From an uncultured Candidatus Binatia bacterium (GTDB taxonomy: Bacteria > Desulfobacterota > Binatia > UBA9968 > CAXXLF01): a stretch of DNA of 64,000 nucleotides. Shown here in pieces: positions 1 to 64,000 of this stretch (position 1 is its first letter; each line of letters starts with the position of its first letter). Location: assembly GCA_965218425.1 (NCBI GenBank), contig OZ244621.1, forward strand, positions 2,432,001-2,496,000, given 5' to 3'. The notes under the pieces were generated by a model. It searched no databases, was not told the DNA's origin, and saw nothing but the letters and a program-made list of their open reading frames with translations. Position numbers and translations under genes: made by a program.

Positions 1-1
1 A

Positions 2-496
2 TACGCAGCTGCCATCATTGAAGCCCTGAAGGGGCTGGAGGTGACCCTGATCCTAGAGCCGGGGCGCGTAATTGTTGGGAACGCCGGGATCCTGGTGACG
101 GAGGTTCTCTATTTAAAGGAGACCCAGGAGAAAAAATTTGTAGTGGTGGATGGGGCCATGAACGACTTGATTCGTCCCGCGCTATACGGTTCACATCAAG
201 GGATTAGCCCGGTGAAGACGCTGACGGCAGAAAAGATCGTAGCCGATGTGGTGGGACCCATCTGCGAAAGCGGAGATTTCTTTGCACAGGATCGCGAGAT
301 CCAAAAACCCCAGCCGGGGGATCTATTGGCGGTGATGGGGGCTGGGGCCTACGGATTTACCATGGCCTCCAATTACAATTCGAGACCGAGGGTGGCGGAA
401 GTCCTGGTGGATGAAAAACGCTTCCATGTCATTCGCGAGCGGGAGACGCTGGAAGATCTTATCAGCAGGGAGATTATCCCCCCTGTCCTGGAGTGA
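2..496 (+). CDS. lysA: Diaminopimelate decarboxylase, C-terminal part (runs off the window start)
   Basis: EPGR, GPICESGD and GAYG...SNYN motifs; frame open from base 2; followed by dapF-dapA-dapB. Confidence 0.95.
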   Translation, partial: YAAAIIEALKGLEVTLILEPGRVIVGNAGILVTEVLYLKETQEKKFVVVDGAMNDLIRPALYGSHQGISPVKTLTAEKIVADVVGPICESGDFFAQDREIQKPQPGDLLAVMGAGAYGFTMASNYNSRPRVAEVLVDEKRFHVIRERETLEDLISREIIPPVLE

Positions 497-570
497 CCGG
501 CCCCTTCAGACCGGTGAGTTCGCCCGACGTTAGACACTGATGTGGGTGCTCGGCTAGAACGGATAACACA

Positions 571-1392
571 ATGGCCCAAATTCCATTTACCAAGATGCAC
601 GGCTGTGGCAATGACTTTGTCGTTATCGATTGTATGGCGGGGGAACAGGCAGGTATGGAGGAGTTGGCCAAATGGCTCTGCCATCGCCGATTCGGCGTAG
701 GTGCGGATCAACTACTCACCGTTGCTCCTTCCAAGGTGGCGGACTTCAAAATGGAGATTTACAATGCTGACGGCGGGCAAGTGGAAATGTGTGGGAACGG
801 GATCCGCTGCTTTGCGCGTTATGTTTACACCCGCGGGTTGACCCAGAAAAAGGAGCTGGAAGTAGAGACCCTCGCCGGTATTATTCGGCCCCGCATTGAA
901 GGAGATTGGGTGCAGGTGGATATGGGAGAACCCATCCTGGAAGGCAGGAAAATCCCGGTAAATGCAGACGGGCCGATCATAAATTGTCCATTGGAAGTGG
1001 AGGGCCAGAAGTATTCCGTCTGTTGTATCTCCATGGGAAATCCTCACTGCGTCCTCTATGTGGATGACCCGGAGGAGCTGGACCTGGAACGGCTCGGACC
1101 AAAATTTGAGAACCACACTTTTTTCCCCAACCGGATCAATACTGAATTCGTAAAGGTCCTTGGCCCTGGTGAGGTCAGGATGCGGGTTTGGGAACGGGGG
1201 GCTGGTGAGACCTGGGCCTGCGGTACGGGGGCCTGTGCTGTGGGCGTCGTGGGAGCACTCACGGGGAAGACGGAAAGGAAACTCAAGGTTCATCTCTTGG
1301 GGGGAGATTTGGTCATTGAGTGGCGCGGCGATAACCGGGTTTACATGACAGGACCCGTCGAGGAAGTGTTTCGGGGAGTAGCGGAACAATAG
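571..1392 (+). CDS. dapF: Diaminopimelate epimerase
   Basis: FTKMHGCGNDF, MCGNGIRC, GNPH and ERGAGETWACGTG motifs. Confidence 0.97.
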   Translation: MAQIPFTKMHGCGNDFVVIDCMAGEQAGMEELAKWLCHRRFGVGADQLLTVAPSKVADFKMEIYNADGGQVEMCGNGIRCFARYVYTRGLTQKKELEVETLAGIIRPRIEGDWVQVDMGEPILEGRKIPVNADGPIINCPLEVEGQKYSVCCISMGNPHCVLYVDDPEELDLERLGPKFENHTFFPNRINTEFVKVLGPGEVRMRVWERGAGETWACGTGACAVGVVGALTGKTERKLKVHLLGGDLVIEWRGDNRVYMTGPVEEVFRGVAEQ

Positions 1393-1405
1393 TCAGGAGG
1401 CCAAA

Positions 1406-2293
1406 ATGAACTTTTCCGGATGCATGGTGGCGTTGGTCACCCCCTTCAAAGACAACAAGGTGGATTGGGAAAGTGTCGAAGCGTTGGTGGAATTCCACAT
1501 TGAAAACGGTATCCACGGAATCGTTCCCTGCGGTACCACTGGAGAATCGGCGACCCTCACGCACAAAGAACACAACGAAGTCGTGGAGGCGGTGGTCAAA
1601 TTCGTTAAGAAACGAGTCGGGGTGATAGCCGGTACGGGTTCCAACTCAACCCAGGAGGCCATCGAGTTCACCCGCAGCGCAGAGAAGGCAGGAGCAGATG
1701 GCGCTTTGATGATTTCCCCCTACTACAACCGGCCCACCCAGGAGGGTATTTATCAGCACTATAAAATGGTAGCCTCTGAAGTGCATATTCCCCTTATCAT
1801 TTACAATATCCCCTCCCGAACGGGCTCCAAGATCGAGCCGGAAACCCTGGCACGCCTGGCTGAAGTGAAAAATATTGCGGGGGTGAAAGAGGCCACTGGA
1901 TCCGTCGATCAGGCCATCGAGGTGCTTCGGCTTTGTGGTGATGGGTTGGAAGTCTATTCCGGGGAGGACTCACTCACCTTTTCGCTCATGGCATTGGGAG
2001 GGAAGGGGGTCATTTCCACAGTTGCCAATGTCGCCCCTAGAGAGATGTCTCAGTTGACCCGGGCTTGTTTCGAAGGGGATTGGGAAAAGGGACGGAACAT
2101 TCAATTCCAACTAGTACCCCTGATTCGGAGTCTCTTTATCGAAACAAATCCCATTCCAGTTAAGACCGCGCTGGCTTTGATGGGTCAGTGTCGCGGGGAT
2201 CTGCGTTTGCCCATGACCCCAATGGCGGAGCAAAACGTAAAGAAGTTACAAAAAGCCATGTCTGATTTTGGTCTGATCTCAGGTGGAAGTTAG
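1406..2293 (+). CDS. dapA: 4-hydroxy-tetrahydrodipicolinate synthase
   Basis: GTTGES, PYYN, YNIPSRTG, GVKEA, NPIPVK; AGGAGG RBS. Confidence 0.97.
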   Translation: MNFSGCMVALVTPFKDNKVDWESVEALVEFHIENGIHGIVPCGTTGESATLTHKEHNEVVEAVVKFVKKRVGVIAGTGSNSTQEAIEFTRSAEKAGADGALMISPYYNRPTQEGIYQHYKMVASEVHIPLIIYNIPSRTGSKIEPETLARLAEVKNIAGVKEATGSVDQAIEVLRLCGDGLEVYSGEDSLTFSLMALGGKGVISTVANVAPREMSQLTRACFEGDWEKGRNIQFQLVPLIRSLFIETNPIPVKTALALMGQCRGDLRLPMTPMAEQNVKKLQKAMSDFGLISGGS

Positions 2294-3102
2294 TGGATTT
2301 AGTAATTTGTGGAATAGCGGGCCGAATGGGAGGGGCAATAGCCCGTGTGGCTCGGCAAACCCGTGGCGTAAAACTGGTGGGGGCTGTGGACCGACCCAGA
2401 AGCGCCAGGTTGGGCAAGGATGTGGGAGAGGTGGTGGGATTAAACCGGTTGGGGGTGCCCGTTAGCGATAAGATCGGGCCACTGTTAAAGGGAAACGTGG
2501 CGATTATTGATTTTACCCGGCCCGCCGCTTCACTGGGTTACCTACGGGACGCTGCGAGGAGTGGAACTCCCATTGTTGTCGGCACCACGGGATTCACGGC
2601 ACGGGAGTGGAATGAAATCAAGAGGCTGAGCCCGCGCACTCGGATGTTGGTAGCCCCCAATATGAGCGTCGGGGTGAATCTGCTGTTGGGACTACTTGGC
2701 AGGGTGGCGAGGTCCCTGGGCGAGGGGTATGACGTAGAGATTATCGAAATGCATCATCGCTTCAAAAAAGACGCCCCTAGCGGAACGGCCCTCGCCCTTG
2801 CGCGTGCCATCGCTGGAGAGTGGCAAAGGGACATAGACAAGGTAGGAGTCTTTGGTCGCAGGGGTATTGTGGGCGAGCGCAAGAAGAAAGAAATGGGTCT
2901 CCTGGCCGTTCGGGCCGGAGATACCGTCGGCGAACACAGCGTGATTTTTGGCGGTTTGGGGGAACGGATCGAGTTCGTTCACCGTGCCCATAGCCGAGAG
3001 ACCTTTGCCCGAGGAGCCCTTCGGGCCGCCCGGTGGCTGGTGCGACAAAAAAATGGACTTTATAGCATGCAGGATGTACTCAGATTGCGGAAATCGGGTT
3101 GA
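2293..3102 (+). CDS. dapB: 4-hydroxy-tetrahydrodipicolinate reductase
   Basis: GIAGRMG, GTTG, EMHHRFKKDAPSGTA; 1-nt overlap with the dapA stop. Confidence 0.96.
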   Translation: MDLVICGIAGRMGGAIARVARQTRGVKLVGAVDRPRSARLGKDVGEVVGLNRLGVPVSDKIGPLLKGNVAIIDFTRPAASLGYLRDAARSGTPIVVGTTGFTAREWNEIKRLSPRTRMLVAPNMSVGVNLLLGLLGRVARSLGEGYDVEIIEMHHRFKKDAPSGTALALARAIAGEWQRDIDKVGVFGRRGIVGERKKKEMGLLAVRAGDTVGEHSVIFGGLGERIEFVHRAHSRETFARGALRAARWLVRQKNGLYSMQDVLRLRKSG

Positions 3103-3142
3103 CAAAATAAATTTTCTATACTAATGAGTTGGCCTATTCTAA

Positions 3143-3490
3143 GTGGTTTCAAACTCTCCCAATTCAGGTCAGCAGACCCCGGAAGAAGAAGTTGAGAAGT
3201 TAGCTCAGGGTATCGGCCGTCTTATCCGGGAAGTAAACCCCGAACGACGGGAAGGTCTCAAAGAGCTGGCCTATACTCTTATCCGCGAGGAAATGAACCA
3301 GGGCGCAGTGGGGGAGGGGATGACAGAAGGATCGTCTGCAGGTCCTTTTAATCCGTTGGGGGCAGGGGTCCTGATACTGGTCTTGGGTGCGGGTCTATCT
3401 TTTATTTTCGGACCCGTAGGATTGGTTCTCATGCTGGGTGGTTTGATCTTTATCTTGTGGGGAGCGATGATCAGCTGGGTTAAGGGATAG
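3143..3490 (+). CDS. Hypothetical membrane protein with two C-terminal TM helices, first gene before the Rieske/cyt b genes
   Basis: Hydrophobic C-terminal hairpin; ends 9 nt before the Rieske start. Start codon uncertain. Confidence 0.6.
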   Translation: MVSNSPNSGQQTPEEEVEKLAQGIGRLIREVNPERREGLKELAYTLIREEMNQGAVGEGMTEGSSAGPFNPLGAGVLILVLGAGLSFIFGPVGLVLMLGGLIFILWGAMISWVKG

Positions 3491-3499
3491 GAAGAAACT

Positions 3500-4018
3500 A
3501 TGGCAGCAGCAGACCCAAAAAAGCGTGGCATCTGGAGTCGGCGAGACTTTTTCACGCGGTTTGGATGGGGGGGATTCGGGGCCTTTACCGGGTTGACCTT
3601 GTTTGGCTTTATCCGCTCCGCCTTCCCTCGGATTCTTTTTAAGCCACCGTCGACCTTCAAGGCTGGTGTGCCATCGGATTATACCATTGGCGAGGTAAGC
3701 GAGAAGTTTAAGAAGGATTTCCGTGTTTGGATTGTTCGGGAGGAAACGGGAATCTATGCGATTTTCGCCAAGTGTACCCATCTTGGCTGTACCCCTCGGT
3801 GGCTTGCTGCTGAGAATAAATTCAAGTGCCCATGCCACGGTAGCGGCTTTTTCAAAAGTGGATTGAACTTCGAGGGACCGGCCCCTCGCCCGCTTGATCG
3901 CTTCGAGGTGAAGCTTTCGGATGACGGTCGGCTGGTTGTGGATAAGGGTCGTACGTTGAAGATGGCCCCCGGAGTGGAGCCCGATGAGCAACATCCAGAG
4001 AGTATCTTGAAGGTATAA
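3500..4018 (+). CDS. petC: Rieske [2Fe-2S] subunit of a Rieske/cytochrome b complex
   Basis: Tat motif SRRDFF plus TM helix; CTHLGC and CPCHGS boxes; GPAPRPL. Confidence 0.93.
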   Translation: MAAADPKKRGIWSRRDFFTRFGWGGFGAFTGLTLFGFIRSAFPRILFKPPSTFKAGVPSDYTIGEVSEKFKKDFRVWIVREETGIYAIFAKCTHLGCTPRWLAAENKFKCPCHGSGFFKSGLNFEGPAPRPLDRFEVKLSDDGRLVVDKGRTLKMAPGVEPDEQHPESILKV

Positions 4019-4025
4019 TTGAGAC

Positions 4026-4796
4026 ATGAAAAAGTTCGATGACCTAAGAAAGGAGATCGTTGAGAGCCAGGTCTGGAGGGCCATTTTCCGCCACGGTTAC
4101 GAGGATTCGCCGAGGAACCGTGTGATGATGGTCACCGGCAACGTATGGCTCCATCTCCATCCAGCCAAGGTTCGCCGGCATTCTGTCAGGATGCGATTTA
4201 CCTGGTGCATGGGAGGCCTCACGTTTTTCATGTTCCTTATCACAGTGGTAACGGGCATCTACCTGATGTTCTATTACCGGCCTGTGGCCGAGTACGCCTA
4301 CGCCGACATGAAGTATCTGGAGTTCGATATGCCTTTCGGCATGCTGATGCGGAACATGCACCGATGGGCGGCCCATGCCATGGTTATTTTCGTGTGGCTC
4401 CATATGTTCCGCGTTTTCCTTACCGGTTCCTACAAGCCGCCTCGCGAGTTCAACTGGATTGTGGGAGTCCTCCTGCTGGTTTTAACGCTCCTGCTGAGCT
4501 TCACAGGTTATCTGTTGCCATGGGATCAGCTTTCTATCTGGGCGGTGACTGTGGGTTCCAATATGGCACGGGCTGCACCGTTGCTCGGTCACGAGGGGCC
4601 TTTTGCAGAGTTGGTGGGAGCCAATCCAGTTTATGACGCCCGAGCGTTTCTGTTCGGGGGTGGAGAAATCGGGCCACATACCTTGCTCCGGTTTTATATC
4701 CTCCACTGCATTTTTATCCCCTTGGTTGCCAGTCTGCTCATGGCGGTTCATTTTTGGCGTATTCGAAGGGATGGTTTTTCTGGGCCACCGCTGTAA
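4026..4796 (+). CDS. petB: Cytochrome b6-type subunit (N-terminal half of a split cytochrome b)
   Basis: WCMGG (heme ci-type Cys), MHRWAAH, LHMFRVF, FTGYLLPW, LRFYILH. Confidence 0.93.
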   Translation: MKKFDDLRKEIVESQVWRAIFRHGYEDSPRNRVMMVTGNVWLHLHPAKVRRHSVRMRFTWCMGGLTFFMFLITVVTGIYLMFYYRPVAEYAYADMKYLEFDMPFGMLMRNMHRWAAHAMVIFVWLHMFRVFLTGSYKPPREFNWIVGVLLLVLTLLLSFTGYLLPWDQLSIWAVTVGSNMARAAPLLGHEGPFAELVGANPVYDARAFLFGGGEIGPHTLLRFYILHCIFIPLVASLLMAVHFWRIRRDGFSGPPL

Positions 4797-4818
4797 CGTG
4801 CTTCCAAGGTAATGGGTC

Positions 4819-5592
4819 ATGGCTGAAGAAACTCAAACTCAGAGACGGACCCCTATCGTTGACGATAAAATTCATACCTGGCCCCATCTGGTGCGGGGAG
4901 AATTTCTTGTCACGCTCATTGTCACTGTAATAATGATCATCTGGTCCGTGGGGATCGATGCACCATTGGAAGAGCCAGCCAATCCCGCCCTGACGCCGAA
5001 CCCTTCCAAGGCCCCCTGGTATTTTCTGGGCTTGCAAGAGATGTTGGTCTATTTCGATCCCTGGCATGCCGGGGTGGTTTTGCCTACCCTCATTATCGTG
5101 GGACTCGTCATGATTCCGTTTATCGATATTAATCCCAGGGGAAACGGTTATTACACCTTCAAAGAGAGAAAATACGAAATCCTGACCTTCTACTTTGGCT
5201 TCCACATCCTCTGGGTTAGCATGATTATCATCGGCACATTTTTTCGCGGCCCGGGCTGGAACCTTTTCTGGCCTTGGGACGCATGGGATCCCCACAAGGT
5301 GGAGGCCTTAACCAACGTAGATCTCCCATACCTGCTTGGTTTAAGGGATTACTGGGTGCAGGCCGGTGTGGGCGCAATCTTAGTAGGAGCATATTTCGTC
5401 GTGGCAACATTGGCCTTCTACCTCTGGGTGCTTGCGGTCAAGGGAAAAGAGTTTATGCGCAGATGGGGGCCCGTGCGATTTACCATTACCGCGGTTTTGG
5501 TTGTCATCATGATGGGTCTTCCCGTTAAAATGTTTCTACGTCTTGCCTTCAACGTGAAGTACATATTAGTGACCCCCTGGTTTAATATCTGA
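4819..5592 (+). CDS. petD: Cytochrome b subunit IV-like protein with extra C-terminal TM helices
   Basis: PANP..TPNPSKAPWYF (PEWY equivalent), IPFID; position after petB. Confidence 0.88.
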   Translation: MAEETQTQRRTPIVDDKIHTWPHLVRGEFLVTLIVTVIMIIWSVGIDAPLEEPANPALTPNPSKAPWYFLGLQEMLVYFDPWHAGVVLPTLIIVGLVMIPFIDINPRGNGYYTFKERKYEILTFYFGFHILWVSMIIIGTFFRGPGWNLFWPWDAWDPHKVEALTNVDLPYLLGLRDYWVQAGVGAILVGAYFVVATLAFYLWVLAVKGKEFMRRWGPVRFTITAVLVVIMMGLPVKMFLRLAFNVKYILVTPWFNI

Positions 5593-5759
5593 TGTTTTAC
5601 GTGGCAAAGATTCTACAGGCCATTGGATTGGCGGACGTGGGGTATGCCCTATTTGTGGGTGTCACTCAGAATACCTCCATGGCTGAGGAAATCGTTCTGA
5701 CCTTGATCGGGGTGGGGCTCTTCTCCATGGGGAGGACCTTGGAGCGCAGGGCGGCTTGA
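5592..5759 (+). CDS. 55-aa two-TM membrane protein, not in the ORF track
   Basis: ATG overlaps the petD stop (TGATG); MFYVAKILQAIGLADVGYALFVGVTQNTSMAEEIVLTLIGVGLFSMGRTLERRAA; fills the gap to the cytochrome c gene. Confidence 0.75.
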   Translation: MFYVAKILQAIGLADVGYALFVGVTQNTSMAEEIVLTLIGVGLFSMGRTLERRAA

Positions 5760-5768
5760 GGAAGGTAG

Positions 5769-8438
5769 ATGGCTGTCAGGGGTTTTGATCCAAAAGAGGA
5801 AGGCAAGTCATACGGCGCCATTTTTTTCTTCAGCGTGTGCGCCCTCGTAGTGGTTAGCCTGTGGGCGGTGTTTGACGACAACTTCACGCGGCGCCCCTGG
5901 AAAAAGTATCAGGCCGAGTTTAATAACCGGGATTATGACGGGGCCAGAGCAGCTTATGAAGCGGAGGATAAGAAGCTTGCAGGCAACGCCAACTACGTCG
6001 AGCTGGTAAAACAACTAGATGGCGCAAAGGCCAGTTTGAGTGAAGGCAAACTTGGTAACAAGCTCCGGCAACTACGCAGCGAGGAGACAGAGAGGGATGT
6101 CCGTTTCTTCGAGCTGGACCAGGACGTTAAGTTTATTAAGAGCGAGTTGGAAGAGGCCTGGTACGAGTACGATCATGCGGTGCAACTGGGAAAAAACATT
6201 AGGCCCTATCAGGCTCGGATTGAGGAGTTGGACCGGGAACAAGCAAAGTTAGAACCTGGCCTGGGGGAAGCGAGAAAAAAGCGGAAAGAAATCAAAGCAG
6301 AAATCAAAAAACTCCAAGCGGGTATCAAGGAGTTAGAGGACCGTCTCTCCGAGCTCACCGCAGATCGAGATCGATGGCTCCGGGTGATGCAGAATTCCAC
6401 CGTGAGCCTAGGACCCATCACTCTATCTAAAATCCCGAATATTAAGCAGACCATCCTGCCCGAATTCGACCGCAATAACTTTGATGAGCCCACCGCCCGG
6501 GTGGATCGATGTCAGAGCTGCCATAGCGGCATCAATCGGGCCGGCTTTGAAAACGAGCCTAACCCTTATAAGACTCATCCCCAGCGCAAGGTCCTGCTGG
6601 CGGACAATGCCCATCCGCCGGAACAATTTGGCTGCACACCATGTCATGATGGCCAGGGTGCGGCAGTGAACAGCGTGGAGCAGGCCCATTACGGCAAAAG
6701 CTATGGTGTCCTTGGAAAAAGATTTTGGCCACATCCGCTTTTAAAAGGAGAAAGAGTGCAAGCCAGTTGTGCCTCCTGCCACCTGGATGTGCAGAGTCTC
6801 GAAGATGCGCCACTCCTGGCGAAAGGTCAGAGACTCTTCGAGCAAGTGGGATGCACCGGTTGCCATTTGGTGGAGGGCTACGGGAACATACCCAAGATCG
6901 GTCCCAGCCTAAGACGGGTGGCGGGAAAGGTGGATCCCGGCTGGTTGGTGCGCTGGATTCGCAATCCGCATGAATTCAGGCCTCGGAGCCGGATGCCGAA
7001 CTTCGGCTTTGAAGAAGGCCATGCTACGGACATCGCCTCCTATATTTGGTCCGCATCAAAGCAAGAGGGTGAAAAATGGCTGAAGGCGCGTCCTCTTCCA
7101 CAATTCTATCAAGTGGGCAACCCGAACCTCATCAGCCGCGGCAAGGAACTCGTAAATTCCATCGGCTGCAAGGGTTGTCATGGTTTTGCAGAGGGTGAAT
7201 CCTCCACGGTGTTGGGCGCCAACAAAGACATCGCACCCAATCTCAAAGACATTGCCGCCAAGGTGGGTCCACAGTGGACTTATCACTGGTTAAAAAATCC
7301 GCGGGGATATAACCCTGACACGCGTATGCCAAGCCTGCGTCTGTCGGACGAGGAGGCCCAGGCCATCACCGCTTATCTGATGACATTGGGAAGCAAGGGG
7401 CGAACAATCGCCAATATTAAAAATCGCCTAACAGACCCCAAGGGCGTGAAGCGAGGGGAGTCGTTGGTTCGAAAGTACGGGTGCGCCGGTTGCCATGATA
7501 TCCCGGGTATGGAGAAGGAATCTAGAATCGGGGTCGAACTCACCACTTTCGGCTCCAAAGTCCTGGAGGAGCTTTTCTTTGGCAATAGGAAAGACATCCC
7601 TCATACCTGGGATGACTGGACCTACAACAAGCTCAAATCACCCCGAGTATACGCCACTCCAAGGGTAGAGCAGCTCATGCCTCAGTTCAATTTCTCCGAT
7701 GAAGATATCAAAGCATTAAGAATACTGTTAGCTGGATTCCGAGAGAGCAAGGTTCCATCCATCTATAAAGCGGACCATAGTGACAGGGTGGTGAACGTGG
7801 TGGAAGGTCGCAGACTTATGCACCGGTACAACTGCATTGGCTGCCATACCATCGAAAACAAGGGCGGCTTTGTGCGCAAATACTACCCGCAAGACCAGCT
7901 GACTTTGGCGCCTCCTGTGCTCAACGGGGAAGGGGATAAAGTGCAGCCCAACTGGCTTTTTGGCTTCTTGAAGAAACCTGTGTCGCTGCGTCCGTGGCTT
8001 AAGATTCGCATGCCCACCTTTGGGTTGACGAATGAAGAGGCCAATCTGTTGGTGTCGTATTTCACCGGACTGTCCAAAGTAAAGATCCCCTATGTCTATT
8101 TTAATAAAGACAAGATTCCTCCGGGTTACCTCAAAGCAGCCCAAACCATGTTCACCAATGACTACTTCGCTTGTCTGAGTTGCCACCAACAGGGGGATCA
8201 AAAGCCCGAAGGACCCCCCGAGGGTTGGGCCCCTGACCTCACCCTCGCCAAGGACCGTTTGAATCCCCACTGGATTGTGAAATGGCTCCAGGATCCGCAA
8301 AAAGTCGAGCCCGGTACAAAGATGCCCTCCTTCTATCCCGAGGGGCCCGATGATATCCTCGGGGGCAAGGATGACAAACAGATCGAGGCCTTGAGGGACT
8401 ATATCATGGTGTTGGGCAAGACCGGCTCTCCGCAGTGA
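5769..8438 (+). CDS. Membrane-anchored multiheme cytochrome c (8 CxxCH) with a long coiled coil
   Basis: N-terminal TM helix, charged heptad region, then CQSCH, CTPCH, CASCH, CTGCH, CKGCH, CAGCH, CIGCH, CLSCH. Confidence 0.93.
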   Translation: MAVRGFDPKEEGKSYGAIFFFSVCALVVVSLWAVFDDNFTRRPWKKYQAEFNNRDYDGARAAYEAEDKKLAGNANYVELVKQLDGAKASLSEGKLGNKLRQLRSEETERDVRFFELDQDVKFIKSELEEAWYEYDHAVQLGKNIRPYQARIEELDREQAKLEPGLGEARKKRKEIKAEIKKLQAGIKELEDRLSELTADRDRWLRVMQNSTVSLGPITLSKIPNIKQTILPEFDRNNFDEPTARVDRCQSCHSGINRAGFENEPNPYKTHPQRKVLLADNAHPPEQFGCTPCHDGQGAAVNSVEQAHYGKSYGVLGKRFWPHPLLKGERVQASCASCHLDVQSLEDAPLLAKGQRLFEQVGCTGCHLVEGYGNIPKIGPSLRRVAGKVDPGWLVRWIRNPHEFRPRSRMPNFGFEEGHATDIASYIWSASKQEGEKWLKARPLPQFYQVGNPNLISRGKELVNSIGCKGCHGFAEGESSTVLGANKDIAPNLKDIAAKVGPQWTYHWLKNPRGYNPDTRMPSLRLSDEEAQAITAYLMTLGSKGRTIANIKNRLTDPKGVKRGESLVRKYGCAGCHDIPGMEKESRIGVELTTFGSKVLEELFFGNRKDIPHTWDDWTYNKLKSPRVYATPRVEQLMPQFNFSDEDIKALRILLAGFRESKVPSIYKADHSDRVVNVVEGRRLMHRYNCIGCHTIENKGGFVRKYYPQDQLTLAPPVLNGEGDKVQPNWLFGFLKKPVSLRPWLKIRMPTFGLTNEEANLLVSYFTGLSKVKIPYVYFNKDKIPPGYLKAAQTMFTNDYFACLSCHQQGDQKPEGPPEGWAPDLTLAKDRLNPHWIVKWLQDPQKVEPGTKMPSFYPEGPDDILGGKDDKQIEALRDYIMVLGKTGSPQ

Positions 8439-8511
8439 TAGAGTCCATTGGAAGGCCTTGATTGATCGGGCGGTGCCATTGAATTTAAGAATAAGTTTCA
8501 AGGAGGCTGGG

Positions 8512-9219
8512 ATGCTAAAAGCATATGTGTTTTTGTTGGCTGCATGGGTTTTATTTCCCGTGGCAACTCTCTTCGCCTACGAAGGTGGAGCGGTAAGCAA
8601 TGGTGGAACGATTTCAGGGGTGGTTAATTTCAAGGGCACGGCCCCTAAACCGAAAAAACTGAAGATTACCAGGGACAAAAAGGTTTGCGACAAGACTCCC
8701 AAATCCGCCAAGTCGCTGATCGTCTCTGGGGGTAAAGTGGTTAATGCCGTGGTGAGCATCACAAATATTACCAAGGGCAAAGAGATGAAGGCCATGAAGG
8801 TGACCCTTGACCAGAACGGGTGTGAGTATAAGCCCCATGTCCTTGCCTTTACCGCAGGATCTACGGTGGAGATTTTGAACCCCGATAAGATCCTCCACAA
8901 CATTCACACCTACAGTAAGATCAATAAACCCTTTAACCGGGCCCAGCCCAAGTTTAAGAAAAAGCTCACCGTAAAGTTAAGTAAGCCTGAGGCTGTTTCG
9001 GTCAAGTGCGACGTTCATGGCTGGATGAGCGGTTGGTTTTTCGTCGCAGCAAATCCTTATTTCAGCGTGACCAAGGATGATGGAGCGTTCAAATTGACCG
9101 ATGTTCCACCCGGCACTTACAACGTGGAGGTCTGGCACGAGACTCTCGGCAAGAAGAGCCAAAAGGTTACAGTTAAAGCCAAACAAGACGCGAAGGTTAA
9201 CTTCGAACTAGCAAAATAA
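8512..9219 (+). CDS. Exported carboxypeptidase-regulatory-like/cupredoxin-like protein
   Basis: AGGAGG RBS before ATG 8512; signal peptide; HNIH...CDVHGWM; C-terminal GxFxLxDVPPGTY. Confidence 0.8.
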   Translation: MLKAYVFLLAAWVLFPVATLFAYEGGAVSNGGTISGVVNFKGTAPKPKKLKITRDKKVCDKTPKSAKSLIVSGGKVVNAVVSITNITKGKEMKAMKVTLDQNGCEYKPHVLAFTAGSTVEILNPDKILHNIHTYSKINKPFNRAQPKFKKKLTVKLSKPEAVSVKCDVHGWMSGWFFVAANPYFSVTKDDGAFKLTDVPPGTYNVEVWHETLGKKSQKVTVKAKQDAKVNFELAK

Positions 9220-9232
9220 TCGTTTGCCCGTG

Positions 9233-9274
9233 GCGAGGGTCGTACCTGCGATCCTCGCATTCCTCTCCTTTTTT
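9233..9274 (+). terminator. Probable intrinsic terminator of the cytochrome operon
   Basis: Inverted repeat GCGAGGGTCGTA/TGCGATCCTCGC followed by a pyrimidine/T tract. Confidence 0.5.
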
Positions 9275-9462
9275 CCTGCCTGACACTTTCCCATGGAGTC
9301 AAAGGTGTTTGTGAACCCCATTAAATACCTCGGAACCCCAATTGTGCCAGCTAACCAAAGTGTCTGTGAGTCTTCTGGGCTCGGACCGAGATAAAACTCA
9401 TGGTACTCCTTTCGCCGGGGATGTCCCCACAATTGAATTTACTCCCATTCATTAGGGTTTCC

Positions 9463-9490
9463 TTGACAGCCTTTCCTTCTGTGATATTGG
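9463..9490 (+). promoter_or_regulatory. Candidate sigma70 promoter of the catabolic cluster
   Basis: TTGACA at 9463, then TG-n-TATTGG with 16-nt spacing. Confidence 0.3.
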
Positions 9491-9634
9491 TGCATTTGTG
9501 ACAACCAAAAGGTTCATGGTAGCCAATCAATCACCCATTGGTGTCCAGAAGGTTTTAAGTGATGGAAGGTCGAGCGATTATCTCCGATCCATATAGAGGA
9601 TGCAGAAGATAACACACTAGCATTAGGAGGTGCC

Positions 9635-10069
9635 ATGGCAAAGCTACGACACATTGCCCTGCATACCCATAATCCAGAGGCAACAGCGGAATTTTACAGG
9701 CGCGTCTTCGACATGGAGGAGGTAGGCCGGACCGACTCTCCGCTAGCTAAGGGAATTTATTTGAGTGACGGCACTATCAACATGGCCGTGCTGCGGTTCA
9801 AGACGGATGAGGCTGCGGATCGACATGATGGTCTCGGTGTGACCTTCGGCTTGCACCATTTTGGCTTTTGGGTTGACGACATGGAGCAAACCCGTGGGCG
9901 ACTTAATGAGGCGGGAGCGGAGTATCGTCAGACGCGGCCCCATGATGCTGTTACGTCTTTTTTCGAAGAAAAGTATAAGGGGCCGGACGGCGTCATGATT
10001 GATATTACGGGGGAAGGCTGGGCAGGAGCGGAGCCTACAGGGTCAGGTAACATGAAAAAGGGAGTATAA
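9635..10069 (+). CDS. VOC/glyoxalase family protein
   Basis: LRHIAL, AEFYRRVF, GLHHFGF, GPDGVMID; AGGAGG RBS. Confidence 0.88.
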   Translation: MAKLRHIALHTHNPEATAEFYRRVFDMEEVGRTDSPLAKGIYLSDGTINMAVLRFKTDEAADRHDGLGVTFGLHHFGFWVDDMEQTRGRLNEAGAEYRQTRPHDAVTSFFEEKYKGPDGVMIDITGEGWAGAEPTGSGNMKKGV

Positions 10070-10109
10070 GCTACTAGAGGCATGGATCCAGCGCAGGAGG
10101 GATGAGCTT

Positions 10110-11210
10110 ATGGAAACCGATGTCGACACTTTCGTTATCGATGCGGACGCCCATGTGGTGGAGTCTTCCCACACTTGGGACTTTATGGACCCGTCGGAGA
10201 GGCAGTATCGCCCCGTACCCCTCGAAACCCGGGAAGAGGCCGGGATGAAGCTTCAGTTCTGGCTAATCGATGGGAGGGTGAGGGGCTTCCGCTTCCCTGC
10301 TTTTTCTGCCGCCGAGTTGGAGAAACGTTCCCGCCAGGTGGGTCGCAGGTTCGCAGACGACCAGGAATCCCGTGAGCTGGGAAACGTGGAGCTGCGATTG
10401 GAGCACATGGACCAGAGCGGGGTCAACGTCCAAGTGCTGCACAACACCATCTTCATCGAATCGGCCACCGAACGCGCTTCGGTGGAGGTGCCGTTATGCA
10501 AGAGCTGGAACCGCTGGATGGCCGACATCTGGCGCCAGGGAAACGGTCGTTTGCGATGGTCCTGTATGGCGCCAACGCTCAGCATGAGCGATGCACTGGA
10601 TCAGATCCGCTTTGCCAAGAAAAACGGAGCATGTGCCGTATTGATGCGTCCCGTTGAGGGGAACCGTTTACTTGTGGACACTTACTTCTACCCGATTTAT
10701 GAAGAGGCCAGCCGTCTCGATATGGCCATCGCTATCCACATCGCCAATGGCAACGCGTGGCTCAACGATCTATATCGTCATCCTGTGGCCAGTGCCGCCA
10801 CATTCCACCGGTTCAGAATACCCACGGTGGCTGCCTTTAGCGACGTGATGCTCAGCGAAATACCCGAAGTCTTTCCACGACTGCGGTGGGGGTTTATTGA
10901 AGCCAGTTCGCAGTGGGTTCCCTGGCTGATACACGAAATGAAGAATCGCTTTAAAACTTTGGGCCGCCAATGGTCCGGCAACCTCGCACGCCAATACAGG
11001 ATGTTCATCACCTGTGAAAACTCAGACGACGTGCCCTATATCGCGCGGCAAGCCGGGGAAGACTGCCTTGTCATTGGTACGGACTATGGCCACATCGACA
11101 CATCGAGCGACGTGGATGCCATCACCGTGTTCAAATCGCGGACGGACTTGACGCCCGAGGTAAAGAGGAAAATCCTAAGCGACAATGCGAGAGCGCTCTA
11201 CGGTTTGTAA
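10110..11210 (+). CDS. Amidohydrolase-2 family protein (LigJ/decarboxylase-like)
   Basis: IDADAH, IAIH, GFIEA...W, GTDYGH, KILSDNARALY. Confidence 0.88.
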   Translation: METDVDTFVIDADAHVVESSHTWDFMDPSERQYRPVPLETREEAGMKLQFWLIDGRVRGFRFPAFSAAELEKRSRQVGRRFADDQESRELGNVELRLEHMDQSGVNVQVLHNTIFIESATERASVEVPLCKSWNRWMADIWRQGNGRLRWSCMAPTLSMSDALDQIRFAKKNGACAVLMRPVEGNRLLVDTYFYPIYEEASRLDMAIAIHIANGNAWLNDLYRHPVASAATFHRFRIPTVAAFSDVMLSEIPEVFPRLRWGFIEASSQWVPWLIHEMKNRFKTLGRQWSGNLARQYRMFITCENSDDVPYIARQAGEDCLVIGTDYGHIDTSSDVDAITVFKSRTDLTPEVKRKILSDNARALYGL

Positions 11211-11211
11211 A

Positions 11212-12060
11212 ATGGCGATGCAAGCTGAATGGATCGAAAAGATCGAGGATATGACCGCTCGTTTCCGGATGGGCGAGGCGGAGGTTGCCCGTGCGTTCTT
11301 CAGTCGCCCGCGCCCTCTCAGCCAGCATGTGAAGTGGTTAAAGCATCAGATCTCGCGGGAGGCGCGAAACCTGCGGGAGACATCAAGCCATTATATCAAG
11401 GACCTGGTTGACCGCACGGATGACACGGTGACCCGTGAACGGCTCATCCAGCGCGCCAAGGAGGACTATCAGGAGTACCGTCACTACGGGATGCTGGCGT
11501 ATGTTTACGAAGGCCTCACTGGCCACAAGCTCGCTTGGAAATCACTGTTGGAAGAAGCGCAGCAGGCTGACTGGTGGCTCCCCAGAAGAGAACGGGAGAT
11601 ACGGCGTCGATTGGCCGAAACCTCTGTGTTGCACAACGCAGCGGGCGCCTTTAACAGCGGAGGAGGAGGTTCTCTGTTCTACGGCTTCATCGGCCTCACG
11701 GGGGGCGATTACGAAGAACTCCTCTCCGAAGTTTCCAAGATTGTCCTCCACGATGAACAGGATCACGGCGCTTCCGAGGGAAGAGACCTTTTGTATCCAC
11801 TGATACAAACCGAAAACGATTTTCACATCGCAGTTGAAGCGATCAAAGAGTTCTCAACGGTCCGGCTCCAGGACCGTAACCAGCAGTTCAGCAATGTCCT
11901 TTCAGAGAATCGTGTGGTGGCCGTCATTCAGGGTGATATTGAACCGGCAACAAGAGCTCTTTTGCTGGATGCATCTCGGGAAATTATGAGCGACGAAGCC
12001 TGGTTCGAGCGCTTCCACCAAACCAGCAAGCCCCTCTCTACCTCCGCTGTGGACGGTTAA
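11212..12060 (+). CDS. Hypothetical protein, possibly ferritin-like di-metal fold
   Basis: ATG 1 nt after the amidohydrolase stop; EDYQEYRH and HDEQDH (two ExxH motifs). Confidence 0.6.
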   Translation: MAMQAEWIEKIEDMTARFRMGEAEVARAFFSRPRPLSQHVKWLKHQISREARNLRETSSHYIKDLVDRTDDTVTRERLIQRAKEDYQEYRHYGMLAYVYEGLTGHKLAWKSLLEEAQQADWWLPRREREIRRRLAETSVLHNAAGAFNSGGGGSLFYGFIGLTGGDYEELLSEVSKIVLHDEQDHGASEGRDLLYPLIQTENDFHIAVEAIKEFSTVRLQDRNQQFSNVLSENRVVAVIQGDIEPATRALLLDASREIMSDEAWFERFHQTSKPLSTSAVDG

Positions 12061-12218
12061 CCGAAATCCATGGGTTGATTGGTTTTGTCCTGGAGCCGTT
12101 GACGAGCCTCTGTGCTATGATATTCAAATCAGTTCAAGAATTGACCCGATATCAAGTGGGGGACCATCGAACCGAGGTGTAACCTACGTTCAAGATTACA
12201 AATCAGGAGAGCATCACC

Positions 12219-12992
12219 GTGGCAGAAACAACCAACGGACACGGGAATGGTGGTGAGGAAGAAACAGTGACCGAATTCACGGACGGGGAACGCATCGTAT
12301 CGCTGCATGCCGGATACGAGACCAACGGTGTCTACTCGGACGGGTTCGTGGCCCGCCCGGCGGATGGGCCGCCACGGCCAGGCGTGGTACTGCTGTCCGG
12401 CATGGGTGGCCTAACTTGGACCCAGCGGGAGATCACACGCTTGTTTGCACGGGCCGGGTTTGTAGCGCTTTCGCCAGACTACATGGGCGGCCAGTTGCCG
12501 GCCAACAGAGTCAAGGGACTCTACGCGAAAAACTCGCTGGATGTAAAAGCGGCGGTGGAACAAATCGCCGGCGGCGCGGCGTTCCTGCGCAGCCTGCCTT
12601 CGGTGGGAGCCGGGGGCAAGGTTGGGATTATGGGGTTTTGCCTCGGCGGCGGTTTGGCCCTGCTGGCCGCTGGCCGTACCGATGCCTTCCAGGCCGGCGT
12701 CATCTACCACCAGAGCCTCTTCCCGGATATGCGTGAGCTGGAGGCGATTACTTGCAAGCTTCAATGTCACTATGGTACGCAGGACCACTCGACCCCACGC
12801 GCCGAGGTGGAGGCTTTTACCCAGGCGCTGAACCGTTTCGGCAAGGCCTACGAGTTACACTGGTATGAAGGAATGGGACATAGCTTTGCCCAGATCACCC
12901 CAGACGCTGAGGTGCCTGGCGCGCAGCGTGCTGCCACCAACCTGTCCTATACGCGGAGTTTCAAGTTCCTCCATGGAGAATTAGGCGGTTGA
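12219..12992 (+). CDS. Dienelactone hydrolase family protein
   Basis: GFCLGG nucleophile elbow, GTQD, GHSF; AGGAG RBS before GTG. Confidence 0.88.
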   Translation: MAETTNGHGNGGEEETVTEFTDGERIVSLHAGYETNGVYSDGFVARPADGPPRPGVVLLSGMGGLTWTQREITRLFARAGFVALSPDYMGGQLPANRVKGLYAKNSLDVKAAVEQIAGGAAFLRSLPSVGAGGKVGIMGFCLGGGLALLAAGRTDAFQAGVIYHQSLFPDMRELEAITCKLQCHYGTQDHSTPRAEVEAFTQALNRFGKAYELHWYEGMGHSFAQITPDAEVPGAQRAATNLSYTRSFKFLHGELGG

Positions 12993-13084
12993 GGAATTGC
13001 CTGAGGTTTTGTGGCAGCCGAGCATGGTGATCACGTAAGCAATAGGTATATGTGACAGAAAATCCCATTAGGGGAGGAATCCAA

Positions 13085-14188
13085 ATGGAGACGAAGGCTA
13101 TCTTGGCGCGACCGGCGGACCACTGCGGTATTTTGGAAATGTCGGAGGCGGTTAGGGCCATGTTGGAGGCATTTCGCAACTGGGCCAAGGATCCGCTCCT
13201 TGGGGAGTTGCGGCGAAGAACCCATACGCCCAAGAATGTCCGTATCACGCTTCATCAAGGAGGTACACCGGAATACGGGATGACGGGTATTATGGTCCAC
13301 GCAGAGTTGGTCCGGATCTTCGGCGATAAACAGCGCTATCCCCGCCGGGGCCGCCCCGTCTTGGTCCTCTATAATTCCGATAACGGAGCTCTGAAATTGA
13401 TTCTTATCGGAGAAATGCACCCCAAGGAATTGCCCTACGCCAATAGCGTTGTGGCGATGCCTACGGCTTGCGCCTCCATGATCGGGACCGATCTCCTCGC
13501 CAGAAAGGACTGCCAGGTGGCAGGGGTCTTCGGTGCGGGAGATCAGGCCAGACAGCATCTTTTGGCCCTAACATGTATCCGTCCTACGCTTAAAAAGGCC
13601 CGGGTCTTTAGCCCAACTCCAGCCAATCGGGAGAAATTTGCCAAGGAGATGTCGGAGATTCTCGGCATCGAAGTGGTACCGGTTGACGGGCCGCGGGGGG
13701 TAGTCCAGGGTTCCGATGTCATTTTGTGCGCGACCAACTCCAATGTGCCTGTGTTTGACGGGAACTGGTTGACTGCCGGTCAACACGTTACCTCCATTGT
13801 CTCAAGCAATGTGGGTCTCCTCAAGCGTGGCTACGTCAAGCAGATGCGCCGGGAAATTGACAACAAAACATTGGATCGTGCCGATGTGCTCATGACGAAC
13901 GTTTGGGGGCAAGAGGAGCTCGACCAGACGGCCGTATTCTGGGACATGTCCTTGGAAATCCCGGTTTTGGCCAACAAGATCGTCGATGCAGGACAGGTTA
14001 TTCGGGGCGATAAACAGGGACGTACCGGTGACGCTCAAATCACTTACTTTAAGAACTGTGCCTTTTGGGGAATGGGTGCGGCTGCCATCGGAGGCCTCAT
14101 CTATGACAGGCTTAAAGAACAACGCAAAGGCATCGTCCTAGATTTTGATCCTTTTGAATATTGCGACGAGACGTGGACGGAAAGTTAA
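13085..14188 (+). CDS. Ornithine cyclodeaminase/mu-crystallin family protein
   Basis: GVFGAGDQA Rossmann motif, DVILCATNS, GQHVTSI, REID, GRT...ITYFKN; GGAGG RBS. Confidence 0.82.
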   Translation: METKAILARPADHCGILEMSEAVRAMLEAFRNWAKDPLLGELRRRTHTPKNVRITLHQGGTPEYGMTGIMVHAELVRIFGDKQRYPRRGRPVLVLYNSDNGALKLILIGEMHPKELPYANSVVAMPTACASMIGTDLLARKDCQVAGVFGAGDQARQHLLALTCIRPTLKKARVFSPTPANREKFAKEMSEILGIEVVPVDGPRGVVQGSDVILCATNSNVPVFDGNWLTAGQHVTSIVSSNVGLLKRGYVKQMRREIDNKTLDRADVLMTNVWGQEELDQTAVFWDMSLEIPVLANKIVDAGQVIRGDKQGRTGDAQITYFKNCAFWGMGAAAIGGLIYDRLKEQRKGIVLDFDPFEYCDETWTES

Positions 14189-14907
14189 TGCAATGGATAG
14201 GTCTTACAATTGCGTTTCCCACAGGGGGTTTTACACGCCCTCCCAGGAGCTTCACAAGAGGACTTCTTTTTTAGCGAATTTTTTCTTGACTGTCTGTAAC
14301 CAGATCTCGTACTAATATCCTTCTTTATTGCTCCTTTGCTCAGTTCAATAAGATCCTGCACCTCTTGAATCTAATTTTATAAGGCAAAGGGGTCAATCAT
14401 GCGGCAGTTAATCCTCTTATCAACCCTAGGGATTGTTTTTGCTGTGGCCACAGGCTGTTGACGATCTAAAAAGCAATCTGGGCTTATTTGCCGAGCATTC
14501 CAGCGGTTAAGAATCAGGTGCCTTTTCCGGTGCCGCCACAGGGTAAGAGATAGAGCATTTGAGTTCCATGGAATATTCCAATCGGCTGCCAGCTACGCAA
14601 GATTTTTGTGAATCGCATCCTGGAGGTTTGATGCCGAGCAAAGCCGAGCTTAAGGCGACTTGAAGCCAGGCGGAGACCTACCTTGGACAATTTCCCCTTT
14701 AAGATTCAATACCAGGAGGCTATTGCCTCCGTCTGAGTTCTAGGGCTACTCGAAAGGCAAGGCGGTCCACTAGCTCCTCGGGAGAGTTTGTTCCTTATCT
14801 GGCTTAGGTTTTTGGTCAAAGGTCTTCTTCAAATTCCCTGAAAAACCGGCTATAATATTGAATAGTGCAAACCATAAAAATCTTCCAAGAAAGGTAGTAG
14901 ATTGTTG

Positions 14908-16407
14908 ATGGCAGACTCCAAGGCAAGTGAGCATTTAGTGATATTGGTCGGGGCCGGGCCGGCTGGGATCTACGCGTCGCGCAAGCTCCTGGAGGCCGGA
15001 CACACGGTACTCTTGCTCAACCGGGACATCAAACCTGGGGGTCTCGCTGAATACGGGATCTTTCTTAACAAGTACAAAATGAAAGATGGCTTACGCAAGC
15101 AGTTTAAGAAAATCTTCGCAAACCCCAAATTGCATTACTTTGGGCATGTCAGTGTTGGTGAGGGCAAGGTGGTCGATCTCAATACGTTGCAAGAGTTGAT
15201 GCCAGGGGCCATCGTAATTGCCGCAGGCGCCCAGGGAACGAAGAAGCTGGGAATTCCGGGCGAGGACTTTATCGGAGTCTACCATGCCAAGGATGTGGTG
15301 TACCATTACAACAGCCTGCCGCCATTCAGCCAACAGAAATTCGAAATCGGAAATAAGGTTGCCATCATCGGCATGGGAAACGTGATGGTTGATATCGCCC
15401 ACTGGCTCCTGCGCTTCATGAATGTGGGTGAGGTGCTCGTGGTGGCGCGCCGCGGCCCGCTGGATAAGGCCTATGATGACAAGGAGTTCGAGTACATACA
15501 GCCATTCCTAGATTTAGAGGATATGCAAAAGGAGTTGGACCGAATCGAGCCAAAACTCACGGCCGTTGGTCAGAACACGAAAGAGTTCTTGAAAAGATTG
15601 ATCGAAGGCAAAGAACAAGCACCATCGAACCAACGCCTCAAGTTCCGCTACCTTTGCTCGCCCCGTCAGGTACTCGCTAACTCGGAAGGCAAGGTGGCCG
15701 CACTGGAGGTGGAGGAGAACGAACTGGTTCTAAAGGATGGACGAACCAGCCCCAAAGGTACGGAAAAATCCCTTCAATTAGAGGTGGACAACGTGATCTA
15801 CGCCATTGGCGATCAGGTAGACCCGGGCATCGGAATCCCCAGCACCGGTGGTTATTTCGTTACCAACCCGGAAGAGTTACCCGGCACCCCAAACCCTGCC
15901 CAATACCAGGCCTATGATCCGGAAAAGAAATCCATTTGTCCGGGAATCTTTTTGATCGGGTGGTCGCGCAACGCAAGCGTTGGATTGGTCGGTGTTGCGA
16001 AGCAGGATGCGGAGCGGGGAGCTAAGGTGATCAATGAATATTTAACTACCAATGGGAGCCCCGAGCATAATGAAATCGTACAAAAGGTTATCCAGCCGCG
16101 AAAAGATGCGGAGAGAGGGGCTAGAATAATCGATGCCTATTTGAGTGCCGGCGCGAGTCTATCATCGGTTGAGGTTTCAAAAAAAGTAGACATGTTTAAG
16201 AAACTTTTGAAAAACCGGGGAGTATCGTACATTTCCAAGAAGGACCTGGAACGAATCGAGGCGGCGGAGAAGGAGGAAGCCAATGAACGCAAGGTCGTGG
16301 AATATCACTTCCCTAGTGACGATGAGATGCTAGCGATTGTAGCTGGTGATGCAGCGGGCGGATCTAAAGCCGTGGGAGTGGCCAACGTCCCAGTAGGGAA
16401 AAACTGA
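14908..16407 (+). CDS. Ferredoxin/adrenodoxin-type NADP+ reductase (FprA-like flavoprotein)
   Basis: VGAGPAG, PGGLAEYG, IPGED, IIGMGNVMVD, ARRGP, GW...GLVG. Confidence 0.85.
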   Translation: MADSKASEHLVILVGAGPAGIYASRKLLEAGHTVLLLNRDIKPGGLAEYGIFLNKYKMKDGLRKQFKKIFANPKLHYFGHVSVGEGKVVDLNTLQELMPGAIVIAAGAQGTKKLGIPGEDFIGVYHAKDVVYHYNSLPPFSQQKFEIGNKVAIIGMGNVMVDIAHWLLRFMNVGEVLVVARRGPLDKAYDDKEFEYIQPFLDLEDMQKELDRIEPKLTAVGQNTKEFLKRLIEGKEQAPSNQRLKFRYLCSPRQVLANSEGKVAALEVEENELVLKDGRTSPKGTEKSLQLEVDNVIYAIGDQVDPGIGIPSTGGYFVTNPEELPGTPNPAQYQAYDPEKKSICPGIFLIGWSRNASVGLVGVAKQDAERGAKVINEYLTTNGSPEHNEIVQKVIQPRKDAERGARIIDAYLSAGASLSSVEVSKKVDMFKKLLKNRGVSYISKKDLERIEAAEKEEANERKVVEYHFPSDDEMLAIVAGDAAGGSKAVGVANVPVGKN

Positions 16408-16411
16408 CTCT

Positions 16412-16639
16412 TCAGCGCTTTTCAAGGATGATGTCCCACACCCCAGCACCTGCTTCTCGGACTTCAAGGATCTGATGGCCGACTCTCCCGGCTCAACGGG
16501 AGATGGTTTCCAGGGCCATAGGTGAATCGAGGGTCACTTTGAGTTGATCTCTTGGGCTTAAATCCTCTGCCGCCTTCATGGTCAAGGTCAGCGGGTCAAG
16601 GCAAATTCCCCCACATACGTCTAGACTTTTAAGCGCCAT
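16412..16639 (-). pseudogene. tusA: TusA/SirA (YeeD/YedF) sulfur-carrier pseudogene
   Basis: MALKSLDVCGGICLDPLTLTMKAAEDLSPRDQLKVTLDSPMALETISR*AGRVGHQILEVREAGAGVWDIILEKR; in-frame TGA at 16495-16493 in a usual Trp position; CPxP decayed to CLDP. Confidence 0.8.
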
Positions 16640-16694
16640 TCCAGGACCCCCACCTTGCAATTCGTCAAATATAAAAAAGGCAATGCTGTCAGGG

Positions 16695-17055
16695 TCAACT
16701 GCGCATAGAAATTAAATATGTCCCGCTCCAGATCCCAAGGATTAAGAAAACAGTTGCCACAAGACCGGTCAAGCTCATTGTGCCGAGACCAGTCAAACTG
16801 TTACCGATATTACAACCCATTGCGATCGCTGCCCCGATACCCATCACGGCCCCGCCAGAGGCCTGAAGCATAATTCTCTTTGGTTGGGGGGATCGCCATC
16901 GAAACTCATTGTTCCATGAGGCGGCGATAAAAGCCCCCGGGGGAATCCCAATCAATTGAAAGGTTCCTTAATCCAGGTAACGCGGGTCTGCGCTGATGAG
17001 ATGGAGCAGTACGGATGCCGAAGGGCCGGTCATGGTGAGCCCGTAGTGTCGGCCA
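16695..17055 (-). pseudogene. yeeE: YeeE/YedE sulfur-compound transporter, C-terminal remnant
   Basis: GRHYGLTMTGPS...YLD*GTFQLIGI...GGAVMGIGAAIAMGCNIG; in-frame TAA at 16970-16968; N-terminal half absent. Confidence 0.8.
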
Positions 17056-17479
17056 GTTAAGGATGAGGCCCACTCTGAGATTGCGATCTAATTCTTCACT
17101 TTCCATTCCCCCGGCTACTCCAATTTCCAATGATCCAAGGCGCAAAGCGCCTTCCAGGCCCCCGGCGCCCTGGATTCTACGGGCGACGAGGGGAATGAGG
17201 GGGAAGAGCGTGGGCACCGAACGTGCAACTTCAGATATTCACCGGCGTATTGCCGCGGCCGGAGGCTCGCTCCCCGATGAGCGTATAGGCTGGGCCCCCT
17301 TGGCGTGATTCAAGGGTCTGCGTGACGGGAGGAAGCGTTAACCGGGACTTGAAGAGTCTCTGGGGTTATGGTTCTTTGGTGTAGGCTCCCTCTCTCATTC
17401 GTTCGGTGAGGTTGACTGAGAGTATCCATGTTACCCAAAAAGGTTTGTATTTCTGCCCCTACGGATCGGCCCTGGGTGG

Positions 17480-17658
17480 AGGCCCAGCTCCGGTCCGTCG
17501 ACCCGTCGCGCTTGATCCTGACTCCCCATAGCCTCGGCAACAGCCCAGCGGCGCGGGATGCCGGGCACCGGATGGCCGTTGACTCTTTACTGACGCTCCT
17601 GGCAGGGGAGCCACCATCGAGTGTACCGAACCCCGAAGCCATAACACGATGGGAGTAG
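17480..17658 (+). pseudogene. C-terminal fragment of a D-2-hydroxyacid dehydrogenase-like gene
   Basis: LILTPHS...LAGEPPSSVPNPE resembles the family C-terminus; no NAD-binding domain upstream. Confidence 0.5.
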
Positions 17659-17695
17659 AGATTCTCGCACCCAATCCCTTGATTTTCGGTGTTTT

Positions 17696-17887
17696 ATGAC
17701 CCTTTTGACCGCCCACAGAATCTTGATTACCGCTGCGGTGGTTTTCTTTTTTGGCTTCAGCCTGTGGGAGCTACAAAACTATACCCAATCGGGAGAGACC
17801 TGGGCCACCATCCGTGCCGGTATTTATCTAGCGGTTTCGGTGGGCTTTTGGCTCTACCTTCGGTCCTTAAAGAAGTGGCTCAAGTAA
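17696..17887 (+). CDS. Small two-TM hypothetical protein
   Basis: 63 aa, two hydrophobic helices, basic C-terminus; 9 nt before the HNH gene. Confidence 0.65.
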   Translation: MTLLTAHRILITAAVVFFFGFSLWELQNYTQSGETWATIRAGIYLAVSVGFWLYLRSLKKWLK

Positions 17888-17896
17888 TCATTCCTC

Positions 17897-18190
17897 ATGA
17901 CGCGAATGGATAACTCCGACTCCTCCCTCACCTCCGCCAGCCACGAGGAAATCCAACGTGAGCGAAAGAAAGCTCGATCATTGCGCTCCACCCAGTGGTG
18001 GAAACGGAAACGGTCCAAGGGAGTCTGCCACCACTGCGGGTCTAAGTTCCCGGCAAGGGAGCTCACCATGGATCATCTGGTTCCCATTGCCCGCGGCGGC
18101 AAGAGCGCTAAAGGAAACGTGGTGCCTAGCTGTAAGAAGTGCAACACCGAAAAAAAAGTCCACCTGCCATTCGATTGGAAATCCACCTGA
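17897..18190 (+). CDS. Small HNH endonuclease
   Basis: CHHC...TMDHLVPIARGG...NVVPSCKKCN. Confidence 0.9.
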   Translation: MTRMDNSDSSLTSASHEEIQRERKKARSLRSTQWWKRKRSKGVCHHCGSKFPARELTMDHLVPIARGGKSAKGNVVPSCKKCNTEKKVHLPFDWKST

Positions 18191-18214
18191 ATTGAACTAA
18201 CCGTCCGCTTTCTC

Positions 18215-18364
18215 ATGGCTTTAAAGATCTGGGTTGCCGTTAAGCCACAGGCCAAGAAGGAAGGGTTGGTCAAATCCCCAGACGGTAGTTTCATCGCCTC
18301 AGTGCGAGCACCCGCCCGGCAGGGGAAGGCCAATGAGGCGTTAATCGGCCTCGTGGCAAACTGA
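18215..18364 (+). pseudogene. DUF167/YggU family gene, apparently truncated (49 aa)
   Basis: IWVAVKPQAKKE...VRAPARQGKANEALI, then TGA before the usual C-terminal third. Confidence 0.7.
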
Positions 18365-18651
18365 TAACCCCTTTTTTTGTTTATTAAACTCGGATTCCAC
18401 GGAGTCTCCGCGAAAGGTTGATATGAAGATTGTAAAGGCTTCTGCAAACAAGCTGCATTGCTTTTCGCACCTCCTCGGCCTGGATAGGGCGAAGGACTTT
18501 CCTATGGTTAATGTCAGAATGGCCACCGATTGTAACGGGAGTATGACCGCAGTGTTAAGAAACGATTAACAAAGGGCGATGTGTGTATGGGCGGGCTTTG
18601 CGCAGCCAATCAAGGTGTTCCTATGCCGGCCGCCAAAAAATGGCTTGCCCC

Positions 18652-19203
18652 CTACATCTGGAGATCGTTGGCGCTAAAGCCGTTCTCAATTTTATGGCTG
18701 GGCTCTTTGCCGCCGGGTCGACTCTTCTCGGAGACATGGTGACGCAGGTGATCAGTCAGTTTTTGCTCCATGGGGGAATACATAATGGCGAGGGTGCGGA
18801 GCACGGTAAGGACTAAAGTCAAAAAGGCAAGGGCCGCCAGGTGCAACGGGGAGCTCTGATGTTGGTAGAGGCCTATCATGACTTCTCTTAGGATAAAGAC
18901 CAGTGTCGCATCCACGATAAAGGTGAGCCTCAGGCGGTGAACCCTGAAGTATTCCACCAGGCTCTTGAAAAGCTCGAGAATGATGAAAAACGTAAGCAGG
19001 TTGGTTACGATGAAGCCAAAGGCTTCTTTGAGATTGTCCCGGGCCAGAATCTCCCAGGACTCAAGGAAGAGCCGGGACAACCCGATGCCCAGAATAAGTA
19101 CTACGAAGATAATCAAGAGTTGAAAGAGTAGGTCCGTGACTCGGTTAAAAAATTTCAGAGTTTGGAAGTTGTTCCAATATTGTCTTAAGGATTTGGAATT
19201 CAT
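18652..19203 (-). CDS. PsiE-like membrane protein
   Basis: Four TM helices; ILELFKSLVEYF and LVFILREVMI. Confidence 0.8.
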   Translation of the reverse strand: MNSKSLRQYWNNFQTLKFFNRVTDLLFQLLIIFVVLILGIGLSRLFLESWEILARDNLKEAFGFIVTNLLTFFIILELFKSLVEYFRVHRLRLTFIVDATLVFILREVMIGLYQHQSSPLHLAALAFLTLVLTVLRTLAIMYSPMEQKLTDHLRHHVSEKSRPGGKEPSHKIENGFSANDLQM

Positions 19204-19241
19204 GGGCCGTGTTCCTGTCCACTTAAGTTGGAAGCCTGCTT

Positions 19242-19775
19242 TCAGGTTTCTGAAATATTCAAGGCTCCGGGCATGATCGGCATTGGCCGATCACGCAGAG
19301 GATGACTGATTTTAGGTGGACAAACCGTGAGTACCGGGCAAGGCGCTTCACGGCTTACTGATTTGGAGATGCTGGGACAGATTAGGCGCATGAGCACTCC
19401 TCTTTCGCGTTTTGCTATGACAATAATATCGGCTTCCTCTCGGCAGGCCACGGTGACGATCTGGGCTGCGGTGTTGCCGACTTCCACGTTGGATTGCCAA
19501 TCGATCTGATCCAGTTGACGGCTAAAGTCGCCCTGGGTGAAACGGTTGAGGTTTATGGCCGCGTCCCGGCGCAGGCACTCGAACAAGGATATGGGCGGCT
19601 TGTTTTCGCCGGTGAACTTCTCGGCGAGACTTTCCAGTGCATAGACTGGCGGTGAAATCACGTGCAGGATTGACAGCTTGGCGCGTTTCTCTTTCGCCAG
19701 CGATATTGCGTAGGAGAGTCCCGCCTTTGAGTTGTCGGACAAGTCGGTGGGAGAAAGTATTTTTCGGACTATCAT
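19242..19775 (-). CDS. Universal stress protein
   Basis: KILSPTDLS, ILHV, ADIIVI, APCPVLTV; AAGGAGG RBS before ATG 19775. Confidence 0.88.
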   Translation of the reverse strand: MIVRKILSPTDLSDNSKAGLSYAISLAKEKRAKLSILHVISPPVYALESLAEKFTGENKPPISLFECLRRDAAINLNRFTQGDFSRQLDQIDWQSNVEVGNTAAQIVTVACREEADIIVIAKRERGVLMRLICPSISKSVSREAPCPVLTVCPPKISHPLRDRPMPIMPGALNISET

Positions 19776-20019
19776 ATAAAACCTCCTTGGGACTGAAGCG
19801 TAATCATCGTTGCCTGTATCCATGTGACCGAAGAAATGTTGGAAGGTGGATCGTTTATTGTTTTCCAGGTGCTTTGGAAGCTAATTTAACGGGTCCCTGT
19901 TAATTCCCTGTGAAGGGGAGAAGACTTTTCAGTTAAGTCAGCGGAAAAAAAAGGGTGCAGGGTATCCTAAGTGGAATAGAAGAGGGCGATCTTATGGGAC
20001 GGCTGGGTCTTCTTGGCAG

Positions 20020-20043
20020 GGGGCAACCCCACGGGGTTGCCCC
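20020..20043. repeat. Perfect GC-rich palindrome (REP-like or terminator)
   Basis: GGGGCAACCCC-AC-GGGGTTGCCCC downstream of the acyl-CoA ligase. Confidence 0.6.
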
Positions 20044-20100
20044 GGACTCATGGGAAATCGCAATTCTGGAGGGATAATTGGGGATGGAAACCGTTGATTC

Positions 20101-21615
20101 TCAGCTCCGCGGCTCCATCATGTCCTTTAATTTTCCTTTGTCCACCTTGCCCAGGTGGGTATGGGGAAGGGTGGATACGAAGCTCACAGACTTGGGGACC
20201 TTGTATGACGCCAGACGGTCTTTGCAAAACTGGACTAGTTCCTGGGTTTGGGTTTCCGCACGCTCCTTGAGCACGACGACGGCCGTCGTCACCTCGCCCC
20301 ATTCTGAATCAGGTAAACCGATCACAGCCGCCTCTAAAACGTCCGGATGGCTGTAAAGCACCTCTTCTATCTCCAGAGGATAGATGCTGATGCCACCGCT
20401 CTTGATCATGTCCTTTCGTCTTCCCACCACGTAGAGGTAGCCCTCTTCGTCAAAGTGCCCCAGGTCTCCGGTATAAAACCACCCATCCCGAAAGGAGAGA
20501 TCGGTGGCGTTGGTGTCGTTGTAATAACCTTGAGAGGCCAGGGGACTTTTACAGATGATTTCTCCCGCCTGACCCACCGGCAGGGGACTTCCTGATTCAT
20601 CGATAATTCTCAATTCGGCACACCAGATGGGACGCCCCCCTGAAAGGGGTTTGGCATCCATGTCCTTTGGTTTGGCAATGGCCATTTGTCCGGAGTCGGT
20701 GGAGGCATAGGTCCGGTAAATATTGGGTGTAATTTTCTTCCGGAGGCCTTCCAGAGTCGGCAGGTGTACCCTTCCTCCGGTGATGCTAAGGCAGCGCAGT
20801 GAGCTGGTGTCAAAATTCTGAGTTTCCACCACCTGCAGGAGTCGTTCGCACATCGTAGGAACGCCGCCGAGATAGGTCACCTTGTCTCTCTCCACTGTTC
20901 TCAGGACCTCCACGGGGTTGAAGTTCGGATGTAGAATCACGGTGCCGCCAAAAAACAACGTTCCCAGGGTAAATGACCGACCGTGGCTGAAATAGATGGG
21001 GGATGAGAGAAGAGCGGTATCGTGCACTCCCAAACCTTTCTCGATGGCGTTATTGATGCAGTGAAGAGCGTAGGATCTGTGACTGACCAGACATCCTTTG
21101 GGAAAACTGGTGGTCCCTGAAGTAATCATCACAAGGAAGGGGGAGTCCTCCTCCACTTCCACGGCTGGCTCATTTGAACTGGGATCGTTTACAAGGTTAT
21201 TGTAGCTTTTGCTACCGAGAACAATCGGTTGGATAGCCTCAAGTGACTTCTGCTCCTTTGCACGGTTGTATTCTTCCTGGCAGGCGTCCTCGAGGAACAG
21301 GGCGACTGCCTGGAGCGATGCCAGGGTCGAGGCGATTTCCAAGGCTCGCCACTTGATGTCCAGTGGAATGCCGAGGGCGCCGATCTTGGCCAGGGCAAAT
21401 ACAATTTCAATGTGTTCAATGCGGTTACCCACCAGAAGGGCCACCGGATCGCCTTTCCGGATGCCTTTGCTGAGTAGACCATTGGCCAGTCGATTGACCC
21501 TTTGGTTGAGCTCGCCATAGGTAATCTGCCGCTGGGAATCTCTCAAGGCGGTTTTAAGAGGGTACTTGTAGGCGTTTCTCCTCAGGGCGTCGCCCATCAC
21601 CATCTCGATCTTCAT
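20101..21615 (-). CDS. Acyl-CoA synthetase (AMP-binding)
   Basis: ITSGTTSFPKG, YASTD, TGDLG, GRRKDMI, GKVDK. Confidence 0.92.
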   Translation of the reverse strand: MKIEMVMGDALRRNAYKYPLKTALRDSQRQITYGELNQRVNRLANGLLSKGIRKGDPVALLVGNRIEHIEIVFALAKIGALGIPLDIKWRALEIASTLASLQAVALFLEDACQEEYNRAKEQKSLEAIQPIVLGSKSYNNLVNDPSSNEPAVEVEEDSPFLVMITSGTTSFPKGCLVSHRSYALHCINNAIEKGLGVHDTALLSSPIYFSHGRSFTLGTLFFGGTVILHPNFNPVEVLRTVERDKVTYLGGVPTMCERLLQVVETQNFDTSSLRCLSITGGRVHLPTLEGLRKKITPNIYRTYASTDSGQMAIAKPKDMDAKPLSGGRPIWCAELRIIDESGSPLPVGQAGEIICKSPLASQGYYNDTNATDLSFRDGWFYTGDLGHFDEEGYLYVVGRRKDMIKSGGISIYPLEIEEVLYSHPDVLEAAVIGLPDSEWGEVTTAVVVLKERAETQTQELVQFCKDRLASYKVPKSVSFVSTLPHTHLGKVDKGKLKDMMEPRS

Positions 21616-21628
21616 GATCCTCTTCGCT

Positions 21629-22048
21629 CTATAAAGTCTTATGAGTGATCATTTCAAAAACCGGGAGCTTGATCTTGGGATCGTGGGTCTCTTTAAAAGT
21701 CACCATGACGGGAGCCCCAATTTTTACCCCTTCTACGTCCGTTGCCATGACCCTGCTTTGCATCAGTACCCCTTCGTCGAGAACAATATCCGCATAACAA
21801 ATGGGAGCCTCTTCCTTGAAGGCCGGGTTTCGTGGGACCCTGACCCAGGTATAGCTGTGGATGGTTCCTCGGCCGCTGACTGGTAGCCACTGGAGATCCC
21901 GATGAAAGCACTGGGTGCAGACGGGGCGAGGAAAAAACTGACGGTGGTTGCACTTTTGACACTTCTGCAAGAGGAGATTCCCTTCTGCCGCACCTTGCCA
22001 GAGTCCCTGGTCGATGCTGTTAATTTTCGGAAGGCTTTTTTCCGCCAT
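21629..22048 (-). CDS. DUF35 Zn-ribbon/OB-fold acyl-CoA-binding protein
   Basis: CQKC...FPRPVCTQC, SGRGTIHSYT; ATG overlaps the thiolase stop. Confidence 0.9.
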   Translation of the reverse strand: MAEKSLPKINSIDQGLWQGAAEGNLLLQKCQKCNHRQFFPRPVCTQCFHRDLQWLPVSGRGTIHSYTWVRVPRNPAFKEEAPICYADIVLDEGVLMQSRVMATDVEGVKIGAPVMVTFKETHDPKIKLPVFEMITHKTL

Positions 22049-23199
22049 CAGGACCTGCGTTCCATAACCAATCCGCCAGTACAAATTAAATTGCGTCCAT
22101 AGGCAAGCCATCCAATGCCTGTGACCAGGGCCCTCTCGGCCTTGGCAACCTGTCGCGGGCCGGCTTCGCCACGGAGCTGCCTGAGGGCTTCCACCAGATG
22201 GAGGAATCCGCCCCCTAAACCGGCCTGACCCACCGAAAGCTGTCCTCCTCCCGTGTTCACAGGAAAATCCCCGCTAAAAGACAGATCGTGGGCTTGCACA
22301 AATTTCCCCCCGTCCCCTTTCTTACAGAAACCCAGGTCTTCAAGCTGGATCAGCACCGCGATGGGATAGTCGTCATAAATCTCACAGAGATCAATTTCAT
22401 CCCGGCTCACCTCGGCAAAGAGCCTCTCACCTACGATCTTCATTCCTGTCGTGGTCTTGTCGGGAAGCATCTCTCCCACCTGGTAGTTTATTTTCTCCGC
22501 ATCGGTCAACAAATAGACCAATTTATCCGTGATTTGTTTTGCCCGTTCCTCCGAAGCAACCACGATGCACTCGGCGCCGGAGCACGGCATAACGCAGTCG
22601 AATAGGCGAATTGGATCGGATATCAACCGTGAATTGAGATAATCCTCCATGGTCATTGGGTTACGAAACAGTGCCTGGGGGTTCAACCCGGCATTTTCCC
22701 TCTGAGTGACTGCGATCTTACCGATTTGTTCCAGTTGGGTCCCGTACTCTTCCACGTGACGCTGTTCCACAAGGGCGAAAAGAGTGTTGGGCCCGCCATA
22801 GCCAAAGACATCCACATAGTTGGACCTTTGGTATTCCAGAACCCTTTGATGGCTGACGGTCCTGTCAAAGGAATTGCCGCCCACCAGTACGGCGAGGTCA
22901 ATGTGACCCGCTTCGATGGCGTCCGCCGCGCGTCTGAGGCTCATCACGCCGCCTGCTCCACCGTAGTCCCCGTTGAGCACCCAATCCAATTCCAATCCCA
23001 ACTGCTCGGCGACGAATGGAGACTGGTCTGGACTAGCCTGCGTGGTGACCGAAAACCCCTGAATCTCTTTTTTATGAAGGCCGGTTTGTTCGAGGGCCTG
23101 AACCATGGCATCGGAGTAATGCGAGAGGAGCGGCTTTTCTGATTGCCGTGAGTACGCTGTGGAACCGTAGCCTACCAGGCACACGCCTTTTCGTCTCAT
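22048..23199 (-). CDS. Thiolase-superfamily (SCP-x/Ltp-like) protein
   Basis: NPQALFR, DPIRLFDC, EIYDDY, LEDLGFC, PVNTGGGQL, EALRQLRGEAG.RQV. Confidence 0.9.
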   Translation of the reverse strand: MRRKGVCLVGYGSTAYSRQSEKPLLSHYSDAMVQALEQTGLHKKEIQGFSVTTQASPDQSPFVAEQLGLELDWVLNGDYGGAGGVMSLRRAADAIEAGHIDLAVLVGGNSFDRTVSHQRVLEYQRSNYVDVFGYGGPNTLFALVEQRHVEEYGTQLEQIGKIAVTQRENAGLNPQALFRNPMTMEDYLNSRLISDPIRLFDCVMPCSGAECIVVASEERAKQITDKLVYLLTDAEKINYQVGEMLPDKTTTGMKIVGERLFAEVSRDEIDLCEIYDDYPIAVLIQLEDLGFCKKGDGGKFVQAHDLSFSGDFPVNTGGGQLSVGQAGLGGGFLHLVEALRQLRGEAGPRQVAKAERALVTGIGWLAYGRNLICTGGLVMERRS

Positions 23200-23348
23200 C
23201 CAACCCGCCTTACGATGTACCCTATGAGTTCATCCTAGCATTGATTATTCGGACCCATCTCTTCCTTGTTGCCATAATACACGCGGGTTGGAAGGCTACG
23301 GCGATGAAAGCGGATATTGGGGTTGCAGTTTCCTGATGAGGAAGCCTG

Positions 23349-24056
23349 TCAATGGAGAGTCGGCTTGGAGTCATCGTCTCGATCGCCTGTAATTATTCGG
23401 AACCGACGTTTGCGGCGGGCTAATTGGTATTGATCAAAGTATATCTTTAACCAAACCAAGGGGTTTCCCCAACGGAGGTAAATATAACCAAAGACCATTC
23501 CCCCCATGTGAGCGAGATGGGCGATCCCGGAACCGCTTACAGTGAAGGAGGAGTATAGGGCAATGGCTCCGATGATCATCACGAAATGCTTCATCTTGAT
23601 GGGGAAGAGGAAGTAAAAGTAGACGGTTCGGTTTGGATAGGTGAGCCCATAGGCGAGCAGAATCCCATAGATTCCCCCTGAGGCACCGATGCTGGGGACC
23701 ATCTGAGACGGCATGAGGATGGCGTTGAGAATTCCCCCGCCTACTGCCGAAACAAAATAGTATTTGGTAAAGAACTTTGATTCCCACCTCCGTTCAAGAT
23801 CGCAGCCAAACATCCACAGGGCGAGCATGTTAAACAGGAGATGGAAGATTCCGCCGTGGAGAAACTGGTAGGTAAAAAGCTGCCAAAGGTAGTACTCCTT
23901 CCATACCAGTTGAGGCACCAAGCCGAAGATAAGAATGAAACTGTAATCCGTGAACGTTTGGAAAATGAAAACAACGACGTTGGCAATAAGCAATAACTTT
24001 ATTGCCGGCGTCATTCCCCCGCCGCTGAACATGACTCTTCTGGTTTGGTAAATCAT
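23349..24056 (-). CDS. Rhomboid intramembrane serine protease
   Basis: WQLFTYQFLH, HLLFNM, IGASG, AHLAHMGG. Confidence 0.92.
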   Translation of the reverse strand: MIYQTRRVMFSGGGMTPAIKLLLIANVVVFIFQTFTDYSFILIFGLVPQLVWKEYYLWQLFTYQFLHGGIFHLLFNMLALWMFGCDLERRWESKFFTKYYFVSAVGGGILNAILMPSQMVPSIGASGGIYGILLAYGLTYPNRTVYFYFLFPIKMKHFVMIIGAIALYSSFTVSGSGIAHLAHMGGMVFGYIYLRWGNPLVWLKIYFDQYQLARRKRRFRIITGDRDDDSKPTLH

Positions 24057-24336
24057 TTTAACCGATCCATTCCGGATTGGCCGTTGCAGGTGCTGTTTTT
24101 AACACCGTGGTAGATGCAAGGCAATGTGCTGCTATGGGTCCATTATTCTGAATTGGATCCTAGCGTGAAGTTAAAATTCAACTACGATCCGCACAAAGGC
24201 TTATTGTCCCCTACATGGGTCAAAAAATCCAGCTATTTCCCGTTGTTTTTTCCCCTGTTTGAAAAATAACGTGGTATAGAAATTGAATTTGTTTTTGGGC
24301 ATGAGGCGTTGTGCACTGGGCCACTCAGGGTCTGTA

Positions 24337-24891
24337 ATGGAAGAGTTGAGAAGATTTGTCAATGGGAAGGTGGTGGTTATGGTTGGGGATATCACCGGGG
24401 ATAAAGTGGACGCAATTGTTAACGCGGCCAATAGCTCCTTGATGGGCGGCGGGGGAGTGGACGGAGCCATCCACCGTGCGGGAGGCCCGGATATCTTACA
24501 TGCCTGTAAGGAGATTCGCAGAGATCACTATCCAGATGGTTTGCCCACTGGGCGTGCCGTGATAACCACCGCGGGAAAGATGGTCGCTAAATACGTCATC
24601 CATACGGTGGGTCCCGTCTATGGGCGGGGCGGGAAGGAGAAGGCAAAAGAACTGGCGTCATGTTACCGGAACTCTCTAGCCCTCGCCGCGCAGAATGGCC
24701 TTGATACAGTGGCCTTCCCAGCCATTTCAACCGGGGTTTACGGATACCCCCTGGATGAAGCGGCCCAGGTGTGTTCGAAAGCCGTACAAGAGTTTCTCGC
24801 ATCGAGTACGAGCGTGAATGAAGTTCGCCTAGTGTTTTACAGCCAGGACGACGCCGATACTTTTCTCGAAAGTCATTCATTTGAGGACTAA
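24337..24891 (+). CDS. ymdB: Macrodomain O-acetyl-ADP-ribose deacetylase
   Basis: GDIT, AIVNAAN, GGGGVDGAIH, VIHTVGP, FPAISTGVYGY. Confidence 0.9.
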   Translation: MEELRRFVNGKVVVMVGDITGDKVDAIVNAANSSLMGGGGVDGAIHRAGGPDILHACKEIRRDHYPDGLPTGRAVITTAGKMVAKYVIHTVGPVYGRGGKEKAKELASCYRNSLALAAQNGLDTVAFPAISTGVYGYPLDEAAQVCSKAVQEFLASSTSVNEVRLVFYSQDDADTFLESHSFED

Positions 24892-24981
24892 CGGCAGTTG
24901 CCTGCGAATTCAATATTGCACTGGATATGGAGTCAGTGGTATGTGGGGTCTGCGTGAGGATGAAATCCTGGGAGGACTATT

Positions 24982-25440
24982 ATGCATTTGTATCTGGTGA
25001 GGCATGGAGAAGCCAAGTCGGAAGAAGAGGATCCCGAACGTCCTTTGAGTAGCCGGGGCCGGGAGGAAGTGGATCGGGTTTCTCGGGCGGCGGCGAAAAA
25101 AGGGATGGCGGCATCGAAGATCTTGCATTCAGACAAGCTCAGGGCAAAACAAACGGCCGAAATATTGGCCCGTAATGTGATTCCGACTGAGGGTATATGC
25201 GAAATCAACGGTCTGGGACCTGATGACAATCCCTTGGTGACCAAGGCGGAACTCGAGGCCTCAGGCAGATCGTTGATCGTGGTAGGTCACCTGCCACATC
25301 TTAATCGTCTCGTCACCATGCTCCTCAACGGCAATTCAAGTGCACAAGTGATTGATTTCCCTACAGCTTCCATAGTATGTCTATCCCGCCGCAAGAAGGA
25401 TTGGGAGGTTAGCTGGACCGTGGACCCGGCGGGCGCGTGA
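24982..25440 (+). CDS. sixA: Phosphohistidine phosphatase
   Basis: LVRHGEA, RPLS, RAKQTA, VGHLP; GGAGG RBS. Confidence 0.92.
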   Translation: MHLYLVRHGEAKSEEEDPERPLSSRGREEVDRVSRAAAKKGMAASKILHSDKLRAKQTAEILARNVIPTEGICEINGLGPDDNPLVTKAELEASGRSLIVVGHLPHLNRLVTMLLNGNSSAQVIDFPTASIVCLSRRKKDWEVSWTVDPAGA

Positions 25441-25584
25441 GAGAATCCATGGCGCAGGAATTGAGGCGGTTACCGTTGCGAACAAATACCAAGGTTATGA
25501 AATTGGAAAAGTTGACTGGCGACGTGGGATGTTCTAAAAAGGATCATTTCATAGGGTCTGGGAATAAGGCGGAGGATCATCCAT

Positions 25585-26874
25585 ATGGCTTCTGATACGC
25601 TGTCTGTTGTCGATAATCGTACTGGAAAGAGCTATGAGTTGCCGATCAAGGACGGCGCCATCAGTACCATGGATCTGCGCAACATCAGGGTGTCCGAAGA
25701 TGATTTCGGATTGATGAGTTACGATCCTGGTTTCATGAATACCGCCTCCTGCCAAAGTCGTATCACATTTATTGACGGTGACGTGGGCATCTTACGGTAC
25801 CGTGGCTATCCCATTGAGCAGTTGGCTGAAAAGAGTAACTACCTCGAGACCGCCTATCTATTGATCAACGGTGAGCTTCCCACAAGTTCACAGCTGGAAG
25901 AATGGAATTGGAATGTCATCAATCATACCATGGTCCACGAGAGCATTAAAAAGTTCGTGGATGGCTTTCATTACGACGCGCATCCAATGGGGATGGTGAT
26001 TAGTGCTGTGGGAGCCCTTTCAACCTTTTATCCCGATGCGAAAAACATCTTCAGCGCAGAGTCCCGTAGGATTCAGACCTACCGCCTTTTAGGAAAGCTG
26101 CCAACCGTTGCTGCCTACGCCTATCGACACAGCCTGGGGCTGCCCTATGTTTATCCGGTGAACGATTTCAGTTACACGGGCAACTTTCTCAACATGATGT
26201 TCAAGATGACGGAGCTCCAATACAAACCCAATCCGGTGCTGGAAAGGGCCCTGGATGTGCTGTTCATTCTCCACGCGGATCACGAGCAGAACTGTAGCAC
26301 CAACACCATGCGCGGTGTGGGCAGCTCGCAAGTGGATCCCTATTGCTCCGTGGCGGCCTCCGCGGCCGCACTCTACGGGCCTCTGCACGGTGGGGCCAAC
26401 GAGGCGGTGTTGCGGATGCTTATGGAAATTGGATCGAAGGACAAGGTTAACGGATTTATCAAGAAGGTGAAGGGTGGTGAGGGACGGCTCATGGGGTTTG
26501 GTCACCGTGTCTATAAAAACTATGATCCGCGCGCGAAAATCATCAAGGAAACCGCAGACGCCGTGTTCCAGGTCACCGGACGCAATCCACTTCTCGACAT
26601 CGCCCTGGAACTGGAGCGCATCGCCTTAGAAGACGATTACTTTATGAAACGTAAACTCTATCCCAACGTGGATTTTTACTCTGGCCTTATTTACCAGTCC
26701 ATGGGACTCCCTCAGGATATGTTCCCTGTGCTTTTTGCCATACCACGGACCTCGGGCTGGATTGCCCAGTGGGAAGAGATGCTGCTGGATTCCGAACAGA
26801 AGCTCGCCCGGCCAAGGCAGATCTATTTGGGCGCGGAGGAACGCACCTATGTGCCTATGAACCAACGAGGTTGA
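25585..26874 (+). CDS. gltA: Citrate synthase
   Basis: LRYRGYPI, HADHEQNCST, GPLHGGANE, MGFGHRVY, YPNVDF. Confidence 0.97.
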   Translation: MASDTLSVVDNRTGKSYELPIKDGAISTMDLRNIRVSEDDFGLMSYDPGFMNTASCQSRITFIDGDVGILRYRGYPIEQLAEKSNYLETAYLLINGELPTSSQLEEWNWNVINHTMVHESIKKFVDGFHYDAHPMGMVISAVGALSTFYPDAKNIFSAESRRIQTYRLLGKLPTVAAYAYRHSLGLPYVYPVNDFSYTGNFLNMMFKMTELQYKPNPVLERALDVLFILHADHEQNCSTNTMRGVGSSQVDPYCSVAASAAALYGPLHGGANEAVLRMLMEIGSKDKVNGFIKKVKGGEGRLMGFGHRVYKNYDPRAKIIKETADAVFQVTGRNPLLDIALELERIALEDDYFMKRKLYPNVDFYSGLIYQSMGLPQDMFPVLFAIPRTSGWIAQWEEMLLDSEQKLARPRQIYLGAEERTYVPMNQRG

Positions 26875-27039
26875 GGCTTCTTGTTCTCGTCATCTCCGTC
26901 AAATTTTTTTAGTGCCCAAAAGATCCCGGCGCTGAAGCGTGGAGAACAATGTTTCAAACTCCTTACGGGAATCACACAGCAAACACACGGGCCTGACCCC
27001 GTGAACCCGTGAAACCAGGCATTCAATTCCTCCCTTGAC

Positions 27040-28269
27040 ATGAAAAAGCTGGCTATTCTTGTGGGAGGAGGCCCTGCCCCGGGCATCAACGCGGTGATTG
27101 CCGCAGCCACCATCGAGGCGCGCAATCGGGGGCTGCAGGTCATCGGTTGCTACCATGGCTTCCGCTGGCTGGTTCAGGGAGACACCCAACATATCGTTGA
27201 GCTGGATATCGGCGATGTCTCACGGATTCATTTCGAGGGCGGATCCATTCTCCTCACCTCGCGAACCAATCCCACCCGCAGTCCAGACGGCGCGCGCCGC
27301 GTGGCGGAAACACTTCAAAGCCTGGGGGTGCAATACCTGTTGACCCTGGGTGGAGACGACACGGCCTTTGCGGCATCGCAGATCGTCAAGGCGTCACCTG
27401 ACATCGCCGTTGCTCACGTTCCCAAGACCATCGACAACGACCTGCCCTTGCCCGCAGATATTGTCACCTTTGGTTTCACCACGGCTTGCAACCTCGGTAA
27501 GGACCTGGTTCGTAACCTCATGCAGGATGCCGTGACCACGGAACGGTGGTTTTTTGTTACCGTTATGGGAAGGAGTGCGGGCCACCTAGCCCTTGGTATC
27601 GGTGGGGCGGCAGGGGCCACTCTTACTCTGATCGCGGAAGAATTTCCGCAAGGAAACATTAGTCTCGATCGGATCAGGGATGTTATCGAGGGAGCCATGA
27701 TCAAACGGAGAGCCCAGGGGCGTGAGCACGGCGTGGTCCTTCTCTCTGAAGGACTCGCGGCGCGTTTGGATCCTGAAACTCTGAAAGGAATTGAGCACGA
27801 TGCCTTTGGCAATGTGCGATTGAGCGAGCTGGATCTGAGCGGTTCTCTAAAGGATCGCGTTTCCGCCAGTCTGCGGGCAAGGGATCTCCCGGTCACCATC
27901 GTGGCGAAACATCTGGGCTATGAGCTCAGATGCGCGTCACCGGGGGCTCATGATATTCAATACTGTCGAAGCCTGGGATTTTGGGCCACCCGTTTCCTAA
28001 TTGGAGGCGGGAGCGATGCCATGGTTACCATCCAAGCGGGACGACTGGTGCCCATCCCGTTTGAAGAGATGATTGACCCGCAAACGGGAAAGATCCGCGT
28101 GAGGCATGTGGACGTGGAATCGGAGACCTATCAGGCACTGCTCGAGTACATGATTCGGCTGAGGCCCGAGGACCTCAAAGATAAGTCAGTGGTCAAGAGA
28201 CTAGCGACGGCGGGAAAGATGAGTGAATCCGACTTCCTCAATCGCTTCAGCCCCATAGTGGGAAAATAG
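27040..28269 (+). CDS. pfp: Phosphofructokinase, probably pyrophosphate-dependent
   Basis: GGPAPG, GGDD plus PKTIDND (PPi signature residues), MGR, GYELR. Confidence 0.88.
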   Translation: MKKLAILVGGGPAPGINAVIAAATIEARNRGLQVIGCYHGFRWLVQGDTQHIVELDIGDVSRIHFEGGSILLTSRTNPTRSPDGARRVAETLQSLGVQYLLTLGGDDTAFAASQIVKASPDIAVAHVPKTIDNDLPLPADIVTFGFTTACNLGKDLVRNLMQDAVTTERWFFVTVMGRSAGHLALGIGGAAGATLTLIAEEFPQGNISLDRIRDVIEGAMIKRRAQGREHGVVLLSEGLAARLDPETLKGIEHDAFGNVRLSELDLSGSLKDRVSASLRARDLPVTIVAKHLGYELRCASPGAHDIQYCRSLGFWATRFLIGGGSDAMVTIQAGRLVPIPFEEMIDPQTGKIRVRHVDVESETYQALLEYMIRLRPEDLKDKSVVKRLATAGKMSESDFLNRFSPIVGK

Positions 28270-28594
28270 CCGCATTGGCTAGTGCCGAATCCCTGAGCCC
28301 ATAGCGCCTACCGGAAGTTCAAACCACGATGTCCTTTAGCATACCTGAGTGAGCGGGCAATCCTCTGATTTTTTCTTCTCTATGCTGCGTTTGTGCCGGC
28401 TTCCGTGGGCGGATCATCTCCCTGATGTGGTGCGTTCTCTCGCCAATTGGAAACGATGATTACCGCAGGAGGTTGGATCTTTCCCTTAGCGTGGGACCGT
28501 GTCAACGGCAGGGCTGGATGAATTAATTAAAATTTGCTACAGGTACTGGTTAAAAAACCGCTGGGAGACTTTTGATCCTGAAAGGAGAGGAATT

Positions 28595-29317
28595 ATGGAT
28601 ATCATTACATCATCCCTTCAGCTTGATACCAGTGATGGAAGGATGGAAGCCTACGAGGCCAGGCCCAAGGACGCAGGGCCCAGTCCGGCCGTTATTATTC
28701 TGATGGAGGCCTTTGGCGTCAACAGCCATATCAAAGACGTAACCGAGCGGGTGGCCCGTGAAGGATACGTCGCCATTGCACCGGATCTTTATCATAGGGA
28801 ATCTGAAAGGATTGTCCCTTACGAAGACCTCAAGAAGGCCGTTGGGATCATGAACCAATTGCAGGACCCCAAGATCATGGACGACGTCGGGGCTGCCCTG
28901 TCCCACTTGAAGACACAGAGCTATGTAGAGCAGGGGGCGATTGGGGTGACAGGGTTTTGCATGGGAGGTCGTTTTACCTATCTCACGGCGGCCCACCACA
29001 ACAAGGACATCAAAGCGGCGGTGGTCTTCTACGGTGGGGGTATCGCTCTTGGTAAACCAAGCCCCTTGGAACGCACGGGCGAGATCAACTGTCCCATGAC
29101 TCTCTTTTTTGGTGGCAAGGACCCCCTCATCCCCAAGGAACACGTGGATGCAGTCAACAAAGCGCTCACGGACAACAAGAAGAATTTTTCGCTCGAGGTC
29201 TATCCGGAACCGGGCCATGGGTTCTTCTGTAATGACAGACAGCAGAGCTATCACAAAGCTTCCGCTGATGACGCCTGGGAAAAGACCAAAGCCTTCTTCA
29301 CGCAGCACTTGAAATAA
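28595..29317 (+). CDS. Dienelactone hydrolase family protein
   Basis: EAFG, APDL, GFCMGG, FYG, D, GHGF; AGGAGAGG before ATG 28595. Confidence 0.92.
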   Translation: MDIITSSLQLDTSDGRMEAYEARPKDAGPSPAVIILMEAFGVNSHIKDVTERVAREGYVAIAPDLYHRESERIVPYEDLKKAVGIMNQLQDPKIMDDVGAALSHLKTQSYVEQGAIGVTGFCMGGRFTYLTAAHHNKDIKAAVVFYGGGIALGKPSPLERTGEINCPMTLFFGGKDPLIPKEHVDAVNKALTDNKKNFSLEVYPEPGHGFFCNDRQQSYHKASADDAWEKTKAFFTQHLK

Positions 29318-29338
29318 GTGATCCCCAGAGTTCTAACC

Positions 29339-29373
29339 GGAGGAGGAATGGAAAACAGCACCCTTCCTCCTCC
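29339..29373 (+). terminator. Stem-loop after the hydrolase gene
   Basis: GGAGGAGGAA...TTCCTCCTCC 10-bp inverted repeat; weak U tract. Confidence 0.4.
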
Positions 29374-29500
29374 TTACCCAATCCTTTGCTCCTGTTGAGC
29401 TTCCTCGTCCGGTCTTGGCGCCGCGCTTTTCAATTGAAGAAATCTCTATAGGAGACTTCCGCTAATCTGTGATAAAGTAAGCTACGAGGGAGTTTAGGGC

Positions 29501-30382
29501 GTGTCGGAAATAGTGACCTTGGGTCTCATTCAGATGAAGGTAGGAAAGGATCCCAAATCCAGTCTTGCCAAGACCACCGATAAGATTCGGGAGGCAGCCC
29601 ACAAGGGGGCGCAAATCATCTGTCTTCAAGAACTCTTCATGTTCCCTTATTTTCCCCAGAGCGAAGACGCCAAGGGGTTCAGTTTAGCTGAGTCCATTCC
29701 CGGTCCCACCACGGAGTCTTTGAGCCGGCTGGCGGGGAAAGAAAAAATTGTCATCGTTGCCTCGTTGTTTGAGAAGCGTTCCGCAGGGGTCTACCACAAC
29801 ACGGCAGTGGTGCTCGATGCCGACGGGTCCTTATTGGGTAAGTACCGTAAGATGCATATTCCGGATGATCCTGGCTACTACGAAAAATTCTATTTCACTC
29901 CAGGAGACCTTGGCTTTCCAAGCTTCGAGACTCGTTGTGGCAGGATTGGCATTCTCATCTGCTGGGATCAGTGGTTTCCCGAGGCTGCTCGTCTCGTCTC
30001 CTTGAGCGGGGCGCAGATCATATTTTATCCCACCGCCATCGGGAAGATATCCGAGGACACCCCCGCGGCGGCAAGGTCCCAACGCCTCGCGTGGAAGCTC
30101 GTACAGCAGGGGCACGCGGTGGCCAACGGTGTTTACGTCGCCGCGGTTAACCGGGTTGGGCGTGAGGGAAAGCTCCAGTTCTGGGGCAGCTCGTTCGTAG
30201 TGGATCCCTTTGGCGAGATGGTCGCGGAAGCCAACGACTCCAAGGAAGAGATTTTGCTCGCCAACTGTGATCTTCACAAGATCGACGAGACACGCCAAAA
30301 CTGGCCGTTCCTGCGGGACCGCCGTATCGATGCCTACGGGGCCCTGACGGCCCGTTTCCTCGATCAAGACTCTTCAGGGTAG
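29501..30382 (+). CDS. aguB: N-carbamoylputrescine amidohydrolase (nitrilase family)
   Basis: LQELF, YRKMHIP, ICWDQWFPE triad; adjacent to agmatine deiminase. Confidence 0.9.
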   Translation: MSEIVTLGLIQMKVGKDPKSSLAKTTDKIREAAHKGAQIICLQELFMFPYFPQSEDAKGFSLAESIPGPTTESLSRLAGKEKIVIVASLFEKRSAGVYHNTAVVLDADGSLLGKYRKMHIPDDPGYYEKFYFTPGDLGFPSFETRCGRIGILICWDQWFPEAARLVSLSGAQIIFYPTAIGKISEDTPAAARSQRLAWKLVQQGHAVANGVYVAAVNRVGREGKLQFWGSSFVVDPFGEMVAEANDSKEEILLANCDLHKIDETRQNWPFLRDRRIDAYGALTARFLDQDSSG

Positions 30383-30392
30383 GAGAGGCCAG

Positions 30393-31472
30393 TTGGAATC
30401 CGGCTCCTCCGCCCCAAACCCTGCCAAAACATCGCTGATCCCTAGAGAGGAAGGCTTTTCCATGCCGGCGGAGTGGGTGATCCACGAAGCAACCTGGTTG
30501 GCCTGGCCGCAAAATCCTGATGCCTGGCCCGATCCCCTTGAGATGGTTCAGGATGTTTGGGTTCAAATGGTGGAAGTCCTCTCACATGGAGAGAGGGTTT
30601 GTCTCCTGGTAAACAACGAGGACGCTGAAAAGGACGCCGTTGCGAAAATCGGCGCTTCAGGCGCCGATCTTGGAAAAGTGTCCATTTTTAAGATCCCGAC
30701 GGTGGATGTTTGGATCAGAGACTATGGGCCAACCTTCGTTACGCGGAAGCGAGGGAAAACAAGAGTCGGTCTCAACAACTGGGTGTTCAACGCCTGGGGC
30801 CGAAAGTACGACACCTACCTCGACGATGACAGCGTTGCGGGAAAGATTGCGACCTTGCTTCGTCTCCCTGTTTTTGAGCCGGGACTGATTCTCGAGGGAG
30901 GCTCCATCGAGGTTAATGGATACGGGACTTGCCTGTCGACGGACCAGTGTCTTTTGAACCCAAATCGCAACCCCCAACTAGGGCAGGACGATATCGAAGA
31001 GACCCTGAAAAGTCTTCTAGGTGTGAGGCATTTTATCTGGCTTGACCAGGGAATCGTGGGGGATGACACCGACGGCCACATCGACAACCTCGCCAGGTTC
31101 GTCAATCCCACCACGGTGGTGTGCGCCCTGGAGGAAAACCCAGAGGACGAGAACTACCCTTCCTTGAAAGAAAACTATGAGCTTCTGCAGGGAGCCAAGG
31201 ATCAGGACGGAAAAACGCTCAATGTGGTCCCCCTTCCCATGCCTGGACCAGTGATGCATCGAGGAACGAGACTGCCCGCGAGCTACGCCAATTTTTATAT
31301 CGGCAACCATTCAGTGCTTGTACCCCAGTACAGGCACCCAAACGACCAAAGGGCGGTGGAACTTCTCGGCTCCCTGTTCACCGAGCGCAATGTCGTGGGG
31401 ATCGATTGCAACCCCCTCGTCCACGGCCAAGGTGCGATCCACTGTGTTACCCAACAACAGCCCGCCCCTTGA
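30393..31472 (+). CDS. aguA: Agmatine deiminase
   Basis: MPAEW, WIRDYGP, LEGGSI, DDTDGHID, ASYANF, GAIHCVTQQQP. Confidence 0.93.
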   Translation: MESGSSAPNPAKTSLIPREEGFSMPAEWVIHEATWLAWPQNPDAWPDPLEMVQDVWVQMVEVLSHGERVCLLVNNEDAEKDAVAKIGASGADLGKVSIFKIPTVDVWIRDYGPTFVTRKRGKTRVGLNNWVFNAWGRKYDTYLDDDSVAGKIATLLRLPVFEPGLILEGGSIEVNGYGTCLSTDQCLLNPNRNPQLGQDDIEETLKSLLGVRHFIWLDQGIVGDDTDGHIDNLARFVNPTTVVCALEENPEDENYPSLKENYELLQGAKDQDGKTLNVVPLPMPGPVMHRGTRLPASYANFYIGNHSVLVPQYRHPNDQRAVELLGSLFTERNVVGIDCNPLVHGQGAIHCVTQQQPAP

Positions 31473-31498
31473 CAATAGCGATTCTTAACCCCTAAGCT
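31469..31498 (+). promoter_or_regulatory. Candidate sigma70 promoter
   Basis: TTGACA-N18-TAAGCT just before the small ORF and rmuC. Confidence 0.35.
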
Positions 31499-31509
31499 TA
31501 AACTTGCTT

Positions 31510-31722
31510 ATGGGTCAAGTGGTGGAATTCAAAGAATTGCACCGTGCACGACGTCACCGTGCGGAAAAACAAAGTACGGATCAGTGCATCGAGCTGTTAG
31601 AATGGAACCTCAAGCACAACGTGGACCGATACCTTTCCTCTCCAAACGAGGAACGGTTATTCAGGGTCACCCAGATCCGTAAGCTCAGTGAAGTGCTGGA
31701 ATACGCCCTCAGGCTACGCTGA
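31510..31722 (+). CDS. Small hypothetical protein
   Basis: 70-aa ORF that fills the gap between aguA and rmuC on the same strand. Confidence 0.55.
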   Translation: MGQVVEFKELHRARRHRAEKQSTDQCIELLEWNLKHNVDRYLSSPNEERLFRVTQIRKLSEVLEYALRLR

Positions 31723-31736
31723 TTCGACACCCACTG

Positions 31737-32846
31737 ATGTTGGAATCGCTGATACCGTTTCTTCCCTACCTTTTTGTCTTTGCCGGCTTGGCCGTTTTGG
31801 GTTGGTTTGTCTTGCGCCGCTTGGATGCCCTCCTGGCGGCAAAGAAAGAAGACCAGACGCTGCTTTTGGTCCAGCAACAAATTGATCAACTCCGCGGACA
31901 GTTCTCCCAGTCCATGGAAAACAACACCCAGCTCATTAACCAGCAACTGGGGCAAGTTTTGGGTCATGTTTCAGACCGGCTGAAGGACCATTCCGAAATC
32001 CTGCAAAAGACCCAGCAGAGCTTGGGCGAGCGGCTTGACAGCGCGGCTCGAGTGGTGGGCAACGTACAGAAGAGTCTTGGTGGCCTGGAAGAGGCCAACC
32101 GCAAGATCTATGACGTCGGAAAAGACATTGCGTCGTTGCAGGAGATTCTTCGAGCCCCAAAGCTGAGAGGCGGCTTCGGTGAATTCCTTCTGGGCGACCT
32201 TTTAGGACAGATCCTTCCTGCCAATCACTATGAGACGCAGTATGCCTTCAGGAACGGAGAAAAGGTGGACGCGGTGATCAAGCTGGGAGGATCCTTTGTC
32301 CCGGTGGATTCCAAATTTCCCCTGGAAAACTTCAAACGCATGATGAACGGGGGCTCGGACGACGAGAAAGGAAGGGCAAAAAAGCAGTTTGTGACCGACG
32401 TCAAGAAACACATCGATGCCATTGCCAGCAAATACATCCTACCAGATGAGGACACCTACAATTTTGCCCTAATGTACATCCCCGCTGAAAACATCTATTA
32501 CGAGACCATCATCAAAGACGACGCCTTTGGAGGGGACAAGAGCATCAGCCAGTATGCCTTGGGAAAGAGGGTCATCCCCGTCTCCCCCAACAGCTTTTAT
32601 GCCTATCTTCAGGCCATCGTTTTGGGACTCAAGGGAATGAAGATCGAGGAGCGGACCAAAGAGATCCTGCAGTACCTGGGTCGGCTCAACGGTGACTTCT
32701 CTAAATTCAAGGACGATTTCGAGCTGCTGGGCAAGCACCTGGGCCATGCCCAGTCCAGCTATCAGAACGCCGACAAGCGCCTCGACCAGTTCGCCCTGAA
32801 GCTCGTTGCCGCAGAGGCGGATAAAAAAGAGCTTCCAGAATCCTGA
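31737..32846 (+). CDS. rmuC: DNA recombination protein RmuC
   Basis: N-terminal TM and coiled coil; RGGFGE, VDSKFP, KYI, MYIPAE, VSP. Confidence 0.93.
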   Translation: MLESLIPFLPYLFVFAGLAVLGWFVLRRLDALLAAKKEDQTLLLVQQQIDQLRGQFSQSMENNTQLINQQLGQVLGHVSDRLKDHSEILQKTQQSLGERLDSAARVVGNVQKSLGGLEEANRKIYDVGKDIASLQEILRAPKLRGGFGEFLLGDLLGQILPANHYETQYAFRNGEKVDAVIKLGGSFVPVDSKFPLENFKRMMNGGSDDEKGRAKKQFVTDVKKHIDAIASKYILPDEDTYNFALMYIPAENIYYETIIKDDAFGGDKSISQYALGKRVIPVSPNSFYAYLQAIVLGLKGMKIEERTKEILQYLGRLNGDFSKFKDDFELLGKHLGHAQSSYQNADKRLDQFALKLVAAEADKKELPES

Positions 32847-32850
32847 ACCT

Positions 32851-32935
32851 TTACCCTATCGTCCTGACCACGCGATCGTGTTTTCTTAAAACCTCTTGGC
32901 CGATTCTTTAGCCTCTTTTTTCCGTTACCCGTTGG
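32851..32935 (-). pseudogene. Decayed 3' fragment paralogous to the gene at 38405-38653
   Basis: 27/32 identity at the 3' end including exact TCCTGACCACGCGAT; frameshifted translation about TGNGKKEAKESAKRFLRKHDRVVRTIG vs TGPGEKETEEAAKKFLQEHYRVVRMIW. Confidence 0.7.
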
Positions 32936-33454
32936 TTGCGCCTGCACTGATTCATTCGAATCGCGCTGTTACCAATAAAGATTGCCTATCATAGCCAGTT
33001 GTCCATGGTGTTGACGTGGCGCTGAGTCTAGTGAACCGGCTCACCGTGGCAGGTCATCTTGCCCAATTGAAGGGGGCGACGCAGTCTCGTTCCTCTTTTG
33101 TCGCTTCCTGTCTTTGGAATCTGATGCGCCTACGATACCGTTGACGTTTGGTCGTACAAGTTTCACCGCATTCAAGTTCGATCTTAACTCGATTGTCATC
33201 CAATCCCCATAATCGGTTAACAAACGCTGGTCATAATAGATCCGTAAACTTGAGTATAATGGAAATGAGGCTCAATTTTAATCTTGATCTGATGCGCAAC
33301 CTTCACCCGCAAACACGGAACGCTCCGGACGTGAGTCCGGGAATGAACGTTCCGAGCTTCCCCCGCGGCAGGCGTGTAGGCGGACGGAAATAGTTGGAAA
33401 TGGGCCGGAAACCGGCTGAATTTTCCGGGGTATTTTGAAACCAGAACCGGCTCA

Positions 33455-33552
33455 GGCTTGCCCTCTTGCTATTTTGAGTTCCCTTCCCTTTCGGATTCCA
33501 GCTTGTATTGTACCCATTCTCTCTTGGAATGTCCTGTCCATTTGGACGCGGT
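33455..33552 (+). repeat. Copy 1 of a ~98-bp imperfect direct repeat
   Basis: Aligns end to end with 35651-35747; last 29 bp identical. Confidence 0.9.
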
Positions 33553-33569
33553 CCACCAAAGCATGGATG

Positions 33570-33760
33570 CGATCCTTTCTCGTCAATGGCATTTAGCTGG
33601 GCGTATCGTTTGTGATGGTCTATCCCGACGTAAAGCATGGGGTCTTCTCCTTTCAGGTTTGATGGCCGCTGCAACCGCCATCCTGCTGGAGCTTGACCCC
33701 TTTTTCATGTTACCTGACCCCAATTATCAGCGTTTGATAAGTCGCGCCCTTTTCAACCAA
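33570..33760 (-). mobile_element. IS110-family remnant: 5' end of the transposase plus upstream non-coding end
   Basis: AAAGGAG RBS and ATG 33638: MLYVGIDHHKRYAQLNAIDEKG, matching the N-terminal GID motif of DEDD IS110 transposases; truncated after about 22 codons. Outer boundary approximate. Confidence 0.65.
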
Positions 33761-33798
33761 AGGAGGCCAACCAAGGCGGCGTTCCACTGAGCCTACCA

Positions 33799-34383
33799 CT
33801 ACCTTGCCGTCCACACCATCTGTATGTAATTGCGGGAGCTAACAAGATTAGTACAAAATTCAGCACCTCGTGTAGCGAGCGGCGCAAGCACACTTAAGAC
33901 GCACGCTTCAAAATTCTTTGAATGTATTTCCCACTTACTCCAATCGTAATATCTATTATCAACGAAATCCTTTCGATGCTCCTTCAAGAACTCATCCAAT
34001 GTTCCGTCGTGTTTTGTGCCTTTCCCTTTCAAACTTTCCCAACAATCGCGTGCTTCGCCTTGTGCCTTTTTTGCATCATTTATATCCTTAGCGTCGTCGG
34101 TCAGTGAAAAAAACAAGTCGTCTAACTCGTGCCTGTGATCGTAGGTGCCTTGATCACTCAGATTCCGTTTCAATGACTTCAGGGCAACTTCGATGGCAAA
34201 AGGAAACATCGTATATATAATGTGCGACAACCCAATAATTTCTTGTTCCCTCCCAGTTCGATTACCGATTGTAGAAATAGTGAGTGAACCGGCTGTCGTT
34301 CGTTGACTAACTTGATTTACCAGCCCCTTCAAAGCAACATATAACTCTAACGCCCTTAACCCATTCAATTTATCCTTACTCAT
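33799..34383 (-). CDS. AT-rich hypothetical protein, HEPN-like
   Basis: FAIEVALKSL...HRHELDDLF...FVDNRYY fits the ExxLK / HxLxxL / RY HEPN pattern. Confidence 0.6.
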   Translation of the reverse strand: MSKDKLNGLRALELYVALKGLVNQVSQRTTAGSLTISTIGNRTGREQEIIGLSHIIYTMFPFAIEVALKSLKRNLSDQGTYDHRHELDDLFFSLTDDAKDINDAKKAQGEARDCWESLKGKGTKHDGTLDEFLKEHRKDFVDNRYYDWSKWEIHSKNFEACVLSVLAPLATRGAEFCTNLVSSRNYIQMVWTAR

Positions 34384-34552
34384 AACCTAACTCACTGTGT
34401 AATTTGGTATATAATTCCCATAAGAAGTCCCCAAAATTCCAAAAAAAATCCACCAGTTCAAACTGAGGCAGTACCCTCGAAGCCGATCCGTCGGACTGCT
34501 CTCAGCGCGTGTCCGGCAGTGTGTCAAGTTCCTCAATTCGAGCGGACAGCAC

Positions 34553-34885
34553 TTACTCAGCCACAGGCCGTTCCAGAGCATCCTTCAGCAAGGGGAGGTC
34601 GTCCTGAATGGTAAGCCATACGTACTCCAAATCAAGCTGGTAGTAATCGTGTACCGCGCGGTCACGGAACCCCGCGATCTGTCTCCACGGAAGGGAGACA
34701 CGCTCCTTGAATTCATCCGACAATCGCTTCGACAGCTCGCCGATCACAGCAAGCTGCATGATGACTGCGCTCTGCACGACTTCGCTAGCGATAAATGCGT
34801 CCTTGTCGAGGCCCGCTACAAAGCGCTCGATCTTTGCGACTGCGTCCACGATCTGCTGCCGGTAGACATCATCGGACTTCTTCAT
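34553..34885 (-). CDS. hepT: HepT-like (DUF86) HEPN RNase toxin
   Basis: IGE, PWRQIAGFRDRAVHDY (Rx4HxY), VW. Confidence 0.9.
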   Translation of the reverse strand: MKKSDDVYRQQIVDAVAKIERFVAGLDKDAFIASEVVQSAVIMQLAVIGELSKRLSDEFKERVSLPWRQIAGFRDRAVHDYYQLDLEYVWLTIQDDLPLLKDALERPVAE

Positions 34886-35162
34886 AGACGGTTTGGAGTT
34901 CCCGGAGGGCGAAGGGCTTCACGTGGAGATTCAGGCTGTTCCTGGTAACGAGGTCCACCTTGCATCCGAGTGCGGTCTCGAGTTCGTCGTTCAACGCAAA
35001 GAATTTGAGCAGACTCACCGGTTGCTTGAGATCGACGAGGACATCAACATCACTCTCCGGCCTATCCTCGCCGCGGGCGACAGATCCAAAGACACCGGCG
35101 TATTGCACGCCGTTGCGTTCGAGGATCGGGGCCGCTTTCTGCCTGATTTCATTGAGGGTCAT
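34869..35162 (-). CDS. mntA: MntA-like minimal nucleotidyltransferase antitoxin
   Basis: FGSVARGEDRPESDVDVLV (GSx10DxD), KVDLV; overlaps hepT. Confidence 0.92.
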   Translation of the reverse strand: MTLNEIRQKAAPILERNGVQYAGVFGSVARGEDRPESDVDVLVDLKQPVSLLKFFALNDELETALGCKVDLVTRNSLNLHVKPFALRELQTVYEEVR

Positions 35163-35304
35163 GTCCTTAAGTATATACGATCAATGGCAGGATTTGACAA
35201 GTTCCCGGATTCCCGCAAGACAGGACTATCCCGCGCCCTGAGTTTCCGTGGGCAGACCAAAGGCCGAGGGTGCGTGGTCAGAGGCTTGATCCCTGCCGGT
35301 GTTT

Positions 35305-35500
35305 GCCGCCGGCGGCAGGCTTCGCTGCCGTTGTACAGCTCGGTCGCCAGTTGTAGCAGACTGAGCTTCCTTCGTACAGCTTTCTTGGTAGTTGTCATTT
35401 GATCCCTCCTGTTCAGGTTTGTTTTTGGTCATCCAAACCCTAGCAGGAGCGCATGGCCGCTGATCTTCCCTCGAATGTTGTACCACTTTCTAAGTTAGAA
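35305..35500 (-). mobile_element. IS481-family remnant (5' end of the transposase)
   Basis: AGGAGG RBS and ATG 35398: MTTTKKAVRRKLSLLQLATELYNGSEAC, resembling the IS481 N-terminal HTH; similarity lost afterwards. Confidence 0.6.
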
Positions 35501-35650
35501 GTTGGGCCGTTTTCGGCGGTGGCAGGTCAGTTGGGATTTGGCCGACAGAGGGTTCTGGCAGTGGTTAGGGAAAGCAGCTCCCCTGGCTCGACAAAGCGCG
35601 TCCTTACGACGAGCCTGGCTATTGCAGCTATAAAACCGAAACCAGTGTCC

Positions 35651-35747
35651 GGCTTGCCTTTTTGCTATTTGGGTTCCCTTCCCCTTCGGATTCCGGCTTG
35701 TATTATACCAATTCTCTTTTGGAATGTCCTGTCCATTTGGACGCGGT
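35651..35747 (+). repeat. Copy 2 of the ~98-bp imperfect direct repeat
   Basis: Matches 33455-33552. Confidence 0.9.
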
Positions 35748-36091
35748 GTTCTAATTGGCCCAACCCACGGCTCATCACCCCAGCATCACGGCTTGAATAT
35801 CGGTTAAGCGAACGAAAATAATTGGAAAATCCGACAAAATCAGATGGAAACGGGCCGGAAACCAGCCGGATTTTAAGGGGCGTTCAGGGCTCGAAAAACG
35901 GCCCTGAAAGGGCCGTTAAATCGAAACCGGGGCGCGAAAGGTCGAACACCTTGAATACGGCGTTTTTCAAGCGACCCCTATGATGCGTCCTCCAACCTTC
36001 CATAGAGGATTGACTCGAGGCGCTCAATTCGAGTAACCTACTCTCGCCGGGGACGGATATGGCCACAGGTCGCTCCCGAAAGGAGAATCGG

Positions 36092-37111
36092 ATGAAGTGT
36101 AAACCAGGGATAGTAATCGCGGTTGTGATTTCATTGCTCACGGCACAGGCAGGCTTCGCAGGCGAGAAAGAACCGGCCAAGGCAAAGGCTTTTTACAACG
36201 GCAAGACCATCAATTGGATGATCGGGTCGTCACCGGGAGGATCCGTGGACGGAACGTCCCGGCTGACCGCGCCTTTCTTCGAAAAGTATACGGGCGCTAA
36301 AATCGTGCTTCAGAACCGGCCCGCGGGCAGCGGCGTGGGCATGTTCAATCATCTCTATAACAGGACCCGACCGGACGGATTGACCGTGGGTTGGCATCTC
36401 GGCTCGACTCAAACGCTGAGCAGGGTTTCGGGGCGAGCGGGTATTCAATACGATCTGGAGAAATTGCACTGGATCGGCGTGGTCGCTCCCACGGAAAACA
36501 CCCTTCTCGCTTATAAGCCGAGGTTCAAATCGCTGCAGGATCTGAAGCGAGCCGATAAACCCCTTCAATGGGGCCTGACTCGCTTGGGCGGCAACAATTA
36601 TTTTATCGGTCTCACACTACGCGAGGTGTTGGGCCTCAACGTGAGGTTCGTTCCCGGCTACCGGGGCAGCGCCTCGGTGCGGCAGGCCCTGATGAGCGGA
36701 GAGGTGGACGTGGCCGCCTATGGGGCGAACCTCTACGCCGCAGCCATCAAAGACGGGTTGGTCGTGCCGTTATTGCACATCGGACAAAGGCGAGCCCCTG
36801 CGGCGCCTGATACGCCCACGCTCTATGAAACCGTCAAGAATATTCCTCAGCCGTTGGACAGCTGGATCAGAATCGGGGAAGTAGGCTACTTTATGGCAAC
36901 CAATCCAGGGGTGCCGAAGGAAAGAGTCGAGTTCCTCAGGTGGGCGTTAAGGCAAGTCACACGGGATCGCGAGTTCACGAATCAGGCCAAGAAAAAAGGA
37001 TATGTAATCGGTTACCTTTCGCCGGATGAGGCGTTTCCCATCGTGCGAAAACTCCTGCACCCGTCCCAGAAAGACCGGGAAAAACTTGACCGGATGCTGA
37101 AAGGCGAGTAG
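36092..37111 (+). CDS. Bug/TctC tripartite tricarboxylate transporter solute-binding protein (orphan)
   Basis: Signal peptide; FYNGKTI, SPGGSVD, NRPAGSG, PDGLTV, VPGYRGS, ALMSGEVD. Confidence 0.88.
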   Translation: MKCKPGIVIAVVISLLTAQAGFAGEKEPAKAKAFYNGKTINWMIGSSPGGSVDGTSRLTAPFFEKYTGAKIVLQNRPAGSGVGMFNHLYNRTRPDGLTVGWHLGSTQTLSRVSGRAGIQYDLEKLHWIGVVAPTENTLLAYKPRFKSLQDLKRADKPLQWGLTRLGGNNYFIGLTLREVLGLNVRFVPGYRGSASVRQALMSGEVDVAAYGANLYAAAIKDGLVVPLLHIGQRRAPAAPDTPTLYETVKNIPQPLDSWIRIGEVGYFMATNPGVPKERVEFLRWALRQVTRDREFTNQAKKKGYVIGYLSPDEAFPIVRKLLHPSQKDREKLDRMLKGE

Positions 37112-37178
37112 GAACCGCCGCCGATATACACTCTTGCCGATCCAGATCTCATGGGCCGCCGGGGGGTAATCAGAACGC

Positions 37179-37922
37179 TCAGTCTTCAGACTTTTTTCGA
37201 ACCAGGACCCGCACGTGACCCTCTTCGCTCGTTGCGCGCTTATCCAGGTCAAAGAGCTGCGTGGCTTCTATGAGCCCGCTCAGCTTCGCATAGCCGTAAT
37301 TACGGGAATCGAAGTCGGAAAACCGCTGCGCGATCCGGTTTGCGACCGTTCCATGATCAGCCCAGCCTGACTCGTCCGCGGCGGCTTCGACAACGGAGCT
37401 GAGCAGTCCGATCAGCTTCGAATCGCGTTTCAGCTGGTCCGTGGTCTTTCGGCGGGTCTCGGGTTGCGATTTATCGGGCTGGACGAGAATCTCCGTGAAT
37501 ATGAACTTGTCGCATGCGGACACGAAGGCGCGCGGTGTCTTGTTCTCGCCAAATCCGTAAACGCGAAGCCCTTCTTCCCGAATTCGAGAGGCGAGCCTGG
37601 TAAAGTCGCTGTCGCTCGATACAAGGCAGAACCCCTGGAACCGCCGTGAGTATAGAAGGTCCATGGCGTCGATAATCATCGCGCTGTCGGTGGAGTTCTT
37701 GCCAACCGTATATCGAAATTGCTGGACGGGTTGTATCGCATGGCCAAGCAACACGTGTTTCCACGAGTTCAGCTGAGGCTGGGTCCAGTCGCCGTAGACC
37801 CGACTGACCAATGGAACCCCGTAATTCGATATCTCCGAGATCAGGCCCGTTACAATGCCGGGCGACGCGTTATCCGCGTCTATCAGCACTGCCAGCTTAT
37901 CCGGCATAGCTTCCTGCTCCAT
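37179..37922 (-). CDS. NYN-domain nuclease with C-terminal OST-HTH/LOTUS domain
   Basis: VLIDADN, YGDW, GKNSTD...IDAMD, VSSDSDF, ACDKF, FDSRNYG. Confidence 0.92.
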   Translation of the reverse strand: MEQEAMPDKLAVLIDADNASPGIVTGLISEISNYGVPLVSRVYGDWTQPQLNSWKHVLLGHAIQPVQQFRYTVGKNSTDSAMIIDAMDLLYSRRFQGFCLVSSDSDFTRLASRIREEGLRVYGFGENKTPRAFVSACDKFIFTEILVQPDKSQPETRRKTTDQLKRDSKLIGLLSSVVEAAADESGWADHGTVANRIAQRFSDFDSRNYGYAKLSGLIEATQLFDLDKRATSEEGHVRVLVRKKSED

Positions 37923-37930
37923 GGTAAATT

Positions 37931-38088
37931 CCTAAACGCGGGGGTCAGGTCCGGCCGAACTGTTGCCCAAACGCCGGTTAAATAGCACAATAGACCCAAC
38001 GAACTATAACGCGCCGTGTTTCAACACTACCCCGAACGCTAGGCCATGAACGATAAGACCGCCGCCATGGACCTGGACGAGTTATATG
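37931..38088 (-). other. Degenerate attC-like site upstream of the NYN gene
   Basis: Minus strand CATATAAC-TCGTC-CAGGTCC ... GGACCTG-ACCCCCGC-GTTTAGG, ending 8 nt before the ATG. Confidence 0.35.
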
Positions 38089-38367
38089 CCACATTCCTCC
38101 ACATATCTCCCGAGGGGGTCGAGGCCGCCAAGGCTGCTCGAAAAGAAGCCGGCCGGAGACGAAAATAGACTCCCAAAACACCCCCCTGAAACGGCCTTTA
38201 GAGGCCGGTTGTCGACAGTTTCAGGCAAAATTCTTTTTATTTCTTTTTTTTGGGCTTTCGAGACCGGGAGGGGGTTCAAACACTTGGAAAACAAGGCCTT
38301 CAATCCGGTTTATTCCGCCTGGTTTCGGATGATTCCATTTCCGGATATCTCTGTCTCCTCACAAAGC

Positions 38368-38402
38368 GCCCGAAAGCCATGGACGCAAGTCCGTGGCTCG
38401 GG
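38368..38402 (-). terminator. Hairpin directly after the 38405-38653 gene
   Basis: AGCCATGGAC-GCAA-GTCCGTGGCT; followed by TTT on the minus strand. Confidence 0.45.
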
Positions 38403-38404
38403 GT

Positions 38405-38653
38405 TCACCAAATCATCCTGACCACGCGATAGTGTTCCTGCAAGAACTTCTTGGCGGCCTCTTCGGTCTCTTTTTCGCCGGGGCCGGTGAAGCGGTGGGG
38501 GATGCCTTCCCGGCCCAACAGCATACAGGTGTTATCGAGGGGCCGGCCGGTGTTGAAGAGGATATAGCCGGCCCAGGTGTTTTTTTCCCGCACCGTCTTG
38601 ATCTCCACCCGGGCGACTCCCTTGAGTGAGGGGACCTCAACTTCGAACTTCAT
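38405..38653 (-). CDS. 82-aa hypothetical protein
   Basis: GC-rich third positions; decayed paralog at 32851; divergent from the AhpD gene. Confidence 0.7.
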   Translation of the reverse strand: MKFEVEVPSLKGVARVEIKTVREKNTWAGYILFNTGRPLDNTCMLLGREGIPHRFTGPGEKETEEAAKKFLQEHYRVVRMIW

Positions 38654-38764
38654 GGCAAGACAACAACTAATGCGCTTCACGAGGTAAGTCAAGGTCGGAT
38701 TCATACCCGCCCCGGCGGATTCATTATTTCTGCAACTGAGTCTTGAACGATATTCGCTCAAAAT

Positions 38765-38793
38765 TTGACAGCGAAAAATCATTGTGATCTACT
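38765..38793 (+). promoter_or_regulatory. Sigma70 promoter of the AhpD-Rieske pair
   Basis: TTGACA-N17-TCTACT with extended -10 TG. Confidence 0.55.
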
Positions 38794-38848
38794 CCCCACG
38801 TCCCGGCTTGAGATATCGAAATCCCCCCGCGCAAAGGAGGTTCGGACC

Positions 38849-39556
38849 GTGCCCTGGATCAAAATCATTCGGGAACGCGAGTCGGAGGGCGAGCTGAAGG
38901 AAGCCTATGAGAAGATGCGTGAAGTGAACCTCTCCTATGGGGAGACCTTCGGCAGCTCCGGCAACGCGGCCCCGGGACCCCATCCCGTGTCGCCACCCGA
39001 GCTTTCCAGCTTGAACCCGTTGTCCATGCTCTATGGGCGCCAGCTGATGATGCACGTCATGCGCGGGCCGTCGCGCCTCACGCCGGCGCAGCGGGAGATG
39101 ATCGCCACCGTAACCTCGTTGACGGCCAACTGCCGCTATTGAACGGTGGGTCACGCAGGGGCCCTGCGTAGAGTGGGTGGAGATGATCTCACGGCGGAGT
39201 TTATTCAAAACGACTGGCGCAAGGCAGAGCTCACGGAAGCCGAATACGCCATGCTGGAGTGGGCGGCGAAGCTGACCCTTTCACCCGCCATGATGACAGA
39301 GAAGGACATTCAAAAGCTCAGGGACGTGGGCTGGACGGACCGGGACATTCTCGACATCGCCTCGGTGAGTGCTTACTTTAACTTTCGGCTGCGGATGGTG
39401 GATGGTCTGGGATTGGACGTGGCGGATGAGAACGCGGTGCGGGCCACGCAGGCGCGGCATCATGCGGCGGCCATGGCCAAGGAGCGAGGTTTGGCGCTGC
39501 CCAATGACGTCTGGGGTGTGGGGGAACAGGCGAAAAAGGCCAAGACAAAGGCTTGA
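38849..39556 (+). CDS. AhpD/carboxymuconolactone-decarboxylase-family peroxidase-like selenoprotein (CxxU), 235 aa
   Basis: AAGGAGG RBS and GTG 38849; REMIATVTSLTANCRY-TGA-TVGH continues in frame into KLTLSP, LRDVGW, AYFNFRLRMVDGLG; hairpin downstream of the TGA. Confidence 0.88.
39140..39172 (+). promoter_or_regulatory. Candidate bacterial SECIS element
   Basis: TGA + 10 nt + ACGCAGG-GGC-CCTGCGT perfect 7-bp stem with a G-first loop. Confidence 0.7.
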
Positions 39557-39598
39557 GCCGGGCAGCGGTGGGTTGCCCATGGACAGGAGGACCGCCCG

Positions 39599-40753
39599 AT
39601 GGCTTTGACCCGTGAGGAAAACGATCTCTTTACCCGGGTTGGACCGGGGACCCCCGCGGGCCGGATGATGCGCTGCTATTGGCATCCCATAGGTTTCGCC
39701 AAGGAGTTGAAGGATAAGCCGAAACGTCGGAGGCTTCTGGGCGAGGACCTGGTGCTGTTTCGTGACGATAAGGGAAGGTTGGGCCTCCTGGGCTTATACT
39801 GTCCCCACCGCGGCACTTCTCTCGAGCTCGGTTACATCGAGGACGGAGGTATTCGCTGTTGTTACCATGGCTGGTTGTTCGATGTGGAGGGGCGTTGCCT
39901 GGAACAGCCCGCAGAACCTCCAGGCAGCAGTTTCAAGGAGCGGGTCGGGCTGCCCGCATACAGGGCGGAGGAGATCGGCGGAGCCATTTTCGCTTATCTC
40001 GGTCCCGATCCTGCTCCGCTGTTGCCGAGGTATGACGTCCTGGTGCGGGAGGACGGGGTCCGCTCCATGGGGGCCCGGGTTCAAAGCTGCAATTATTTCC
40101 AGGCGGTGGAGAACACGGTGGACCAGCACCACTTCAGGTTCCTGCACAGAACTCCCACGTCGCGTCAATGGAGAGACGTGGAACTCGAATCCGAGGTGAC
40201 GGAGTTCGGGATCCGCGACCGCTATACGCGTCGTGTCGGCAATGAAAAATACACGACGGTGAGCTACTTCGTGATGCCCACCATGAACAAGACCGGTTAC
40301 CACCAGGAGGAGGATCATCCTGCCGGCTTCAGGGCCGCTCACCCGGGTTATGAAGCCATGCGTTGGCGTGTTCCCATGGACGATTTCCACACTCTCCATG
40401 TAACGGTGGCTTTCAGTCCGCTGGTGAACGGCAGGCCCGCGCCGGCTCTGCCCCCCGACCGACAGGAGGAGGGGATCACCGAGACGCCGCCGGGGGTCTA
40501 TCGGTGGGATGAGTCCATCGGCGCCGTTGCGCGGGGAGACCAGGACCGCTCCGCCCAGGAAAGCCAGGGGCCGATCTTCGACCGGACCACGGAACATCTC
40601 GGCGCGTCGGATAAAGGGGTCATTCTGTTGCGGAACCTGTATAAGCGGTCCATCGAGTCCGTGAAAAACGGTTCCGATCCCATGGGCGTTGTCAGAAGTC
40701 CGGCGAAGAATGAAATAATTGAAATTATTCCACGTGAGGAAGTGATCGGTTGA
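39599..40753 (+). CDS. Rieske non-heme iron oxygenase alpha subunit (phthalate dioxygenase/LigX-like)
   Basis: RVGPGTPAG, CPHRG...CCYHGW, ENTVDQHH...LH, QD...QESQG, EHLGASD; AGGAGG RBS. Confidence 0.92.
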   Translation: MALTREENDLFTRVGPGTPAGRMMRCYWHPIGFAKELKDKPKRRRLLGEDLVLFRDDKGRLGLLGLYCPHRGTSLELGYIEDGGIRCCYHGWLFDVEGRCLEQPAEPPGSSFKERVGLPAYRAEEIGGAIFAYLGPDPAPLLPRYDVLVREDGVRSMGARVQSCNYFQAVENTVDQHHFRFLHRTPTSRQWRDVELESEVTEFGIRDRYTRRVGNEKYTTVSYFVMPTMNKTGYHQEEDHPAGFRAAHPGYEAMRWRVPMDDFHTLHVTVAFSPLVNGRPAPALPPDRQEEGITETPPGVYRWDESIGAVARGDQDRSAQESQGPIFDRTTEHLGASDKGVILLRNLYKRSIESVKNGSDPMGVVRSPAKNEIIEIIPREEVIG

Positions 40754-41030
40754 ATCGGCTTTTAATCGAACGCATCCGTTGCCGGATGTTTCCGGGAGCG
40801 GCATCCTCCGCCGGCCTGGCGGGCGGCATCAAGCGGGTTTTCGAATCAGATCTCTTCGCTCCGGCGGATCGACGCGATCGAATCCGGCGCCGGCAAGGGG
40901 GCAGGTCGATCGTTCCGGCTGTCAGCCTGCGGCGCCGCGCCCTCGGGGGCACTGCGCCGTGTTCGCAAGCCTGACCGTGCCAAGACCCGTATACGCATCC
41001 CGTCACATCTTGTCTGTCACATTTTGTCCG

Positions 41031-43886
41031 TCACATCTTTTCAAGGGAAGGGGTCCCGCCGTCCTTGCGCGCGCGCCTGGATTTGCTTTCCTGGATCTGA
41101 CTCACCGTTGTGAGGACTCCCTCGGGCAGCGGTTCGTTATTGCCCCGGGCGCGGATCAGGATCACGGTCCGGGGCGTCTTGGGATCCGACAGAATCCGGC
41201 GAGCTTCGCTGACCACGTCCGATTTCTTCAGCTTCTTCACCGCTTCCACCAGCTGCTCGTGGTATCGAAAGTTGCCTTTTTCCCTGGTGGCGTAATCGTA
41301 GAGTTCTCCGGCCACCTCGGCGATGCTGTCTCCCTCCTCTTCGAGGGATACGATCAATCCCTTCCTGTGCTTTTCGAATTCCTCATCGGTGAGCGCATCA
41401 AATAAATGATGAGACTGTTTCATCCATGACTCCACCCGGGCCTTGAGTTCCAGTGGACCGTGGCCGGCCGATTGAATGAGAAAACTGAAAAACAGCCTGT
41501 CCCGGCTCCGGTGGTTAAAGCTGGCAACGATATAGCCCAGTTGCTGGTTGGTTCGCATCTGCGTATAAAAATCGCTTTCCACAATGGATCTCACCAGGGA
41601 CGCCTTGGCGTGGGTGGGAAGATCCATTTCCCCGACCTGCAACGTATAGGTCAGGGCGTTGTTGTTGTTCGGTATCTCCCTGGAGAAAAGGATCCTTTCG
41701 CCGGAGTCCAGGACCTCCATTCTTTCCTGATAGCGTTCCTCCTCAGGCAAGGGTCGGCTCTTGATCTCGGCCAACAACAGGTCCAGGCTGTCCCGGACCT
41801 TGGCTTCACTCCAGTTGCCGTACGCCACGCCGGTGATGAAAACCTTGTCATAGAGACTCTTGGCGTGTTCCTTCACATCGTCGAAGGTGACGGACTTGAG
41901 CTCGTCAAGGATTTGCTCTTCGTTATATTGCTTCACCCGCCATATCAATCGGTTGTAGTATCTTGCCCTCGAATAGGCGGACCTCAGCTTTCTATTTTCG
42001 GCTCGGCGAACGGCCGCCCTTTTGAGGTCGTTGAACTTCTGCTCGTCGATGCTGATTCGGGTCAAATTCCCGGCCACCAACTGGAGCAGATCAGAGATCC
42101 TTTGGGAATAGCCGCCCAAGGACAGGATGATTCCTTTCTTGCGTACGCTCAGGCCATAGGACAAGCCGGCGAGCTGGATGGGATACACCAATTCATTCAA
42201 TCCCTCCTGGACCGCGGCGGAATACAGCCTGGAGCGGGCGTAGTTCTTAACTGTGTCGTAAACGCGAGGGGTTTCTACCCGAAGTATCATATTGACCCTC
42301 GGCTGTTCGAAACGGCTGTCAAATTGAAACCAGACCCTGGCGAGAGGGTCGTCGCGAACGAGGCTGGGTCGTTCATCCATGAGGGTGAGATTGTAGGGAA
42401 TGAATTCGTTTCTCTTCGGGTAGAAGATGCCGTCTATCGTGCCGGGGCTATGAAGCTTTTCGTAGGATTCCCCTCCGACTTCCCGGATGGAATATTCCGT
42501 TCCATAGAATTCGGCTTGCCGGTCCGTTTCCACGGACCGGGACTGCAGGACGGCCAGCATATTTTCCGGCGTCAGCGTGGCCAGGATAGCCTTGTAGGCC
42601 GCAGGTTCGTATTTCCGGTAAAGGTAGGGAAGGGTTTCCACATCCGCAAGCTTGTATGTCTGCATCTGTGCGGCCTTGGAGGCCACATATCCCATGCCCT
42701 CGTCGGGGTCTTTCCATTGAAAATCGATCCGGGCCATGGTCCGGGTTTCCCGGAACGTGTATTCTTCGAACCCGCGTTTGTCGAGCAGGTGAATATAAGC
42801 AAAGATCAGTTCCAGGACCCGCTGGTGGTTCTTCTCGCCTTTCTTGGTTAATCGAACGGAGATATCAAAGGAAGAAAGGTTGGGATGGCTGGAATCGCCT
42901 CCGGCGGACAGCCCGAGGGCGAGCCCCTCTTCCTTTAATCTTGAAAGCAGGGAACCTTTCCCTTCGTACCCTAACACGTGGGCTACGATATGCGCGGGTT
43001 TGCTGTCCAGGTGGTCATCGAGCCGGATGGTGGGAAAGGTGAGTGTCAGGCTTTGCACGTCCCGGATGGTTTTTACTTGCATGAACCGGTACCGGCCTTT
43101 AAGGGGTTTACGGTAGGCCTCATCGATATGCGGCATCTCCACCGGACGGTCCGGAATATCGGAGAAATACCTTGCCGCCAACTCCTCCTGCTCCCTGAGG
43201 GGAAGGTTGGACAGGGTGGCAAGCTTCATCCTCGAGGCGGAATAGTACTTGCGGTGAAATGCCAGCAAGGCGGGCCGGTTGTCCCCCGCAAGGGTCTCTT
43301 TGTTTCCCGTGCCGAATTTTGTGACGGGGTGTCCTTTCTCCGCCACCTGGCTCACGGCGTGGGCCACGCGCCATCGATCCCGCAGCTTGTTCTTGTCGTG
43401 CTCGCTGTGGACCGCATTGACTTCTCTTTCGGAGTATTGTTTGTCGAACAGGGGCTCTTTGAAAAATTGGCTGAAGCGGTCCAGGGCCTCTTGGTAGGCT
43501 CCATGGGAAATCTCAAAGAAGTAGTTGGTGATCATGTCCCCCGTATAGGCGTTGTTGTCCCCGGAATTTGCGGATAGAAGTTTATCGAAGGCGTTGACCT
43601 CCGGATACTTTTTCGTCCCCAGGAACAGCATGTGCTCCAGATAATGGGCCAATCCCAGCTTCTCTTCAGGGTCATAGAGACTGCCGACACCCACGGCCAA
43701 AGCTGCGGCGCTGCGGGTCACCTCGGGATCATGCATGAGCAGGACCGCCAGACCGTTATCGAGCACCAGGGTCTTGCTCTCTCTTTTCTTGGCCTCCGCC
43801 GGGCCATGGAGAAGCAGGACGAGGGCTACAAAGGGTATGAAGAAAGCGGGCGATTTGGGTAAACGCACGGGACACCTCCAACTCAT
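41031..43886 (-). CDS. Exported M16A metallopeptidase (pitrilysin/insulinase)
   Basis: Signal peptide; GLAHYLEHMLFLGT (HxxEH), NAYT, MRTNQQLGY. Confidence 0.93.
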   Translation of the reverse strand: MSWRCPVRLPKSPAFFIPFVALVLLLHGPAEAKKRESKTLVLDNGLAVLLMHDPEVTRSAAALAVGVGSLYDPEEKLGLAHYLEHMLFLGTKKYPEVNAFDKLLSANSGDNNAYTGDMITNYFFEISHGAYQEALDRFSQFFKEPLFDKQYSEREVNAVHSEHDKNKLRDRWRVAHAVSQVAEKGHPVTKFGTGNKETLAGDNRPALLAFHRKYYSASRMKLATLSNLPLREQEELAARYFSDIPDRPVEMPHIDEAYRKPLKGRYRFMQVKTIRDVQSLTLTFPTIRLDDHLDSKPAHIVAHVLGYEGKGSLLSRLKEEGLALGLSAGGDSSHPNLSSFDISVRLTKKGEKNHQRVLELIFAYIHLLDKRGFEEYTFRETRTMARIDFQWKDPDEGMGYVASKAAQMQTYKLADVETLPYLYRKYEPAAYKAILATLTPENMLAVLQSRSVETDRQAEFYGTEYSIREVGGESYEKLHSPGTIDGIFYPKRNEFIPYNLTLMDERPSLVRDDPLARVWFQFDSRFEQPRVNMILRVETPRVYDTVKNYARSRLYSAAVQEGLNELVYPIQLAGLSYGLSVRKKGIILSLGGYSQRISDLLQLVAGNLTRISIDEQKFNDLKRAAVRRAENRKLRSAYSRARYYNRLIWRVKQYNEEQILDELKSVTFDDVKEHAKSLYDKVFITGVAYGNWSEAKVRDSLDLLLAEIKSRPLPEEERYQERMEVLDSGERILFSREIPNNNNALTYTLQVGEMDLPTHAKASLVRSIVESDFYTQMRTNQQLGYIVASFNHRSRDRLFFSFLIQSAGHGPLELKARVESWMKQSHHLFDALTDEEFEKHRKGLIVSLEEEGDSIAEVAGELYDYATREKGNFRYHEQLVEAVKKLKKSDVVSEARRILSDPKTPRTVILIRARGNNEPLPEGVLTTVSQIQESKSRRARKDGGTPSLEKM

Positions 43887-44068
43887 TGGTTTAGATAGGG
43901 GAACCGTTCATCTTCAAGCTCCAGGCCCATATTCGAGTCTTCATCGGTGAGGGAATGAAATAATCCTGAAAAAATCGATTTTACCACCTAATTATACAAA
44001 GACCGTGGTCGTATATCCAGGTGCTTTGACTAGAAATGCTAGTCCTAGCGGCAAGAAATTGATAAACT

Positions 44069-44431
44069 ATGCCCATGGTAGCCGGGCCGAGTAAGGAACT
44101 GGAGACTTTCGCTAACCCCCGACCTGAAAGGGACTACGAGATTAACCTCGAATGTCCTGAGTTTACCTGCGTTTGCCCGCGTACGGGTCAGCCTGACTTT
44201 GCGACCATCCGAATTCAATACGTGCCGGACTCGTTGTGCATCGAGCTGAAATCCCTGAAGCTGTACCTCTGGTCGTACCGAAACGAGGGGGCATTTCACG
44301 AAGATGTCACTAATCGAATCCTGGATGATCTGGTCGAGGCCTGCCGTCCTAGATCCATGTCCGTGGTGGGGGATTTTAATGTGCGTGGCGGCATCCACAC
44401 GGTGATCACTGCCGGTTACAAGGCCGATTGA
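44069..44431 (+). CDS. queF: PreQ0 reductase (type I)
   Basis: [31 protein letters not shown]. Confidence 0.95.
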
Positions 44432-44595
44432 AGCCTGCCCGGACGTCTGAAGGGAACCTTGGCAAGGTTTTTGTCCTGAAATTGTCGGGTCCGCTTTCAC
44501 GCCTGCGCCCGTGGCATCCATTGTTCGGCCAAGCTCAGGCGCCCGGGTTCTAAGATTGAATTCAAAGGCTTCTAAACTTTCTTCAGTAACTAACC

Positions 44596-46593
44596 ATGGA
44601 TGACATAGCCGTTTTAAAACAACTCCTGATTGTTCTCACCGCCACCCTTTCCATCGTGTTCGTCTTTCAAAAGCTCAGGGTCCCCGTCATCCTGGGTTTT
44701 CTGGTGGCGGGTGTGATCATCGGCCCCGACTCCCTGGGGCTCATCCATGACGTTCATGAAGTGGAGCTCCTCGCGGAGATAGGCGTTGTCCTCCTCCTCT
44801 TTACCATCGGGCTCGAATTTTCCTTGTCGGAGTTTCACACGGCCCGGAACTACATCCTATGGGCCGGGATACTTCAGGTGGCCGTTACAACCCTGGTGAG
44901 CCTGGCTGCCGCGCTTTTTCTGGGCCACTCAGCTCAGGTGGGTATATTCTTCGGATTTCTCATTTCGCTGAGCAGCACAGTCATCGTTCTCAAGGTGTAC
45001 AGTGACCGGCGGGAGATCGATTCCTTACAGGGGAAGTTGGCCACGGGTCTGCTCCTGTTTCAGGATCTCTGTATCGTGCCCATGATGCTTCTCCTTCCCG
45101 TGCTGGGTCAAACCGGTGACGTATCTCTTCTACTCATTGGCTGGGCGCTCCTTAAGGCGATCCTGGTGCTCCTTCTGGTCGTGGCCGCCGCGCGAAGCGT
45201 TCTACCCTGGCTCCTACGTCAAGTGGCCATTGTCAGAAATCGAGAGATCTTTCTACTGTTTGTCATCTTCGTCTGTCTGGGAACCGCGTGGCTCACTTCC
45301 ACGTTGGGACTCTCCCTTGCTCTGGGTGCGTTCATTGCCGGGCTGTTGATCTCGGAATCAGAGTACAGCCATCAGATCGTAGCCGAGATAGTTCCCTTGC
45401 GGGATTGTTTCAGTGGAATTTTCTTTATCTCCATCGGAATGCTTCTGAACGTCCATTTCCTGATGGACAATATTGTCCCGGCATTAATGAATTTCCTTCT
45501 AATCATTGGAGTCAAGGCTCTGGTGATCTTTCTGATCTACTGGCGGCTATACCGTTCGCTCCGACTGGGTGTCATACTGGGTCTGAGTCTAGCCCAGATT
45601 GGAGAGTTTTCCTTTATTCTCGCCGCAGCGGGACGGGACTTCGGTCTGCTGACTGAGACCGCCGGGCAGACTTTTCTGGCCGCTTCCATTCTCACCATGA
45701 CGGCAACTCCCTTTCTGATACAGTGGGTCAATCGGTTGGCCTATGGGTTTGAAGCCATGGTCAAGGTTCCAGGAGTCAAGACGCCGGCGGAAAAGGATAG
45801 GCAAGAGTCCGCCACGGGTCACGTGATGGTGGTGGGCTATGGTTTGAACGGGCAAAACCTTACCCGGGTCCTCAAAGAGGTGGGGATCCGCTACCGGATC
45901 TTAGAGATGAATCCTGATCTCATCAGCAAGGCCAAGGCCGCCCGTGAGCCGGTGACTTTTGGAGACGGGACCCAACAGAATGTCCTGGAGCACGCCGGCA
46001 TCCACGGGGCTCGGGCCATGGTGGTGGCAATATCCGATTCCGTGGCGACGCTGCATACGGTACGGCAGGCCAGGAGCCTCAGGTCTGATCTGTTCATCCT
46101 GGTTCGTACCCGTTATGTGTCGGACATCGACAAGCTGTATCGAATCGGGGCGAGCCAGGTCATACCCGAGGAGTTTGAAACCTCAGTGGAAATCTTTGCG
46201 CGGGTCCTGGAGGAATACCACGTGCCCCGCAATGTGATCTCGCTCCAAGTGGATTTGATGCGACGGGAACGGTACCGGATGATGCGGGGGCTCAAGCTCG
46301 AGGGCAAAAGCCTGGATCAACTGAGTCAGTATCTGGCGGGCACCATCACCGATACGGTGTTGTTGCTGGAAGGATCGCCGGCCGTTGGCAAAACCCTGGC
46401 GGGGCTTGAGGTGAGGTCTCGCTACGGGGTGACCGTAATTGCGGTGGTTCGAGACGGCAAGTCCATACACAATCCTCCGCAGGATTTCCTGCTGTCCGCC
46501 GGCGATGTTCTCGTCCTGCTGGGAAGCCACCAGGAATTGGACCAGGCCACGCGACTGCTGAGTCCAACCTCTGAAACCAGCTCCAATTTCTAG
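44596..46593 (+). CDS. CPA2 cation/H+ antiporter with TrkA-N and TrkA-C domains (KefB/C-like)
   Basis: LFTIGLE, LLFQD, GAFIAG, QIGEF, VVGYGLNG, C-terminal RCK-C. Confidence 0.92.
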   Translation: MDDIAVLKQLLIVLTATLSIVFVFQKLRVPVILGFLVAGVIIGPDSLGLIHDVHEVELLAEIGVVLLLFTIGLEFSLSEFHTARNYILWAGILQVAVTTLVSLAAALFLGHSAQVGIFFGFLISLSSTVIVLKVYSDRREIDSLQGKLATGLLLFQDLCIVPMMLLLPVLGQTGDVSLLLIGWALLKAILVLLLVVAAARSVLPWLLRQVAIVRNREIFLLFVIFVCLGTAWLTSTLGLSLALGAFIAGLLISESEYSHQIVAEIVPLRDCFSGIFFISIGMLLNVHFLMDNIVPALMNFLLIIGVKALVIFLIYWRLYRSLRLGVILGLSLAQIGEFSFILAAAGRDFGLLTETAGQTFLAASILTMTATPFLIQWVNRLAYGFEAMVKVPGVKTPAEKDRQESATGHVMVVGYGLNGQNLTRVLKEVGIRYRILEMNPDLISKAKAAREPVTFGDGTQQNVLEHAGIHGARAMVVAISDSVATLHTVRQARSLRSDLFILVRTRYVSDIDKLYRIGASQVIPEEFETSVEIFARVLEEYHVPRNVISLQVDLMRRERYRMMRGLKLEGKSLDQLSQYLAGTITDTVLLLEGSPAVGKTLAGLEVRSRYGVTVIAVVRDGKSIHNPPQDFLLSAGDVLVLLGSHQELDQATRLLSPTSETSSNF

Positions 46594-46718
46594 CTCACGG
46601 TTTGATTTCCAGGAAAATTTCACATAAGCAATAAAAGACCTAACCGTTGTAGTCAGTGACGCCAGTGCCTGCTCTGTGCACTGCCGATACTTGAAGAGGC
46701 GAGACCGCTCGAGCAATC

Positions 46719-48506
46719 ATGACCAGCACATTAATGAACGGGAAGCTCAATGCGTGGGTTCGTGAGGCAGCCGACCTGTGCAAGCCCGATTCCCTTTACT
46801 GGTGTAATGGGGGCAAGGCGGAGTACGATCACTTAATGGCTCAAATGGTCAGCAGTGCAATGGCCGTCCCCCTCAGGCAACGTCCCAATTCTTTCTTGTT
46901 TCGGTCCGATCCAAGCGACGTGGCCAGGACCGAAGACCGCACCTACATTGCTTCTCCAACAAAGATCGAGGCCGGCCCCACCAATAATTGGGTGGACCCC
47001 GACGAGCTCAAGCAGACCATGAGCGGCCTGTATGACGGTTGCATGAAGGGGCGGACCATGTATGTGATCCCCTTTTCCATGGGACCCATTGGATCACCCA
47101 TAGCTAAAATCGGCGTGGAGATAACCGATAGCCCCTATGTGGTATGCAACATGCACGTTATGACACGTGTGGGGGACAGAGTGCTCCAGACACTCGGGCC
47201 TGATGGGGACTTCATCCCTTGCCTGCACTCCGTGGGCGCTCCCCTTGCCAAAGGTCAGAAGGATGATTCTTGGCCCTGCGCCCCCATGGAACGCAAATAC
47301 GTCAGCCATTTTCCCCAGGAAAATTTGATTTGGTCTTTCGGCTCCGGTTACGGCGGCAACGCGCTGCTGGGGAAAAAATGCCTGGCTCTCAGGATCGCCT
47401 CCGCCATGGCCCAGCGTGAGGGCTGGATGGCGGAGCATATGTTGATCATGCGGCTCACCAATCCCGCGGGGAAACAGTTCCATATCGCCGCCGCTTTTCC
47501 TTCTGCCTGCGGAAAGACCAATCTGGCGATGATTGTGCCTACCATCCCGGGATGGAAGTGTGAATGCCTGGGCGATGACATTTCCTGGATGAAAATCGGC
47601 GCGGACGGACGACTCCACGCCATTAACCCCGAATCGGGTTTCTTCGGTGTTGCACCCGGCACCTCTTATGGGTCCAATCCCATGGCCATGGAGACCTTGA
47701 AAGAGAACGTTATCTTCACCAACTGTGCCCTTGCCGACCATGGTGATGTCTGGTGGGAAGGAATGGACGGAGATCCTCCCTCCCATGCCATCGACTGGAA
47801 GGGCGAGGACTGGCGTCCCGACCTAAAAACTCCTGCGGCCCACCCAAACGCTCGGTTTACGGTCCCGGCGGCCCAGTGTCCGGAAATCTGTAACGACTGG
47901 GAAAAACCCGAGGGTGTTCCCATCGACATTTTTATATTCGGCGGTCGTCGTGCCGGTGTTGTGCCGTTGGTTACCGAAGCGTTCAACTGGCGTCATGGGG
48001 TTTTTCTTGGGGCAACGGCGGCATCGGAGACCACTGCGGCCATCATCGGGACCGTGGGCAGGTTAAGGCGGGACCCCTTCGCCATGACCCCGTTTTGCGG
48101 TTACAACATGGGAGACTATTTTCGGCATTGGTTGAAAATGGGGGACAGGCTCGGTGGCAAGGCGCCACGCATTTTCTATGTCAACTGGTTTCGTAAGACT
48201 CCTGAGGGTAAGTGGTTGTGGCCAGGGTTTGGTGAGAATAGCCGAGTGCTTAAGTGGATGTGTGATCGGATGGACGGGAAAATCGGCGCTAGGGAAACAC
48301 CCATTGGTAACGTGCCTAACCCTGGAGACCTTGACCTTACAGGCCTAACCCTCCCGTCGGACGATTTAAATGAGCTGCTCAAGGTGGACGCGGAACTCTG
48401 GAGACCCGAAGTCCCGGATATCGAAAAGTACTTCGCCCAATTCGGAGACCGTATTCCGAATCCCACGCGAGTGGAGCTGCGCGAACTGGCCAACCGCCTA
48501 GGATAG
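46719..48506 (+). CDS. pckG: Phosphoenolpyruvate carboxykinase (GTP)
   Basis: [38 protein letters not shown]. Confidence 0.97.
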
Positions 48507-48689
48507 CCTGACTTTGGATGGGGGCCATGGGATCAATCCATCCCCGAAAAATTTGAATCCCCACGGACGATTTGCCTGGGTTTTAAGGGTAAAAATTTTC
48601 CTTGCCTTTTGTTTCGATTCCAATAACGTAGGCGCATCTCGATTCAGTTTGAGTTCAGGGGTTTTTCGTTTCGTGTCCCTATTGGCAAC

Positions 48690-50057
48690 ATGGCCACCAT
48701 CGAAGACAATTTCAGAAAAGTGCCGCCTCAGAATTTGGAAGCTGAAGCATCCGTTCTCGGTGGAATTCTGCTCGAAAATGAGGCCATGGACCGTGTGCTG
48801 GAAATTGTAACTCCCGACCTGTTCTACCGCGAGTCCCACCGTAAAGTCTTCCGGGCCATGATGGAGCTGGCCGAGCGCAGAGAACCGGTGGATCTCATCA
48901 CCTTGAGCGAGTTCTTGAAGGCGAAGGGGGAGCTGGAGGCTGTGGGAGGGACAGCTTACCTTGCTTCACTGGCAAATCTGGTTCCCACGTCCGCCAATAT
49001 TGCTCATTACGCTCGGATTATTCGCGAAAAGGGAATCCTGAGAAACCTCATTAACGTCGCCACCGGGATTGCCACCCGTGGGTTTGAAGATCAAGGTAAC
49101 TTAGAGGAAATTCTCGACGAAGCGGAAAAGAGCATTTTTGATATCTCGGAGAGAAGAATCAAATCATCCTTTGTATTTCTTGGGGACATGATGAATGACT
49201 CCATCAAAATGGTGGAGAAGCTCTACGAGCGCAAGGAAATGGTCACCGGGGTGCCCACCGGGTTTAATAAGCTGGATAGTATCACCGCGGGCCTCCAACC
49301 CTCAGACCTAATCGTAGTGGCCGGTAGACCCAGCATGGGGAAGACCGCCTTCAGCCTTAACGTTGCAGCCTACGCCGCCTTGCAGGCGAAAATTGGAGTG
49401 GCCGTGTTTTCCCTTGAAATGGCCAAAGAACAGTTGGGGCTTCGAATGCTTTGCTCGGAGGCAAGAGTCGACCACTCGAAGGTCCGGTCAGGCCATTTAG
49501 CGGAGCGGGAGTTTGACCCTTTGATAAAAGCCGCGGGAAGGTTGGCCGAGGCCCCCGTCTACATCGATGATACCCCCGCCATCTCAATTTTAGAGCTCAG
49601 GGCGAAGTCGCGTCGTCTGGTACGAGATAGAGATAAAAAAATTGGCCTAATCGTTGTGGATTATCTCCAACTCATGCGCGGTCTGTCCGCGGTGCAAAAC
49701 CGTGAACAGGAAATTTCGGAAATTTCACGATCCCTAAAGGCCTTGGCCAAAGAGCTCAATATCCCGATTATTGCCATTTCGCAGCTTAATCGTCGTGTGG
49801 AGGATCGGGGGGACAGGCGACCCATGATGGCGGATCTGAGGGAATCCGGAGCCATCGAGCAAGACGCTGATGTTATCGCCTTTATTTACCGGGATGAATT
49901 ATACAACAAAGACTCAGCGGACCAGGGAACGGCGGAAATCATCGTGGCGAAACAACGTAACGGTCCCACCGGCATGGTTCGCCTGACATTTATCAATGAG
50001 ATCACCCGGTTTGAAAATTACTCCCAGGCTGACGCTTTTTATCAGGAAGAGGCTTAA
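48690..50057 (+). CDS. dnaB: Replicative DNA helicase
   Basis: AGRPSMGKT, FSLEM, VDYLQLM, SQLNR, DLRESGAIEQDAD, KQRNGP. Confidence 0.98.
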   Translation: MATIEDNFRKVPPQNLEAEASVLGGILLENEAMDRVLEIVTPDLFYRESHRKVFRAMMELAERREPVDLITLSEFLKAKGELEAVGGTAYLASLANLVPTSANIAHYARIIREKGILRNLINVATGIATRGFEDQGNLEEILDEAEKSIFDISERRIKSSFVFLGDMMNDSIKMVEKLYERKEMVTGVPTGFNKLDSITAGLQPSDLIVVAGRPSMGKTAFSLNVAAYAALQAKIGVAVFSLEMAKEQLGLRMLCSEARVDHSKVRSGHLAEREFDPLIKAAGRLAEAPVYIDDTPAISILELRAKSRRLVRDRDKKIGLIVVDYLQLMRGLSAVQNREQEISEISRSLKALAKELNIPIIAISQLNRRVEDRGDRRPMMADLRESGAIEQDADVIAFIYRDELYNKDSADQGTAEIIVAKQRNGPTGMVRLTFINEITRFENYSQADAFYQEEA

Positions 50058-50692
50058 GAACTTTGAGCTTGAGCTAATACCCTTCTTACTTTCTCCACGA
50101 TATCCTTCGCCGCTATCAGATCACTGATCATGGCCGCCCCATGGGCCCCTGCTCGCCAGACCTCCTTCACGTTCGTCTCGGTGATGCCCCCGATGGCGAC
50201 GATTGGGAGTCGGACGGCGCGACGGATCTCCTGAAGCATGGGGAGGCCCCGGGGGGAATAACCCGTCTCTTTGGTCATGGAGCCGAAGATGGGACCAAAG
50301 CCGATATAGTGGGCGCCGCCACGTTCCGCCTCTTTTGCCTGCTCCAAGGTATGGGTGGAAATACCAATGAGCCGATTCCCCATGATTCTCTTGGCCGCCG
50401 CGAGAGGGAGATCATCCTGCCCCAGATGAACACCATCGGCCCCACATGCCAAGGCGATATCCACTCGGTCGTTGACGATGAGTAGGCAGCCCGCTTGAGA
50501 AGTCTGCTTCCTTAGCTCCACCGCCAGCTGGAGGAATTCGTTTGCGGTTTTATCCTTGACCCGGAGCTGGATCACTGAGATCCCTCCCTCGAGCAGGAGG
50601 CGCCCAACCGATAGAGGCGGGCTTTGTGTGCTCTGGCTGGGGTCGAAGATGGTGTAAAGAGGCGAGGGCAAGCGAAAGGAGCTACTCTTCAT
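50054..50692 (-). CDS. thiE: Thiamine-phosphate synthase
   Basis: [30 protein letters not shown]. Confidence 0.95.
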
Positions 50693-52130
50693 AAGAGTCT
50701 TTTACGCTGATGTGGAGATTGGTAATTTTCTTGCGTAACGTATTTCGGTTGATACCAAGTAACTGGGCCGCGCGGATCTGGTTGCCTCGCGTGGCTTTTA
50801 GGGTCAGCTCGATTAAGGGCCGCTCCACCCGTTCGATTACCAGGGAGTAAAGGTTTTCTACGTCCACCCCCCGGGTCCGATTAAAATAGTCGTCCAGCTT
50901 GCGCTGAATAACTTCCTCCAGGGAGAGGTCCTCATAGTCCGGGAGAGAAGTTTCCGATCCGGTGGACAGGTTGAAGTCTTTGGGAAACAGGATGGTCCCA
51001 GGAGATAGAACCGCGGCGCGAATCATCACGTTCTCCAACTCCCTGACGTTTCCTGGCCACGGGTAGGCTTCCAGTAATTTCAAGGCATCCGGGGAGACGC
51101 CGGAAATCCGAGTTCCCATATCTCGGTTGTGATTTTCAATGAAGAAGGCCACTAGAAGGACAATGTCCCCCTTGCGTTCCCGCAGGGGAGGGAGATGGAT
51201 GGGGATGACTTTCAATCGGAAGTAGAGATCTTCCCGGAACCTCTTCTCCCGAACCGCTTTCTCAAGGTCCTGGTTTGTGGAGGCAAGGATGCGCACATCC
51301 GTTTTCAGGATCTCCCGCCCGCCCACTCGACTGAACTCCTCTTCTTGGAGGGCTCTTAGGAGTTTGGTCTGGAGGTTCATGGGTAGATCCCCGATCTCAT
51401 CAAGGAAAAGGGTTCCCCCTTCCGCCTGCTCAAATTTCCCGACCCTGCGTTCCAAGGCGCCCGTGAAGGAACCCTTTTCATGGCCGAAAAACTCGCTCTC
51501 CAGTAGCTCTTTGGGAATGGCGGCACAGTTCACGGCAATGAACGGTTTGTTCCAGCGGGGAGAGTTATAGTGAATGGTTTTTGCCACCAGTTCTTTTCCG
51601 GTGCCGCTCTCGCCCAGAATCAGAATGGTGGCGTGGGTGGAAACCACCTGTCCGATGGTCTTGAAGACCTTCTGTAACGCGGGGCTCTCGCCAACCATGT
51701 TGCCCCCAGGTTCGTATTTCTTTTTGACTTCTTCCTTGAGCTCGTGAAAATCCCGGCTCAATTTCCGATTTTCCAACGCCCGCTGAACCACCACCAGCAT
51801 TTCATCAAGGTCGAAGGGTTTGGTGATGTAATCAAAGGCTCCCCCCTTCATGGCCTCGATGGCGTTTTTCATGGTGTTTTGAGCGGTCATCACGATAAAC
51901 GAGGTGTCGAGTCCCTCTTCTTTGGCTTCCTTGAGGAGCGTAATCCCATCGATATCCGGCAGTTTGATATCTACCAGGGAGACGTCGAAGGGATTGTCGT
52001 GCAGATGAACCTTGGCCACTTGACCGCTTTCGACGGTCTGGACCCAAAAGCCCTCTCTTTCGAGTGCCTTTTTCAGCACAAGGCGAAGGGACTCTTCATC
52101 ATCCACAACGAGGATTTTTCCTTGGTCCAT
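50682..52130 (-). CDS. ntrC: NtrC-type sigma54 response regulator
   Basis: REC domain, [22 protein letters not shown], Fis-type [14 protein letters not shown]; alternative TTG start at 52145. Confidence 0.88.
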
Positions 52131-52419
52131 AACCTGTTCAATCAACCCCGATTCGACCCTAATCGATTGAAAAAATCATTCACGCGCGCACCAACCCTGC
52201 GCAAGAGCGGTTTGGTCCATTTAGTGCGAAACTACCCGGCGGTGAAGTTCCAGATCAGCCTTCCATACGGGGGAAGTTTTGCAAAGCGCACTCCACGATC
52301 GCGCATTTCTTTTTTCTTATTGGAATAGGGAGCAACCTCCACACAAAATTGGACTCCCATGTCAAGGTCATCCCTCTTGATCTCTAGTAAATCCAACGGG
52401 GCGGCTGCAAGAGCCGTCC

Positions 52420-53550
52420 CTAGGCAGTTTTATGGGCCACCACCAATGAGACCCTAAAAGCGGCTCCTTTTCCCTCGGAAGTATCCACCCCAATGAAACC
52501 ACCATGTTCCTTGATGATCCGATGACAAATGGCCAGTCCGAGGCCGGTACCATTGCTCTTTGTGGTAAAGAATGGAGAAAAAATGTGTGAAAGGTGCTCC
52601 TCTTCAATTCCCAGACCATTGTCTTCGATGTTGACGCGGATGAGCTTCCCTCCCAGGTTGCCTACTTCCCGAATGTGGTAGTCGGTTTCCATTCGAGTGG
52701 TTACGGTTAGTTGCCCTCCTGTCTTCATGGCCTGAAGGGCATTTTTAACCAGATTTAAAAAAACCTGGATGAGTCGGTCTCGGTCGCCAATGACGGGGGG
52801 TAGACTAGGGTCGAAGTTTTTGTTGACACTGACCTTGGAGCTGGAGATGGTCTGATTTTCCAGAAACAGGACATGGCCTAGGATCTCATGAATATTCAAC
52901 GGAATGAGATGGAGTTTAGGAGGCCGGGACAGGTCCAAAAGTTGTTCCATCAACTGATCGATACGATTAACTTCGCGAACGATAATGTCGCTGTATTCCA
53001 CCAGAGAGGATTCCTGCGCCACTTCCTTCTTGAGCAGCTGGGAGGCTCCTTTGATTCCGCCTAAAGGATTCTTGATCTCATGGGCCAGCCCCGCAGCCAG
53101 GGTTCCTAACAGGGCCATTCGATCAGACCGCTTTAACTGTTCCTCCATCTGTCTCTGATAGCTCAGGTCACGCAGCAGCAAAACGGCTCCCTCCTGTTTC
53201 CCAGACTGATCCTGTAGGGGTGAGACCATCAAGCTTACTGGGCGCTGACTCCATCGTTGGGTGACGAAGTCACCTTCCCCTCGGGTACTGCTGTGCTGTG
53301 GAAACTGGCCTTTCTCTACCATTTCAATGAGCCATGGGTTGCGTTTGAATACCAGGCTATAGGGTTGCCCTTGGATTTGGAGGGCGGAGGTCCCCGTAAG
53401 GATCTCGGCCGCTTGGTTTAAAAAGGAGACCTTCCCCTGTTGATCGATAATCACCACGGCCTCTTCGAGGCTCGTCAGGATGTTTTTCCAGGATAAGGGC
53501 GAAACGCGCTTGTCCTGTTTCGTCTGCCCGCCCATTGTTTCTGTCCTCAT
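52420..53550 (-). CDS. ntrB: NtrB-type PAS histidine kinase
   Basis: PAS, AHEIKNPLGGIKGASQLL, NLVKNA, DNGLG, GTGLGL; start uncertain (53550 or 53535). Confidence 0.88.
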   Translation of the reverse strand: MRTETMGGQTKQDKRVSPLSWKNILTSLEEAVVIIDQQGKVSFLNQAAEILTGTSALQIQGQPYSLVFKRNPWLIEMVEKGQFPQHSSTRGEGDFVTQRWSQRPVSLMVSPLQDQSGKQEGAVLLLRDLSYQRQMEEQLKRSDRMALLGTLAAGLAHEIKNPLGGIKGASQLLKKEVAQESSLVEYSDIIVREVNRIDQLMEQLLDLSRPPKLHLIPLNIHEILGHVLFLENQTISSSKVSVNKNFDPSLPPVIGDRDRLIQVFLNLVKNALQAMKTGGQLTVTTRMETDYHIREVGNLGGKLIRVNIEDNGLGIEEEHLSHIFSPFFTTKSNGTGLGLAICHRIIKEHGGFIGVDTSEGKGAAFRVSLVVAHKTA

Positions 53551-53596
53551 TGGCAAAATCGAATGATAGCAAATAATGCCCAGCGGGCAAACGTCT

Positions 53597-53612
53597 TGCA
53601 TTCACACTGCCC
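53597..53612 (-). promoter_or_regulatory. Possible sigma54 -24/-12 promoter for ntrB
   Basis: Minus strand GGGCAGTGTGAATGCA (GG-N10-GC). Confidence 0.25.
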
Positions 53613-53651
53613 CCATGCTACTAAATATTCGAAGCTTTGGTGGTCACTCCC

Positions 53652-53677
53652 AAAGTGGGCCTATGCCCGCTTTTTTT
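53652..53677 (+). promoter_or_regulatory. rimP leader hairpin/attenuator
   Basis: AAAGTGGGC-CTAT-GCCCGCTTT followed by a T run, in the usual position before rimP-nusA-infB. Confidence 0.7.
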
Positions 53678-53696
53678 GTTTTTGGGGGTATCTATC

Positions 53697-54191
53697 ATGG
53701 ATGGCGATTCCACAGTATCGCGGGTCTGGGAGATTGCATCGCCGCTGGCGGCGGATGAAGGGTTAGAAATCTTTGACATAGAGTTTCGCCGTGAGGGGAG
53801 GGGAGGTTGGGTATTAAGGTTATACCTGGATAAGGAGGGTGGACCCAATCTCGACGACTTAACCCGCGTGAGCCGCCAATTGGGCGATCTTCTAAATGTC
53901 CACGATGTCATTCAGAGGTCTTATACCTTGGAGGTTTCTTCTCCAGGTGTCAACCGCGCGCTCAAGAGGCCCGAGCATTTTACCCGTTTTGTGGGGAAGC
54001 GAATTCGAGTTCGCACCCGGGAGAGGATCGAAGGGCGGAGATCGTTTTTGGGTCTTCTCAAAGAGAGCACCCAGGACGGCATTGTGGTTTCCGGCGAAAA
54101 TGTGGAGCTTTACATACCCTACGGGATGATTGAGAGAGCCAACTACGAGCACGATTGGGACGGAGAGAGTAAGAACAGGGAGCACCGGTAA
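53697..54191 (+). CDS. rimP: Ribosome maturation factor RimP
   Basis: LRLYLDKEGG, YTLEVSSPGVNR; synteny. Confidence 0.95.
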   Translation: MDGDSTVSRVWEIASPLAADEGLEIFDIEFRREGRGGWVLRLYLDKEGGPNLDDLTRVSRQLGDLLNVHDVIQRSYTLEVSSPGVNRALKRPEHFTRFVGKRIRVRTRERIEGRRSFLGLLKESTQDGIVVSGENVELYIPYGMIERANYEHDWDGESKNREHR

Positions 54192-54254
54192 GTTTCTTCT
54201 TTTAGGGAATCCATTGGCGGTTGTTGTTGCTAACAACTGAATTCGGGAGCGGAG

Positions 54255-55673
54255 ATGCAGCAGGATTTAAATCGAGTCATTGAACAGATTAGTAAGGAAA
54301 AAGGCATTGATAAGTCTATCCTTATCGGTGCCCTGGAAAACGCCATGATCTCAGCCGCTAAGAAAACATTTGGCCAAGAGCGGAAGATTGAGGCACAGTT
54401 TAACCCTGAGCTCGGTGAGGTTGAGCTTTTTGAAGCTAAGCGGATTGTAGGGGAGGTCAGCGACCCGGATGCCGAGATCACGCTTCAAGAAGCACGTGAC
54501 ACCCTTGATCCGGAAGCGGAGTTGGGCGATGAACTCTTGACCAAGTTGGACGCCACCTCCTTCGGTCGAATCGCGGCCCAGGCGGCTAAGCAAAACATTG
54601 TTCAACGAGTGCGGGACGCCGAGCGCGAAATTATCTATAACGAATTCAAGCAGCGTGAGGGAGAGTTGATCCACGGGATCGTCCAGCGTTTCGAAAAGAA
54701 GAGCATCATTGTAAACATGGGAAAGACCAACGCCATTCTCCCTGAAAAGGAGCAGGTTCCTCGGGAACGCTACCGGCAGAACGATCGAATTCGTGTTTAT
54801 ATTGCAAGTGTGGAGATGACCGCCAGAGGTCCGCAAATCATTGTATCGCGAACCCACCCTGGGATGTTGCAGAAACTCTTTGTGCAGGAAGTTCCGGAGA
54901 TCTATGAAGGCATCGTTGAAATAAAAGGAGTCGCCAGGGAGCCGGGAGGCCGGGCAAAAATCGCTGTGGCCTCCAGGGATCCCGATGTGGATCCGGTGGG
55001 GGCCTGTGTGGGGATGAGGGGGATGCGGGTTCAGGCGGTGGTTCAGGAACTTCGCGGAGAAAAGATTGACATTGTCCATTGGATCGCTGACCAGGCGGAG
55101 TATGCCTGTCGCGCGTTGGCCCCGGCCAAGGTGGCAAAGATCATCATGTCGGAGGACGAGCACAGTATGGAGGTTATCGTCCCCGACGAGCAGCTGTCCT
55201 TGGCCATTGGAAGAAAAGGTCAGAATGTGCGTTTGGCTTCGCGTTTGACGGGATGGAGAATCGACGTCCGCAGTGAGGCTGAGGCGGAAGAAGAAAATCG
55301 CCGAGCCCGAATCTCCCTGGGCGCGGTTGCTGGGGTGAATGATATGGTTGCGGAGCTTCTCTATCAGGCGGGGTATAAGTCTGCCGAGGAACTGGCTGAG
55401 GCGGAGCTTACGGAAATTCAGGAAGTGGACGGTATAACGGCGGAAAAGGCGGAGGCGATTCATCAAGCAAGCAAGACCCATGTGGAAGAATTGAAACAAT
55501 TGGAAGAACAGAGGCTATTGGAGGAGCAGAGACGGGCTGAGGAACAATCGGAAGAAGGTTCGTTGGAAGAACAGGTGACCGCTGCGGAACAGAGCAATAC
55601 CGGGGAAGGGGTGACGGAAGAGGCGGCCGAAGGTGTAGAAAAAGAAGGACGAGAAGAACCGAAGGCAGAATAG
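54255..55673 (+). CDS. nusA: Transcription factor NusA
   Basis: FGRIAAQAAKQ, AREPGGRAKIAV, DPVGACVG, AIGRKGQNVRLA; acidic tail. Confidence 0.98.
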   Translation: MQQDLNRVIEQISKEKGIDKSILIGALENAMISAAKKTFGQERKIEAQFNPELGEVELFEAKRIVGEVSDPDAEITLQEARDTLDPEAELGDELLTKLDATSFGRIAAQAAKQNIVQRVRDAEREIIYNEFKQREGELIHGIVQRFEKKSIIVNMGKTNAILPEKEQVPRERYRQNDRIRVYIASVEMTARGPQIIVSRTHPGMLQKLFVQEVPEIYEGIVEIKGVAREPGGRAKIAVASRDPDVDPVGACVGMRGMRVQAVVQELRGEKIDIVHWIADQAEYACRALAPAKVAKIIMSEDEHSMEVIVPDEQLSLAIGRKGQNVRLASRLTGWRIDVRSEAEAEEENRRARISLGAVAGVNDMVAELLYQAGYKSAEELAEAELTEIQEVDGITAEKAEAIHQASKTHVEELKQLEEQRLLEEQRRAEEQSEEGSLEEQVTAAEQSNTGEGVTEEAAEGVEKEGREEPKAE

Positions 55674-55683
55674 GCGGGTACGC

Positions 55684-55965
55684 TTGAAGCGAGATCATCG
55701 CCCAGAACGAACCTGCCTCGGATGTGGTGACCGGGACCAAAAAGGGAATTTACTGCGTTTGGTGGTCACCAGCGGCGGAGAGTTAAGAGTCGACCGGACG
55801 GGAAGCGGGCGAGGAGGTTATCTTCACCACAAGGAGGCTTGTTGGGAAGCCTTCTTGGGTAAAAAGAAACTCTACCGTGCGTTTCACTTAGAGATTGGAC
55901 GCGAAGCCAGAGGAAAACTGATTCAAGGTTTACGTAATCGGCGTTGGGAGAATGGAGATGAGTAA
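55684..55965 (+). CDS. ylxR: YlxR/RnpM (DUF448) RNA-binding protein
   Basis: [19 protein letters not shown]; synteny. Confidence 0.9.
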
Positions 55966-58663
55966 GGTAAGGGTTCATCAACTGGCCAAAGAGTTGGGGA
56001 TCGAGCCAAAAGACTTCATCGCGCGTTTGGACAAGCTGGGGGTGCGTGGAAAAAGAGCGCAGAGTTCCCTTGAGGTAGAAGAAGTTGAAAGTATCCGATC
56101 TGCGTTCTCCGTGGACCTGAAGCCTCAGGTCCAGGTAGGGGAAGAAAAGGTAACGGCGGATCGGGTGGTGAAGGGTCAGGATGAGGTCTTAGGGGAAGTC
56201 CAGGCTCGAGAACAGGTGGTGGAGCGCAGGGTTCGTGCCAACGTGATCCGGCGACGTACAAGTCGAACGGAGGTCGTTCAGCAACCCCTGCCCCCAATGG
56301 AGGAACCCCCACGGAGCCCCATGGAAGACATTCCCCCCGACCTTCCTCCTCTCGTGGAGCCTGAGCCTACTGTTGCGGTTGAGCAAGAGTTGCCAACGGA
56401 ACCGACCATGCCTGCGGAGCCCGCACCTCCCGCTCAGGCTACTCAGGAGGCTGAGCCGGAGGCGGTGGTGGAGGCAAAGGGCGCCCCAGTTGCAGAGGAG
56501 CCCACAAAGGGGCCCAGGGTCCTGGGACGAATCGATTTAAAGAAAGTCGGCCAGGCGGAGTCCAAAGAGGTTGCTCGACGCCGGCCCGCTGGAGAACCTG
56601 ATCCCACCCCCGTTGCGGTGGAACCCCAAAAAGAGCAGAGAGAGGTTCGAAAGCCAGTGGCACCTACGGAGGGGGCGACTGAGGAAGCGGGGGGGCAACC
56701 CAAAAGCACAAAAAGTAAAAGACGCGTTATCCAAAGACAGGAGGGTCTTGAGGCCAGGGGGCGGGAGTTTCGGTCAGGGTATTTGCCCAAGAAAAAGAAG
56801 GCCCTGCCTGGCAAAGACCAGAAGAAAACAGAAATTACGGTCCCCAAGGCCGGTAAGCGAGTAGTCAAAATATCCGAGGCCATTAGCGTCGGTGAGCTTT
56901 CAAGGAACATGGGGGTGAAGGCAGGGGATGTGATTAAGAAGCTAATGGACCTGGGTATGATGGCCACCATCAATCAAGTGATCGACTCGGAGACAGCGAG
57001 TCTGGTGGCGTCCGATTTTGACTATCAAGTGGAGAACGTAGCCCTAGACGTGGAGTCGGTGATGGAGATGGAGCACGAGGTGAAGGAGCCGGAGATTGCG
57101 CTGCGGACCAGACCACCCGTTGTCACCATGATGGGACATGTGGATCATGGGAAAACCTCCCTGCTCGATGCCATACGGAGCGCTGACGTTACGGGTCAAG
57201 AGGCTGGGGGCATTACCCAGCATATTGGAGCCTATCGCACGGATGTGGACGGTAGAAGCGTGACGTTTTTGGATACGCCAGGTCATGAAGCGTTCACCGC
57301 CATGCGTGCCAGGGGAGCCAAGGTTACTGACATCGTTGTGTTGGTTGTGGCAGCCGACGATGGCGTGATGCCTCAGACTGTGGAGGCAATAAACCATGCC
57401 CGGGCCGCCGGGAACCCCATGGTGGTGGCGATCAATAAAGTCGACAAGCCCGATGCCAACGTGGACCGGGTCAAAAGGGGACTGTCTGAACACGGGTTAG
57501 TTGCCGAGGAGTGGGGGGGGGATACGATCATGGTTTCGGTCTCAGCCCAGACAAAACAAGGTATTCCTGACCTGTTGGCGATGCTGTTGCTTCAGGCGGA
57601 CGTTCTGGAGCTCAAGGCAAATCCGGATAAGTTGGCTCGCGGGGTCGTTGTGGAAGCCAGATTAGACAGGGGAAAGGGGCCCGTTGCCACGATTCTTGTG
57701 CAGGAGGGGACCCTAAGGGTGGGAGATTCCGTGGTATGCGGAACTTTCTATGGGAAAGTTCGAGCCATGATCGACGACCGCGGACGAAAGACAGACGAGG
57801 CACCGCCATCCTTTCCCGTTGAGATCCTGGGATTGCAAGGGGTTCCACGGGCAGGCGAAACCCTCTCCGCGCTTTCGGACGAGAACAAGGCAAGACAGAT
57901 CGCTGAGCACCAGCACGACCGGCAGCGAGAATCGGATTTGGCTAAATCCAGTAAGGTCTCCCTCGAAGAATTTTATGAGCGAATCAAAGCTGGGGATGTC
58001 AAAGAGCTGCAGGTGGTACTGAAGGCGGACGTCCACGGCTCAGCGGAGGCCTTGAACGAATCCTTGAGCCGGCTTGGTACAGACGAAGTGAAGCCCAGAG
58101 TGATCCATAGCTCTGTGGGCGGAATTACGGAGAGTGACATCTTGTTGGCCTCTGCATCGAATGCCATTGTTATAGGTTTTAATGTGCGTCCAGAGTCCAA
58201 GGCAAGTAACCTGGCGAGTCAAGAAGGGGTGGATGTTCGGCTCTACACGGTAATCTATGAGGTTCTTGCTGACATCAAAGCAGCCTTGGAAGGAATGTTG
58301 GAACCTACCTACAGGGAAGTGCTGCAGGGGCGCGCACAGGTCCGAGACATTTTCCACGCCCGCGGAGTAGGTACGGTTGCGGGGTGCTATGTCAGTGAAG
58401 GCAAAATTCAACGCGGCAGCCTGGTCCGGTTGCTAAGGGATCAGGTGGTTGTCCACCAAGGGGAATTGGCCAGCCTCAGGCGCTTTAAGGATGATGTGCG
58501 GGAGGTGTCCATGGGCTACGAATGTGGTATGGCTATCCAGGGATACCAGGATGTGAAGGTGGGGGATTTGATTGAGGCCTATGAACGCACGGCGGTAGCG
58601 AGACACATCAGTTCCGGCTCAGGACGAGAGGCCTCCCAAAGTTCAGCCGCTACGGGTCGCTAA
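55958..58663 (+). CDS. infB: Translation initiation factor IF-2
   Basis: [28 protein letters not shown]; alternative ATG at 55952. Confidence 0.98.
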
Positions 58664-58694
58664 CCCAGGGTTGCCCAGTCCGGCCTGTATTCTC

Positions 58695-58982
58695 ATGGTC
58701 GTGGGAGTTCTGAAGCTGGTCGTGATCCTTCCAGAGAACCATTCCCTGAAGGGGAAAAGGGGAGTTCTCAAAAGGGTCCAGGCGCGAGTTGCACATCAGT
58801 TTAATATTTCCGTAACAGAGTGTGGTGATCAAGATCTATGGCAGAGTGCGGTCTTAGGTTTCGCAGTGGTGGGGAGCAGTCAACCGATTGTGGATGCCAC
58901 CTTGCAGAAGGTCATTGATTTTGTGGACCGCCTCAAGCTTGCCCAGTTGGGGGCAACACAGGTGGAGTTTTTCCACTGCTAA
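58695..58982 (+). CDS. ylxP: DUF503 (YlxP) protein
   Basis: HSLKGKR, FNISVTE, QDLWQ; synteny. Confidence 0.9.
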   Translation: MVVGVLKLVVILPENHSLKGKRGVLKRVQARVAHQFNISVTECGDQDLWQSAVLGFAVVGSSQPIVDATLQKVIDFVDRLKLAQLGATQVEFFHC

Positions 58983-59019
58983 ATTACCGCTTAGCTTTCC
59001 CAAAACAGCTTCAACAACC

Positions 59020-59367
59020 ATGCAATCGAAACGCTCGGAACGGGTTGGGGACCTGATCCTAGAGTTTGTTTCCCAGGTGCTCAGCCGCGAGATCAACGAT
59101 CCGAGGGTCGGTGTAGTGACCCTCACGGGGGTCGAGGTGAGCAACGACCTCAAACATGCGCGTGTTTTTTTTAGTGTTCTTGTGAATCAGCAAGGAAAGG
59201 ACGAGGTCCTTTCCGGATTGAGGAGTGCCTCAGGTTTTATTCGTTCCAAGATTGCCCGAGAGCTGAAATTGCGCTATGTACCCACCCTTGAGTTCATTTA
59301 CGATGACACTCAGGCAAACGCCCAACGCATCGAAGAACTCTTACGGAAGGTTAAGGATGTCGAATAG
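59020..59367 (+). CDS. rbfA: Ribosome-binding factor A
   Basis: RSERV, DPRV, DLKHARVF, LRYVPTLEFIYD. Confidence 0.95.
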   Translation: MQSKRSERVGDLILEFVSQVLSREINDPRVGVVTLTGVEVSNDLKHARVFFSVLVNQQGKDEVLSGLRSASGFIRSKIARELKLRYVPTLEFIYDDTQANAQRIEELLRKVKDVE

Positions 59368-59493
59368 ACGCGACCTACTGCCCTTGACTGAATCAGGATC
59401 GCGGAGGAGGGTTTGTCACTTTGACCTGCACGACGCGATTGCACGCTAAATGAACGGTAGCTACCACGGAATTGCCCGCTCACCCATTGCGTA

Positions 59494-60405
59494 ATGGAAA
59501 GCGGTCTTCTCCTCATTGATAAACCGGAAGGTCCCACCTCCGCCGAAGTGGTTCAACGGCTCAAGACCTTTTTGGGTGCTAAAAAAGTTGGACATCTGGG
59601 CAGCCTGGACCCGTTTGCCTCCGGCCTACTTCTGGTGGGAGTCAACGAAGGAACCAAGGTGGCAGAGATTTTTCTTAATGAGCGAAAAAGTTACACGGGT
59701 ACCATCACTTTAGGAACCCAAACGGATACGCAAGACCGCACAGGGCAGGTGTTGGAGATTCGAGCAGTGCCAGATTTCGATCAACGGCAATTGGAGCGTC
59801 TCCAGACGGCTTTTGTTGGGCCCCAAAAGCAGGTTCCTCCAATGTTTTCTGCGCTTAAAAAGAATGGGGTGCCGCTTTACCGCCTTGCCCGGCAAGGGAA
59901 AACCGTGCCTCGTGCTGCGCGTGAAATTCTCATTGAGAGCCTCCGACTATGGAAAGTGAACCGAGCCGAGTTAGGCTTTGATGTGGTCTGTTCCAAGGGT
60001 ACTTATATTCGGACCCTGGCCGCCGATATGGGAAGACACCTAGGTTGCGGCGGCCACCTAATGCGCCTTCGACGGCTCACCTGCGGCCACCTCCATGTGG
60101 ATCAGGCGTTGTCTATGGATGAGCTGAAATTCATGAAACAGACAAAGGGAGAAGTCCCCCTTGTGACCTTGGCCAGAGCTCTTGGGCACATGCGTCAGGT
60201 TCCCCTGGGGGACCGCCAGGTGTCCTGGCTCAGGGTGGGTCGGCAGGAAGTGTTGCGGGAGCTGGCTCCGCCAAAGGATGGAGAAAGGATGGTTTGCCTT
60301 TCCGACTTGAAAAGGGAACCCGTTGCTTTAGCCCAGTGGGTCCACGGGGAGAGTGGTGGAACGTGGCTATTGTTTCGTGTCCTTGCTCCCCGGGGAGACG
60401 AATAA
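59494..60405 (+). CDS. truB: tRNA pseudouridine(55) synthase
   Basis: IDKPEG, KVGHLGSLDPFASG, PPMFSALK, CSKGTYIRTLA. Confidence 0.96.
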   Translation: MESGLLLIDKPEGPTSAEVVQRLKTFLGAKKVGHLGSLDPFASGLLLVGVNEGTKVAEIFLNERKSYTGTITLGTQTDTQDRTGQVLEIRAVPDFDQRQLERLQTAFVGPQKQVPPMFSALKKNGVPLYRLARQGKTVPRAAREILIESLRLWKVNRAELGFDVVCSKGTYIRTLAADMGRHLGCGGHLMRLRRLTCGHLHVDQALSMDELKFMKQTKGEVPLVTLARALGHMRQVPLGDRQVSWLRVGRQEVLRELAPPKDGERMVCLSDLKREPVALAQWVHGESGGTWLLFRVLAPRGDE

Positions 60406-60468
60406 TGCAGTCAAGACGGCCATTTCTTTAGCAGCTTAAAAAAAACGGATAACCCCGGGCCGCTGCGC

Positions 60469-60497
60469 TTTACATGGGCAAGAGAGTGTGCTACAAA
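60469..60497 (+). promoter_or_regulatory. Candidate rpsO promoter
   Basis: TTTACA-N17-TACAAA with extended -10 TG. Confidence 0.4.
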
Positions 60498-60551
60498 ATA
60501 CTCAACTAAAAAGAAGGAGTAAGTAAAGGGAGAGAAGGTTAACAGGGGCAC

Positions 60552-60821
60552 ATGGGGATTGTTCAGAATCATAAGAGAGACACCATTGAGCGGTTCCGGC
60601 TCCATACCGACGATACCGGATCAGCAGAGGTGCAGGTTGCCCTACTGAGTCAACGCATTGTTTACCTTACGGAGCACTTCAAGGTCCACGTTAAGGATCA
60701 TCATTCCCGTCTCGGTCTCCTCAAGCTCGTTGGTCAGAGGAGAAGGCTTCTTGAGTATCTTAAGAAAACAGATTTCGAAAGATACCAAAGTCTCATCAAT
60801 CGGTTAGGGATCAGGAAGTAA
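60552..60821 (+). CDS. rpsO: 30S ribosomal protein S15
   Basis: [33 protein letters not shown]. Confidence 0.98.
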
Positions 60822-60875
60822 CGATCCACCCGACTGTTTTCTTTACTCTCACCCATATCTACAAAGGTTTAGCCT

Positions 60876-63020
60876 ATGATTAAACGAGTGGAAGTAGACT
60901 ACCATGGTCGACCTCTATCCATAGAGGTGGGAAAAGTTGCCAAGCAGGCCGATGGAGCCGCACTGGTTCGCTACGGAGAAACCGTAGTATTGGTCACCGC
61001 CGTGGCCGCCAGAGAAGGCCGGGAAAATATAGATTTTTTCCCCTTGACGGTGGATTATCAGGAAAAGACGTTTGCTGCGGGGAAAATTCCGGGGGGATTT
61101 TTCAAAAGAGAAGGACGCCCCACAGAGAAGGAGATCCTCACATCCAGACTCATCGATCGGTCCATCCGGCCGTTATTTGGGGATGGTTTTAAATGTGAAA
61201 CCCAGGTGATAGCCACTGTCCTATCGGCGGACAAAGAAAATGATCCGGATGTGGTGGCCATGCTTGGAGCCTCCGTTGCATTGGAGGTCTCAGATATCCC
61301 ATTCAAGGGACCCATTGCAGGAATTCGGGTTGGCAGAATTGGGGGCAAGTGGGTCATGAACCCAACCCAGACCCAGCTCCAGGAGAGTGACGTCAATATC
61401 TTTCTAACAGGTAACCGTGACAGTCTCGTTATGGTGGAAGGCGGCGTCGCCATCCTACCTGAGGACGGTGTTCTAGATGCTCTTTTTCAAGGACATGAAG
61501 CCATGCAGACGCTCCTTGACCTTCAGGAAGAGATCAAGGGGGAAGTGGGGCGTGAAAAGCGACAGGTTCCCGAGCAGGAGAAAGATAACGTATTGGTTCA
61601 AAAGGTAAGGGACCTGGCCCAGGATAAAATACAACATGCCATCAGGATCACCGACAAGCGCCAACGCGGCAGCAGCATTGCCGAAATCAAGAGCGAGACC
61701 CTCTCACAGGCCCTTCTCGAGTTTCCAGAAAGAGGAAAAGAAATCCAGGAGACCTTGGACGATATTGAGATGGAACACCTCCGGCGGCTCATCGTGGATG
61801 ACCGCATTAGGATCGATGGTAGGGGGCTCAAGGAAGTTCGTCCGGTATCCTGTGAAGTCGGAGTGCTCCCTCGTACCCATGGATCGGCCCTCTTCACCCG
61901 TGGAGAAACCCAGGCACTTGTGGTTGCTACATTGGGGACCGGGTCCGACGAACAAAAGATTGAATCTTTGATGGGCGAAAATTACAAAAAGTTTATGCTT
62001 CATTACAATTTTCTCCCCTTTAGCACAGGAGAAGTGAAGTTCCTTCGTGGACCGGGCCGCCGGGAGATCGGGCATGGGGCATTGGCGGAAAGAGCTCTGC
62101 TCCAGGTTTTGCCTTTGGATGATAGTTTTCCCTACACGGTTCGTATTGTTTCAGAAATTTTGGAGTCCAACGGATCCACATCCATGGCTACGGTTTGTGG
62201 TGGATCCCTCGCCCTCATGGATGCGGGTGTGCCGATCAAGGCCCCAGTGGCCGGCATTGCCATGGGTTTGATCAAAGAGGACGGAGAGGTGAGGGTTCTC
62301 ACTGATATCTTGGGGGATGAGGACCATCTGGGGGACATGGACTTCAAGGTTGCCGGCACCCGTGACGGAGTCACGGCTTTACAGATGGATATCAAGATCG
62401 GTGGCGTGACCCGGGAGATTATGCAAGAAGCGCTCTATCAGGCGCAGGAGGGGAGACTGCACATCCTTTCCATTATGGAAGGCACCCTATCTGAGCCTCG
62501 TGGGGAAGTGTCCGGTCATGCCCCGCGCATTATTACCCTAAAGGTCAAACCAGAGAAGATTCGAGAAATTATCGGACCGGGAGGCAAGGTCATACGTAGC
62601 ATTGTGGAACAGACCGGGGTTAAAATTGATGTGGAAGACGATGGTACGGTGATAATTGCATCCAGTGATGAATCAGCCTCACAGAAAGCGGTGGAGATCG
62701 TTGAAAGAATTACAGCTGAGGCGGTTATTGGTAAGCTCTACAAGGGAACCGTTAGACGAGTGGTGGACTTTGGAGCTTTTGTGGAGATCATACCTGGTAC
62801 GGACGGACTGGTCCATATTTCACAGCTAGCCCATGAGCGTGTTCGTCGTGTGACGGATGTGCTCAATGAGGGCGATGAGGTAATGGTCAAAGTCATCGAC
62901 ATCGATAAACAGGGTAAAGTCAAGCTCAGTCGAAAAGATACCTTGGAGGATTCAGAACAGGCCGAATCCTCCCGTGGATCGAGGCCTCGACGTGATGATT
63001 CGAACCGAGGGGAGCGCTAA
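60876..63020 (+). CDS. pnp: Polyribonucleotide nucleotidyltransferase
   Basis: [34 protein letters not shown] and S1 domains. Confidence 0.98.
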
Positions 63021-63092
63021 CCCGGATAATCCCCAAAAGGACCATGTTTGATTCCCGACGGAACCGGGTTCCTTTATTCAACTTCACTATCC

Positions 63093-64000
63093 ATGTTTAC
63101 CAAGACAGTTCTCGATAACGGCATTCGAGTCCTTTCGGAAGAAAGGTCAGGAATGAGGTCCGTTAGCCTGGGAATCTGGGTAGAAAATGGATCTCGCCAT
63201 GAGTCTCGCCAACAGGGGGGGATTTCTCACTTTATCGAGCACCTTCTATTTAAAGGCACAGAGCGACGAAGCGCGGCCCGGATCGCCGAAGAAATGGATG
63301 CCGTGGGTGGGGTCCTCAACGCTTTCACGGGTAAGGAGACCACCTGCTACTACGCCAAGGTGTTGGATGAAAACTTGTCTTTAGCCTTGGATATATTGAC
63401 GGACCTCTTTCTCCATTCAGTTTTCGATCATGAGGAGATAGATCGGGAAAGATCCGTTGTGATTCAAGAAATCTGTCAGGTGGAGGATGCCCCGGACGAT
63501 TACGTCCATGATCTGTTCAATCTGGATTTCTATGGAGACCATCCGCTGGGTCGGCCCATTTGCGGGGAAGTATCGACCGTCTCCAACTTCAAACGGGAAG
63601 AGTTCCTCAAGTTTGTTCGTGACCGCTATCTTCCGGGTCGAGTGATCATCGCAGGGGCCGGGAATTTGCGCCATGAGGATCTATTGGAGACGGTCAATCG
63701 AGATTTTTCCTCCCTCCAGGCGGGTCCTTTGACAGGAAAGTCCCTGCTACCCAAGTGCCATAAAGGAGTGTTCCGGCATTCCAAGGCCTTGGAACAGGTG
63801 CATCTGTGTCTCGGGGTCACCGGGATTCACCAGTCTCACCAAAATCGTTACGTGGCGTACCTTCTCAATACCATTCTGGGTGGAGGGATGAGTTCCCGCC
63901 TCTTTCAGGAGATTCGTGAGAAGAGAGGGAAGGCCTATTCTGTTTACTCCTTTTTGTCCTCCTATTGTGATGCGGGGTACACGGCGGTTTATGCTGGGAC
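63093..64000 (+). CDS. M16B zinc peptidase (runs off the window end; absent from the ORF track)
   Basis: MFTKTVLDNGIRV...GISHFIEHLLFKGT, NAFT.KE.TCYY, LGGGMSSRLFQEIRE; usual neighbour of pnp. Confidence 0.93.
   Translation, partial: MFTKTVLDNGIRVLSEERSGMRSVSLGIWVENGSRHESRQQGGISHFIEHLLFKGTERRSAARIAEEMDAVGGVLNAFTGKETTCYYAKVLDENLSLALDILTDLFLHSVFDHEEIDRERSVVIQEICQVEDAPDDYVHDLFNLDFYGDHPLGRPICGEVSTVSNFKREEFLKFVRDRYLPGRVIIAGAGNLRHEDLLETVNRDFSSLQAGPLTGKSLLPKCHKGVFRHSKALEQVHLCLGVTGIHQSHQNRYVAYLLNTILGGGMSSRLFQEIREKRGKAYSVYSFLSSYCDAGYTAVYAG

What the first reader, a model, noticed from the sequence alone, without database searches (positions are those of the whole stretch)
38765..40753. Selenoprotein paired with a reductase-less Rieske oxygenase
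Seen: one promoter, the Sec-AhpD gene, a 42-nt gap with AGGAGG, then a phthalate-dioxygenase/LigX-like oxygenase; no reductase or ferredoxin gene adjacent; an orphan Bug carboxylate-binding protein lies about 1.7 kb upstream. Known: Rieske oxygenases need an electron donor and release peroxide when uncoupled; CMD-fold proteins can be peroxidases, decarboxylases or act on aromatic intermediates. Inference: an undescribed selenium-dependent aromatic catabolism module in which the Sec enzyme detoxifies peroxide, processes the product or supports turnover.
Basis: partly seen in the sequence, partly recalled or inferred. Interest (0 to 1): 0.7.

Follow-up and report, generated by a model that had tools for sequence, protein, structure and literature searches.

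The report
Selenoprotein recurrently beside Rieske oxygenases
A gene for a predicted selenium-containing redox enzyme sits in front of one of this bacterium's 88 iron oxygenase genes; related genes sit next to different oxygenases in marine Chloroflexota, so the enzyme likely clears oxidants leaked by oxygenases rather than being a dedicated partner, and the missing reductase is a genome-wide trait.

Summary
38849-39556 is one AhpD-like (TIGR01926) CxxU selenoprotein gene with a covarying SECIS hairpin, in a genome with SelA/B/D and tRNA-Sec. An intact phthalate-dioxygenase-like Rieske oxygenase gene follows 42 nt later.

The 'dedicated module' reading does not hold:
- 'Reductase-less' is genome-wide: 88 oxygenase genes, and no match to three oxygenase-reductase profiles.
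- The Bug gene is a recent duplicate, absent here in two relatives.
- The pair is genus-specific. The oxygenase's orthologues have no AhpD neighbour (0 of 8 loci), and one close relative kept AhpD while the oxygenase decayed.

What is new is a family-level link. In 16 Rieske-rich Dehalococcoidia genomes, 18 of 39 TIGR01926 loci (7 of 19 after collapsing synteny) directly flank a Rieske oxygenase, against 4% of genes in this genome. The partners are several unrelated oxygenases, and some loci are arrays of up to five selenoprotein copies.

Best reading (0.45, inferred): an optional helper that reduces oxidants from uncoupled turnover. Rivals are chance co-residence and a Bmp8-like dehalogenase. 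The scan noted this selenoprotein family on other DNA before; my look-ups found no note of the Rieske link.

The parts
38765..38793 (+). Promoter-like element: TTGACA, 17-nt spacer, TCTACT (non-consensus -10)
   Evidence: Invariant in three relatives; not scored by the consensus scan; function inferred
38834..38840 (+). Shine-Dalgarno sequence of the AhpD-like gene
   Evidence: Sequence; purine-rich site kept in relatives
38849..39556 (+). AhpD-like / peroxidase-related selenoprotein gene, 235 aa, Glu83, Cys95-x-x-Sec98, His102
   Evidence: TIGR01926 119.4 bits only when read through; E83, C95 and position 98 invariant in 34 aligned homologues; model pLDDT 93.5, best folds 2prr Z 21.7 and 6k40 Z 21.1
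39140..39142 (+). In-frame TGA at the second Cys of the CxxC motif, predicted selenocysteine codon
   Evidence: TGA or TGC at this column in homologues; tRNA-Sec, SelA, SelB, SelD in the genome
39153..39169 (+). SECIS-type hairpin: 7-bp stem, 3-nt loop starting with G, beginning 11 nt after the UGA
   Evidence: 100% of 154 cells paired in 22 homologues, 2 pairs with compensatory change, slid controls 25-56%; folding energy alone is not unusual (z about 0)
39557..39598 (+). 42-nt intergenic gap with AGGAGG at 39585-39590; no terminator-like site
39599..40753 (+). Rieske non-heme iron oxygenase alpha subunit of the phthalate 4,5-dioxygenase/LigXa-like group, 384 aa; all metal ligands present; Thr220 in place of the phthalate-binding Arg244
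   Evidence: Pfam Rieske + LigXa_C; best PDB 7fhr E 5.6e-55, 7fjl E 9.4e-44; C68/H70, C87/H90, D175, H178, H183, D316; Arg244 mapping
35877..38018 (.). NOT part of the unit: recently duplicated segment carrying the Bug/TctC gene (36092-37111 +) and a NYN-domain gene (-)
   Evidence: 98.6% identical copy at G000:C1:1920469-1922611; absent at this site in G001 and L110

Best explanation
This is a predicted CxxU selenoprotein gene of the known AhpD-like family lying 42 nt upstream of one of 88 Rieske oxygenase genes, likely co-transcribed, and likely serving as an optional helper that reduces peroxides or other oxidants released when such oxygenases turn over unproductively. Shown: gene structure, conserved catalytic residues, covarying hairpin, Sec machinery, recurrence of AhpD-Rieske adjacency with different oxygenases, absence of standard oxygenase reductases genome-wide. 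Inferred from M. tuberculosis AhpD chemistry: the Glu83/His102 relay activates Sec98, Sec98 attacks the oxidant, Cys95 resolves it, and a cellular dithiol (dihydrolipoamide or thioredoxin) recycles it. Inferred history: the selenoprotein gene came from Dehalococcoidia into this one genus and came to lie beside a native oxygenase. The oxygenase would draw electrons from a shared, still unidentified carrier encoded elsewhere, and its substrate is likely not phthalate.
For: Catalytic set matches the AhpD proton relay (PMC3141380 passages; alignment). Top folds are peroxidase-related/AhpD proteins, Z 21.0-21.7. A Rieske dioxygenase releases reactive oxygen species by uncoupling (PMC9171724 abstract). 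Adjacency: 18 of 39 loci, 7 of 19 groups against 4.1% of all genes and 8.7% of large-family genes in G000; binomial p 6e-6 and 7e-4. The partners differ between loci: PDO-like clade X, other PDO-like genes and NDO-type alpha subunits, upstream, downstream or divergent. That fits a generic service better than a substrate-specific step. The second TGA-containing CMD gene of G000 lies two genes upstream of Rieske oxygenase genes. The link is dispensable: lost in L110, L012, L014, L117 and in G011.
Against: No activity was measured. G000 already has a catalase-peroxidase and 15 AhpC/TSA-family matches, 7 with a TGA, so one more peroxidase is not obviously needed. The Cys homologue PA0269 has only weak H2O2 activity. 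G011 has 0 of 6 loci adjacent. In 15 other genomes of the same order only 1 locus has a Rieske piece within 1.5 kb. If the right background is 15-20% (catabolic-island genes reach 10-50% in G000) the enrichment weakens to p 0.016-0.07, and to 0.12-0.28 after dropping the pseudogene case and the genome picked for its pair. Arrays of up to five diverged copies, one lacking His102, suggest substrate diversification rather than simple peroxide removal. G002 and eight other genomes from the Rieske searches had no TIGR01926 match at 1e-8.
Confidence: 0.45

Rival explanations
1. Chance co-residence: both genes are common cargo of oxidative-catabolic islands in genomes with dozens of Rieske paralogues, and this pair has no functional link. 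The selenoprotein does general oxidant defence.
For: Oxygenase orthologues (58-68% identity) sit with ABC transporter genes and a second oxygenase, with no AhpD in 8 of 8 loci. L110 lost the oxygenase and kept AhpD. The 93%-identical orthologue of the L026 oxygenase has no AhpD within 1.5 kb in G011. In G011, 4 of 6 AhpD loci lie within 10 kb of a Rieske gene but none is adjacent. An AhpD-like protein protects against HOCl/HOSCN in Pseudomonas (PMC7950407 passages).
Against: Seven separate adjacency groups, two of them kept in 5 of 5 and 7 of 7 genomes scored (the first has 2 syntenic genomes without the oxygenase, scored as a separate group). The rate equals that of expected pathway partners in G000 (dehydrogenase-like 6 of 16, ring-cleavage-like 7 of 23; families named from recall of their sequences). 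The pair is kept in G000 and G001 at 84% DNA identity.
Confidence: 0.25
2. Pathway enzyme: the selenoprotein acts on the oxygenase's substrate or product, most interestingly as a selenol-based reductive dehalogenase like Bmp8, or as a reductase of an organic hydroperoxide intermediate.
For: The debrominase Bmp8 is the next fold match after the uncharacterised peroxidase-related proteins (Z 18.4, rmsd 2.7 A, 183 residues); a review calls Bmp8 a dehalogenating CMD homologue (PMC7918430 passages). Tandem arrays of 2-5 diverged copies with a variable insert at residues 30-50. The sister clade's gene cluster carries a reductive-dehalogenase-like gene (TIGR02486 115 bits, below the 160 cut-off), and another lies between an AhpD gene and a Rieske gene in L027 (122 bits). 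One RNA run labelled sponge metagenome holds a 165-nt exact match to the gene; that sponges are rich in brominated aromatics is recalled.
Against: Only 15% identity to Bmp8 against 25-31% to peroxidase-related proteins. The Bmp8 structure title points to Cys82; that this is the first Cys of its motif is recalled and could not be checked (not held), whereas Sec here is the second position. The partner oxygenases differ between loci. No dehalogenase-like gene lies near this pair in G000.
Confidence: 0.2
3. The selenoprotein is the missing electron-transfer or reactivating partner that binds the oxygenase.
For: The genome lacks FNR-type and GR-type oxygenase reductase signatures; PF00970 is also absent from G001, G007 and G018.
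Against: CxxU centres do two-electron chemistry whereas Rieske centres take single electrons (established knowledge). G002, 97% complete with 49 matches to the oxygenase, has no TIGR01926 gene. Other carriers exist in G000: a Rieske ferredoxin, a small [2Fe-2S] ferredoxin and a NuoF-like flavoprotein.
Confidence: 0.05
4. The TGA is a true stop (split or dead gene), or the terminal TGA is also read through to give an AhpD-Rieske fusion, since the two genes are in frame.
For: The two genes share one frame across the 42-nt gap.
Against: The internal TGA with its hairpin is conserved across phyla and alternates with TGC. The terminal TGA is not conserved: G001 has TAG then TGA in the gap, and L110 is out of frame.
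Confidence: 0.02

Closest known systems
AhpD-like selenoprotein family (TIGR01926 / COG2128, CxxU; PMC13188914 table passage, PMC2398784 table passage)
   Same: Scores above the TIGR01926 cut-off; CxxU motif; SECIS hairpin; Sec machinery present
   Different: About 45-residue C-terminal extension and a variable insert at residues 30-50 relative to solved members; tandem arrays and Rieske neighbours were not found in the passages or searches read
M. tuberculosis AhpD, P. aeruginosa PA0269, D. radiodurans AhpD (6k40), 2prr/2oyo/2pfx/3c1l
   Same: Fold (Z 21-21.7 to the peroxidase-related group, 10.6 to Mtb AhpD 1knc) and the Glu-Cys-x-x-Cys-His relay
   Different: Sec at the second Cys; Tyr for His132; no ahpC adjacent; activity untested
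Phthalate 4,5-dioxygenase PDO-KF1/DB01 with PDR, RO-CH34 (7fjl, 7fhr), LigXa
   Same: Rieske and mononuclear iron ligands and bridging Asp; PDO-like alpha subunit with no beta gene adjacent
   Different: Thr at the Arg244 position; 384 aa against about 440; no PDR-type reductase signature anywhere in the genome
Expanded ring-hydroxylating dioxygenase paralogues of SAR202 (PMC6946804, section 12 read)
   Same: Dozens of alpha subunits, mostly annotated as phthalate 4,5-dioxygenase, few beta subunits
   Different: Here in a Binatia-like genome; that paper's main text has no occurrence of 'selen' or 'peroxid'
Bmp8 tetrabromopyrrole debrominase (6ohi/6ohj)
   Same: CMD/AhpD fold, Z 18.4; acts beside oxidative enzymes on an aromatic ring
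   Different: 15% identity; Cys enzyme in a biosynthetic cluster; catalytic position not shown to match

Membership tests
AhpD-like selenoprotein (TIGR01926) | Whole-protein score above the curated cut-off | tested here: met
   119.4 bits against 81.8
AhpD-like selenoprotein (TIGR01926) | UGA aligned to the second Cys of CxxC in Cys homologues | tested here: met
AhpD-like selenoprotein (TIGR01926) | Bacterial SECIS hairpin just after the UGA | tested here: met
   7 pairs, 100% paired in 22 sequences, 12 cells with compensatory change
AhpD-like selenoprotein (TIGR01926) | SelA, SelB, SelD and tRNA-Sec in the genome | tested here: met
AhpD-like selenoprotein (TIGR01926) | Selenium incorporation and peroxidase activity | not testable with these tools
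   Needs labelling and assay
Rieske non-heme iron oxygenase alpha subunit | CxH...CxxH cluster ligands, 2-His-1-Asp iron site, bridging Asp | tested here: met
   against the ligands named in PMC8649396
Phthalate 4,5-dioxygenase (PDO/PDR) | Arg244 binding a phthalate carboxylate | tested here: not met
   Thr220 at that column by chained pairwise alignments
Phthalate 4,5-dioxygenase (PDO/PDR) | Arg207 binding the second carboxylate | tested here: inconclusive
   The loop aligns unreliably
Phthalate 4,5-dioxygenase (PDO/PDR) | Cognate FMN/[2Fe-2S] reductase | tested here: not met
   0 matches to PF00175 and PF00970 in a 97%-complete single-contig genome
Bmp8-type debrominase | CMD/AhpD fold with a redox CxxC | tested here: met
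   Z 18.4, rmsd 2.7 A over 183 residues
Bmp8-type debrominase | Matching catalytic position and halopyrrole pocket | not tested
   Primary paper and review not held; no residue-level alignment obtained
Dedicated conserved Sec-AhpD/oxygenase module | Orthologous pair conserved beyond close kin | tested here: not met
   Pair only in G000 and G001; 0 of 8 orthologue loci of the oxygenase carry AhpD; other neighbours are non-orthologous

The most novel reading that the evidence does not exclude
Selenocysteine AhpD-like proteins are working partners of Rieske oxygenases in marine Dehalococcoidia and this Binatia-like genus, recruited at least seven times and expanded into arrays, and they act on the oxygenases' halogenated or peroxidised substrates as selenol-based, Bmp8/deiodinase-like reductases. 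That would be a selenium-dependent step in aerobic aromatic breakdown, in bacteria that run dozens of oxygenases without a standard reductase.
Probability: 0.18. Interest if true: 0.78.

Novelty: new variant of a known kind. Interest (0 to 1): 0.42.

Why it matters
AhpD-like proteins were the fourth most numerous selenoprotein family in the ocean survey table (299 sequences), and a 2026 review says the exact functions of such clustered selenoproteins are unknown. A repeated link to Rieske oxygenases gives a concrete, testable context for the family. Gene callers split these genes at the TGA, which may be why the link is easy to miss. Separately, a genome with 88 oxygenases and no recognisable oxygenase reductase poses an open question about their electron source. 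The single pair in this window is modest: both parts are known families and the pair is loose.

Tried and rejected
Bug gene as a module member: rejected (recent duplicate; G001 has a different Bug-like gene, 28% identical, just upstream of AhpD; L110 has none).

AhpD-Rieske read-through fusion: rejected.

Phthalate as substrate: disfavoured (Thr for Arg244).

Clade X as an ancestral fixed partner: the SAR202 upstream oxygenases form one clade (support 0.998), but close paralogues at 63-72% identity and the 93% orthologue in G011 have no AhpD within 1.5 kb, so the link is labile.

Catalase-lack argument: no monofunctional catalase in 5 of 5 and no Mn catalase in 15 of 15 genomes, but a catalase-peroxidase in 9 of 15 including G000, so it gives no support.

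Co-transcription: the one RNA run has a single 165-nt exact contig at 38828-38992 and nothing across the junction; contigs cannot show transcripts and DNA carry-over is not excluded.

Folding energy of the SECIS region alone is unremarkable.

Literature: AhpD+selenoprotein+CxxU gave 6 papers; Rieske oxygenase/AhpD/alkylhydroperoxidase/uncoupling/hydrogen peroxide (4 of 5 terms) gave 2 sestrin papers; AhpD+Rieske+oxygenase+alkylhydroperoxidase+gene cluster gave 0; Rieske/Binatia/UBA9968/dioxygenase/paralogs gave no listed paper with 'Binatia' among 20 of 36 shown. Subscription papers and supplements were not searched.

Complex prediction was not run, because the report does not claim binding. 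The careful tree did not finish; quick trees were used. One search was out of frame and one search printed nothing. The folded model carries one spurious C-terminal Cys from reading the final stop as Sec.

Full report
Observation. The AhpD-like gene is 38849-39556 with an in-frame TGA at 39140; a 42-nt gap with AGGAGG follows; the Rieske gene is 39599-40753. A TTGACA-17-TCTACT element at 38765 is invariant in the two nearest relatives although the consensus scan does not score it. No terminator-like site separates the genes. DNA contigs from two other runs cover the TGA and the junction. Co-transcription is inferred, not shown: the only RNA evidence is one 165-nt exact contig over the gene's 5' end in a run labelled sponge metagenome.

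The selenoprotein. Read through, the protein passes TIGR01926 (119.4 bits, cut-off 81.8); neither half does. Glu83, Cys95 and position 98 are invariant in 34 aligned homologues and His102 nearly so, matching the AhpD proton relay (PMC3141380 passages). The codon at 98 is TGA in most relatives and TGC in some. A 7-bp hairpin starting 11 nt after the UGA is fully paired in 22 of 22 sequences with compensatory changes at two pairs; the sequences are related and the structure was taken from them, so this supports but does not prove function. The genome (4.46 Mb, one contig, 97% complete) has tRNA-Sec, SelA, SelB and SelD. The model (pLDDT 93.5) best matches peroxidase-related proteins and D. radiodurans AhpD (Z 21.0-21.7), then the debrominase Bmp8 (Z 18.4). 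The family is catalogued as 'AhpD-like, TIGR01926, CxxU' (PMC13188914 passages; PMC2398784 passages; PMC1088965 search listing only).

The oxygenase. It has all cluster and iron ligands and is closest to RO-CH34 and PDO-KF1. It has Thr where PDO has the phthalate-binding Arg244 (PMC8649396 passages; mapping), so phthalate is an unlikely substrate. It is one of 93 Rieske-domain matches in the genome, of which I counted 88 as oxygenase alpha genes, two apparently frameshifted. The genome has 0 matches to PF00175, PF14759 and PF00970. It has one Rieske ferredoxin in the suf operon (operon named from recall of the sequences), one small [2Fe-2S] ferredoxin beside an IspH-like gene, and a NuoF-like flavoprotein. 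Seven full-length Pyr_redox_2 proteins were not annotated, so a divergent reductase is not excluded. 'Reductase-less' therefore describes the organism, not this operon. Large alpha-subunit expansions are described for SAR202 (PMC6946804 section 12).

The Bug gene. It lies in 35877-38018, a segment 98.6% identical to a second genomic copy, absent at this site in G001 and L110. It is not part of the unit.

Is this pair conserved? Only narrowly. Among 401 genomes of the class, 18 have a match at 1e-45, and only G001 (same genus, 88%) is above 60% identity. G001 has the same pair. L110, with the same flanking genes, keeps an intact AhpD (81%) followed by about 49 codons of the oxygenase. The oxygenase's orthologues (58-68%, one clade with support 1.0) lie in 8 loci of 5 genomes beside solute-binding proteins and, in most, a second oxygenase, with permease or CoA-enzyme genes in some and no AhpD in 8 of 8; some of these contigs are short. 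Of 15 sister-clade AhpD loci in the same order, 1 has a Rieske piece within 1.5 kb. The window's AhpD nests among Dehalococcoidia proteins (SH-aLRT 100 and 94), and a single clade with the order's other AhpD proteins is rejected (AU p 7e-58; 34 rows, quick tree, group named after seeing the first tree). Transfer from Dehalococcoidia into this genus is the inferred history. The name Binatia for the host is inferred from record titles in the same clade as same-order genomes and from earlier notes.

Is there a family-level link? Yes, moderately. I searched 34 genomes for TIGR01926. In the 16 Dehalococcoidia genomes with matches over the cut-off, collapsing tandem arrays gives 39 loci; 18 directly flank a Rieske alpha gene, or 7 of 19 after collapsing orthologous syntenic loci. 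Left out of that count: sub-cut-off matches, the 7 Binatia-like genomes, and genomes without a match over the cut-off. The seven groups are: arrays of 2-5 selenoprotein copies behind one or two clade-X oxygenases (5 genomes scored); a distant Sec clade divergent from an oxygenase in 7 of 7 genomes; L026; a decayed oxygenase behind L028; a closely coupled pair in G1098; a Sec gene before an NDO-type alpha gene in G1106; and a Cys form beside NDO-type genes in G1106 and G1107. In G000, 4.1% of genes and 8.7% of large-family genes flank an oxygenase, with single families from 0 to 50% (my own simple gene caller). Binomial p is 6e-6 and 7e-4 at those rates, 0.016-0.07 at 15-20%, and 0.12-0.28 at 15-20% when the pseudogene case and G1098 (picked after its pair was seen) are dropped. 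I chose the genomes, the control comes from another genome, and G011 scores 0 of 6. The second TGA-containing CMD gene of G000 lies two genes upstream of an oxygenase cluster.

Mechanism. The partners vary in class, order and orientation and are often lost, which points to a generic, optional service. A Rieske dioxygenase has been shown to release reactive oxygen species through uncoupling (PMC9171724 abstract), and AhpD-like Cys proteins show weak peroxidase activity or HOCl/HOSCN protection (passages). I put oxidant removal by Sec98/Cys95, recycled by a cellular dithiol, at 0.45. Against it, G000 has a catalase-peroxidase and 15 AhpC/TSA matches, and diverged arrays look like substrate specialisation. 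Chance co-residence in catabolic islands gets 0.25. A pathway role gets 0.2: the Bmp8 fold match and reductive-dehalogenase-like genes beside sister-clade AhpD clusters and in L027 keep a selenol dehalogenase open. Service as the missing electron donor gets 0.05, since G002 has 49 oxygenase matches and no TIGR01926 gene.

Verdict. Real genes, both of known families; the 'reductase-less module with a Bug protein' dissolves. What remains is a repeated, loose association of AhpD-like selenoproteins with Rieske oxygenases that my literature searches and look-ups of earlier notes did not find described. New variant of a known kind; interest 0.42.

Noticed in passing
G000 whole genome: 88 Rieske oxygenase alpha genes with no PF00175, PF00970 or PF14759 match; PF00970 also absent from G001, G007 and G018. 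The electron source for these oxygenases is unexplained.
   Followed up: partly
L013 2412-6526; also L016, L018-L021: Tandem arrays of 3-5 diverged Sec-AhpD genes, each with its own SECIS hairpin, behind one or two closely similar Rieske oxygenases; one copy has Asp in place of His102.
   Followed up: partly
L030 4261-10006; similar in L034, L035, L129, L130: Conserved cluster in same-order genomes: three Sec-AhpD genes, a Cys-less CMD gene, a Sec-OsmC gene, GST, and a reductive-dehalogenase-like 4Fe-4S gene or an IspH-like gene with a [2Fe-2S] ferredoxin.
   Followed up: partly
L163 5583-5903 (G000:C1:3494582-3494902): Second TGA-containing CMD gene (CxxU) missed by plain ORF calling, between a cupin and an ornithine-cyclodeaminase-like gene, upstream of NDO-type and PDO-type oxygenase genes.
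   Followed up: partly
G011:C1 495000-502000 and 899000-915000; G018:C1 867000-918000: About six further TGA-containing, longer AhpD-related genes per genome, each followed by a second CMD-like gene; below the TIGR01926 cut-off.
   Followed up: no
L258, L083, L106: Sister-clade Sec-AhpD gene followed by a solute-binding protein and a 105-aa Rieske ferredoxin in SAR202-like genomes; a possible shared electron carrier for their oxygenases.
   Followed up: no
window 33445-38018: Variable insertion absent from relatives: repeat/IS remnants, a HepT-like/nucleotidyltransferase toxin-antitoxin pair (34553-35162, -), and the duplicated Bug-NYN segment.
   Followed up: partly
L158 5067-6056 (G000:C1 near 3817000): Flavoprotein whose best match is the selenoprotein subtype of type III sulfide:quinone reductase (235 bits, below cut-off, model positions 2-320 of 406); may continue through a TGA.
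   Followed up: no
G000: 7 of 15 AhpC/TSA-family matches contain one in-frame TGA, pointing to a large selenoproteome.
   Followed up: no
window 38405-38653 (-): 82-aa gene with no Pfam or NCBIfam match, conserved upstream of the pair in G001 and L110.
   Followed up: no
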